NCBI RefSeq assembly: GCF_004010195.1
Contig: NC_057718.1
Location: 57,998,182-58,062,181, forward strand
Length of the DNA: 64,000 nt
Direction of reading: 5' to 3'
DNA from: Chiloscyllium plagiosum
Lineage: Eukaryota
Shown here: piece by piece, positions 1-64,000 of the stretch
How positions within the stretch are numbered: position 1 is the stretch's first letter
Layout: each line of letters opens with the position of its first letter
The notes under the pieces: model-generated
What the model was told of the DNA's origin: nothing
The model's database searches: none
Seen by the model: only the letters and a program-made list of their open reading frames with translations
Position numbers and translations under genes: made by a program

Positions 1-1420
1 CCGCACCCAGGTCGCGACGTTCCGCCTTCAGACCTTGCAGTGATACTTTTACATCGAGCCTCCTCCTAGGTGGTGCGCCCTGGCGACGTATTTTTTCCGC
101 CAGGTGCGTAACCTCAACTACGACACGCAGCTTCTGTTCGTCGGCCGTGAGTTTGGAGGTCGCCCTCAATACACTGCCTGTCTTTTACCAGGACCTGATC
201 ATTGTCTGGAACATGGTCGAATCGCATCGCGCCTACCCTCTGGCAGGAGTAGCGGCTGTCGTCAGGGAGCCGTTGCTCAGGAATCCGCACCTCTGTACTC
301 GCTGGTTCAAGTGGCTGTCAGAGGGGAGGGCCGCGGCGGCGAGGGTGACCAGGGTCAGGGACGTGCTGGGTGCCGGGGGCCTGGGCTGGATGCTGCCGCA
401 GGACATAGCAGGCAGGGCAGCGGTAGACACCTGATATGTGGCCACCACCATCCGACGCCTTAAAACGGCGGTGCTCGGACCCGACGTAGTGCACCAGTTG
501 GAGGACGCTCAGGTGTGCGGTGGGATCCCATCTGCGCTCACCCCAGCCCGGACGGAATTTCACATTGGCCCCAAGGTCCCGTACTTCCCGCGGGAGCCTG
601 TGCCCCACAACCTGAGCCGCCTCCGGAATGTTAGTTTTGTCCCTTTTTAAGGACGTAAAAAGGTGGGCCCTGTATAGACTGCTGCTGCACACCGACCACC
701 TCTTCTCCCTCATCCACCGTCCGCACACGCCTTGACGTGCCCATTTGCCACCGGGCGGTGGGGATCCCCAGTGGAGGGCTCTCTACGTGGGAGTCCTCCC
801 CCTTTCTCTCGGGGATCTGGGGTGGAGGGTGCTGCACGCAGCAGTCCCCTGCAACCGCAGATTGCAGTGGTTCACGGCCTCCCAGCCCAACTGCTTGTTC
901 TGTGGAGTCCGTGGACCACGTGTATATTGGGTGTGGGCGTTTGCACTCCCTTTTTGATTTTCTCAAAAACCACCTCCTCTGCTTTTGGTTGCACTTCAGT
1001 CCCGCGCTCCTGATCTTCGGGCACTCGGTACGGAGGAAGGAGGGCAGGTCTGACGACCTCCTTGTGGGTCTGATCCTGGGCCTGGCCAAACTGGCCATAA
1101 AGAGGTCCAGGCAGCGGGCTGTGGAGGGGGTTATTAGGGCTGAGTGTCTGCCCGCCTTCTGCAGTTACATTAGAGCCCGGGTGTCCCTGGAGAAGGAGCA
1201 CGCTGTGTCCACCAACACCCTTGAGCTGTTCAGGGGAAGGTGGCGCCGCAGGGAGTGGAGTGTATTATTTCCCCCTCCAAGTCTATTTTGATTTAGTCCC
1301 TACCCTCCCCTTCACTGTTTGATCACACAGCATTGCCCTTTGATGTGAAGGGCAGTGCTTGTCACAGGCCACTCGGGTGTTTCCTTTCTTCCTGGTGGTG
1401 GAAATTGAATAAAAAAAAGA
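1..1420 (+). mobile_element. Tx1-clade non-LTR retrotransposon, 3' part of ORF2 (disrupted), 3' UTR and A-tail
   Basis: GC/CpG-rich. Frameshifted peptides WRALY..LGDLGWRVLHAAVPCN..CLFCG / ESVDHVYIGC..LLIFGH..LAKLAI form a typical Tx1/L1 C-terminal CCHC region. Stop near 1291; AATAAAAAAAA at 1408-1418. Confidence 0.88.
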
Positions 1421-1550
1421 CCAGGGGTGTCAGACATCCTGTTCTCTCTAAGAGTTGGCTCTGAGGGAACTGGATCAGTGTCAAGGACTCTCCACATGTA
1501 AATAAATGGTGGCTTGGTGATGAGTTACAGGCCTCTGGGGAGTTATTTCA
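1421..1550 (+). mobile_element. 3' part of a Gypsy-type LTR
   Basis: Contains AATAAA and ends TTATTTCA. Similar in layout and sequence to the LTR at 63268-63455 that follows a PPT. Confidence 0.55.
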
Positions 1551-1589
1551 GATTGGAGAATGTATAGTTTTAGGATCCTATTTTCAAAG

Positions 1590-1672
1590 TTTAAAAATCA
1601 CACAACACCAGGATATAGTCCAAGTTTATTTGGAAGCACTAGCTTTTGGAGTGGTGCTCCTTCATCAGGTTC
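1590..1672 (-). mobile_element. Penelope-like pLTR fragment with decayed hammerhead motif
   Basis: Minus strand reads CTGATGAaGGAGcaccaCTCC-aAAAGCTAgtg (GAAA mutated to AAAA). Same family as 14498-14615 and 37187-37330. Confidence 0.7.
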
Positions 1673-1679
1673 CCCCACA

Positions 1680-1890
1680 TTAAAACTGTACAAGGTAAAA
1701 GTGAGGCCCCACCTGAAACACTGGACAGTTTTGATCCTTTTTATCTAAAGAAAAATATGCTGCTATTAGAGGCAGTGCAGAGAAAGTTCAGTAAAGTGAT
1801 AGTGGTATGGAGGGACACTTTTATGAGGAGACGTTGAGCAAGTTGGGCCTCTATTCATTGGAATTTAGAACAATGAGAGGTGACCTTCTA
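1680..1890 (+). mobile_element. CR1 LINE ORF2 C-terminal fragment
   Basis: LYK..VRPHL...; LLEAVQRKF; LGLYSLEFR..RGDL motifs. Confidence 0.75.
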
Positions 1891-1892
1891 CT

Positions 1893-2571
1893 TCAGATCC
1901 TGCACCTTCTGGTCTTCCAGTAACATCCCTTTGAGGCGCATGAGAGAAGGTGATGTTGGTCCTTGTCAGATTGTTCCCTGAGCAGCTCTGTTAAAGTCAG
2001 AACCTTCAAACAAGTACCAAGATGTAGCTTGGCTGATGGTGAGAAGGGCCCAACCACCTGAAAAATTTCCTTGGCACCACAGGAATGAACCATTGCAAAA
2101 TCAGGATTGGGAAAAAATGCATTGGCTTTTGCCAATGTTCATCCAAATAGTGGCTGAACACTGCACTACATGAGGTGTTTCCAGGAACAGGTACTGAGGT
2201 AAACATCAGCTGCAGTTGGAGAACAATCAGATCAGTGAAAGATGCTTTTTCTTGATTACGGTTCAAAACTATTTAGTTTGAAAATAAAAAGGGAAGATCC
2301 AAAAATAAATTGTCTTCCTTTTCAAAAGATGTTGAATGACCTTTCATTCTGCCGTGTATCATGTTTGCATTTGGCACAAAGATACTCTTTAACCTGCCCA
2401 AAACCCATTGATCTTCCAGTGGAAAGGGTTGTGTGTGACCATGTGTTGCAGACTGGCACAATCCAAGGTCCAGGATTACATTCTGTGGAACACACTATAG
2501 TTTGGGGGCAGCAGTCACAAAGGCACAATGGGGAAAGTCCCTTAAGTAAACTGAGGCTGTGGAAGATGTGA
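1893..2571 (+). mobile_element. Old, degenerate Tx1-like ORF2 3' fragment
   Basis: 1998-2050 (cagaaccttcaaacaagtaccaagatgtagcttggctgatggtgagaagggc) aligns with 13762-13813 of the Tx1 copy. Confidence 0.55.
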
Positions 2572-3149
2572 AAACCCCTCAGGCTAGAGGTTTGACTTGT
2601 AATCAACATTGTAAATATTGACTGTGACTGTAGATGTTATGAGTAACACACAGCATTGGAAGAAACTGATTTGTTCTTCACATTACACGACAGTCAAAAG
2701 TTGACATAACATAATGTACTTGACAAATTTTATAAATGAAATATATTTACGAGAAAAGAAACATTTAACTGCTGGAAGCAGCCGGGGAAATTGAATCTGG
2801 CAGCTCATTGTGACCCTTAGTTATGGTTCTGAAAATGAATTATAGTCCGTTTTTAACTGCATAATCCTTTGCCAACTGAAGTGCTGGGAGAAACCTCATT
2901 GAATTGAGAAAAAGGAGCCCAGATGTTCCCATGCGCATTGATACTGGGCACATTGCTGTGTTGCCTGCAAAAACTTCTCAGACCTGGCTTTTTTTGTGAC
3001 TTTTTTTTTAGTTGGAATTTCAAGTACTGGCTGCAGCAGCGATGGGTCAGAGCATCACCGTGAGAATGGACATGAACTGGATTGACTGCCATATTCAGGT
3101 AAACTTTGAAAGGTCTCAAATACTTTTTTGTAGGTTGGTTGCTGGGTGA

Positions 3150-3300
3150 TTGCAAGGGTGCATGAGTGGATGAATGCGTGCGGGTGGGTGGGTAAGTGAA
3201 TGAATGTGTATATCAGTGAAGGGGTGGGTGAGTGTTTGAGTGGGTGTGTGCCAGGTGATGAATATGTGAGGAGTGTGTGAATGATTGATTGAATGGGGAA
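3150..3300. repeat. Degenerate GT-rich simple repeat (gggt/gagt/gaat)n
   Basis: Directly visible low-complexity run. Confidence 0.6.
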
Positions 3301-3699
3301 ACTGATGGTGTTGGAGGTAGTGGGTGGGAGAGTTTAGTCAGATCTAGCAGTAGTCAGGTTAGGTAAGATGGTAGTCAGCTCAGGTGCGGGTAACTGAATT
3401 AGATAAAGAAATGTTTTGTGAGGGCCATTTCTGGTGCACAGTTCAGTTGTCTAATCATTGAGTTAGAGTAGACGTTACCCAATGTAATACCTCCAGGGTA
3501 AATATCCAGTTAAGTCTGATAGATCGGATATTGAGTTCATAGCAGGATACTTTTGAAAAGGATCTGCGGCAGTGCAAATCAGTCCATCAAAAGTTGCAAC
3601 TTCTCACAATTTTAGCATGTGTGTCCACCTGGACTTAGTGGAAGATTCATATCAGTGAGAGACTGACACGAAACTAACTTGGAATTACTGTCAAAAGGA

Positions 3700-4050
3700 A
3701 AGGCAATAACCTAGTGGTATTATCACTGGACTGTTGATCCAAAGATCCAGGTAATGTTCTGGAACCCAAGTTTTAATCCTGCCATGGCAGATGGTGAGAT
3801 TTATATTCAATAAAAATCTGGAATTGAGTCTAAAGAAGATCATGAATCCATTGCCAATTGTCAGAATACCCCCATTTGGTTCTCTAATGTTCTTTAGGGA
3901 AGGAAACTGCCATCCTTACCTGGTGTGGACTACATGTGACTCCAGACACACAGCAACGTGGTTGACTCTTAACTACCTCCTGGGATGGGCAATAAATGCT
4001 GGCCTCCCCCACCGATGCTCTCATCCCATGAATGAAGAAAACAAAAAAAA
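3700..4050 (+). mobile_element. tRNA-derived SINE with conserved core (possibly MetaSINE-like) and LINE-derived tail
   Basis: Core ctaatgttctttagggaaggaaactgccatccttacctgg..gtgactccagac. Tail ggcaataaatgctggcc..cccatgaatgaa is shared with the LINE end at 15400-15460. Second copy at 51450-51835 (-). Confidence 0.65.
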
Positions 4051-4108
4051 GTCATCGAGACATAAACTTCTTACAAAAGGAAACAGTTGATGCAGTTGTG
4101 TTGTATCT

Positions 4109-4387
4109 TAGAATCAGAGAATCCAAACAGTGTGGAAGCAGGCCATTCAGCCCATCGAGTTCACACCAACCATTCGAACAGCAACAAACCCAGACCCACC
4201 CCATCCTGGTAACCTTCCGTTCCCCATGGCCGATCCACCTAACCGGCACATCTTTGGACTAAGAGGAAACGCTTTATAGACACAGGGAGAATCTGTAAAC
4301 TCCATACAGACTTCACCCAAGAATGGAATTAAACCTGGGTCCCTGACTCTGTGAGGCAGCAGTGCTACCACTGAGCCATCATGTCAC
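4109..4387 (-). mobile_element. HE1-like V-SINE
   Basis: tRNA-like head with B-box remnant, V core and CR1-like tail; aligns with 12490-12788 and 23814-24108. Confidence 0.8.
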
Positions 4388-4769
4388 TTCTTTGCAACAG
4401 CAACTTATCTTGTCTTATTATTTCACTTTTCTCCTCAGCAACACAAATACTTCCTCTTCAGGTGATTTTCAATTCCTTTTTAAAAACTTTGACTGAATCT
4501 GCCTCCATCACACTCTGTCAGTGTGTTCCAGACCCAGGCTAACTGTCAAAAAATCTTTCCTGTTGTCTTTGACTTGAGGAAAGATTTTATAAATTAATTT
4601 GTAAAGAGGATTAAGGGCTAGTCTAATTGAGGTGATTAAGATGATTAAACTATTTGATATGGTTGATTTGAGAGAGCCCATCGCTTCTGGGGAAAGACTG
4701 AAGAGGGCAGCATGACCTAAAACCTAGAGCCAGATAATTCAGGGATGAGGTCAAGGCATTTAACATGGT

Positions 4770-7260
4770 TACACGCCAGAGAATACTGAGAGGCTCAGCA
4801 ATCTAACTTCAGACACAGCATATAAGGGGACAACTATGGGAAAAGGGGCAGACAACATAGGATTGAGGGTATTGTATTTAAATACCTGCAGTATACAAAA
4901 CTAAGTAAATGAGCTTGTAGCACAGATTGAAACTGGCATGTACAAATGGGCATCACAGAGACATGGCTGGAAGGGAATCAGGGGTGGGAATTAAATATCC
5001 AAGGAAACACATTGTTTTGAATGGACAGGCAGATAGGCAGAGGGATCAGGGTTCCCTTGTTAGTAGGAAATGAAATTAAATCGATAGCAAGAAGTGATTA
5101 TAGAGTCGGAAGGTATGGAATCTGTGTGGCTAGAGTTGAGGTTATGCACAGTTAAAAGGACTCTGATGGAAGTTATGCCCAGGCCGCTTACCAGTAGTCG
5201 GGATGTGGGGAAAAAAGTAAATCAGGAGATAGACATGTAAGAAAGGCATTATTGCAATAATCGTGGGGGACTTCAATATGCAGGTGGACTGGGAAAATCA
5301 GGTTGGTAACAGATCCCAGGAAAAATAATTTGTAGAATGTCTGAGATGGTTTATTTTAGAGCAGCTTGTAGTAGACTCTGAAACAGGCAGTTCTAGATGT
5401 GGCGATGTGTAATGAGGTTGACATGATTAAGGAGGTTAAAGTGAAGGAACCCCTAGGGGGCAGTGACCATAATGTGATAGAATTCAGCCTGCAGTTCGAG
5501 GGAGAAGCTGTATTACTATTGAATAAACAAAGACATGAGGGAGGAGCTGTCCAGAGTTGATTGGAAGGGAAGCCTATCAGTGGAGTAGCAATGGCAGGAG
5601 TTTCTGGAGTAATTAAGGAGGCATAGCAGAAATTCATCCCAAGAAAGAAGAAACATTCTGGGGAGAGGAAGAGTCAACCATGCCTGACAAGGGAAGTTAA
5701 TGTAAAAGCAGAAGAAAAAGAAAAGGCATATAATGTGATGAAGATTAGTGAGAAACCTTTAAAAACCAGCAGAGGATAACTAAAATGAATGTGAGGAGAA
5801 GGTGAAATATGAGGGCAAGCTAGCTTCTAATATTAGAGAGAAGGAGGTTGAGAGGTGACTTAATTGAGACATATAAGATAATCAGAGTTAGATAGCATGG
5901 CCATTGAGAGCCTTTTTCCTTGAATGATGATGGCTAACACGAGGGGGCATAGCTTCAAATTGAAGGGTGATTGATAGTTTCTTTACTCAGAGTAGTAGGA
6001 GTGTGGAACACACTGCCTGCAACAGTAGTAGATTCTCCAACTCTAAGGGCATTTAAATGGTCATTGGTTAGACATATGGATGAAAATGGAATAGTGAAGG
6101 TTAGATGGGCTTCAGATTGGTTTCACAGGTTGGCACAACATCGAGGGCCGAAGCTCTGTACTGTGCTATAACGTTCTATGTAATGTAAAAGAAGATTGCA
6201 AGAATTTTTTTTAGGTAAGAGAGAGGCAAGAATGGACAACAGACAATTGGAAAATAAGGCTGAAGAAGTAGTAATAGGAAACAAAAATGACAGGAACTGA
6301 ATAGGTACTTTGTATTAGTCTTCACAGTGGAAGATACCAGTACAACAGAACTTTAAGACAGTCAGGGAGCAGAGGTGAGTGTAGTGGTCCTCACTAAGGA
6401 GAACATATGGGGAAATAGAAAGGACTGAAGGTAGATAAATCACCCAGACTGGATGGACTAAACCACAGGATTCTGAAGGAGACAGCTGTGGACCTTCTGG
6501 AGGCATTGATGGTGATCATTCAGGAATCCCTGCAGTCAGGGAGGGTCATGGAGGATTGGAAAGTGATGAATTTAACACCAATTTAAGAGGGGAGTATTTA
6601 AAAGTGCTTGGTAAAATAGATCTGATTCAGCATGGTTTTGTCAAGGGGAGGTCATGCCTGACAAATCTGTTAAAATTCTTTGAGGTGGCAATGAGAAGTT
6701 AGCCAAAGGAGAGACAGTGGACATGGTTAACTTGGACTTCCAGAAGGCTTTTGACACAGAAGGCTGTGAAATAAGATAAGAACCCATGGTGTTAGGAGCA
6801 AGGCACTAACATGGACAGAGGATTGTCTGACAGGCAGAAGGCAAAGAATGGGGATAAAGGGGTCTCTTTCAGGATGGCAGCCAGTGGGGTTTTGCAGGGG
6901 TCTGTAAAATGACACAACTATTCACATTATACATTAATGATCTGGATGAAAAAACGGAGGGCATTGTTATTAACTTTGCAGAGGACACCAATACAGATGG
7001 AGGGACAGATAACATCAAGGAAGTAAGAAGTCTGCAGAAGGACTTGGATAGGCTGGGAAGGTGGGCGAGGAAGTGGCAGATAGAATGTGGGAAAGTGTGC
7101 TGTTATGCACTTTGGTGTGAGGAATAGAGATGTAGACTATTTTCTCAATGGGGGAAAGATTTTGGAAATCTGAAGCACAGAAGAACTTGAGGAATCATAG
7201 TTTAGGATTCCCTGACATTTAACAGTAGGTTCAGTTGCAGTTAGGAAGACAAATGTCTTT
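4770..7260 (+). mobile_element. Degenerate CR1 LINE ORF2 (APE endonuclease and RT) with a nested younger CR1 3' fragment at about 5835-6180
   Basis: GITETWL, GDFN, LGGSDHN (APE). QHGFVKGRSCLTNLL, LDFQKAFD, YINDLD, FAEDT (RT). Nested piece ends in a gttctatg tail. Confidence 0.88.
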
Positions 7261-7518
7261 TATCATTCGGTCTCATGACTTTTGCAGGAAAGGGGACCAG
7301 AAAGCTGCAACACTATCCACAAATACCTGCTTAGACTAGGGCAATTAAAAATGTCAAAACTCAGTGATAGATTTTGGTTAGGTAAGAGGTATTAAAGACA
7401 ATGCGGAAATTTTGATGTGTCAATTAAAGGAGACCATTGCTTGTTAAATGCCTTATTAATGCTCTCCATAACCAACGTGGGTAGGTAGAGTGAAGATATA
7501 GGATATAGATCAACCGTG

Positions 7519-8357
7519 CAGAAACTGAGGTCTGCAGATGATGGAGATCAGAGTAAAAGCACAGCAGGTCAGGCAGCATCCGAGGAGCAGGAGAATTGAC
7601 GTTTCGGGCATAAGACTTAACAAATCACACTCCCCTCTTGGCACCTTCCCCTGCCACTGCAGGAATTGCAAAACCTGTGCTCACACCTCCCCACCCCACA
7701 CACCTCCAAAGGAGCCTCCCACATCCATCAGCATTTCACTTGCACTTCCACACATGTTATTTAATTGTATCCGTTACTCCCAATGTGGTCTCCTCTACAT
7801 TGGGGAGGTTGGACGCTTTCTTGCAGAGCACTTTAGAGAACATCTCTGGGAACACCCGCACCAATCAAGCCCACTGGCCTGTGGCCGAGCACTTCAACTC
7901 CCCCTCCCACTCTGCTGAGGACATGCAGGTCCTGGGCCGCCTCCACCTCCACTCCCTCACCACCCGACGCCTGGAGGAAGAATGCCTTATCTTCTGCCTC
8001 TGAACCCTTCAACCCAGGGCATTAATGTGGACTTCACCAGTTTCCTCATTTCTGCACCACCTCCCGCCCCAATTCCAACCTTCCACCTCAGCACCATCCT
8101 CACAACCTGTCCCACCTGTCAATCTTCCTTCTCACCTATCTGCTCCACCCTCCTCTCTGACCTGCACCTTTACCCCCACCTCCATTCACCTATTGCACTC
8201 TTAGCTGCCTTCTTCCTAGCCCCACCACCATCTTATTTTTCTCTCCACCCCCAAGGCTCCCAGCCTCATTCCTGATAAAGGACTTATGCCCAAAACTCGA
8301 GTCTCCTGCTCCTCGGATGCTGCCTGACCTGTGCTTTTCTTGCAGCACACTCTCAAC
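7519..8357. mobile_element. Penelope-like element with GIY-YIG fragment and inverted pLTR arm, 15-bp TSD
   Basis: + strand encodes C..CKTC and CIRYSQCGLLYIGE..FREHL..PVAEHFNSPSH. 7519-7615 is an inverted copy of the 8280-8357 terminus. TSD tatagatcaaccgtg (7504-7518) / tataaatcaaccgtg (8358-8372). Confidence 0.88.
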
Positions 8358-9859
8358 TATAAATCAACCGTGGTCTAGCTCACAGATTATTGAACACCTT
8401 TTGCCTGAAAGAATCCTTTTGAAATGCATTAGAGTGAACCCACCTCTCACCACACACCACTGTCCCACACCTATCCAAATTATAATACTGTATCAATATT
8501 TATGACATTAAAATGCAGCAATTAAGAGTGTTTTAAGGAAATGTGTGTAGTGACAGATTCCAGTGAGGTATGTGTGGGTGTTTCTTACTGCAGATTTCAT
8601 TTTTTTTCTGGGGAGATGTTTACCACGCATGACTCCTGCCTTTCTACCATTTACGTCATGCTGATCTGACTATTACTTTCCCATTATTTCCCAGACCCAC
8701 TGGGATATTTCTGTACCTGCCCAGAATTTTGTTAATTCCAGTTTGAGACCTGAGGTTTGGGGAGCTAACTGCTCTGCTCCTGTTCCTATGTAGCATCTGC
8801 ATTGTAATAATAAAACTTCATGGAATTGGGCAAACATCTATTCAGTTTCAGGAGTTAGTTTTATGCTTATTTATATGAAATTATGTAATATTATAAAAAT
8901 ATCTGCATGTACAAAACAAATGGCAAATTTTCACATTAAGCTGGAGTGCCATTTATTTCTTCTTGGTGGTCTTGACGATAAACAACAATGAATTGAAATA
9001 GGCCCATACCACCACCAGCAGGAAAGTATTGGAACTGCAAGTATACCAATTAAAATAGTGGTCCATTGGTCAAGGTGAAGGGATGGCCATGTTCATTCAG
9101 ATATATTTGCAGGGTTCTGGTGGGGATGTAGGTGACTGCTTTTGGATGAATAATAACTATCACTTCTCATCAAATTGTATGAGCTTTATATACTACCGCT
9201 CACAAGATAGATTTACTATCCTCTCCTCTTTCAGGGTAGGTGTCTACAGGGTTTGCTTGTCTTAGTGTGGTAGAGGGAAATCACTTAGAGGACTAAGGAC
9301 AAAAAGCTTGTGTCTCAAACAAGATGTATTTTACTGCTCAATTGTTGCTATATTGAAGTTACAATGATGTGATGGTTATTGCTAAATTTAAAGAAGAGAT
9401 AGATGGATTTTAATTCATCATGGGTTGAAGGGTAATGGTTAGCAGGCAGGATAGTGGAGTTAAGGCTAAGATGAGTTCAGGTTTGATTATATTATAATGT
9501 TGGAGCAGGCTTGAGGGCCTGAATAATCTATTCCTGCTCCTTGCTGTTATATTACAGAGACAATGAGACCTGCTAGGTCTGCTTCCTTCAATATCTTACA
9601 TTTTTCTCCCACAAAACAATTGTCATTGTGGTTTAAGGCACACCACCCCCCCCCCCCCCCACAAGTGTTTTCCTTTCAGTATTAATATTGACATAACTGA
9701 GTGCATTTTAACATTTACCTCGATGCCATCTCTGTCTGAGTCTCTAGCTTCACAAATTCAGTGTTTGGAGGTTTCACTATCATCTGGAATGTGTTCTCTT
9801 TGGTTCACCTATGATCTGAGCATTATTGATTCTTTTTCTATTCTTGACAATGATAGCCA

Positions 9860-10220
9860 GAAGTCTCTCTTACTTATTCTCACAGAGTTCAGACAATAGT
9901 GAGCAAATGATCTGCAGTAAGATGAGGTTTCCGCAGTTCCGTCATTTAACACCTTTGCTATACAAACAACAACGAACTGCTGCTGGTCTGCAGCTCCTGA
10001 ATGACCAAATCTTTCCTGTCATGGTATCACATTCAGAATATTGTCCTTTGTTTCATTCATCTCTCATGGTGGCATCCATTACAGTGTGTGGCCTGCTGTC
10101 TGTGTGGTAGGGCTCTTCCTTCCTACATACTATCGATAGTCCCACAGGTGTCCAAATAGAGTCAACATCTTTGGTCAGGTAAGTAGTTGAATCTTCAGCT
10201 TTCTTCCCATAGACCATCCT
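9860..10220 (-). mobile_element. Possible old RTE-type LINE 3' remnant
   Basis: Weak resemblance to the RTE C-terminus (RP..YKD..KRD-like, terminal Cys/His region); heavily decayed. Confidence 0.3.
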
Positions 10221-10349
10221 GGACTTGGGTGGGTCGTTTAGTTAGTTTAGTTTAGTTAGCAAGAAGTAAGCATTTTTCTAATGAAGAAACTGTTCTGACC
10301 TCATGCTCTACTTGCCCATTCAATTGTAGAGAAAAATTGGAGAAGGCTA

Positions 10350-10800
10350 TAAATATATTCCACCAATCCCATCTGCTTTGATGACCTCTTATGCGGACGT
10401 TTATCAAAAACCTTCTGAAAATCCAAGTACACTGCATCCACTCATTTCCCTCATCTATTCTACCAGTGACATTCTCAAAAAACTCCAGTAGGTATGTCAA
10501 AACTTTTCACAAATCCATGTTGATTTTGTGTAATACTCTTCATATCCTTAAGTATTCTGCTATCACATCCTTTACAATGGACTTCAACATTTTTCCTACC
10601 ACCGATGTTAGGTGTACTAGTCTGTAGTTCCTCCTTCTCCTTCCTAAAACATTTGCCACCCTTCAGTCTTTAGGGAATGATTCGGAATCTACAGAAATTT
10701 TGACGACGACAACAAGTGCATCCACTATTTCCATAGCCACCTCCTTTAGTATCCTGGTGTGTAGATTATCAGGCTCTGGGGAGTTTATCAGCTTTAAATC
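10350..10800 (-). mobile_element. CR1 RT fragment
   Basis: QHGF..TYLLEFFENVTGRIDEG..VYLDFQK on the minus strand. Confidence 0.75.
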
Positions 10801-10880
10801 TCATTACATTTTCATCTTTCTTTTTACTAGTACTAAAGTCCTTCACAAAAGACCCTTGCTCCCTAACACTTTTGTGAAGT

Positions 10881-11576
10881 TATAGAGTCATAGAGTCGTA
10901 GAAACAGAACAGCACAGAAACAGACCCTTCAGTCCAACTTGTCCATGCCAACCAGATATCCGAAATTTATCTCTTCCCATTTCTCAGCATTTGGTATATA
11001 TCCCTCTAAGCCCTTCTATTCATGTACCCATCCAGATGCCTTTTAAATGTTTTAATTGTCTCTACCACCTCCTCTGGTAGACCACAGCAGTTCGGGCAGC
11101 ATCTGAGGAGCAGTAAAATCGATGTTTCGGGCAAAAACGTCGATTTTACTGCTCCTTGGATGTTGCCTGAACTGCTGTGCTTTTCCAGCACCACTCTAAT
11201 CTAGACTCTGGTTTCCAGCATCTGCAGTCATTGTTTTTACCCACGTCCTCTAGTAGCTCATTCCACACACGTACTACCCTCTGCATGAAAGTATTGTCCC
11301 TCAGATCCCTTAAATCTTTTCCCTCTCACCTAAAACCCATGCCCCCTCGTTTTGGACCTCTCCACCCTGCAGATAAGACCTTGGCTATTCACTCTATCCA
11401 TGCCCCTCATGATTTTATAAACCTCTGTTAGGTCACCCTTCAGCCTCTGACACTCTAGGAAAATAGCCCCAGACTATTCAGCCTCTCCCTATAGCTCAAA
11501 CTTAAACCCTTTCAACTTTCACAACATCTTTCTCGTAGCAGGGAGACCAAAATTGAATGTAGTATTCCAAAAGTGA
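10881..11576 (-). mobile_element. HER1-like CR1 3' end, interrupted by a Penelope-like insertion
   Basis: (ctctatga)n tail and FKRHLDGYMNR motif on the minus strand. Confidence 0.85.
11081..11240. mobile_element. Short inverted Penelope-like pLTR insertion, 16-bp TSD
   Basis: Two opposing arms meet near 11132. TSD ccacctcctctggtag (11065-11080) / ccacgtcctctagtag (11241-11256). Confidence 0.82.
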
Positions 11577-12130
11577 CAGGTGAAGAAGTGGTGCTAAAAA
11601 GTAAGCCTCACACAGTTAGCAAGGAGAGATCACATCCAAAGTGAGACACAGCCCAAGACAAAGTAAAGCAAAGGATCAGGGATCCAGCACAAAAAAGAAT
11701 CCCATCACTTTGTACTGTAAGTTCATTGGTTGGTGATAGTAAGTAATTTGACTATTGTAGGTTCCTTTCAGATTGAAGGTGAATAGGGGAAAGATTTACA
11801 GGTTATAAACTAAAAGAAGTCTGTTTTTTAAAAGAATTCAGAATTAAGTAATTGTTCACGTCTTCTGTAAATACCGAAGTTCATGTTTTAGACACTTTGA
11901 CCAGTTTATGTATTAAAAATACTTTACCCAAGTGTTTTTGACAGTGAGGAAGATAGAGGGCAATAATATTTGCTTTGTAGTTCAACTGGATTTTATTACC
12001 AAGCACTGTCAGTGTTATGTGTGGCACAGGTCTGGCCTATTTCGAGAATCTGTGCTGTCTCAGTCACCCGGGCCATCTTCCATTTTATATGGAGATCAGA
12101 GATGGACCGGGTCCGAAGGGACTCAATGTA

Positions 12131-13373
12131 CAGTGGTGCCTCGGAATCTGGCTTTAATTTGTTCCAGAAGGCTGTTCCGATTGCAAAAGGTTTGGATTCT
12201 GAAACTATTTTCCCCATAAGAAATAATGGAAAGTGAATTAATCTGTTTCTGGACCCAAAAACAAACATTTTCAAGACCTGCTTAACTGCAAACACACATG
12301 GTTAAGGTAAAATAAGATGAGTTAATGACCTAAATATCAAGTAATAATAATAAAAACAAGAAATAAATGTACTAACATGAAAATAACTTCATTTACCTTA
12401 GTGAGGAGTGCTAATGGTGCATGTGGAAGCTGGAGAAGAGGAAGGAGGGAGAGGGTTTACTGTTTGGAAGGTGAGTCACCTTCCATAATAGATTGGATTA
12501 GATTACTTACAGTGTGGAAACAGGCCCTTCGGCCCAACAAGTCCACACCGACCCACAACCCCTATATTTTACCCCTTCGCCTAACACTACGGGCAATTTA
12601 GCATGGCCAATTTGCCCAACCTGCACATTTTTGGACCGTGGGAGGAAACCGGACCATCCGGAGGAAACCCACGCAGACACGGGAAGAATGTGCAAACTCC
12701 ACACAGTCAGTCACCTGAGGCGGGAATTGGACCCTGGTCTCTGGGCTGTGAGGCAGCAGTGCTAACCACTGTGCCACCATGTCACCATCATGTAACTGTG
12801 CTTCTGCTGTTTGCTCTCTTTGTCTCTTCATTCTCGTAACACTAAGACCACTTGTAGAGGGCTGGGGCTCACTGGACTGGCTTTTGTTAGAGAACCACCT
12901 TTCCAAAGTTGTCGGGTGTTGGCGACTTGTCTGAATTTTTCTAAAGTGGTCAATCACATTGTCATTGAAGATGTTTTTGCTCCTGTTAACCACTGCCTTG
13001 TTAGGATGCCACTTTTCAACAATGGCCTGCGTTTTCTTCAACTCAATTGTCGTTCTCACGGACTTCCTCTTACTCTTACTTGCTTCACTGCTCTTCTTGG
13101 GTGCCATGTTGAATGCACAAGGGTGATAATTTTTTTTAAAAAACCAGCACAAATCAAGGTGAAAACACAAGGTAAACTAGTGATGGACACACGAGAGATG
13201 CTTTCATGACTACTTCCCGGCACAAACTGAACAAACAGTGTGCGACCTGAACTTTACGTGGTGTTCGGATTCTGAAAATGTGTTTGGGTTTTAGGGCAAA
13301 ATTTTCTCGAAATAATTGTTCGGATTCCAATTTGTTCGTACAATCGGGCGTTCGGATTCCAGGGTCAGCACTG
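12131..13373 (-). mobile_element. Internally deleted Tigger/pogo DNA transposon
   Basis: Termini cagtggtgcctcggaatc and (reverse complement) cagtgctgaccctggaatc, each flanked by TA (12129-30, 13374-75). Minus-strand ORF fuses the Tigger N-terminus (MAPKK..RTTIELKK) to a TIGD1-like C-terminus (VEKWHPNKAVVNR..FNDN..HFRKI). Confidence 0.85.
12490..12788 (-). mobile_element. HE1-like V-SINE inserted in the Tigger element
   Basis: A/B-box head, V core and (tctaa)n-type tail. Confidence 0.9.
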
Positions 13374-14497
13374 TAGAAAGATCTGGGCAAAGGGGAACAA
13401 AACACACCCAATGCCACCCTCGCCCTGATGACCACCTTTGTGTGTGGCTGCATCAAACTGTACGTGGATCCCCGGTACGCAAACACCAAGTATCACTACG
13501 TGCTGAGGTCCTATCTGTCCCTGGTGTTGCAAAGGATGGGCCTGGCCTTGCTGCCGCAGAACGCTCCGAGTAGTTGGACCATTCCATATCATCTGTCCTT
13601 CGGGGAGAAATTTATGAAGAAAAGCACCTTTGATCACAAGTCCATGAGGAAGTGGTCAGCACGTAGTGTCCTTGAGACCCTTCGGGAAAAGGGGAGGGAG
13701 GATCCTGTCGAGCGGTTCCCTGGGTAGACTGTCAAAGTCATTTGGCAGAACGCCTCATCAGCAGAACTTTCCAACAAGCACCAAGACATGGCTTGGCTGG
13801 TGGTGAGAAGGGCTCTGCCTATGAGATCCTTTTATGCAGGCCCGGACTCTCTGCCATACCGCATGCTGCCCTCAAAGCGGCTGTGGAGGGGACGAGACAG
13901 GCACATTCCAGAAGGAGGTGTGTGACAATGCAAAGGAAGTCTGGAGCGGAATGCAGTGGTGTTTGTCGAGGTTCGTTCTGAGCAGCTCCATGACGCGGGA
14001 CTCCGTGCTCTACGGTCTGTTCGCCGGGACACACACCGAGACGAACATCAACTGTGCCTGGAGGATCATCAACTTGGTTAAAGACGCTCTTTGGTCTGTC
14101 CGAAACCTGTTGATCTTCCAGCTGGAGGAGTTGACCCCGACTGAGTGTTGCGGACTGGCACATTCCAAGTTCCAGGACTACGTGTTGAGGGACGAGCTGA
14201 AGCTTGGGGCAGCTGCCGCCAAGGCGTGGTGGGGAAAGACCACCGTGTAACATTTGCCTGCCTAAAGAAGAACAGGGGGCCCATGCAGTAAGTGAGCTCC
14301 GCTGATGCCTCAGCTAAATATATGGATGGCAAACATACAGACCTGTATATACGAATTATTAATTCTGATCTCTGTAGGAAAGAAATGGAATGTATACGTA
14401 TGTATAGCATGACCAATTGTACAGATCATCAAAATATTTTGATTAAAGAATATTTTTGAAATAAAAAAGATTAATAAGCTATTGCTCTTTAGTCCAT

Positions 14498-14615
14498 AAC
14501 CACCTGCTGAAGGAGCAGAGCTCTGAGAACTAGTGCTTCCTGTTGGCCTATAACCTGGTGTTGTGTGATTTTTATCTTTGTACACCCTAGTGCAACACTG
14601 GCATCTCCAAATTAT
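14498..14615 (+). mobile_element. Penelope-like pLTR 3' end with degenerate hammerhead motif
   Basis: cacCTGCTGAaggagcagagctctGAGAactagtg followed by the terminus shared with 1590 and 37240. Confidence 0.7.
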
Positions 14616-14689
14616 TTCACATTAAAAACACTGAGCATTTCTCAAGTTCCCACAATACAGTATTTGCTTTCTACCTAACTCTATCCATC

Positions 14690-14925
14690 TGAGAAACAAC
14701 ATTAACTACAACTATCCATGTGTTTGAACTGAGCCATTGGAATCTCCGTCCACTCTGACATTGGGCTGGCTCTCTTCCATGAAGGTGTGCCTCACCGGTA
14801 AGGGCTGATCTTCTTCTCCGTCGTCTTGGGTTGTTGCATGATTTTCTGCTACAGGTCTTTGCCGAGTCTTCACTGACTGGATGGCATTCAGGCATGTGCT
14901 CGTAATACATTCCCCCCCTCCCATA
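14690..14925 (-). mobile_element. Possible LTR-retrotransposon remnant
   Basis: Minus strand has a purine tract gggagggggggaa immediately followed by TGT; CpG-containing. Confidence 0.3.
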
Positions 14926-15094
14926 CACCTGACCTTCTAGAATGTTCTGTGGCCTTTAGCCAATGCAGGCATGAGCTGGATTTGAATCATCCAATGGGGT
15001 CATGCTAACACCCTTTATTGTTGCCATTCTGGGTGATATAAATTGCACGTACTCAGACAGTCAAGATGCAGGGAGGCAAGGAGACTGCTGACCC

Positions 15095-15460
15095 TCCGTA
15101 GTAGCAGCAGAATGTACTATGTACAAGATGCACTGCGAAAATTCACCAAAGACCATCAGACAACACCTTCCAAACCCATGACTCCTTCCATCTAGAAGGA
15201 CAAGGGCAGCAGATACATGGGAACACCACCACCTGCAAATTCCTCTCCAAGCCACTCCCCACCCTGTCTAAGGAATATATCTGTCGCTGGATCAAGATGT
15301 TGGAATTTCCTCTCGAATGGCATTGTGGGTGCCACACAGCAGGTGGACTGCAGTGGTTCAGGAAGGCAGCTCACGACCACCTTCTCCAAGGGCAACTAGG
15401 GCTGGGCTGGTTAATAAATGCTGGCCCAGCCAGTGACGTTCCATGAATGAACAAAAAAAG
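15095..15460 (+). mobile_element. L2/CR1-type LINE 3' end
   Basis: YKMHC.NSP..LRQHLP-like C-terminus, WNFLSN motif and aataaatgctggcc tail shared with the SINE at 3700. Confidence 0.65.
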
Positions 15461-17102
15461 TTCACATAGACTGCTTGTAATTCGACTTGTTTAATATTAT
15501 TCTGTTCTCATCCTCTTTGTTTCTTACCTATCCTTCAGCTCTTGTATTTGTGCTTACTATTTTTTTTCCACTTCCTTCAAACCTGAGCTTCCTGTTAGTT
15601 TCCTATTCCCCAGCCAACCTAGTTTCAATCCTCTGCAACAGCACTGCTGAATCTCCCCGTGAGATGTAGGTCGCACTCTTGCTAAGATGTTGCCTATTTA
15701 TCTTGCACAGGTCCCAACTGCCCCTAAACCAGACCCAATGCCTCAGAAATCTGGTGCTCTCCCTTCTATGCCAGTCATGTGTTCAATTACTCAATTGTCC
15801 TCTTTCTACACACTTGCATGGGGAACTGAGGTTAATCTTGAGACAACTGCTTTGAGTTCCTGCTTTTTAATCTCTGTTCTAGCTCCCTGAAATTGGCTTT
15901 CAAGACCTCACCCCGTTACTGGTTAAGTTGTAGTTACTGATGTGAACCACAATCTCTGGCCCAAAGTACTAAAAATCCCACTCCTGGTCGGATAAGGAGG
16001 CAGATCCTGAATCTTGAATCCATGTCAGCTGAAAGAAGGATCGAGCCCCAATGTTGGCTCCAATCTGATCCACGCTGGCTGTCAAACCAACTAGCCCTTT
16101 CCAAGAGTCTGGGTTGCTATGGCAACATACACTTAATCCAAATTATAAGGATCGCAAAAAGATTTTTTTAAAACTACATGAACCTTGTTTCTAGCTCAGG
16201 TTTCGTGCAATAAAATTTTTCATGTCATTAACTTTAACACACGCCTCATCACAATATCCAAAATGATTATCTAACAATGACCATATTGTGATCAGATTCT
16301 ATCTATGAATAAAGCAAGATTCCAATGCGTTTTGGCTCATTTTTGAAAACTGATTATTTTGGCAAGCTCATTTATCTAAATAAAGCACAATAAATTCCTG
16401 AAATGTTTGGAATGGGTGCTAGTGAAAATCTTTGATCTCTGAATTACTGGTTGACAGAGCATTCTCTGTTCTGAGGAACTGGCAACCTTAGATATGAAAT
16501 AGATGTGATTAATTCTATAAAACATGCATGAATAACTTAATGCTAAGATAATTATGTTTCAAATTAAACTTTTACAGGGTAGGGTAATTATAATCTATAA
16601 AAATAAAGAAGGAGCCTGATTAGCTGATTTGCAAAAGACTTTGTTTAAATTCCACAAAGTGACCATTTAAATTAAAAGGAGTTAAAACATCTTCCACACT
16701 GTGGACCTCACCACAGTAACGTTATCAATAATCATGCAACACATGCCATGATGGAACTAGAGATTATGAGGATGAGGTTTCTGGTGCAAGGAGTTTACAA
16801 AGTACTTCTACCATCCTAACAGATTTTCGAAGGGATCTTCATTGTGTGTAGCATAATATTTGCCCAATTCCTGCAATCCAATTAGGCCCAGGAACTGTTG
16901 CAGCAAAGGGTAGATGTGGAAGACCACATTACAATGTAGAATGATTGTAGTGAGGGGAGAGTGGCTTGGAAAGAGGTGATGGAGTGCAGATCTGTAGTCC
17001 CACCTGTGTACGGGCCTGAAGCCCAGAACAACTAGATACCGAAGACTGCCTTGCTTTTCAGGAAGCACTGCTTGTGATTTTGAGATCATAAATTGTTCTT
17101 AT

Positions 17103-17116
17103 GCGCCATCTAGTGT
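17103..17116 (-). promoter_or_regulatory. Candidate CTCF binding site
   Basis: gcgccatctagtgt matches the GCGCCMYCTAGTGG core at 13 of 14 positions, in non-repeat DNA. Confidence 0.45.
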
Positions 17117-18904
17117 TGATGTGAAAATGTTTTAACTCGGGAACTATACATACAGCTTAAAAATTGGATAATTCATCAAAGTTTAATGTTGTATAGCACA
17201 TGTATGTCAGTATCAATTTCTATATTTATTTTTATGTTATAAACTGGACAAACTTATGAGAACAGATAACTACTTTGGTGCTTTAACAAGCAGACACTGT
17301 TATAAAATTTGTCTATTATCTCTGATCGATTCAGCTACTGGACAAAGAACAGGGTAAGACTTTCCATAATCAGTCATCATTTGCAAAGCCTGCTCATTAA
17401 AGTCATTCAAGTAAATTGACATCTATGATGTAAAAGTTGGGAAGTTGTTCAGGTGGATAATCCATCCCATCAGATTATATCCAGATGCCCAAAAAATCAA
17501 CAATTTACTACTTGGAGTTATAAAACAACAGCTTAGAGACATTACAGCTTTGCTTCAGGTTTATAATAGATGTTGCTGACAAAGTACAAAATTGCTGACA
17601 CTTAATATGAGGTGTGCTTGAGACTTGTTCTTTCTTGCTTTGCAATAGCAAAACATCTAGCATTGCCTCAAGGAAGGGTGAGGGAATGAATTACACATCA
17701 CAAAATAGCATTAGTGCCACACAGAACCATGTTACTGCTACTCAACAGTGAGAGGATAAGGATAAGTCTTTGATAATTCAGTCCCCCATACACCTGACAT
17801 ATGGCTATCTTTCAGCATGTATTTACTACACGTAGGGGTCTAGGAAAAATGGTCAGGGAGCGGGACTAGGTTGGTTGCACTTCCATTAAACTAGTATTGA
17901 CACAATGGGCCAAATAACCTCCTTCTATACTGTAACCATCTAAAGTTCTACAAAAGCTTAATGTGGATTCAGATTTCATCATTTCAAGAAATATGACTGG
18001 TTACTATGACAAACAACTTCTCTCCAAACCTGATGCTTTGAAGATTGATAATGACTACAAAAAGATAGACCGACCTCCCCATAAGTAAAAAATGATTTTG
18101 GCACTCCATCAGTGACCCTTTGGAATGTTGTGGAGCTGGGGCAGTTCCTGGGGGTGTGGAGTCTGCCAGTATTACCATTTTAAAATCCTGTCTGTTTATT
18201 GACAACAAATTTCATAAAGAAGCACTTTAATGGATGTTGGTCTCATAGCACACTGGGTAGTTTCCTGCCTTTGAGATGGAAGCTCTGAGTGCAAGTCCCA
18301 CTCCAGGACATGATAAAAGGTACATTTGTAATATAATACATACTCCAATTATTCCTAGTCCAGATATAAAGTGGGAGAGTTTCCTGGTCAGCTGCATGGG
18401 ATGCAGAGGAGGATCCATCAAGCCTCTGTGACCTATGCCAGGTAAAATAAATCATAATGACAGGCATGAGCACGCATTTTAACTGCCTCATGAGTCATGT
18501 AATATAGAAAGCACTAAGGTCTTTCAACAGACCTGTCATTAGCAAACGCCTAAAACATAATCCCCACACCTTTAGCTCTGGACCAATAAAGAACAGATAC
18601 AATGCATTATGATTTAAATAATGTTTTCATGGGGATGGATGGTGAGAAGCAAATTACTAAATGAAAATAAATGAGATTTTGAGGAGATGTTGCTGAAGTG
18701 CAGTTTTATGGAGGAAGCAGCAATAAGACTGTAAGGGTCAACTAAGGTTAAAACTATCATCCACAATGAAGATATCGTACAGACTCGGGCGGAGGACAGT
18801 TTAGGCTTTCAAAAGAATAAGCCTTAAACATCTCACAATTTCTGTAACAATTCATACCATAGGAATTTAACTTCAGTAAGGTGTTGGACAAGAATCCACA
18901 TGGA

Positions 18905-19265
18905 AGGGGGCATGGATAGGGTGAATCATCAAGGTCTTTTCCCCAGGGTAGTGGAGTCCAAAACTAGAGGGCATAGGTTTAGGTGAGAAGGGAAAGATTT
19001 AAAAGGAACCTAACAGGCATTTTTTTTCACACAGAGGATGGTGTGTGTATGGAATGAGCTGCCAGAGGAACTGTAGAGACTGGTGCAATTACAACATTTA
19101 AAAGGCATCTGGATGGGTATATGAATAGGATGGGTTTATAGGAATATGAATCAAATTCTGGCAAATAGGACTAGATTATCTTTGGATCGGATGAGTTGGA
19201 ATGGATGAGTTGGACCAAAGGGTCTGTTTCTGTGCTGTACATCTCTATGACTCTATGGGTCTATA
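18905..19265 (+). mobile_element. HER1-like CR1 3' end
   Basis: VWNELPEE and FKRHLDGYMNR motifs; ctctatgactctatg tail. Confidence 0.85.
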
Positions 19266-19779
19266 ACTTGTACCCAGAAGCTATCATATAATAAACTACA
19301 TCTTGTTGAAGACAATCACATCTTCCACTTTATCCAGTGGTTTTCCTCCACCAAACTAGACCAAGCAGACTTTGTGGATCCCTAGCAAGTGAGATGATGG
19401 TGTCTACAAACCTACCAGATAGTTCATACAACATAATGAACAGTGGTGAGGATTCATCCTACAGCAAATAGGGTAGCTTTGTGAGTCTTGGCAACTTTAG
19501 ATTCTTAGGTTTTACTTTCATGTTTTTTTACAGCGGTGACAGAGAGAAAAGAAGCAGTTGTCATTGTTGGAAAGGTTTTATTATTGATGGCCTCAGCATA
19601 CCACTTCTTCAATATGATTGTGTGGTAGATAGATAGACCTGCTAGAATTTTCACTTGCTAATGAGGCACTTGGTAAATTGGGAACACTTGATTCAAAGAC
19701 TTAAAAATCAAAACACCTCATTGCAGAGTTGTATTTGGACAAGCTGATCTTTAATAGGAGAAATCTCTTTAATAAGAAT

Positions 19780-20285
19780 ACATGAACAAAGAACAAGAAC
19801 AGGCCATTCTGGATTGCTTCGCCATTCAATAAGATTATGACTGATCTCATTTTAACCTCAACTCCATAGTTCTGCACATCCTCAATTATCTTCCATTCCC
19901 TTGGTTTCAAGAATCTATTTACGTCTGCTTTTAAAATATTTAAAAATTCTGTGTCCACTGCTTTTTGAGGAAGGGAATTCCAAAGATTTTTCTTCCTTCT
20001 GTTTTCAATGGGTGACCATTTCTAAACATGTAGCTAAACTATGATCCCTAGATCTAGGTTTTCCCATTATTAAACATCATTTTCAGATCCACCCTGTCGA
20101 TCTTACATGTTTCAATAAAGTCACCTCTGACTCATCTAAACTCCAGAGGATACAGGCTTAACTTTCTCAGTCTTTCATCGTAAGGCAATCTACCCAATCC
20201 AGGTATTATTCAAGTAAAATCTCTCTGAGCTGCTTCAACACATTAATATCCTTCTGTAAGTATGAGGACCAGTGCGGTACATGTT
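19780..20285 (-). mobile_element. Older CR1 3' end
   Basis: Degenerate CR1 C-terminus and 3' UTR on the minus strand. Confidence 0.65.
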
Positions 20286-20409
20286 GTTTTCATTGGAAAT
20301 TGAGAGATAGAAAGAATAACACTCAAACACTCTCTCATGCCATTTTTCCTCTGAAAAAGTTATTATTTATTCTTGGTGTACATTCAAACCAGGAAATTAT
20401 GTATATCAG

Positions 20410-21105
20410 CAATGCAGAGGGATCTGGGTGTGCAGGTCCATAGATCATTGAAGGCGGCAGCACAGGTAGATAAGGTAGTAAAAATGCCTATGGCATGCTT
20501 GCCTTCATTGGAAGGGGCATTGAGTATAAGAATAGACAAGTTATGTTGCAGCTTTATAGAACTTTAGTTAGGCCACACTTGGAGTTTTGCATACAGTTCT
20601 GGTCATCACACCATCAGAAGGATGTGGATGCTTTGGAGATGGTACAAAAAAGGTTTATCAGGATTTTGCCTGATTTTAGCTTATGAGGAAAGATTGGATA
20701 GACTAGGTTTATTTTCACTGGAATGCTGGAGATTGTGGAGTGATCTGATAGAAGCTTATAAGATTGTGAATATCATGGATCTTGTAGAAAGTATGAGGCT
20801 TTTCTGAGTGTGAAGGGGTCAATTACTAAGGGACACAGGTTCAAGAATGCAAGGTGGGAAATTTAAAAGAGATGTGTGAGATATGTTTTTCACTCAGAGA
20901 GTGGTGAGTGCTTGGAATGTGTTGCCAAAGGAGGTGGTAGAAGCAGACACAATAGCAGCATTCAAGAAGCACCTGGATGAATACATTAATAGGGAGGGAT
21001 TAGAGGGATATAGATCCTGTAAGTGAGGACAGTTTTAGCATAGAAGGGCAAAATAGTAGTGGAGGGCTGAAGGACACGTACTTGTGCTGTATTGTTCTTT
21101 GTTCT
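20410..21105 (+). mobile_element. CR1 3' region
   Basis: QRDLGVQVH; MLQLYRTLVRPHLEFCIQFWS; gttctttgttctt tail. Confidence 0.85.
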
Positions 21106-21419
21106 TTGCCCTTTGATTGATGTCCCAAATTCACGAGTAAAGAAAGTTGGTCTGTCTTCACTAAATATCTTTTGAATTGCGGTAAATTCAGCTCTTCCTG
21201 CAGACTGTTTGTGTGTGGGACCGACTGACTCAATGCTCCTTCTACAGTCTTTTTTTTTCCGAACAGGGTAATTGGCACTCTGAAAATTGGCATAGAATTT
21301 ATGGAACTGAGTCTAACAACAACATTTAGAATGGCTCATGAGAAGCCAAATGTCAGCATAAAGCAAAGACAAGAACTTACATTTAAAAATCATTTTAATG
21401 GGTAGTATAAAATTCCAAA

Positions 21420-22500
21420 ATGGTTTACATGATTTAGATGTGAACATAGTTAGTAAGTTTACAGATGACACCAAAATTGGAGGTGTAGTGGACAGCGAAG
21501 AAGGTGACCTCAAAGTAAAATGGGATCTTGATCAGATGGGCCAATGGGCTGAGCAGTGGCAGATAGAGTTTAATTTAAATAAATGCGAGGTGCTGCATTT
21601 TGGAAAGTCAAGTCAGGAGGACTTATACACTTAATGGACTTTTATACCTTCAAAAGATGAATATTTTTACTGTCAGACACATTATAATGACTAACAAGAA
21701 CAGAGAAGAATCTGAGCTATAAAAGTTCCAAAGATGGCAAGTTAAAAGAAATCTGTTATTTTAATGTTTACACTCTCTGCAAATTTCATCCTTTTATTAT
21801 CTATATCTATGGCGTTAACAAAGAGACCTAGTTCATAGTTCCTTGCAAGTTGACTCACAGGTCGATAGGATAGTGAAGAAGGCTTTCCTTTATTGGTATG
21901 AGCATTGACTGTAGGAGTTGGGAGGCCATGTTACGGCTGTACAGGACAGTGGTTAGGCCACTTTTGAAATATTGTGTGCAATTCTGGTCTCCTTCCTATT
22001 GGAAGGATGTTGTGAAACTTGAAAGGGTTCAGAGAAGATTTACAAAGATGTTACCAGGGTCAGAGGGTTTGAGCTTTTGGGGAAGGTTGAATAGGCTGGG
22101 GCTATTATCCTTGGAGCATGGGAGGCTGACGGGTGACCTTATAGAGGTTTATAAAATCATGAAGGACATGAATAGGATAAATAGACAAGTTCTTTTCCCT
22201 GGGGTGTGGGAGTCCAGACCTAGAGGCATAGATTTAGGGTGAGAGAGGAAAGATATAAAAGGGACCTAAAGGGCAACTTTTTCATGCATGTATGAAATGA
22301 GCTGCCAGAGATATGGTGGAAGTACAAATACAACATTTAAAAGGCATCTGGATGGCTATATGAATAGGAAGAGTTTAGAGGGATATTGGTCACGTGCTGG
22401 TAAATGGGACTAGATTAATTTAGGATATCAGGTCAGCATGGATGAGTTGGACCGAAGGGTCTGTTTCCATGCTGTAAATCTCTATCACTCTATGACTCTC
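21420..22500 (+). mobile_element. HER1-like CR1 RT to 3' end, with unrelated AT-rich sequence at about 21640-21820
   Basis: VSKFTDDTKIGG; LYRTVVRPLLKYCVQFWSP; ctctatga tail. Confidence 0.85.
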
Positions 22501-23813
22501 TGACCATTGTCAAACATAATTTGACACTCAGTTACGTGGAAGATTTTGGTGTAGGTGATCAAAAGTCTTGTTCAAATAGATAGGTATTAAAGAGATAAAT
22601 AGAGATGCAGAGATTTGAGGAAGAGAGTTAATGAACCTGAAATTATAATTGCTAATAGCGAATCAATTAAAATTCAGTATGTTGAAGGAGGCCGGAATCG
22701 GAGGAGTATAGTGATTTCAGAGGATTTTTTTTTGGAATGTGTTGCTGATTTGTTTAAATATACAAGTTTATTGTACTTTTTGACACAGCCGCACAGGAAT
22801 GTAGCTGAGAGGAATGTTTGTTGTAGGAGTTGAGGAGATTATAAGTAATGGGGAGGATGAAATTCTAAAGCCGAATTGTATATGGTCCAGGAACAGGGTA
22901 TGTTTGGCAGCATTTAAGTTGAACTCAAAGCCTGGAGTTTTGCTGGAGAGAAGCCCTTTAAAAATGGTGGATGGGTCACTGTTCTGAGATTCCTGTTCCC
23001 ATTCCTAGGGTTTACGTTTTTCACGATTACTCTCTAAAATTACAGACTGGTTTGGGTTATAAGCTCAAACCAGCATCATTGACATGTCTGGTTCCAGTGT
23101 ACAGACAGGTACAATCTGCTCCTCTGCAATTTTTATGGAAGAAGGCCAGTTTTTCAAAGATACAGCATGGTATATTTATAAGTCCTTTCATGCAACTATG
23201 CGAAGGTGAAATTTGAATCCCACAAAAAAAACTAATTGTCTTAAATAAAAGCAAAATACTACAGGTATTAGAAATTTGATATAAAAATAAAAACTATTGA
23301 AAATATTCAACATCTGTGGACAGGGAAACACAGAAAACCCTTTGAGTCAAAATTAGAACTGAAATGTAAGCGTTAGAATAATCTAGAGTCTAATGAGATG
23401 ATTGAGTGTTTCAGTAATAGATTTGCTAAGACAGAGTGGGTATGGCCTACTCAGGTCTTCTTAAAAAAATATGCTAAACCAACAAATGAGACATTGAAAA
23501 TTCAATTTGTAATTCAGTAGAAACTTTGCTGTAAAATATGATGATACCCAGTTGGATTCTTCAACTGTCAATCTCAAACCATTAGCCAGGATGTGAACAC
23601 ACACTGAAACAACACAAAGAAATTATAGAACAATTCAGATTCAGATGTTTTCCTTTCAGTGAATACGATGCATCGAATCATACAGCACAGAAGAGGCACT
23701 TTGGCCCATCGAGTCTGTACTGCCACAGTTACACTAGTCCCACTTCCAGCACTAAGCCCATACCCTTGAATACTACAACAATATATGTTACTGCAGTTCA
23801 GACTCAGCATAAC

Positions 23814-24108
23814 ATTAGATTAGATTAGATTACAGTGTGGAAACATGCCCTTCGGCCCAACAAGTCCACACCGACCTGCCGAAGCGCAACCCACCCATAC
23901 CCCTACATTTACCCCTTACCTAACACTACGGGCAATTTAGCCTGGCCAATTCACCTGACCTGCACATCTTTGGACTGTGGGAGGAAACCCACGCAAACAC
24001 GGGGAAAATGTGCAAACTCCACACAGTCAGTCGCCTGAGGCGGGAATTGAACCCAGGTCTCTGGCGCTGTGAGGCAGCAGTGCTAACCACTGTGCCACTG
24101 TGCCGCCC
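23814..24108 (-). mobile_element. HE1-like V-SINE, well preserved
   Basis: A box TGGCACAGTGG and B box GGTTCAATTCC on the minus strand; (tctaa)3 tail. Confidence 0.9.
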
Positions 24109-25929
24109 ATTATTGTCTTGGAATTAGAATGGTATTTCCTATTTTTGCTTAATTAGCCAAGTGAAGCAGTAGTGAGATGGTCTCACATCAGCAGCATTGC
24201 CTTGAAACAAGAATAACCTGACAAATATCCCAGTTTAAAACTGGGAAAATCTCACTGACTTTATTCAGCTGTCTGGGTCTTCTGACTACACTAATCACGT
24301 CTACTTATAGAATGTTATCACTTCCTACACCTTACATATCCTGACATTGATTTCACACCATTTACTGCATAAATGATGTAGCACTTACAACGCATACAAC
24401 TTTAATGCAGCGATGCAAATTATTTCTTAGAAATTGTTGAATTACAGCTCATGAGTGACATGAAAGTGAAGAAATTTTAATTAACTTTATCAATCCCTCC
24501 CTAACCAGCACATGACCTTTTGCAGCTGAGAGAGTGCGATGATATGGGCCACAAATATCTCCATCTGTTAGCACCAGAATCAACTAATGGCAAGTATCTT
24601 GTATAGCAGACAAGGCAAACATGCCAATTTTCACTTTCTAAGAGTGGAAATGGTCTCTTATTGCAAGATATTAGTTACTCATTCCTGGGGTTTATGTTTT
24701 TCAAGACTACGTTTTAAAATTGCAGAATGGTTTGGGTTGTAAGCTCACATCAGCACTAGGTGGTTAAATAGTAATTGGACTTCACAAAGCATTCACTTTC
24801 ACTACCATTCTACCTTCAGGTTTTTGGTGAGTACATTTTTTTTTGTCTTGAGGTTTTCCAATTTCCCTGTCAGAAGCAAGTAACATAAGAGCCCTAGGCA
24901 TTACTCAGGCATTCCTCAGGGTAACCATCAGTCAAACCAATGAGTGTCAATCAATTCTATGAATGGCAGAGAAGGAAGTAATTGAACCAGCTTGAGTAAG
25001 CCAGGGATTATGGCCAAGAAGGATTTCACAGTCAGGACTGCCACTAAAACAGGACTGCTGGCTGCTAACCTGGAGCCATAAAAGTGAATATAACACAAAA
25101 GGAATCTGCCTCGTTGAAGAAAATATTGCAATAGAGCTGTAAAGATTCTAAATGTTCAGAACAAGTTTTACTTCCAGGCTTTAAAGTTCACCTATTCTGA
25201 TTTTGAATTTCCACTGGGTAAGATCATTGAGGCACATGAAGGAAAAGTCTAGTCACTGCACTGCAAAGATCAATAGCTGCAGCCAACAATTACGTCTTAA
25301 CACAATCTGCCTTTTTTTTCTGGTGCTAACTCTCAGTATTCCTTGTGGCTGCAATTGCTTAGTTGTTTAGTTTTAGTTATTTCACGTTTAATGTCGAAAA
25401 CATTTTCGCAGTCCAAACTATTAGTGTAATTATGTAGGTCCTAGTAACTTCCCTACAGGTAAATGTTTTTGAATTATTTTTTCCAATTCCAATCATATGA
25501 CAAATGATTTCTCAAGGCATTTTCAAACAGATTGTTACAATGCAGCAATGTCATTTGAAATGGATAATAAATGCTTACAACTATTTTCACAAAGGACAAT
25601 GCAAATGCAAGTTTTGAACTTCATTTGATGCACCTCCCAGTACCTTTATGCCAGTACAATTTTATTCAGGCAATTGAAGGAACATTGTATGATAACGTTG
25701 TCGATTGGCATGGTGAGTAGACAGATTATCCCATTGATCAATGAAGGAAAGCAGTCATATGCCATGCCAGAACTGTAGTGAACTGATGATAACATGACCA
25801 ACTTGTAAAATATTTGCCTTTAATTTTGGAAACTATGGATTGAATTTTCTGGTAGGCCCAGGAGTCCAATGTTGGGACATGTCACTATGTCCCCTGCTAG
25901 TACATCCTTCTAAGAGACAGCCTCCTGAT

Positions 25930-26600
25930 GGGCTGCCTTGATTTTCAATGTTGCGAGGCATGGTTTGTTCTGAATGATGGTGTTCGTTGCAGAAAGCTGA
26001 TGTTAGCAGCAAAGTTCAAGTTATCTCTGTGCATTCCCATTTATCTGCCCAAGACCATGATGCCTAAGGTCAAAGGCCCATGTGTCATAATCCATGCTTG
26101 TATCTGGATTGAAATGCAGTAATTGATAAAGATTCTGCAGATCGTAATGTCAAGCTCCTTGCAGAAATGGTTTTTACCTTGATACTGGAGCATGACTTGA
26201 ACTGGCCTGTCTAGGCTAACAAGTACATGGAGAGGACACATTATGAGCCATTTTTGGGAAGTTCTATCATTGAGACTAGCAGGTTCCTTACAGTGAAGTC
26301 AATATCTTCATCATGCGTTCTCTCTGAATTCTTTCCTTGCCAGATGACTGTGATATTTATCTTTCAGTGATGTGCTCTGAGTAAGCCTGGTTCCATGTTG
26401 GGAAACTTTATCAGTGAGAAGCTTATCAACATCCATGTCAAACACTGCTGTCCGGCAAAGCACTAGTGACCAGTCATCTCTCAATCCAAAGCACATAATC
26501 TTGATGTTCCATCTTGTTAATTGAAGAGTTGGCATCATTTTAATTCTTGTTTGTTTGCCTGTTATGATATATTCCACCCATTTGTTGAATAGAGATTCAA
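25930..26600 (-). mobile_element. Old RTE-clade LINE endonuclease remnant
   Basis: LQLTRWNIKIMC..RTAV.DM..QHGTRL..SLKDKY..WQGK resembles the RTE APE N-terminus (WNVRT, QETRL, FWQG). Confidence 0.55.
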
Positions 26601-28764
26601 AACTCCAAGCACCCTTTGAAATTGGTAGACCATGGTGGGTTAAGTAAGTAGACCCTTACTGCTCTGAGGTTGCTCAGCTTAAGGTGACACTGACTGACTA
26701 GTGGGATAATGTGACCTTTTCCACAGTTGGAGATTTCCAGAAGATCTCCCTATAGTGGAATTTAGACCCATCACTTATTGATGCTGACCTCCATTTTGTA
26801 CTATAAAAAAGTAGTGTATTCTCTCGTGTTCAAGCTTGGGTAAAACTTATAGCGAAGGTGACATGGCCAAATGCTAGAAAATCATTCATGCCTCAGGTCC
26901 CATCTGAAAAAGCACTATGTCTGGCACTAATTTTGTTTCAGGAATTTCCAGAAAGATTATCTGTTTAGTGATCAGTCTGCCTTTGGGTTCCACTCTAGAA
27001 TTTTCATAAGGGTTTTCTCCCTTAATCATTAATTTACATGAGGTATCCACAAGACATTGGAACTATTTTTTTGTTGCTGTGAGTTTGCTTCATTGGCACT
27101 ACAATGTGTTCACAAATCCAGGGGCCTGCACACTGCATATCTAGAGACCAAAACACCTTCAAAATGGGTTAACTACCGGTGATGTTAGGATGAGAGACTT
27201 CAGTGATTATTAATTGGCCACTTGAGGGCAGCAGTAGTCCCAAGGATAGGAAGGTAGACTGTTTGATCCCCCCTCCCCACCCACTGTTAAAGGTGAGTAA
27301 GTGGTGGGAAGGGTGCCCTCTGGAATTTGTGTGCCTCTGCAACTTCAAATCTATTGGCAAGGGTGTAAAAACCAGTCCAGGGTTTAGTTCTTGTTATTGA
27401 GGAAGATGCTGTAATACTGGCTTAATCCTTGAGGGGGAGACTTAACCTCAAGATGTGAAACAGTCTGAATGTAATCAATTATTTGTTTTCCCTCTTAGTT
27501 TGACTTAAAGCGCAGTAGCACTTTTTTTCCTTGAAAGAATCTGTTTTTGTTCTATGAGTTACTATGCCAGAGGAGGGAACACAGCTTTTTTTTGCAATGT
27601 CACTCCTTTGTCTATCTTTGAGTAACAAGTCAGTGCCTGACTGTATGGAGTAATTTTTGTTTGTTTAAAAAGTCACTTTCATTGAGTCTGCTGAGAAAAA
27701 AAAACACATTTCACCGACAACTGTATTAGTTTGGCCAGTACTTAAAACTTCACCAATTAAACCATAGATACAGATTACCTTGTGTTTACCAGGTGCCTCT
27801 TTCAGTGTGACATAATTTGATATTGAAAATGTGATTTGAAATGGATTATGTCATAACATGGATAAACATTGCAAGAGATCATCGTAGATCAAGATATGAT
27901 ATCAAAATAATAAATTTGCTGTCTTGAAACATCTCCTCAAATGTGTGTTTTTTTAAAATTCAATATCTTAGTTGTTTATTTAGGGTATAAAATTATGGGA
28001 ACTAAGGCTTGAATGAACAAATCAAATAGTAATCTTTTGATATCTACAATAGAATGTAAGTGCAAGTTGAATCATAAGAATTAGCATTTTTTACTTTATA
28101 ATTACCTTGCTATGCAGTCCATACAGACATCACCTTTTCATAAACAATATTTAGACTTGATCAATGTGGGGAAATGGTATTTTTCAAGTTGTACTTTGTA
28201 CTTTCCATATATTGTAATGGGGATTGTTGAACAGACAAAATGCACAGGTGAGAATATTGTGATTTTATTTTTGCCTTTATCAGTTTTCAACCTTCACTGT
28301 CACATAAGGTTATGTTGCAAATGGTCCAACCTTTGATATGCCTCTTATGGAGAGGATTTTGGGTATGTAAATTTTTAGATAACAAGGAATTGACCAGACA
28401 ACAAAAACAAAGCTAAAGATAAGTTTTTAAAGGTATTGACTTCCCAGCTGATTACAAAGCCACTTCAATCAGGAACCTATTTTTCTGTTCATGGTTGGCT
28501 CTTGTCCAATTAAATTGCACCACATGTTGGAATTAGTCCAGCAACTCCTGACAACAAACCTGGAACTTTAGACCACAGCTGTGGTGTCAAATTGGTCTTT
28601 TTAAACTTGGCAGCTTTTCAAAATCAGCTGTGTGAAAATAATTTTTCAACACTCTCCCACTTCTAAATAAAATGATATATTAATGCCTTCAACCAAAGTC
28701 AGAGGGAATATTTGATTGAATGTAAATTTTTTCTGGTACTGTGAAATGTTAACTGCTGTTTGAG

Positions 28765-29060
28765 CCTCCCCAATGGCTCCGTAAGCTTATCCAGTAATGC
28801 ACACTAGGGAGGTCACAGATTCAATTCGTGGTCTATGCTGAGCTGTCTGATTTCAGTCAGGGAGTTAGTTAAGTGCTATTATTGTGCTTAGTGCCCTTGG
28901 GTTAGGAAGGGAAAAAAATCAGACAATGATATTATATGTCATATTGCATTCTAACTAGAATTGTACGTATATTGGTGTCAGAGAAGGGCAACTGTCAGAG
29001 ATTGGTCTTGCTTCATTGAATTCTGATACTTACTGTTAAGACTTACTGTGAAGGAATTGC
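28765..29060 (+). mobile_element. Old tRNA-derived SINE
   Basis: B-box-like gattcaattc followed by a ggtctatgctgagctgtctgatttcag core. Confidence 0.4.
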
Positions 29061-29069
29061 CATTTGAAT

Positions 29070-29422
29070 CATGAGAGTCTCTAGAGTGCAGAAAGAGGCC
29101 ATTCAGCCTATCAAGTTTGCACTGACACTCTGAAGAGTATCCCACCTAGTCCCACTCCGTATTTTATCCCCATAACCTCACATTTACGATGGCAAATTAA
29201 CCTCATCTGCACATCCCTGGACACTATGGGACAATTTAGCATGGCCAATCCACCTAATCTACACATTTAGACTGTGGGAGGAAAGCACAGCACCTGATGG
29301 AAACCCACGCTCTCACAGTCAGAGCATGCAAACTCCACATAGACAATTACCCACGGCTGGAATTGAACCTGAGTCTGTGCCAATGCGAGGCAGCAGTGTG
29401 AATCACTGTGCCATAGTGCCAC
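29070..29422 (-). mobile_element. HE1-like V-SINE
   Basis: Aligns with the other HE1 copies; B box ggaattgaacc on the + strand. Confidence 0.85.
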
Positions 29423-31149
29423 ACTGTGTGGGGGGTAATGAAGAGGAGAAAGAAGGGATCAGAAACAATTTTTAAATAGCTTTTAGCAGTTTACTACAAG
29501 AAATGTCTCCTAAATGTTCCTCATCAAGAAAACTCTACATGTTTAAAAGTTTTACACATTAATTACACAATAATGCCAATTGTAAATTAAAAGAGAAAAT
29601 TTTCAGACATTTTAACATAGACAACCAAAACAATCAATTGTCAATCCACAGAGATTTTCCCCCAACAAGTAATCTCAGAATGTCTTTCGGATTTTCATAT
29701 TTAGGTCTTTTCTAGATCTTGAATAGTTGAACTGGGACATTAAAGATCGAGACTATGTTAGGCACAATTCCATTTTACACCGACAAAGCTGGATTGTGTT
29801 TCACAATTCAAACAATTCCCAAACAATTCCCTGAAAGGTCTCCTCACATGTATAAGAAATAATTGCCAAAAAATTTGGTCACATCCAAGAAGGTGTGATG
29901 TGCACTGCATGTGTCTTTTACAGCTGTTTCACACAGCACATGATATTCATGCCTCATGCCTATTAGAAAATGCAGCAAGCACTATTCATACAATTTATTG
30001 CTTGCATGCACGCTTAGGGGAGTGAATATACCATTTGTTACCACCATGTAAAGGCAGGCTCACCTCTCAGAATTGCAAACGACCTTCAAACTACCGGAAA
30101 ACACTGTTGGCAAGAGAAATTGCTTTAGCGAGTACAGAGAGTGGACCAATGCTACCTTGGGGACCCTAGTACAGGTAATGGATAGGAGAATGGAGATCCT
30201 GTTTCCTTTGAATAAGATAACCACCCCGATGCCACCTGAAAGAACTCAATGCTTAACTTCCAGGACATGGCTGTAATGCTGAAAGATGTTCACTGATCCC
30301 ATGGGAGTTGTCAAGACAACAACATTGCTTTATTCTCAAACCCCCAGCTTCTCTACTCAAAATGCTCCTCTCTCCTGCCTCACTTCAACTGATCACTGCT
30401 CCACATTTCAATCCATCTCCTTCTGTTCAGACACTCACTGACAATTGCCAGCTAATTTATCAGGATCGCGACCTATGTAAAACAATTCACTAGACCTTAG
30501 CAACAATCTTCTTTCTTTCTTGCAGGGGAAGGTACCAGCAGAAAGGACATTGCACAGCCAAATCTTCCTTGATGAAAAGATGGAGCCATCATAGGTTAAC
30601 AGGAAGCCAAGGCAATGGCACTGAACGAGACATGCCAAAGTTGTGGAGCCTGCAGCAGAACCACAGCCAATTTGGATGCCCATCCGTGCAGTTAGTGCCA
30701 AGTTTCCCCAGGTCTATAGAGCAGGAACAAGCATGTTCATTGTTTGATCATGGTTCTTGTGGTGACATGGCTTCTACTGTCAGTATCCTTTTCAGCTGTG
30801 CTGGCATTCCTGACAGAATTCATGATCCATCGCTCCAGAGGATAACTACCATTTGGGCTCATTATCCGCCCTATAATCTAAAGGCTTCACTGGAATAAGC
30901 ACATCATAATAAAAGGACCTAGCACAGGATGAATGAGTCATGACTGGTGTAAGATAGCAGGCACGTCCAATGGTCATAAATGAGCTGTGTGCCGACAGAG
31001 TTGAATTCCTTACAATTGATATAGACTGGGAAGAGGGTGTGGTATGGGGTATAAAATTTGGCAGCTTCCCATCTGGTGAGATTTGCCACATAAGCAAACT
31101 TGATGCTATCTCCTCCTACTTTGCTCTGTTCCATTAGCAACAAGTTTAG

Positions 31150-31275
31150 TAAGTTTTTGAAGAAGGGTCACTGGATTTGAAACGTTAACTCTGTTTTCCT
31201 CTCCACAGAAGCTGCCAAACTTCCTTAGTTTCTCCAGAAATTTCACTTTTGGTTTCAGGTATAAAGCATCTGAAC
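31150..31275 (+). mobile_element. Penelope-like pLTR 3' fragment
   Basis: tTGAAGAagggtcactggatttGAAACGTTaactctg hammerhead-like motif followed by a pLTR-type terminus. Confidence 0.6.
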
Positions 31276-31559
31276 TTTTTTGTTTTGTTCAAGTTTGGTA
31301 TTCTGTCTGGCATGGAGTGTCTCGGTAACCTTCCCAAAGTGATGGATTTCAAACTGTACGATGCTGCTGACATCACCTGTTGTAGCCTGAAAACAGCGTA
31401 TCCATAAAGGTTAAAAGTCATGGTGTTCTTATCATTTAAAAGCAACACAGTCCATGTCCTGGGGGGACGCATGAGTTGATGCTGTAATAAATGACATAGC
31501 TTGCTCACAACTTCCTTCTTTAAGTGAAAGTGTCTCAGTCTTTGTTGTTTAGTGAAGTT

Positions 31560-31905
31560 CATGCATTTTACAGATAATGAAGTACATTTGAAGTGTAGTT
31601 ACTGTAGTAATGTAGCAAACATGACAGCCAATATGCACACAGCAAATGTCCAAAAATAGCCATGATAATGACGAGATAATATAAATTTGATTGAAAAATA
31701 AATATTGGCCAAGGAACCAGAGATAAACATCCCCCCTCCCCCTCCCCAACTTCTCCATCATCCTGTAGCTCATCTGGAAGAAGGCATTTCCAAATGTGAA
31801 ACACTTTTTCTGTACTGCACAGGAGGGTCAGCTTTGATTGTTATGCTGTGGTCCTGGGATGAGACTTAAATCCATAAACTTCTGACTCAGAGGCAAGAGT
31901 ACAAT
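31560..31905 (-). mobile_element. DeuSINE-like (SacSINE1-type) SINE
   Basis: Head ctctgagtcagaag..taagtc, Deu-like core and cattactacagtaactacacttca tail on the minus strand. Confidence 0.65.
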
Positions 31906-32724
31906 CTAGATGATTAAGGGCTTGCTGAGTACCTGCTTTGGAGATTATATCCTGCACAACGGCCTCTTCACTGTGTTATGATCTGCTCCAGCTCACTCTT
32001 GCATTGTAGACAAAAGTTACCCTTTCAGACCACCCACGGCTGCAGTTAAATTGTATCTAAGGCAGCCAAAAAAAATTGCAGCATCGGCAAAAATAATCTC
32101 CTCAGCAACCATACATAACTTGTCAAAGTTAGAATACAGGCCAAATAATGTGCAGAAGTTAACCAGCAGGTTAAAGTGACAGTCCAGCTATTAAGCTACA
32201 AGTTAAGGTTTAAATATGAACAGAAACATGAACAACTTCCATTTATATTCCATTTACATAAGAAAATGTACTAAGGCATTTTTTTTTCAGGGGAGCTTTA
32301 AAGCAAAATTAGACACTGAACCATATTAAGTGATATCAGGGAAGATAGCCAAAAGTTTGATGGTAGGAGTGTCTTAAGCACTGGAACAATAGAAGTAGAA
32401 ATTAGGTCCCTGTAGGTATATTGGTCTACAAAATTATTCTGACTGCTTTTCCATCAGAACTTCACCTTCCTGCGCCATCGACATATCCTATTCCCTTACT
32501 TTCCAAAAATCTATTTATCTTTGCTTTGAATATATAAATCCATTGCTCTGTGGAATATAAAATTCCAAAGATTCTCAGGAGGGAAACATTTTCTCTGCAT
32601 AACACTTTAAGAACTGTACATGCTCCATTAGATTACCTACCATCTTTATAAACCTCAAGGAATAGAGGCCTGGTCTAATCAATCTAACTCAATGGACAAT
32701 CCACTTGTCCCAGCATCAGCTGAA

Positions 32725-32944
32725 ATGTCTAAAAACAAAAAAATGCCAGAAATCACAGTGAGCCAGGCAGCATCAGTGGAGAGAGAGCAAGGTAATGTTT
32801 GAGTGTCGACGACTCTTCATCAGAGCAACCATCTAGACTCGAAATATTAGCTTGCTTTCTTTCCATGGATGCTGTCTGATCCACTGTGATCTCCAGCACT
32901 TTTTGTTTTCAGTACAGATTCCAGCATCTGCAGTAATTTGCTCC
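32725..32944. mobile_element. Inverted Penelope-like pLTR insertion within an old CR1 3' end (about 32380-33030)
   Basis: Arms 32731-32826 and 32830-32944 are reverse complements. Possible TSD tcagctgaa / tcagttgaa. Confidence 0.75.
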
Positions 32945-33129
32945 TCAGTTGAACCTTCATTATACATCCAGAGAGTGGATCTGTTCTTCCTCATGGAGAC
33001 AAAAACTACATACAATACTCCAGGGGTGACATCAGTTATTCCTGGCTTCCCCCAGCAGACTTACTGGTTACATCTTCAAAAACTCTATTTGTCAAACCCA
33101 CTCTCCTCTCTATAAATCTGCACTGTGTC

Positions 33130-34830
33130 TATTTAACCATATTGACCCAGATGTTCAGATGGAATGACAGTCATTACAGCAGCAGAGGCAGGAGTTGTGC
33201 AATAGAAATCCCAAGAATTCCCCTGGACATTGAGATTTATGATGGGCAATTATCCAATATATGTAACCTTCCAAAAAATCCTCAACTCTGAGTTAGGGTC
33301 AGAGACCTCGGAAAGAGCACAGTCACGAGTAGTAGGCCAAATGATTGGTCAGAATATGAAGAATGGCAGAGAATGACTGAAGGATCAATCATGGCAAATA
33401 AATTAGAACTTGAGAGGAAGCTAGCTGAAACTTTATGAGGTGAAGTTGTCAAGTTGAAGCTGAAAGTTGCCTACCACAACAAACTATATGAAATTGTCTT
33501 CTTCTGTGGCAGGAGTAGCATGATGCATCAATACCTAATTCTGCATCAGGAAGTGGAAGGAAGCGAGAAATTTAATGAAGTTATGATCACGAGTGAAACA
33601 ACACTGAACAAAGCCTTTGGATCCCGATGAACCTCAATCAGGTTATATAAAAAAGGTGGTTAGTGATGTGGTAGCTGTGTCTGTGTTAATTTTCTAAAGT
33701 TTGCTTCCAAAGATAAACAATGGCAAGTAAAACAGAAAGCAAGAGTTTGTATAGGTATCTAGAAAGGAAAAGAGTGTGTAAAGTAAGTGTTCATCCTGTA
33801 GAGATAGTGAAGGGAAGTTAACAGTAGGTTGTAAAAAATATCAAATGTATTGAATATTTTACTTCTACCTTCATTATAGAGGATCCAAAAAAAGTCAGCA
33901 ATACCTGTAAGTCAGGAAGATGAAGAAAGACAGGAACTTGGTGTAATTATTATCATTAGGTAAGCAGTACTGAGCAAACTAATAGAGTTGTGGGTTGATA
34001 AGTCTTCAGTCCTGATGGACTTCACCTGAGGGTTTTAAAAGAAGTGACCCATGAGGTAGTAGATGAATAACATAGAACAGCACAGCACAGAAACAGACCC
34101 TTTAGCCCACCATGTCTTTACTGACTATGATGGCCTTCTAAACTAGACCCATCTGTCTGCTTAGGATCAGTATCCCTCTATTCTCTGCCTGCTCATTTGA
34201 TTGTCTAAATGCCTGTTAAACTTTACTGTTGTACCTGCTTCTACTACCTCCCCTGGCAATGTATTCAAGGCATCTACTACCCTCTGTGTCAAAAACCTTC
34301 CGCGCACATCTCCTTTCAACTTTCCCCCTCTCGCCTTAAGCTTATGCCCCTAATATTTGACATTTCCACCCTGGGAAAGAGACTATCCACCCTATACGTG
34401 CCCCTGGTAATTGTATATACCTCGAACAAATCGCCCCTCACTCTCTGAAACTCTCATAAAAATAATCCAAGTGTGTTAGACCTCTGCTTATAGCTAAAAC
34501 TATGATGTTAATTTTCCAAAATTCATTACATTCCAAGCTTTAGCCTTCTCCTCAACAGGCTTTGAGTTAATTGGCCTATAATTTCCATGTTTTTTTCCTT
34601 CCCTCCTTTTTTGAATAGAAGGGTAATATTTGCTACTTACTAGCTTGTTGGAACCTTTGCAGAATCGAGCAAACTTTGGAAAATTAACACCGACACGGCT
34701 ATTACATCACTAACCACCTTTTTAAGATAACCTAGATGAAGTTCATCGGGATCCAAGGGCTTTGTTCAGTGTTGTTTCACCGGTGATCATAACTTCAGTA
34801 ACTTTCTCGCTTCCTTCCACTTCCTGAGGC
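33130..34830. mobile_element. Mosaic of CR1 fragments, including a CR1 3' end (-) at 34070-34500
   Basis: CR1 linker/RT motifs (KS..PDGLH.RVLKEV) and a gttctatgtt tail. Confidence 0.6.
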
Positions 34831-34899
34831 AGAGTTAGGTATTGATGCACCATACCACTCTTGCCACAGAAGACAATTCCAGGTAGTATGTTGTGGTAG

Positions 34900-35700
34900 G
34901 CAACTTTCAACTTCAAGTTGACAACTTAAACTCCTATTGTTGCCATCAATGACTTCAGATGCACACAGAAACAGCTGTGAGTCTTGGGCAATTTTGGATT
35001 GCTCATATAATGATCAAGAGCTTTAGATACATGTTGATTTGGCTGCAGAAGAATCATCTCCATTCTTTTGGATGACATACTTTGGTCGAAGCCTTACTTT
35101 CTCCAAACATGCACCTTCCAACTCCCATGACCCATCAAAGCATACAAGTTGTCATTCTTCATTACAAGGAAAGAAAAATGATGGGGGGCCCATGTTCTCA
35201 GGAGTCTCCTTTATTGAACCTATAGAGCATGCACACAACAAGGCTATTACCTGTACGGTGGATGAGCTAAACAAGCACAGCACCACAAATAATTTCAAGA
35301 GGGAATTTTCAACATTATTCACAGGAGAGCCAAAGCAACAGATGACTTAGCATATCACTTTAAAATCACCAAAAAGCTAGTTTGTCTTTTCATATCAAGA
35401 AAGACTTCTGCTACAAGTGTAATTGTCTACTACCTTCTGTTACAGAAGGCTAAAAAGGAGATTGAATACATGCTGCACTGAGAGGTATCATCATCTCACA
35501 GTGATCCAGCCCAATTCTTGGTGCTCCCACATTGTGCCTAAACCTAATTCTTCTTTACTCATTTGTGTGATCTTGTCACAGCTCGATTAGGCTGTGAAAT
35601 GAGAAATTCATTCATGGGGTCCATTGACAAGGGCTTGGCAGCTTGTGGCAGTTCCATTTTTACAAATTTGCAGACAAACAGCGTTTTTGGCAGCTCCCAT
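34900..35700 (+). mobile_element. Gypsy pol (protease/RT) remnant
   Basis: FKREFSTLFTG; LLQKAKKEIEYML; VPKPN..ICVIL resemble the Gypsy RT N-terminus. Confidence 0.55.
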
Positions 35701-35924
35701 TTCATGAAGCGTCTAGACATTAATTATTCCAATGAAGTTTCCTGTGCTTGTGGTTTATGCCATTGATTGTTTAAAGTGCTGATTGCCCTTTATAGGAATG
35801 CTCTAACAATTCTTTTTAAAATAAACTTCTGAATGAATGGTCAATTTAAAATATTTTGTGCATCATTGTTACTGTGGGATTAATTATTTCTGTACAGACT
35901 ATATACTTTATATAAAATTGCATG

Positions 35925-36305
35925 AGTCATTGAGTCATAGAGTCATTCAGCACAGAAACAGACCCTTCAGTCCAACCAGTCCATGGCAAACGTAATCCCA
36001 AACTAAATTAGTCTGCTCCTTCCATATCCCTCCAAACTTTTCCTGTTCATATACTTATCCAAATGTCTTTTAAACATTGTAGTTGTACCCACATCCACCA
36101 CTTCCTCAGTAAGTTCATTCCACATGCAAACCATCCTCTGTGTAAAAATTTTGCTTGTGATGTCCTTTTGAAATCTCTCTCCTCTCACCTTAAAAATGTG
36201 CCGCCAGTTTTGAAATTCCCCATACTCAGGAAAAGACCACTACCATTAATTCTATCTATATCTCTCATTATTTTATTAACTGCCATCAGATTGCCTCTCA
36301 ACCTC
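35925..36305 (-). mobile_element. CR1 3' end
   Basis: FTQRMVCMWNEL..FKRHLDKYMNRK; repeat tail. Confidence 0.85.
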
Positions 36306-36589
36306 ATTGGCTTCTCTGTTGACTTAGCCCAGTTGGACTTAGTGGGACCTGGGAAGGCGTGTAGCTTATGGAATTTACAGGATGGGCTTCCAGGAAGGAA
36401 CATTTGCAGGTTCACTGACATGGAAGCTCAAAACCATTTGCGGAGAAGTGCTCACTATTGTCTTTCATTGTGCTAGAAATTGAAAGTGCACAATGGGCAA
36501 GGAAATGGCTCAGAGTAGACCGGGTAAGTGATGGACATGTGTGAGAGAATGGCATACAGCATCCACTGATGATAGGGCTTTTAAAGGGA

Positions 36590-37550
36590 AAGGTGAAGTT
36601 CAATCTGGATAAATGTGACGTATTGCATTCGGTATGACAAACAATTAATGGTAGGGCCTTGGGTAGTGCTGTACAACAGATGGACCTAGGGATTCAGGTA
36701 CATCATTTTTTGAAGTTTGCATCACATATAGAAAGGGTGGTTAAAAAGTTGTTTAGCACGCTTGCTTTTATTGCTCTGTCTTTTGACTTCTAAGGAATTG
36801 CAAAGTCATGTTGAGGTTGTACACGAAATTGGTGAGGCCTCTTCTGGAATACTGTGTCCAGAGTTGGTCAGCCAGTTATGGGAAGGATATTATTAAGATG
36901 GAGAGGGTTCAGAACAGATTTACCAGGATGTTGCCTGGTATGGAAGTTTGAGTTATAAAGAAAGGCTTGATGGCTGGGATTTCTTTCACTGGAGAATAGG
37001 AAGTTGAGAGGAGATCTTATGGAAGTTTATAAAATAATGAGGGATATAGACAGAGTTAATAGTAGTTGTCTTTTCCCTAGGATAAGGGATTTCAAGGCTA
37101 GGGGGCACATTTAAAGGTGAGAAGAGAGACAATTTGGAAAAACATGATGGACAGACTTTTTACACAGAGGGTGGTTCATGTGTGGAATCACACAACTCCA
37201 GGTTATAGTCCAACAGGTTTATTTGAAAGTACAAGCTTGTACTTTCAAATAAACCTGTTGGACTATAAACTGGTGTCATGTGCTTTTTAACTTTGTCCAC
37301 CTCAGTCCAACACTGGCACCTTCACATCATTAAGGGTCCAATGAACTTCCTGAGGAAGTGGTAGATGTGGATACATTTACAACATTTAAAATACACTTGG
37401 ATAAATACATGAATAGGAAAGGTTTGGAGGGGTATGGGCTAGGATTAGGCAGGTGGGACTAGTTTTGGGATTGTGTTCGGCATGGACTGGTTAGACCAAT
37501 GAGTCTATTTCTGTGCTGTATGACTCAATGGCTCTATGGCTCAATGACAT
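36590..37550 (+). mobile_element. CR1 3' region interrupted by a Penelope-like palindrome
   Basis: LVRPLLEYCVQ; LRGDLMEVYKIMRDIDR; tail repeats. Confidence 0.85.
37187..37330. mobile_element. Fold-back Penelope-like pLTR insertion
   Basis: Perfect palindrome 37203-37268; arms match 1590-1645 and 14530-14615. Confidence 0.82.
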
Positions 37551-37584
37551 TGGTCACAGAGCCATGTACTGTACATGACACAGT

Positions 37585-39345
37585 CAGGTGGAATTTCTAA
37601 TCTAGGGCCATCTGAAAACATTGTCTTCCATCCCCCCCCCCCACCTCCATCTCTGGTACCTCCCTGCAATAGATCCTGCTAGATAACTCATTCAGAGATG
37701 TACTCTTAGAACAGAGGCTGCATAACCAATGGGGATGGTATAAGGAGGGCCAAAGGTGTTCGTATCACCCAATGCCCTCTTTGCATAAAGTTCATCTTAC
37801 TCCCAAATCATACAATGGACTCTCACAACAGACCTTAATCCATGCAACTTTGTCTGTGGTCATAAATCAATGGTGGATGGTGTTACAAAGTCTTTCAGGC
37901 TTATATAGAGTGACTAACAATCAAACATATGATTAAAGCACATATATTTAGTTCAGATATCCTGTGGGTCTTTATCCTAGAGGCGTTAATCTCCCTCGGC
38001 GTGAACGTCCAAGAGTTGGAGGAGGCCCGACAAGTTGAAGATGGAGGCCATTTCTGGAATGTCCTGAGAGGTGATTTGTTAGGGGTCTGCATGTGGTTCC
38101 TCCTCTAGTGGGATATTTCCTGGCATCAACCTGTCACCTTGTAAGGAGGGGACACCCACAGGACACATCAATCCTGAGGACCAATGGGTGCAGTGATGGA
38201 GTATAGGTGTGTATACCTTTATCTCAGGGTGCTGGCCGAGGATCTCCATGGCAACTGCCAACCTGTCCATAGAGATAAACAGACAGACGATCACATGACT
38301 TGCTGCCCTGCTGCAGCTTTTGGGCAATGAAGGCCATTCTCTCCCACATCATTGCCTGCTGCTGTTGTTTCCCCTTGTGCCTGTGAGTGAAGTCACTGAT
38401 TGCAGACACTACAGGATCTTCTTGTCCATACTTGAGCAGTCCTGATCACCTCCTGCGTGGGCCAGAATTCTGTCCTTGTAAGGGTGAGGAGCAAAATGTC
38501 AGGCACACCTCCCTCTATGCCACTCACCCCTCAAGACATGTAAGGCCTTACCCTGCCCTATGATGAGTTGCATTCTCCAGGCAATTGAGAAGGGAGGGAT
38601 TGAGTGAGATGAAAATGGTAGCACAGGTTCTTTGAGCTGGTGCAGGTCAGCAGAAGATGGAAAAGTGTTCCCGAGGGAGTGAGGAGGTAGCACTAACGCC
38701 TTGTATGGTTAGTGATTTGGGAGATTTAGAGGAAACAAGCTTGGTGGGAGGTGGATGAAATAGCAGAGATAGAATAGGTGTGAAATGGCTGATAGAAGAG
38801 TGTGGCACTTACCCTAGCACAGCAGAGAAGGTCACTGACCCTACTTCAACACTGCTGCCCATTCTGCACACCATGGAGACTGCACTGATCAGGTTGGTAA
38901 TCTGGGACAGGTTGCCAGGATCAGATGGTGAAGCCTCTTCTGCCAGTTCTCTAGGAAGAAGACACCTTTTCATCAGCTAGTTTCCCAAGGTCCCTGCTGG
39001 TGAATCACAGGTGCTAGCATCCATCTCCGCCATTTTCAAATTCTGTTCTTTGGATGAGCAGGGATCTTCCAAATGCAGGTGCACAACTATCTTTTAAAGA
39101 TGGCATGGAGAAATGTTTGCTGGTTTGTCGGTGGATATCAGATGAGTGGTGAGTTGTGAGAATTGTGGTACGACGAGGCTAAAACCAGCCAAGACTTATG
39201 CCAGTGGGCATGGTGGGTAATTCATTAGGCTGGTTTTGTACGATACAGTGAGAGAACTCACCAGGCCTCATTGCGAAAACAATCTCCAAAAGAGTTTGAC
39301 ATAATTCAGCCTGAGCTAAAAATAAACACAAGATTCAGCCTATTG
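37585..39345 (-). mobile_element. Probable degenerate Harbinger-type element (Myb/SANT-like gene)
   Basis: Minus-strand start aaaatggcgg (about 39035), SANT-like decayed peptide, donor agggtaagtg (about 38810) and coiled-coil-like segment ERMA..SMDRLAVAME. gctgaat-type ends near 39305-39340. Confidence 0.4.
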
Positions 39346-39349
39346 TTTC

Positions 39350-40240
39350 TAAAAGCCTCCCCATCGCTGAGACTAAACTGACTGATGTTAACATTTTCCT
39401 GTTTTTGGAATGAGTGTGACACTTGCATTTCTCCAGATCTCTATCACCACCACTGTCTCCACAGGGAGATTTAGAAGATTACAGGCAGTGCCTCAGTAAT
39501 ATTGATCCTTACTTCTTGCAGCATCTTTGAATGTTTCTGATCCAGTCTGGGTTATTTATCAACTTTAAATTGGACAGCCCTTTCTAATATTTCCCAATTT
39601 ACAATTTTGACTCTGTCATTGTATCAACTACCTTCTCTTCCACCATGAGTTTGGCAGTATCTTTTTCCTTTGTAAAGACTGATGGAAAATACTCATTTAA
39701 TATATCAGACATGTCCCTTCCTCCATGCATAAATCACCTTTTTTGTCCCTATTTAGCCCACATCTTCTTTTGACACCCCTTCATTATTTAAATGTCTATC
39801 AAAGACTTTTGTTGCCTGCTGGCCTCTTCTTAAATCTTTTCTCACTTCCTATCTGAACTTTCTATATTTAGCCTGGATCTCAGTTGTATTATCACTTTGA
39901 CATCTGCTAGACGAACATCTATCTTTTTTTTGGCTCATCTTCATTTCTACCTCAACCATCTTCTAGTGAACTCTGGATTTGGCCTACATCTGCCCCTCAC
40001 AGGAAAGAATTTCAACTGTTGTCAAACTATCTTCTTTTTCAAAGTCGGCACCACTTTTCATTTACGGTTTTGCCTGACAATCTTTGAATCTGCTTGATCC
40101 ACTTGTCCTACTTTATTGCCCAGAAACAGATCTGGAAATGCCTTCTTCGCCTCTGTACCAAAAAAAATTGATATCGAAAATTCTCCTGAATGCTCTTTGG
40201 AAATTCTTCCCCATCTCTTTGCTTCACAATATTCTATCTT
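39350..40240 (-). mobile_element. Old CR1 ORF2 fragment
   Basis: LNEYFPSVFTKE motif and RT start on the minus strand. Confidence 0.65.
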
Positions 40241-40269
40241 GGTAAGGCTTTGTGAAGCCAGGAGCTAAA

Positions 40270-42350
40270 CTTAAAGATCCCTAAGGGAAAAGGGAATAAC
40301 ATTAGGAAAAATGGTGCAAATAAAAGAGTGTAAAAAAGAATTCTCACTTCTCACAATAAACATTTCTGCAATAGACATGAAGGTCCATATGGCGCAGTTG
40401 CAAGGAAGGGCAAAAAGGCCAGAAAATAAATTTAGACCAAGGTTACAGAATTGGGAAGGCCTCTGAATGTATTTAAACTGAAAATGAGTAAATTTAAAGA
40501 AATCTCATGGAAGAGTATAGTAGAAGAAAAGGAACAGGAAAATATAATGATTTTATAAGACCGCTCGGTCCAACTCGTCCATGCCAAGATTCTAAATTTC
40601 AATGAGAAAATTTATGAAATTTGCAGCTGGAGAAAGTCATGCAATATTTTGTGTAGAAGAAAGTGCTTGGTTTTTAGAGTGCTTTGGTTTTATTCAGAAA
40701 GAAGTAAGAAAACTCCATCTTTGCTGCAGAGGCAAGAAAGCCCCAGAAGTGAGGAGCTATCATTTTGATCACCGAAAAAAAGAGAAAAGTCTGAGGAAGG
40801 AGAGAAATTCCAAAACGTGTACAGCCAGAAAGTAATACAAAGAAGTAGATTTAAAAAGCTTGAAAGCTGGAAATTACTACAAAAAAGTCTGTCATCCAAT
40901 TTAAAGCTTTATTGAAGAGTTCAATACAGTACGACGAAAACAAAGATTTCAAATGACCGGCAAATAAAGGAATTACTGCAACATGGTTGTGGTGCAAAAT
41001 CTAACAAACTCAACATTCACTCAATGAAAAACATCACTGGTAAGTACAAGAATTCAAGCTCAAAAAATTTGAGATTTGAAGCTATTTTGAAATGTAACAC
41101 ATTTCAAGAAATTGCAGAATCATAGGTATGTACAGCATGGAAACAAACCGCTCGGTCCAACTCGTCCATGCCAAGATCCTAAATTAATCTACTCCCATTT
41201 GTCAGCATTTGGCCCATATCCCATTAAATCATTCCTATTCATATACCCATCCAGATGCCTTTTAAATGTTGTAATTGTACCAGCCTCCACCACCTTTTCC
41301 AGCTCGTTCCATACACGCACCACCCTCTACATGAAAACGTTGTCCCTTAGCTTCCTTTTAAATCTTTTCACTCTCACCTTAAACCTATACCCACTAGTTT
41401 TGGACTCCTCCACCCTGGGGAAAAGACCTTAGCTATTGACCCTATCTATGCCCCTCATGATTTTATAAATTTATATAAGGTCACTTCTCAGCCTCCAATG
41501 GTTCAGGGAAAATAACCTAATCTATTCAGCCTCTCCCTACAGCTCAAACCTTCCAACCCTGGCAAAATCCTTGTAAATCTTTTCTGAACACTTTCAAGTT
41601 TCATAACATCTTTCTTATAGCAGGAGACCAGAATTGCATGCACTATTCAAAAAGTAGCCTAACCGATGTTCTGTATTTAAAGTATTTTACAGTAATAAAA
41701 TTAATTAGCACATTGAGAATGATTAGAAAAAGGTTATAATTCTTCCAAGTAGAGTCAAGATCAGAGACAGACCATTTAGGTCACAAGACTAGACTTTATG
41801 GAGACAACAGTTCTTAAGATACAGCATTGCCTCAAAATCAAAAACTAAGTGCAGAAGTAATATTGAGGTACAAAGCTGCAGAAGAGGAGTAAGTTAGACA
41901 TGAAAATGACTCAATATACTAGAAAATCTCTTTTAATAGAGATAAACAAGTCAGTCACAGAAGAAATGAGTGATCCCAATGAATATCTTCTGTATACTTA
42001 TGTTGTGTCCATCATTCTCTCGAATTTTCTCATTGACTGTACTGGCCTAAAAGGCCCATATGCAGCAGTGACTTCCAGAAATGTAGATCAATGCTGCGAT
42101 CACCGTGCTGATACTGACTGCTGTACATCAGACCCTTGCATGCGCAAACACACAGCTTTGAGGGAACATTGTTTGTGTATCATCGACAACTACTCATTAG
42201 CATGGCTCAAGACAATGCAACAGCAAAGGAGGACTTCAGGAGAGAAGTATGTCAAACAACATTTCACATGAAATGCCACAAAGCACCAAGCGTGGTTGTC
42301 TGAGGAAAAAAGCTACACTGAGCAACATAGATACCAAGCCTTTCTGAGAA
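40270..42350 (+). mobile_element. Highly degenerate Gypsy gag-pol remnant, split by a CR1
   Basis: LEKVMQYFV (gag-like) and FEG..LCIIDNYS (integrase-like, compare YLLVVDYYS). Confidence 0.4.
41115..41675 (-). mobile_element. HER1-like CR1 3' end
   Basis: Same 3' consensus as the other copies. Confidence 0.85.
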
Positions 42351-42439
42351 ACAATTGTCATTAAGGAGCCATCAAATCACAGAATCATAGAATTACCATA
42401 GGGCAGAAGGAGGCCATTCACCCCATGGTAAATCAATTG

Positions 42440-43960
42440 GTAATGTTGGGTCACATGGGATTCAGGGTGAGCTTGCCATTTGGATACATAATTGGTTTAG
42501 CAGCAGAAGACAGAGTGTTGTGATGGAGGGTTGCTTTTCCGACTGGAGGCCTCCAGTAGCAGGGCTCCACAGGGATCGGTTCTGGATCCTCTTTTGTTTG
42601 TCATTTATATAAACGATTTGGATGAGAACATAGAAGGCATGGTTGGTAAGTTTGCAGATGGCACCAAAGTGTTTGCTATTGTGGACAGTGAAGACATTTT
42701 TTCTAAGATTACAAAGGGATCTTCAGCAGAGGGAAATTGAGAAACAAACTTGTAAGGAGATCTCAGCTATCTGTAAGAATAATAGGGTAGTTATGGTAGG
42801 TGATGTTAACTTTCCAAACATCGACTGAGACTGCCATAGTGCTAAAGGTTTAGATGGAGACGAATTTCTTAAGTGCGTATAAGACAATTTTCTGATTCAG
42901 TATGTGGATGTACTGAAATGAGAAGGTGCAAAACCTGACCTACTCTTGGGAAATAAGGCAGGGCAGGTGACTGAGGTGTCAGTGGGGGAGCACTTTGGGG
43001 CCAGCGACCATAATTCTATTCGTTTTAAAATAGTGACCGAAAAGGATAGACCAGAACTAAAAGTTGAAGTTCTAAATTGGAGAAAGGCCAATTTTGACGG
43101 TATTAGGCAAGAACTTTCGAAAGCTGATTGGGGGCAAATGTTCACAGGTAAAGGGGCGGCTGGAAAATGGGAAGCCTTCAGAAATGAGATAACAAGAATC
43201 CAGAGAAAGTATATTCCTGTCAGGGTGAAAGGAAAGGCGACATGAGATAGCTTTGGCAAATGTAATTAAGGAGAATCCAATGGATTTTTACAAATACATT
43301 AAGGATAAAAGGGTAACGAGGGAGAGAATAGGGCCCCTCAAAGATCAGCAAGGTGGCCTTTGTATGGAGCCACAAAAAATGGGGGATATACTAAATGAAT
43401 ATTTTGCATCAGTATTTACTGTGGCAGACTGATTAGCAAGGTTAGATCTCATGGAATACAGGGAGAACTAGCCACTTGGATACAGAACTGGCTCAAAGGT
43501 AGAAGACAGAGGGTGGGATGGAGGGTTGTTTTCCAGACTGGAGGCCTGTGACCAGTGGAGTGCCACAAGGATCAGTGCAGGGTGACCTCATAGAGGTTTA
43601 CAAAATTATGAGGGGCATAGATAGGATAAATAGACAAAGACTTTTGACTGGGGTCGGGGAGTCCAGAACTAGAGGGCATAGGTTTAGGGTGAGAGGGGAA
43701 AGATATAAAAGAGACCTAAGGGGCAACATTTTCACACAGAGGTTGGTATGTGTATGGAATGAGCTGCCAGAGGAAGTGGTGGAGGCTGGTACAATGGCAA
43801 CATTTAAGAGGCATTTGGATGGGTATATGAATAGGAAGGGTTTGGAGGGACATGGGCCGGATACTGGCAGGTGGGACTAGATTGGGTTGGGATATCTGGT
43901 CGGCATGGACAGGTTGGATCGAAGGGTCTGTTTCCATGCTGTACATCTCTATGACTCTAT
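42440..43960 (+). mobile_element. Rearranged CR1 mosaic (RT piece, APE piece, linker, 3' end)
   Basis: PQGSVLDPLLF..YINDLD; GDVNFP; HFGASDHN; VTSGVPQGSV joined directly to GDLIEVYKI; ctctatga tail. Confidence 0.85.
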
Positions 43961-44394
43961 GATTTGCATGTAGACAATAAGGACATTGAGGTAGAACATG
44001 TGTTTCAGGTCAATTTGATGAATTTTCATGAACACAAATGAAACCAATTTCAGGAACAGCAGATAATGATATATGACCACACTGAGAGTTTTGTGCACAA
44101 GGAGTTTTGGCCCCCTTATTTGAAGAAAGATTACTGGAATTGAAGGAAGTTCAGAGGAAGTTCACTAGATTGATCCCAGAGATGAGGAGTTTGTCATATG
44201 AAGGGAGATTGAACAGTTTAGGCCTATACTCTTTGGAATTTAGAACAATAAGGGGAGATCAAAGTGAGGATTCAAAATGATAAAAGATGTGGATAAAATC
44301 GACATGGAGTGGATGCTTTCTCTTGTGGGGCATTCTAATGTTAACTCAAAAAGTCTTGGACCACGCAAGACTTTCAATTTCAATAAGGATTCTG

Positions 44395-45503
44395 GGTAAT
44401 CCAAGATGGAGGATGGGAAAAATTCCTGGCTATAACAGATGCTCCTTTTTTGAGGTATTTTAAGTGTTGGAGGTGATTTCCTCGAATTCCAGGAGCAGCA
44501 ATTACTGTTTTATATGATGTTGCATTGTTTTGGAACTTTGGAGAAGAAAGAAAGTCAAAACAACAGCACTTTTAAAAGGGATACTTACAGACAAACAAAG
44601 CACATGGTGAGGTCAGTGCAGGAGAGAAAGAGAGAACGAAACCCACACTGCTAACTGACAGAGCAGTGAACATGCACAGTTACTACCTTTGCTGTTTGAA
44701 TTCATCTATCGCTGGACATCGGGGTGCATCTGGGAAAATTAACAGTGAAATTCACAACTGATCTTGGAGGAACCTGTTTGGGAGAGATCACAGCATAGAA
44801 ACAGATAAGTGGATATTTTAAGCATGGCCTTACAGCAAGTCTGCAGTGGTGAGTAGAGTGGGTTCTTTCTTGATTATATGTTTTATTGAGATATGTCTCT
44901 TGATTAAACTTAAAATATAAGCCATAGTTATTACTTTAACCTGGAGCAGTGTTTTGTAGAGGAATAAGACAGAGCTATTTTCTGGGTCTGTAGAATGAAA
45001 GAAGCGAAAATGGCCTTTAGTAGAGTGATATCCTCTTCTTGTTGGAAGTTTAGGGAAAGTTTATATGTTACTGAGGATTATATCTGCAATAAATGCCATT
45101 AGTTGTGAATCCTATCAGATCGAATGGATCAGTTGGAGAGATGATTAGAGGCAATGAGGAATTTACAAGAGCAAGGGGATGTGATGGATGGCTGTTACAG
45201 TAAGGGGGAAAGGTTGCAGATACAGTCACATAGATAGGTTAACTCTGGGAAAAGTAAAAGAGATAGACAGTTAGTGCAGGAGTCTTCTGTGGCTATCCCC
45301 ATTTCAAACAAGTGTGCTGTTTTGGAAAATGTAGGGGGTGATGGATTCTTATGGGAACATAGCACAAACAGCCAGGTTTCTGGTATTGAGACTGGCTCAA
45401 TATGTCGGGTTCCAAGAGATTGATTGTGTAAGGGGACTCTCAAGTCTGAGTTACAGACAGATTTGTTAGCAAGATTAGATCTCATGGAATACAGGGAGAA
45501 CTA
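44395..45503 (+). mobile_element. CR1 5' UTR and ORF1 N-terminus (zinc finger/leucine zipper), degenerate
   Basis: MAFSRV.SSSCW..EDYICNKC..LSDRMDQLER..EAMR; IPISNKCAVL; truncated GDS esterase start. Confidence 0.6.
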
Positions 45504-45666
45504 ATGAGTTTGAGAAGATTTGTAGCTCAGGTTGAGGTTCTGGATGTAGGTTTGCTTGCTGAGCTGGAAGGTTCATTCCCAGACGTTCCATCACCCTACT
45601 GGGTAACATCGTCAGTGGGCCTCAGGGCAAAGCACTGCTGATGATTCCTGTTTTCTATTTATATGT
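45504..45666 (-). mobile_element. Penelope-like 3' terminus with hammerhead-like motif
   Basis: Minus strand ccaCTGACGAtgttacccagtagggtgatGGAACGTCtgg; terminus related to the 48266 element. Confidence 0.7.
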
Positions 45667-45759
45667 GGAATGGCACCGGATGTAGTAACATTTAAATCAA
45701 TAGCTTTGTTTTGTCTAATGTGAACAATACTAACTGTATAGATTATGTACTTTTGATTT

Positions 45760-46590
45760 ATGAGAACTTAACTAGAGGTAGAAATGTTACATTGTGTGGG
45801 AAAATGAAACATGCAAAACGTTATGCACATAAGAGCTAACAAGATGTTTGGCACAGAACACTGTGTAATAGCTGGGATTCAATAGATATAGAGAAGAAAT
45901 TGAGGCTATGTGAGGCATGCCAGAGGAACTGACAACAGGACCTTCACAGGACCTTATAATGTCCCATCAGTCCCTTGATCCAAAATTATAACAGATTTAT
46001 TCATAACACATAGCGAGCGGTTTCACTTAGACATCTGCTATTTTCCGAATTTTCAATTGTCAGGCAATGAAAGGATATGGATGCTATGAGTGCAATATTC
46101 AATCTGTTTTGTCCACCTGAAGAAGAAGTATTTGACAATGGCAGAGCTTTTTCAAGCTATGTGTGTCACATGGGCTTAAAACATGTGATAACCTCACCAC
46201 ACGATCCCAAATCCAATAGCCTCACTGTGCAAATGCTTTGTACTGTTAAAGTAAGGTGATTAAGGAGGATTTTAACATTGCTAAAGCATACCAAAAAGTT
46301 ATACCTCTGGACATAGGCTTTCTCTCACTACTAGTGATGATGTTTATCTCAGAAATATGGAATTACTCATTGAAAACTAAGGGAGAATGAGTTGGTGCAG
46401 ATTTGACCTGCAAGTCTGGAGGTGCCAAGTTTCCATCTCGGACAAAAGGTCAGAATCATACATTCTAACCTAAGAACCTGGCTGTCTGCAAGTGTCCAAT
46501 GCATACAGTGAGTCTGGATCCTACAAAGTCACATCACTTTATGGAGCAGCACTAAGGAGAAGCAGAAACCAAGTGTGCAATACTCCAGTT
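45760..46590 (+). mobile_element. Gypsy integrase remnant
   Basis: PEEEVFDNGRAFSS..GLKHVITSPHDPKSN..VQMLCTVK resembles the rve core. Confidence 0.7.
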
Positions 46591-48340
46591 AGAGTCAGTG
46601 AGACACAGAGATGTACAGCATGGGAACAGACCCATCGGACCACCTCATCCATGCTGACCAGATATCCTAACCTAGTCTAGTCCCATTTGCCAACACTTGG
46701 CCCATATCCCTCCAAACCCTTCTCATTCATATACCTATCCAGATGCCTTTTAAATGTTGTAATTGTACCAGCCTCCACCACTTCCTCTGCCAACTCATTC
46801 CATACACATACCACCCTCTGCATGAAATGATTGCCCCTTAGGTCCCTTTTAAACTTTTTCTAGTTCTGCCCTCTAGTTCTGGACTTCCCCGCTGCAGGGA
46901 AAAGACCTTGCTTATTTACCATATCCATGCCCCTGATGATTTTATAAACCTCTATAAGTCACTCTTGAGCCTCTGATGCTCCAGGGAATACAGCCCAACC
47001 TATTCAACCTCTCTCTATAGCTCAAATCCTCCAACCCTGGCAACATCCTTGTAAATCTTTTCTGAACCCTTTCAAGATTCACAACATCCATCCAATAAGT
47101 GAGAGACCAGAATTGCACACAATACTCAAAAAATAGTCTAACCAATATCCTGTACAGCTGCAACATAACCTCCCAAAACCTATACTTACTGCTCTGACCA
47201 ATAAAGGAACGCATACCAAACACCTTCTTCACTGTCCTATCTACTTGTGACTCCACTTTCAAGGAACTATGAACCTGCACTCCAAGGTCTCTTTGTTCAG
47301 CAACACTCATGAGGACCTTACCATTAAGTGTATAAGTCCTGCTCTGATTTGCTTTTCCAAAATGCAGCACCTCACATTCATCTAAATTAAACTTCAACTG
47401 CCACTCCTCAGCCCATTGTCCCATCTGATCAAGATCCCATTGTACTCTGAGGTAACTTTCTTTGTCCACTACACCTCCAATTTTGGTGTCATCTGCAAAC
47501 TTACTAACTGTACGTCCCATATTCATAACGAAATAATTTATATAAACGATGACAAGCAGTGGACCCAACACCAATCCTTGTGGCACACGACTGGTCAAAG
47601 GCCTCCAGTCTGAAAAACAAGATCCACCACCACCCTCTGTCTTCTACATTTCAGCCAGTTCTGTATCCAATGGCTAGTTCTTCCTGTGTTCAATGAGATC
47701 TAGCCTTGCTTACCAGTCTCCATGAGGAACCTTGTCAAATGCCTTACAGAAATCCTTATAGATCACGTCCACCTCCCTGCTCTAATCAATCCTCTTTGCT
47801 ACTTCTTCAAAAAACTCAATCAAGTTTGTGAGACATGATTTCCTATGCACAAAGCCATGGTGACTATCCCTGGTTGGATAGTTCTCCCTGTGTTCAATGA
47901 GATCTTGCCTTGCTCACCAGTCTCCATGAGGAACCTTTTCAAATGCCTTACTGTGGTCCATATAGATCTTGTCCACCTCTCTGCTCTCAACAGTCCTCTT
48001 TGTACTTCTTCAAAAAACTCAATCAAATTTGTGAGACATGATTTCTCACACACAAAGCCATGTGAGCCATTAGGGACTATCCCTAATCAGTCCTTGCCTT
48101 TCGAAATACATGTACATCCTGTCCCCCAGATTTCCCTCCAACAACTTGCCCACCACTGACATAGTTCCTTGGCTTGTCCTTACCACCTTTCTTAAATACT
48201 GGCACCACATCAGCCATCATTCAGTCTTCTGGCACCTCACCAGTGACTATTGATGATACAAATATTCAACGTTTGTGAGAAGATTTGTAGCTCGGGTGCT
48301 CGTTGTTGTGGTTCTGTTCGCCGAGCTGGGAATTTATGTT

Positions 48341-48380
48341 GCAGACGTTTCGTCCCCTGTCTAGGTGACATCTTCAGCCC
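48341..48380 (-). ncRNA. Minimal hammerhead ribozyme motif (Penelope pLTR type)
   Basis: CUGAAGA-uguc accuagacagg ggac-GAAACGUC-ugc. Palindromic ACGU stem III as in PLE-associated minimal hammerheads; stem I imperfect in this copy. Confidence 0.6.
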
Positions 48381-48923
48381 TTGGGAGCCTCCTGTGAAGC
48401 GCTTCTGTGATGTTTCCTCCGGCATTTATAGTGGTTTGAATCTGCCGCTTCCGGTTGTCAGTTCCAGCTGTCCGTTGCAGTGGTCGGTACATTGGGTCCA
48501 GGTCGATGTGCTTATTGATTGAATCTGTGGATGAGTGCCATGTCTCTAGGAATTCCCTGGCTATTCTCTGTTTGGCTTGTCCTATAATGGTAGTGTTGTC
48601 CCAGTCGAATTCATGTTGCTTGTCATCTGCATGTGTGGCTACTAAGGATAGCTGGTCGTGTCGTTTCGTGGCTAGTTGGTGTTCATGGATGCGGATCATT
48701 AGCTGTCTTCATGTTTGTCCTATGTAGTATTTTGTGCAGTCCTTGCATGGGATTTTGTACGCTACATTGGTTTTGCTCATGCTGGGTATGGGGTCCTTCG
48801 TTCTGGTGAATTGTTGTCTGAGAGTGGCTGTTGGTTTGTGTGCTGTCAACCGGAAGTGGCAGAGACAAACCACTATAAATGCCGGAGGAAACATCACAGA
48901 AGCGCTTCACAGGAGGCTCCCAA

Positions 48924-48963
48924 GCACTGAGGATGTCACTTCGACAGGGGACGAAATATCTGC
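48924..48963 (+). ncRNA. Minimal hammerhead ribozyme motif, inverted-arm copy
   Basis: gca-CUGAGGA-uguc..ggac-GAAAUAUC-ugc. Stem I gca/ugc pairs; stem III AUAU is still palindromic. Confidence 0.55.
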
Positions 48964-49651
48964 AACACAAATTCCCAGCTCGGCGAACAGAACCACAACA
49001 ATGATACAAATATCTCAGCAAGAGGCCCAGCAATCACTTCCCTTATTTCCCACAGAGTTCTTAGGTACAGCTGATAAGGTCCTGGGGATTTACCCACATT
49101 TATGTGTTTTAAGACATCCAGCACATCCTCCTCTTTAATATGGACATTTTTCAAGATGTCACCATCTATTTCCCAACATTCTATATCTTCCTTTTCTGTC
49201 TCCACAGTAAATACTGATACAAGATACTCATTTAGTATCTCCCCCATCTCCTGTGGCTCCACACATAGGATGCCCTGCTGATCTTTAAGGTGCCCTATTC
49301 TCTCCTTAGTTATCCTTCTGTCCTTAATATATTTATAAAATCCCTTTGGATTCTCCTTAACCCAATTTGCCAAAGCTATCTCGTGACCCCTTTTTGTCCT
49401 CCTGATATCCCTCTTCAGTATACTCCTACTGCCTTTATACTCTTCTAAGGATTGACTTGATCTCTGCTGTCTATAGAATTGTATGTAGAACAGACACAAA
49501 ATACACAGATAATGAAAACATGGAAGGTAACAATCAACATTTGAACTACATGCAAGAGGCCAACACATATATAAGTCAACAATAACCAAGTTTGAAGTCT
49601 ACACCTGCAAAGGGTTATACCATCACAAGGGCCAGCAACTTATATGTCATG

Positions 49652-50225
49652 AGCTGAAAAATGTGTTGCTGGAAAAGCGCAGCAGGTCAGGCAGCATCCA
49701 AGGAGCAGGAGAATCGACGTTTCAGGTATAAGCCCTTCTTCAGGAATGAGGAAGGTGTGCCAAGCAGGCTAAGCTAAAAGGAAGGGAGGAGGGACTTGGG
49801 GGAGGGGCGTTGGGAATGCGATAGGTGGAAGGAGGTTAAGGTGAGGGTGATAGGCCAGAGAGGGGGTAGGGGCGGAGAGGTTGGGAAGGAGATTCTCTCC
49901 TCTACATTGGGGAGACAAGTACTTGTGGAGCATTTCAGAGAACACCTCTGGGACACCCGCACCAACCAACCCAACCGCCCCGTGGCTGAACATTTTAACT
50001 CCCCCTCCCACTCTGCCAAGGACATGCAGATCCTTGGCCTCCTTCATCGCCAGACCATGGCAACATGATGCCTGGACGAAGAGCACCTCATCTTCTGCCC
50101 AGGAACCCTCCAACCACGAGGGATGAATGCAGATTTCTCCTTGGATGCTGCCTGACCTGCTGCGCTTTTCCAGCAACACATTTTTCAGCTCTGATCTCCA
50201 ACATCTGCAGTCCTCACTTTCTCCT
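49652..50225. mobile_element. Penelope-like element with inverted arms and GIY-YIG fragment, 15-bp TSD
   Basis: LYIG..EHFREHLWDTRTNQPNRPVAEHFNSPSH. Hammerhead-like CUGAAGA..GAAACGUC at 49716-49743 (-). TSD aacttatatgtcatg (49637-49651) / aacttatatatcatg (50226-50240). Confidence 0.88.
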
Positions 50226-51009
50226 AACTTATATATCATGCAGACTTTCAGAGTCTCAAGACCTTAAATTTTACAACTCTTGTTTCTATAAACATGATTT
50301 TGCAATGAACTAAAATATACCTATTTTCACTTTTAATGCATATAGTTTTAGTTTTGGGTTTTAGAGTTACAGCATGAAATGAAAAGAAAAATTCTGCAAG
50401 TATTTTCAATCACAGTATTATTAAGATGTTTGATTGGTTTCCTTAGCAAACAAAATCAATTTAATGCAAAAGTCAATATTTCCATTATATTTCATGATAT
50501 TAATAATTCATGCTGCACAGCTTGTTGTTCCTGTCAGGAACATGATGGTCTCATTCAGCAGTTTCCTTGGTACAATACACATCTTGCGCTGCTGGTAATG
50601 CCCTTCAATCCACAACTTTACTTTAAAAGGGTTTACGATAAAATCTCTTGGAACATTTTTGAGACAGTTCCATCCACGTAAAGAAATCCATGTAAGGAAT
50701 TCGGTGCACAGCCATCTCATTCAAATAGAAGAACCTTCATAGTTAGTCTCCTCTCTGCTACTGCCTGTCCTCCTTGTAACCACAATGATTAAAGGGAGTA
50801 CAGTACATATTTTCTAGTTCGCTAAGTGTGGAAGACACATCCTAAATGTCAATGCACAAGAACACTTTATTACATTGTCATATTTTTGTTTTTGTTATCA
50901 CTTCCTCTTCAAGAAATGTTAAGCTTTCCTATTATATTAACCAGCAGAGTTCTCAGAAAATGGCAAACTCACTGATAGTTTAGTTGGTGAATGCATCAGT
51001 TGAAATAAA

Positions 51010-51385
51010 TAAAAAAAATTTAAAAGGTATTTGCATGTTGTCTTTCATGACAATTAGATGGCTCCAAGTCTCATTAACTTTAGAACAAATTAAGTACTTT
51101 GCAAACATGGCCACTGTTGTAATGTAGGAAAGATAACAGATAATTTGTGTATAGCATGGGCCTACATATAGCGTTGTCATTATTGATCAGGACACGGAGG
51201 ATAACTCCTTTGTTTTTCTTCAAAGAAGACATGAGATCTTTTCACACAAGAGGGCAATTTGAGCCTCAGTTTAACATTTCAAATGAACTGTTGAAATGTA
51301 GCTGTCCTTCAGCAATGCCTTGGCAAATTGGCTTTGATTGTTGTGCTCAAGTGCTTGGTGAAGTTTCATCCTGAACAATGCAATC
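51010..51385 (-). mobile_element. DeuSINE-like SINE
   Basis: Aligns loosely with 31560-31905. Confidence 0.5.
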
Positions 51386-51449
51386 TTGACAGGGATGCTA
51401 CAATCATCAACATTTCAGCCAGTTAGGGAAGCAGAAAGCATTTTAAAAC

Positions 51450-51835
51450 TTTTCTCTTTTGTGGGTTGTTGGTGTCACAGGTAAAGTCCAGTATTTGTTG
51501 CCCATCTCTAAATATCCTCAAACTGAGTGGCTTGCTAGGCCATTTTGTGAGGCAGTTAGGAGTCAATAACACTGCAATTGGTCTGGAGGCACATGTAGGT
51601 CAGCCAGGGCCTATTCAAACAGCAGATTTTGTTTCTCAAAGGACAATAATGAATCATATCTTTTCATGACAGTTGATGATATTTCCATGGCCATTATCAC
51701 TGAGTGAGCTATCAATTCTAGGTTTTATCAACTGAATTTATATTTCACCAGCTGCCATGGTGGATTTGAATATGTGTCCCCAGAGCATTAACCGTATCCT
51801 CTGGATTACTCATGAGGTTGAGATTACCATTACTT
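51450..51835 (-). mobile_element. SINE of the 3700-4050 family
   Basis: Reverse complement of the same core and tail. Confidence 0.6.
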
Positions 51836-51844
51836 TATCATTGG

Positions 51845-52105
51845 GTGGCCTATCAGCACCAGGGTCCTTGGTTCAATTCCAGCTTTGGGTGACTGGCTCT
51901 ATGGAATTCACACATTCTCCACGTGTCTCTGTTGGTTTTCTCCCAAGGTTAAGTGGATTGGCCATACTAAATTGCCCATAGTGTGCAGGCTAGTTGGATT
52001 AGCTGTGGGAAATGCATGCTTGTGGGAATGAGGTGGGTCTGGATAGAATGCTCTTTGGGGGGGTTGGTGTGGACTTGACGGGCTGAAAGTTCCACTGTTC
52101 TATAG
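51845..52105 (+). mobile_element. HE1-like V-SINE, internally deleted
   Basis: B box ggttcaattcc; ggattggccatactaaattgccc core. Confidence 0.75.
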
Positions 52106-53159
52106 AGATAATTGTGGGAGAAGATCAATTCTGTAAATAGGAGTTGAAACATACTGACATGCATTTTAAAAATGTGGTTCAACATTCTAATCCATTTTTA
52201 AAAATACCTGACCCTAGCCCTCGCTGTGGGGTATGTTATGACCAGGTGAGAATGAGTGAACTGGCTCCAGTTGTTTTGATCCACTTTGTTTGTTGCATCA
52301 AATATTTAAGTTCTTTTTGCTATGAGGTTACACCTTTCTCCAATTGATACTGTAGATAGAGGGAGCATATTTGTGCTCCCAATAATAAGATGATCACAAG
52401 GATTATCTGTTCTCCCTGAGGTAAATAACAAATATATGTTGTCAAGCGTACAACCTTTGTGCAGTCATTTTTGCCCTCACATGAGCACATACACAAACAC
52501 ACACATAAAATTAAAATGGGATTCTGTCTAGCCTAAAGAAAGATAAAGTAATATATAGTATTTTTAGTATAGTATAGAAATCTTTTGGATTTCATAGAGG
52601 AATAAGGTTTTAACCTGAGACCATGGTTTGTTAGTTAGTTAGTTCCTTGGACTGTCACAAATATTGCAGTTATCTTTTAAGTTCTGGATTCTCAGACTCT
52701 CATTCCCAGTCAGTACTGTTGAATTGTTATCTTACTGATTGAGCGAGAGACTTCTCAGTCTCTGTTCAGTTCTGTAACTTTGGAATCTATCATTTGCCAA
52801 AAGCAAACATTAATATAGCAGCTTGTTTGTACCATCTATGTCCAATGAAGGTATGTTTTTAAGCTTTATGATTGTGGGTTATATCCAACATTTGAAGATT
52901 CTCTTAACAGTGTGAATCAAATAGAAGAATATCTTCATACCTCCCATGGGGGCATGGTTGATTGGCTTCATTATGTTTGGGAAGATATTAATTTCAGCTC
53001 AGATGTCCTAATATAATCCATTTCATTTCATGAAACATGGCCAATCTGTGGGTTAAGTGGTCTCTGTGGCCATTTTAAGTCAGTGATTTGATCACTTTTT
53101 GAAAGTGCTTCAGCCCCAAAGATTTAACTGTCCAATAGGGTTCAACAATCAATAGTCTG

Positions 53160-53370
53160 TGCTCTATCTGCTGGAGAAGTAAGTAAACAGGCTCATAGCC
53201 CACTCTCGGATTTGAGTATATAACCAGGGTTAGTTGCCCATTGCAGAATTAAGGGACTTTTTCAATATCAAAGTGCCATATTTTCAATGAAATATTAACC
53301 ATTGATTCCATCTTCACTTTTTCAGAGGAATGATGAAAAATATTCACTGGCACTATTGAAAGAAGAATGT
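53160..53370 (+). mobile_element. DeuSINE-like 5' half (a matching 3' half lies at about 54015-54235)
   Basis: Deu-like core gtgccatattttcaatgaaatattaacc..ggcactattgaaagaaga; tail motifs at 54110-54235. Confidence 0.45.
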
Positions 53371-53583
53371 TGGTTGAAAACTTAATGAGGTGTGAGCAAT
53401 GGGGGCTATTGCACAATGTATGCAGCATTGGACAAGAAGTCTGGCTAGATCCGTCTCAGTGCAGGATCATGGAACACTCAGATAGCAAGTGAGCAGCCCT
53501 GAGATGCAGCCTAGGCCAGTGTGTGATCTTGGTGCCTGTCCCTTTGTGTCACATGTCTCTACTGTGTAAATCTCTCCTTCCAG

Positions 53584-53799
53584 AACATGCAGCCATTGCA
53601 TTCTAGAAGCGCCAGGTTGATTGCAGAGGGACGACTGATGCCGGTTGCTAATATCCGGAGGGAAGGGTGCATGGATTGTGCCCTGGGCTGCGGTTTGATT
53701 TTAGGCAAAATGGATATTGTTTCAAACAAGTGCCGAACTGAATTCAACAGGATTACTCTAGTTCTCATTGTTGAGTTCTCCTGACATTGAGCTGGTATG
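53584..53799 (+). other. Candidate exon (possibly 5' UTR ending in ATG)
   Basis: Acceptor aaatctctccttccag, donor ATG|GTGAGT, retained CpGs. No frame is open across the exon. Confidence 0.35.
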
Positions 53800-55309
53800 G
53801 TGAGTTTAGTAAGATCGAAGGCTGAATATTAATCAGGTGAGTTGTGGCTTCAACAAGGCATTTAACAAGCAATAATCCCTGTCAATTGACATCTTGCTGC
53901 TGCCTAGCAAGAAGCTTGGTACAGTACTTTTGAAAAGCATAAAAGATTATGCAAGTTTCTCCCGACATAAAAATGGACGTTACCACACTGTAGCTCAATT
54001 TTTCCAGAACACGCGATACCCTTTATATTTCTGCCCTTATTCTCAAACAACACCATCAAAACAGTTTATGTTGTTATTTACCACAATCCTGATGTTGTGA
54101 CCATGTTGAGAAAATTGGCTGCCATTTTGCCTGTCATTACAGCAGTAGCTATGCTTTAAAAATACTTAATTGGCCAGGAAGGGCTTAGGGATGGCACGAG
54201 ATTGTAGAAATATTACATAAATTCAAGAAACTTTGTTCTTGTTCCTGTTCATTTAATTTTTTTTTATCTCAAGAGCTGTGCTCTGTGTTCAGAACATTCT
54301 GTTATGTCAAACTAACTTTCAGTCACAAGATGCTATGCCTTGCTATCATAAAATGTAGCTGGTTCTTTTGTAGAAATGTATAAAGGAACTGGTTTTGCTA
54401 TTTTATGGTTGCAATTAAAGTACAAAGAGTAAATGATTACAATGGGCCTGAAATGCATTTAGAATAAATGTATGAATTAAATCTTATGGTTTATAAATGA
54501 ATAAAAATGATATTGTTTCTTTAAGAAGGCAAGTATAGAATAAAACTAGGCATGCAGATTAGATTAACAGTTTGAGCTGAATTTCCTTATATGATTTAGC
54601 CAAAATTACATCATGATTTGCAGTGGAATCTGTTCCAACTTTGTCAAGGGAACGTTTATCAAGATTTACTGAAATTCAGGAGAAAATGCCAGAATGTAAA
54701 AACTAGTATTAAACAAACAGAACTCACATAAACAATTATGAATAATATGGACACTGTATTCCTCACTTAAGGTGATCTTTATCTTAATGACAACATAAAA
54801 TTAAAGTTCAGAGCCATCAAACTATCAGTTATTCACAGTTGTGGTACTAGTTTCAGAATAGTGTGGAGATTTTATATTTTTAACATAACAATTCTAATGC
54901 TATTAAAATCTATTTGTGGAAAATGAATGCACTACTCAAAAACCAATACCAAACATGTTCAAAAATCATTCTAAAACATCAGTGACTTTAACCTCTGCTG
55001 CATCTAAATTTTGGTCATGCATTCATAATTGTTCAGAGCAGAAATAACTGCAGGAAACTGACATTTCTTGATGTTTTCCATGAGGAGAGGAACTATTTCA
55101 TAAGTGATTTGGATTTTTAGTGAACATTGCTTGGAAGCAGTCCAAATGTTCAAAAAAAATTAATTTAAGGTACAACCTGCAAATCAATTCTTTGGATAAG
55201 TGAGCATAATGCAGTTCTTATTACATTGAAAAGTCAGAGCAAATTTCGTTAATTAAGTAAGTACATCTCTGTATCTATGGCTTCTATTTTAAAGTTGTCA
55301 TACTCCTAC

Positions 55310-55495
55310 CAGATCATAGGGCTGCACTTTCATTAGGGAGATAATTGATAGTTGTTTAACCTGAGGGTCACCATGCCTCAGGCAAGTGGAGAGGTTGAGA
55401 AGGAGAGTCCTTCATTGTAACCTCAGCCAGTGTGGGAATTGAACTCATGCTGTTAGCATCACTCAGCTTCACAAACCACTCTTCCAAACTAACCA
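55310..55495 (-). mobile_element. tRNA-derived SINE
   Basis: B box gagttcaattccc on the minus strand followed by a ggctgaggttac core. Confidence 0.5.
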
Positions 55496-55962
55496 GCGCT
55501 AATGGTACTAGCACCACTATTTAAGCAACTAAGATATTTTTAATTGCCCTTTTAATTTTCTTTTCTTCTTAGACCAACGGATAACATTTCTTCTTTCCCA
55601 GTCATCACAAATATAACAAACCAAATATATTAGAATATCCGTCGAGAAGGTTGGCATGTAAAGCATTCTCAAAATGACTGATTTCGTATCATCTCGATCA
55701 CCAAGGCTGAAAAATTAAGTGCACATCTATTTCAATTTAATTTCTTTAGTGTTTTATTTTCTCCTTATTCAACCATAACATGTTTTAGCCTGGTGTCTAT
55801 TTCCAATGGGTCCTAACTAGCTTTGTTAAACAACCAGCTTAAATGATCAAATACACATTTTTGATTGGTCCAAGAAATATTTGGATTTCTCCCCAAAGCC
55901 AGTCAATATGAACTGTAGTCCCAAATCATTTGCAGTAGCTTCTTCACACAGACAGCCTAGAC

Positions 55963-58312
55963 CAGGGGTGGGCAATTAATTCTCCCAAGGGGCCACATGA
56001 GTAACCTGAGTTGTGTTGGAGGGCCGAACCAACAATAAGTTGAACATAATTCTGCTCAGTATTAATTTTCTCCCATTGTGAAAAGTACTAAATTATATAG
56101 TTTTGCACTGAAACTTATAATCAAAAGAATAAGGATATTCTGTTACAATAAAGATATGAAATTGTGGAGTAGATCAAATATAGAAGAAATAAACAGTAAA
56201 AACAATAATTTCAGTATTTCATTTTATTTTTAAATGTTAATCTCACAAACCAATAATGAAAAGTTGTTTGATGTTTTTCAGTTCATTTTATTTGTTTAGT
56301 GAGAAAACTCCAGTCTGTTTTGGGCTTGAACAAGTGCACTGAAATCTGGTTGAATGTCTGAGGTGGATATGCGAAGGACAGCTGAGTGGTGATCATCAGT
56401 GATAGAGGATCTGTATTTGGATTTGTTGAACATCATCACTGAGAATGTCTGTTCGCATATATAGGTAGATCCAAAGAGGACTAGAATCTTCGGTGCATGC
56501 CTCTTCATGAGGGGAAAGTTTTCCTCTTTGAGGGAAGAGTAAAAATCAAGCAGTGAAACTGACCTAAAGTACTCTGCCATAAGTGTGTCAGACTGCAGGT
56601 CAATGAGTTAAAGCTGAACATCACTAGGTGTGTTCTCCACATTGCATGTAAACGGGGAAAAAAATCATGTGTATTTCATTCTCAACCATTTTAAAATCTT
56701 GAAACCACCTTGAAAATTCACCATGCAGTGCTTCGAACATAAATGAGTACCTGTGGAGGTGATCAGCTGAAGGTGCGGCTTCCTTCAGTGTTGGCAAGTG
56801 AGTGAGAATGTTGTCCTCCATTTGGCTTGAGAGAAGCTACAACTTTCTCATAAAAGCTCTCACCAAGTTGTACATTTCATGCACAAAAAGGCCATTGCAC
56901 TGCAGTTTCACATTTAGTTCATTCATAGGTACAGTCACATCAACAGCAAAACCAAGATCTGCAATCCAGTCTGCATCTGAAAGCTGTGGAATTATACTCC
57001 CTTTCTTCACACAGAAATCTTGAATCTCTTCTCATACACTTTTTAGCATTTTGCCCAGGCTGAGCCACCTGACAGCTGTGGGGTAGCCTATGTCACGATG
57101 TTCGGTCTCATTTTCCACCAAAAGTGCAACAAACTGACTGTGATTCAAAGCTCTTGCCCCGATGAAGTTAACTATTTTAGTTACAACATCACCCACATGG
57201 TTAATTTTTAACACTGACTTACACAACACTTCCTGATGTATAATACAATGCAAAAATACCAATTTCTGTTCAGGGCCAATTTCTGTCACTTTATCCTGCA
57301 TTCTCTTTGAGTCCAACATTTTTTCCCATTAGATTTGGACAACCATCCATTGTCACACCAGCCAGCTTTGTCCCAACGTGTCCAAACATGCATTTGCCTC
57401 CGTGAACAAATCATTACCTGCTATTGTTCCTTTAATTGACTGCATGGCTGCCAGCTCCTCCATGATTTTAAAGTCCATAGTTATCCCATGTACAAAGACG
57501 AGTAGCTGGGCTGAGTCACATACGTCGCAGCTCTCATTCAAAGCCAAGGAAAAAAAGTCAAAGTTGACCGCTCTGTGCTGCAGCTGAGCTCCAGATTTCT
57601 CGAGATTTACCCAATCCTTCTCGTTACAGTGCATCGGGAGAGGGGCACATTCTCAAATGCCTCCTTTTTCTCCGGGCATATTAGTTCTGCAGAGTCCAAC
57701 AAGCACTCCTTAATAAACTCTCCATGAGAAAATGGTTTACTGTTTCTGGCGATTTTGTGGGATATGACATAACTTGTCTTGACAACTGTATCTCTCGATA
57801 TGTGAAGTTTAGTAAAAAGTCTTTGCTGGTTATGCAGCTTAGCTAGCAAAGCATCCAACTCCCTTACCCGCTCTTGATCAGACAAGTTGTTGTACTTCTT
57901 GGTGTGTTTGGTCAAGTAGTGGCGATACAAATTATAATCCTTGAACCCAGCGACCTGCGCACCACAAACCAAGCACATGGCTTTACCTCCGATTTCTGTA
58001 AATAAATATCTAGTAGTCCATGTCTTGTTAAAAACGCGGCATTCTGTATCAAGCTTCCTTTTTTTTGGCATGAGCTGACATTTTGAGGGCTAGCCAGCAA
58101 ACATCACTTTTAGCTGTTCACGCACGCGCATGTGCGTCCATACGTAAATAAAAAAAGCATCCTTTTCAAAACAAAAGCAACACAGTTGTATTGCATGCAT
58201 GGCGTAAATACTTTTTCATTTACGTTCTAATTTAAGACTGACCTCATGCGGGCCGGACAGGAACGACCAAAGGGCCGGATATGGCCCGCGGGCCGTAAAA
58301 TGCCCAGGTCTA
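55963..58312 (-). mobile_element. Full-length hAT transposon (Buster/Charlie/SPIN-like)
   Basis: Exact 8-bp TSD gcctagac (55955-55962, 58313-58320) fits NNNTANNN. Imperfect TIRs caggggtgggcaatt / tagacctgggcattt; subterminal ggcc repeats. Confidence 0.93.
56296..58081 (-). pseudogene. Frameshifted hAT transposase (GTF2IRD2/SPIN-like)
   Basis: BED-type finger CLVC..HYLTKH, SLALNES (catalytic D to N), HCIIHQE, VRWLS, FGSTYICEQTFS; split over at least five ORFs. Confidence 0.9.
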
Positions 58313-58599
58313 GCCTAGACCAAGGCAGATTTTAGTCTACAAATTGATTGGTCCATTGAGGTTTTGTGAAACTCCTCATTTTTATTGATGCATGACGTCT
58401 TTCACAAACTACATTACCAATGGGATTTTATGCTGCTATCACATTCCCTTTGAGCTGCACGGTTGATTTATTCGGAAACTCTGTGCAAGCTGATGAATGG
58501 CTTCCAATTCCTCAGAAGTCAGCACACCAATGAGAAACATTATAGGACACATTGTAGTAGTGAACATGACAGCCAATGTGTATTGTTTTCACACATTTT

Positions 58600-59410
58600 A
58601 ACTTAGATAAATGTGAGGTGCTGCATTTTGGGAAAGCAAGTCTTAGCAGGACTTATACACTTAATGGTAAGGCACTAGGATGTGTTGTTGAACAAAGAGA
58701 ACTTGGAGTGTAGGTTCATAGCTCCTTGAAAGTGGAGTCGCAGGTAGATAGGATAGTGAAGAAGGCGTTTGGTATGCTTTCCTTTCTTGGTCAAAGTATC
58801 GAGTACAGGAGTTGGGGAGGTCATGTTGTGGCTGTACAGGATGTTGGTTAAGTCACTTTTGGAATATTGCTTGCAATTCTGATCTCCTTCCTATCGGAAT
58901 GATGTTGTGAAACTTGAAAGGGTTCAGAAAAGATTTATAAGGATGTTGCCAGTGTTGGAGGGTTTGAGCTGTAGGGAGACATTGAATAGGCTGGGGCTGT
59001 TTCCCTGGAGGGTCGGAGGCTGAGGGGTGACCTTATAGAGGTTCATAAAAGCGTGAGGGGCATGGATAGGGTAAATAGACAAGGTATTTTCACTGAGGTG
59101 GAGGAGTCCAGAACTGGAGGGCATAGGTTTAGGGTGAGAGGGGAAAGATATAAAAGGGGCCTAAGGGGCAACGCTGTCATGCAGAGGGAGTATGTGTATG
59201 GAATGAGCTGCCGGAGGACATGGTGGAGGGTGGTACAATTGCAACATTTGAAATGCATCTGGGTAGGTATAGGAATAGAAAGTGTTTAGAGAGATATAGG
59301 CCAAGTACTGGCAGATGGGACTAGATTAAGTTAGAATATTGGTCGGCATGGATGAGTTGGTCCGAAGGGTCTGTTTCCATGCTGTACATCTTGATGACTC
59401 TATGACTCTA
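58600..59410 (+). mobile_element. HER1-like CR1 3' region
   Basis: KCEVLHFGK through to the gactctatgactcta tail. Confidence 0.9.
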
Positions 59411-60599
59411 TATATTTGGATTCATCTTGACAAATACCGTCCCCATTGTCAATTAAAAATTTAATTAGTGCCCCAGTCTAGTCTCTAACTATTTTTCCAT
59501 TATCTTATTCACAATCACTTTTTTGTTCTTTACTGTATTATTGGAGATTGGTTAAATCTGTCAGGTCTGCGAACAGTGAGGTGAAAGTAGTTTTATCTTT
59601 ATCCTATGCCGTCAAGCGCTTGCTAAAGCATCATTAAAGTCTCTTACCAATCAAAGATTCATAATGGGCCATTGTGGTGAACTTTGATATGTTTTATGCA
59701 TAAAACATTTATCATTAATCTCTTCCGTAAATTTAACGTACATGCTGTCCTTTTTCCTTCATGCTTTTAGAAGAATTTTTAACCAGTGAGATGGATGAGC
59801 AAACTGCCAATATTGTTTGAAGACAATTAGCCATTTGTTTCTTTATAATCTTACAAAGTGAAACCCATTCACATTTATTTAATATTTTGATTAGAAAAGT
59901 AGATTACTTTAAGGGGACAAAACCATATCCAGATTGAGTAAACTGCAAATCCACTGACTTCCCTAAAACACTTATCTTGTTCTATTCCATGTCCAGTTTC
60001 ATTGGAGCCTTTTTCCAATGATGGCTTGCTGAAAAGTAAGGGTAATTCACATTCACTACACGTGACATCTGTGCTGATACAATGGTTGACTCCAGTTATT
60101 TTACATGGAATAACCAGTGTTTTTACAGATGTTATGTGTTGTCACTGTAAAATCCAAAGCAAAAGGAACTCTCAAAATCATTAACGTTATTGTTTTTCTT
60201 TTTATTTATAAAATCTAGGTATTATTTCAACCAATGCACTTCACATTTTGTGTGCCTACAGTCCAACACAATATAATTGAGTGAAACTGTGACTCGAACA
60301 TACATTGCTGGGCAGAGGTTTAATGTAAGTAGTACAATTTTTTTTGCCTGATCAATAAACTTCCCATGCTGTGCATCATTTTGAAAACCTGTTTTTTTTT
60401 GTTTAGGAGGACTCATTACATAACGATACTTTGGATCCAATCTTCTATTGTAGTTCCCCAATTCCTAACATATGCTGCGTGTACCAAAGGCATCTCTATC
60501 CTCACTCTTTTTTGTTATGATTGCTCTTTCATATTTCTTTTTGTGCCCCATATCTTAACAATCTTTGAATGCCACTAACATTGAATCCTCCATAAGGCT

Positions 60600-61660
60600 G
60601 TAACTCACAAGAGCAGAAGTAGACCATTTGACTCGCTGAGATTGGTTCACCATTCGATGAGATCATGGCTGATCTGATGACCCGCATTCCTGCTTTTTCC
60701 CTATAATCCTTGTTTCTCTTCCTGATTAAAAATCTGTCGATTTTATACTAGGACATACTTAATGATCCAATCTTAAAAGCCCTCTACATTTAAGAATTCC
60801 ACAAATGCACTAACCCCTTAAAGACCATAAGACCATAAGACATAGGAGCGGATGTAAGGCCATTTGGCCCATCGAGTCCACTCCGCCATTCAATCATGGC
60901 TGATGGGCATTTCAACTCCACTTACCCGCATTCTCCCCATAGCCCTTAATTCCTTGTGACATCAAGAATTTATCAATTTCTGCCTTGAAGACATTTAGCG
61001 TCCCAGCCTCCACTGCACTCTGCGGCAATGAATTCCACAGGCCCACCACTCTCTGGCTGAAGAAATGTCTCCGCATTTCTGTTCTGAATTTACCCCCTCT
61101 AATTCCACAGGTCCTAGTCTCCTCGCCTAANNNNNNNNNNNNNNNNNNNNNNNNNNNNNNNNNNNNNNNNNNNNNNNNNNNNNNNNNNNNNNNNNNNNNN
61201 ACAGTACTCCAAATGGGGCCTAAGAAGAGATTCCTCCTCACTTCTGTCTCATATACATGACCACTTATTCTGAGATTATGCCCCCTGGTCTTAGACTCTC
61301 CTACAGTGGGAAACAACCTCTCTGCATCTGTGCTGTCAAATCCAATAAGAATCTTGTCAATACGATCCCTGTTATTGTTTTAAACTCGAATGAATATAGG
61401 CCCAACCTCCTCAACCTATCTTCTTTATAAAATCTCTCCATACATAGAATCAACTGAACTGTCTCTTCACTGCTTCTGATGCCAGTATGTCTCTCCTTAG
61501 ATTAGGGAACCAGAACTGTTTATTGTATATTAGGTGTGGATTAGCTACTGCTAGGTATAGTTTAGCAATATTTTGCTTTTTTTATATACACCTCTTCCTA
61601 TAAATATAAACTGATATTCTGTTTGCCTTTCCTATTACCTGCTGAACTTAGATGTTAGTT
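60600..61660 (-). mobile_element. Old CR1 3' end with a younger CR1 3' end (60822 to the gap) nested in it
   Basis: FFSQRVVGLWNSLPQ; (ttatggtc)n tail at 60822-60845. Confidence 0.8.
61131..61200. other. Assembly gap (70 N)
   Basis: Run of N. Confidence 1.
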
Positions 61661-63267
61661 TATAGAGGCATAGAGCTGTACAGCACAGAAACAGACCCTT
61701 CGGTCCAACTCGTCCATGCTGACCAGATATCCTAAACAAATCTAGTCCCATTTGTCAGCATTTGGCCAATATCTTCCAAACTCTTCCTATTCATGTACCC
61801 ATCTAGATGCCTTTTAAATGTTGTAATTGTACCAGCCTCCATCACTTCCTCTGGCAGCTCATTCCATACACACACCACCCTCTGTGTGAAAAAGCTACCC
61901 CCAGGTCCCTTTTAAATCTTTCTCATCTCACCTTTAATCTATGTCCTCTAGTTTTGGACTCCCCTACTCTGGGAAATAGACCTTGGCTCTTCACCTTATC
62001 CATGCCTGTTATGATTTTATAAACCTCTGGGTCTCCCCAAGGTCACCTGTGAATTTCACTGTTTGTTTGATCTGGAATTCATGCATGAGGAGTCATAGAG
62101 TCATAAAGATGTACAGCATGGAAACAGACCCTTCGGTCCAACCCGTCCATGCCGACCAGATATCCCAACCCAATCTAGTCCCACCTGCCAGCACCCGGCC
62201 CATATCCCTCCAAACCCTTCCTATTCATATACCTATCCAAATGCCTCTTAAATGTTGCAATTGTACCAGCCTCCACCACATGTTCTGGCAGCTCATTCCA
62301 TACACGTACCACCCTCTGCATGAAAAAATTGCCCCTTAGGTCTATTTTGTATCTTTCCCCTCTCACCCTAAACCTATGAAATCTCCAACTTTTGCTGTCC
62401 TGCAGCCTTCTGAAGTCATTCACCATTTAAATAATATTCAGCTCCTCTATTCTTCCTGCAAAATTTCATAAGCTCATATTTTATGACATTATATTTCATC
62501 TGACAAGTTTTAGCCCACTTACTTAACCCGTCTACATTCCTTTAGATACTCAGTGGTTAATCATCACCATTTGGCTTCCCACTTATCCATAACCTGCAAA
62601 CTTAGCAGTAGTACATTCACTTTCCTTATCCAAATCATTTGGGTCGAGTATTGATCTCTATGTCACTACACTAGGCACAGGACAGTATTGTGAAAATGCC
62701 TGCTTTATTCCACCTCTGTCTTCTGTTACTTAAATCATTCTCTATCGATGTTAATATGTTACCTCCAACACCATAGGCTCTTTTTGTGTAAAAGATTTTC
62801 TTATGCGTATGAAATAACTGCATAGAGGCCAGTATCCTGTCATAGAGTCATAGAGATGTACAGCATGGAAACAGACCCTTTGGTCCAACCCGTCCATGCC
62901 GACCAGATATCCCAACCCAATCTAGTCCCACCTGCCAGCACCCAGCCCATATCCCTTCAAACCCTTCCTATTCATATACCCATCCAAATGCCTCTTAAAT
63001 GTTGCAATTGTACCAGTCTCCACTTCCTCTGGCAGTTCATTCTATACCCGTACACCCTCTGTCTGAAAAGGTTGCCCCTTAGGTCTCTTTTATATCTTTC
63101 CCCTCTCACCCTAAACCTATGCCTTCTAGTTCTGGATTCCTTGACCCCAGGGAAAATACTTTGCCTATTTACCCTATCAATGCCCCTCATAATTTTGTCA
63201 ATCTCTATAAGGTCACCCCTCAGCCTCCGACGCTCCAGGGAAAACAGCCCCAGGCTGTTCAGCCTCT
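61660..63267 (-). mobile_element. Three HER1-like CR1 3' ends (61660-62050, 62090-62380, 62840-63267) within older CR1 RT sequence
   Basis: Repeated FKRHLD.YMNRK motif and ctctatga tails. Confidence 0.88.
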
Positions 63268-64000
63268 GTCATCAAGTTACCCGTTATTTATTTGTACACA
63301 GTGTACTGGCTGTGACCAGCCAGCTCGAAGCCAGTCCCCTGAACTGAGGAGATTCTAAATCTCTGGGGTCAGCCAGCCTTTCTGATTTGCCCAAGTTAGC
63401 AATCCTAATCAAGGATCTCATAATCAACGAGATCCATCTGGTGCCAATCACTACATAGCCCTCCCCTCAAGTCTGAGGATGTAGACCTGGTCTTTCTCTT
63501 GTGGCTTACCTGCGACATTTTTGCCACAGGTCCAGTTACTCTGACACGGGTAATCTGTACCAGACAGTAGCCCACTTTTTGTGTTTGGAGCATCTCAGGA
63601 GAGTTTCCTCCTCTTCTTCCGGCAGTAACAGTATCAAGGCAGTAACAGTATCCATCTCAGACTCTGAGAATTCCTTGACTCTAGATGGAGGGAAAGGAAC
63701 CCACGTTTCTGACAAGCCTTCTGGCTGTTCTGAGGGGCCGGGTATGTTTGGCTCCTGCCCTGTTTGCAAGGTAACTGCCTTTAGGTGATCCATGTGTTTG
63801 TTTTGGACTATATCACTGACTCGCACTTTGTAAGTCACTGGATTTGACCTCATGTCAACCTTGCCTTGTACCCATACAGGGCCATTTCCATGGTTCCAGC
63901 ACCAAACTTCATCCCCCGAATTGAACTGTCTCTCTTGCTTAGAGGAGGCATGTCACCAACATTGGTGTTCCTGCTGCCGTTTCACCCTTCCCCTCCCAGA
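63268..64000 (-). mobile_element. Gypsy LTR retrotransposon 3' end: integrase C-terminus, PPT and 3' LTR (63455 to about 63268, truncated)
   Basis: GPVWVQGKV..NPVTYKVRV..KHMDHLK; PPT gaggggaggg (63468-63459); LTR starts TGTAGTG at 63455. Confidence 0.8.

Follow-up and report, generated by a model that had tools for sequence, protein, structure and literature searches.

A dead head-to-head stub of a Penelope-like 3' end inside a shark LINE, with its axis on stem III of the family's predicted hammerhead

Does a ribozyme motif decide where the two arms of an inverted Penelope-like element (PLE) insertion are joined? The question is raised by a short locus in a 64-kb window of shark DNA (the window being the whole stretch that was analysed, 64,000 nucleotides), where an earlier note had described a long palindrome centred on the hammerhead stem III of a Penelope-like terminus and had proposed that a fold-back was primed at the ribozyme's own palindrome. 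When every centre of the window was scanned, the palindrome itself was borne out: positions 37203-37268 form a perfect, gapless 66-bp palindrome with 33-bp arms and no loop, and its symmetry axis lies between 37235 and 37236, inside AAGCTT (AAG/CTT). The second-longest perfect palindrome in the window has arms of only 10 bp, and the chance expectation for one with 33-bp arms is about 2e-15 per window. By self-alignment the inverted repeat reaches 50 bp per arm (37186-37285), with 45 of the 50 pairs matching. The palindrome is the core of a longer, dead insertion of 144 bp (37186-37329), a head-to-head stub of a shark Penelope-like 3' end that lies within a LINE and is made up of the following parts:

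37186..37235, minus strand: left arm, an inverted copy of the element 3' end, 50 nt by self-alignment, in which the tail is not reached
37203..37268, no strand: perfect 66-bp palindromic core, from the palindrome scan
37233..37238, no strand: AAGCTT hexamer common to both arms, in which the GAAA core runs out into the AGCU palindrome of stem III and the last residue precedes the predicted cleavage site
37236..37329, plus strand: right arm, the sense 3' end of a Penelope-like terminal repeat from stem III to its long end, 82% alike to 14539-14616
37286..37329, plus strand: 44 nt unique to the right arm by arm comparison, including the likely 'tail'

AAGCTT is the sole perfect 6-base palindrome in either arm. 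The outer ends are unequal: the left arm stops about 8 nt before the end point of a non-inverted copy at 1590, and about 35 of the extra 44 nt of the right arm lie beyond that point. Read depth drops about twentyfold from bin 37320-37329 to bin 37330-37339, and we therefore placed the element end at 37329; the extent of 37187..37330 proposed earlier holds for the stub and fails at its end, where 10 unmatched bases follow the element. In the available text on EN+ PLEs the insertion unit has an inverted 5'-truncated pLTR, a junction palindrome and a 30-40-bp tail (PMC3846280; PMC8557442). At 37186-37329 an inverted, 5'-truncated copy lies adjacent head-to-head and a one-arm tail of this length is present; the identification as an inverted Penelope-like terminus stands.

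All five arm mismatches (positions 34, 39, 42, 43 and 48 from the axis) fall in the outer 17 pairs and none in the inner 33 (p = 0.003, falling to p = 0.026 once two likely CpG columns are removed). Two of them make a TG/CA pair, as CpG decay on opposite strands predicts, and together these differences indicate that both arms have aged separately. Three raw-read runs that share a species label, from three samples of one study, were read to about 4% each and aligned to 37130-37400 at 80% likeness, together with contigs of another organism; each run contributed about 55,000 aligned reads. No displayed read or contig bridges flank and axis, nor does an other-organism contig bridge a flank among the 8 matches listed of more than 33,000, and polishing can homogenise short arms, which would fit a palindrome, or a perfection of it, that came from assembly or library preparation and was not in the animal. 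Such an artefact is highly improbable, however, given the separately aged arms and the inverted joints of the stub's family found in all three raw-read runs at similar counts, and the share of each run that was read gives well under one-fold expected coverage, too little for this locus.

The insertion sits in a repeat, with these features at the target site:

36800..37543, plus strand: LINE-like 3' fragment split by the insert (repeat families D9, D15, D1 and D16), with paralogues unbroken across the site
37176..37188, plus strand: target sequence left of the insert, in which AAT (37186-37188) fits the LINE and the left-arm end alike
37330..37342, plus strand: 10 unmatched bases (37330-37339) plus AAT, possibly filler DNA or a decayed 13-bp target-site duplication (TSD) of 37176-37188

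That the stub lies within a LINE-like repeat was confirmed, since neither in the window nor in the reads are the paralogues of this repeat interrupted at the site; the joint from 37185 to 37340, i.e., the LINE without the insert, was seen in 333, 325 and 289 reads of the three runs and has 3 bases common to both sides. The host is a putative CR1, its repeat nature being what the analysis itself shows. The stretch 37330..37342 agrees with 37176-37188 in 8 of 13 bases, for which p is about 0.09 if by chance and about 0.04 if by decay, and no other source of bases 37330-37339 was found in the window at up to 1 mismatch. Filler DNA and a decayed 13-bp TSD appear about equally weak as readings of 37330-37342 and neither is favoured. 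There is no clear TSD at the stub, with a 3-base overlap or the 8/13 repeat as against 13/13 and 14/15 in neighbouring insertions.

Two non-inverted copies of the stub's family, recognised by alignment to the arms, are present in the window:

1585..1670, minus strand: copy with a decayed hammerhead, short end
14498..14616, plus strand: copy with mutated core and stem III, long end

The arms match both termini, as had been claimed, at 81-94% depending on the stretch: 81-85% over 53-64 nt to 1585-1670, and 82% over 78 nt and 94% over 32 nt to 14502-14616. A further claim, that the homologous position in these two copies reads (G)AAAGCTH, did not hold, as the motif is intact in neither and was seen only in the read consensus. 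The copy at 1590 reads AAAAGCTA at this position, with the core intact at 1668-1662 and GAAA decayed, and the copy at 14498 has lost the AGCT palindrome. More non-inverted Penelope-like ends with decayed hammerheads were observed at 7532-7613, 8255-8359 and 31157-31280, with 5' ends within about 25 nt of the core.

The reads supply the hammerhead that the window copies have lost. Upstream of 37233 their consensus is hammerhead core and stem II, and the consensus of reads leaving the template at the axis has CUGAUGA, an extra A, GGAGC/GCUCC with a 3-base loop, and GAAA overlapping AGCU. A family consensus lacking CUGANGA/GAAA had been named as evidence against the earlier reading; in all four runs, the consensus of the loose ends at both 37233 and 37238 contains the core and GAAA. 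By this consensus, helix II has G10.1-C11.1 with an unpaired base before it and is 5 bp long (GGAGC/GCUCC, 3-nt loop), shorter than the 7-8 bp reported for Schistosoma hammerheads; helix III is palindromic and loop-less, AGCU followed by A (about 60% of reads) or U (as in the stub at 37186-37329); and helix I is CAC/GUG in the majority form. CUGAUGA, the extra base, G10.1-C11.1, GAAA and palindromic 15.2-16.2 are shared with the feature list for minimal type I hammerheads of metazoan PLEs in the consulted portion of Cervera and De la Pena 2014 (PMC4209133), which also has paired hammerhead motifs on opposite strands, 100-700 bp apart. On this sequence basis the family carries a minimal hammerhead, predicted to self-cleave as a dimer, and the axis of the stub is its stem III, as the earlier note had it.

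The stub itself has lost the catalytic core. CUGAUGA and helix II are absent from both strands at 37186-37329 and only stem III and the downstream strand are kept, so it cannot be a ribozyme. It belongs to a large family, likely of tens of thousands of copies, as calculated from the depth of the two arms together, near 42,000 in 1,934 million letters, and an assumed genome size of 3-5 Gb. Three minority letters that the arms share are found in roughly 20-40% of family reads, and no ORF tied to this family was found in the window. As a separate observation, about 120-150 reads per run on 37186-37225 contain joints that jump back by 37-40 bases and have 8 or 13 letters in between. They make up a recurring 48-50-nt tandem unit from the family's 3' end, which may represent partial tandems or a small satellite.

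If ribozyme cleavage had set the junction, the centre of the stub should coincide with the cut. By standard hammerhead numbering, the predicted cut falls after 37238, and the stub centre holds five bases upstream of it. A cleaved template would be without AAGCTT and would give a cDNA ending in the palindrome GTAC, 6 bases downstream. A junction at the cut site was ruled out since the centre keeps the upstream bases, and the retention of AAGCTT there indicates that the RNA template was uncleaved. This agrees with the in vitro work on Poseidon of Anolis carolinensis (Frangieh et al. 2024), in the available text of which ribozyme mutants of the anole PLE insert normally and uncleaved RNA is the main template (PMC11167929). 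Ribozyme cutting likely took no part in making the stub.

The hammerhead could have directed the turn without cutting, if RNA dimers paired through stem III stalled the reverse transcriptase (RT) at AGCU and so produced a junction hotspot across families. The axis does lie exactly on stem III, and copies centred on AGCT map on the template without a joint, so that the read table allows them up to 22% of reads at the site. The remainder, at least 78%, run through: the count at 37238 is 24,942 reads, and 19,457 of them (78%) break off from the template at 37233 and continue into the hammerhead, a figure which assumes that reads clipped five bases away are counted, as other rows of the table support. 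On the mirror side, 23,356 of 30,162 reads run into the hammerhead. Among the joints listed (15 of 283), at least 7 are at the axis, with at least 1,681 reads; of these axis joints, 3 with at least 1,200 reads have the whole hexamer on both arms, their turn probably lying upstream of stem III. The non-inverted copies, too, have their starts around the motif, so that short cDNAs end near the hammerhead anyway. Cleavage did not define the end.

Other inverted insertions in the window bear on the same point. Including the stub there are five Penelope-like ones, of four families; this count omits the 10-bp-arm palindrome at 59689 and the pair 33500-33705/34668-34873, which are not Penelope-like by comparison, the latter being a 206-bp inverted repeat, 89% alike, 962 bp apart and possibly a DNA transposon. 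The copy at 11083-11240 belongs to a second family with an ACGT stem III; one arm starts at GAAA and the other ends in loop II, and its junction (11127-11137) is of hairpin type, with a 3-nt overlap at 11135, a loop of about 7 nt and no obvious TSD. A third family is represented by an old stub at 32729-32945, where the arms are 72% alike, the tail is 33 nt, and one arm ends just upstream of the hammerhead core while the other starts in helix II. At 48270-49004 (within 48253-49013) a copy of the fourth family is joined about 84 nt upstream of the core as far as one arm is concerned, and within the ORF on the other; the overlap at 48843 is 7/8 nt and the 13-bp TSD is perfect. An RT/GIY-YIG ORF, of which the long arm keeps the broken end, is 65-95% identical to shark RT/GIY-YIG proteins, its Pfam matches being below cut-off. 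The final residues of the best RT-bearing protein match appear to be encoded by the hammerhead core. The fifth insertion, 49651-50227 (within 49637-50240), has its junction near the ORF end and a 14/15 TSD. This copy is young, with identical 55-nt arms, and an apparent short-homology deletion has brought a GIY-YIG-like ORF end up against the terminal repeat. Each of the five has one arm that reaches further at the outer end than the other, by 44 (stub), up to 61, 33, about 30 and 36 nt. The proteins matched by ORF remnants elsewhere in the window are those of Chiloscyllium, Hemiscyllium, Stegostoma and Rhincodon, so the genome is carpet-shark-like.

The junction thus lies on stem III in just one of the five inverted insertions, within or at the edge of the hammerhead in three, and far upstream in two. 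While the three of five favour a turn directed by the hammerhead, the single centred copy and the reads with whole hexamers on both arms argue against it, and we regard this explanation as distinctly unlikely. AGCT is not obligatory as the axis of inverted copies. The proposal of a fold-back primed at the ribozyme's own palindrome is upheld in part, in that the axis is exactly stem III and 6 bases are common to both arms; a role for the motif as a ribozyme is not, given the uncut centre, the four window insertions that turn elsewhere and the at least 1,200 reads that likely do.

We infer, at about even probability, that a single insertion event produced two short cDNAs, likely started from nicks on opposite sides of the target, and that they annealed at AAGCTT. 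Both cDNAs would have stopped near the hammerhead and their ends would have paired via the self-complementary hexamer as ordinary DNA microhomology, likely not as a ribozyme, with gaps filled by host repair; the family would be driven by an RT/GIY-YIG protein, as the neighbouring families are. The full AAGCTT in both arms points to microhomology, and short overlaps occur at other junctions too (3 nt at 11135, 7/8 nt at 48843). The anole PLE protein, in the available text, cuts and extends both target strands in vitro, and two RT start sites bound the tail (PMC11167929); the unequal outer ends of the stub fit two such start sites flanking the tail. Poseidon is of another species and family than the shark stub, and inverted junctions are absent from the text available for that study (PMC11167929). 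Counting against two annealed cDNAs are the junction at 11127-11137, which is like a true hairpin, the lack of a clear TSD at the stub, a left arm about 8 nt short of the 1590 end, and a family without a linked ORF. Something akin occurs in L1 twin or dual priming, where a pair of cDNAs begun at opposite nicks is joined internally, often through microhomology, as the accessible part of PMC2837659 describes; L1 arms copy different parts of the RNA and yield non-overlapping fragments, which also counts against the comparison, whereas both stub arms copy the same 3' segment and so form a palindrome.

Sequence alone cannot tell two annealed cDNAs from a snap-back followed by an endonuclease cut at the short end. 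In the latter, an antisense strand (cDNA or antisense RNA) ending at AAGCTT would have folded and copied itself, with an endonuclease or repair then fixing the short end and the hexamer being merely a convenient palindrome. Self-priming of this kind is how Arkhipova et al. 2013 read inverted pLTRs, tails and junction palindromes in Penelope elements, in the text available (PMC3846280). It predicts the same perfect centre, and the copy at 11083-11240 shows its hairpin-type geometry. By calculation, however, the hexamer gives -5.8 kcal/mol as a two-strand duplex and +3.2 kcal/mol as a loop-less hairpin turn (1 bp). Polymerases can extend from 1-2 bp and thus need little pairing, which makes this energy contrast weak. 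The predicted fold of the strand end pairs other bases (-0.5 kcal/mol) and would leave an asymmetric junction, and an extra step is needed for the recurring short end. We consider snap-back possible, though rather less probable than the annealing of two cDNAs.

The clean inner 33 pairs would also follow if, some time after insertion, a short-range template switch during replication, seeded at the hexamer, had made the left arm or had perfected it; such switching is known to perfect inverted repeats according to the part of PMC5453318 available. The left arm, however, ends exactly at the LINE junction with its 3-base overlap, the alleles common to both arms look like subfamily letters, given their frequency in family reads, and the case was chosen for being perfect. 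Creation of the arm de novo in this way is very unlikely; correction of the core alone is compatible with the annealing of two cDNAs, and the unmutated inner 33 bp may reflect either later arm-to-arm correction or the selection of an eye-catching case.

With EN+ PLE units the stub shares head-to-head inverted repeats, a perfect junction palindrome (18 and 38 bp in rotifers) and a one-arm extension. It differs in having no ORF and no complete pLTR, and in a junction on stem III. A TSD is optional in EN+ PLEs, at 8-10 bp in rotifers. In the available text, Craig et al. 2021 generalise the architecture and find it also in elements without hammerheads (PMC8557442), which argues that the ribozyme is not needed. 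No published report of PLE junctions on hammerhead stem III was found in a search that covered mainly the text of openly accessible papers. Non-LTR retrozymes, as described in the accessible text of bioRxiv 10.64898/2026.07.22.740005, are like the stub non-coding, PLE-derived and hammerhead-associated, but consist of tandem units that each carry a hammerhead. A retrozyme or self-propagating palindromic element was rejected for the stub, which is a single inverted unit without the core.

Wider searches were also made. An exact pattern scan of metagenome contigs gave no matches, and two pattern matches in viral contigs, with no further similarity and no hammerhead context, were taken as chance. 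The Rfam search at E up to 1 returned 7 matches, all below gathering score and none to a hammerhead family; three miRNA-precursor models match the hairpin shape and were rejected. None of 4 short ORF remnants had a Pfam match. The assembly has a gap of 70 N at 61131-61200.

The stub is a correct observation of a known kind of by-product, and as one dead copy among likely tens of thousands it matters little in itself. The role of the minimal hammerhead in PLEs and the formation of inverted arms are open questions in the available literature (PMC8557442; PMC11167929), and since sharks have many short inverted copies, a histogram of their junctions would bear on both. If stem III stood out as a peak, the ribozyme motif would be tied to insertion; if the histogram were flat and driven by microhomology, with the short end fixed, the joining of two cDNAs would be supported. 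A bolder idea, built on this single copy and in our view unlikely, is that PLE minimal hammerheads offer, in their loop-less stem III palindrome, a hotspot throughout the genome where two cDNAs anneal and so close an insertion, the motif being kept partly for joining at the DNA level. If true, it would give barely cleaving ribozymes a function and would explain the head-to-head architecture of Penelope elements.
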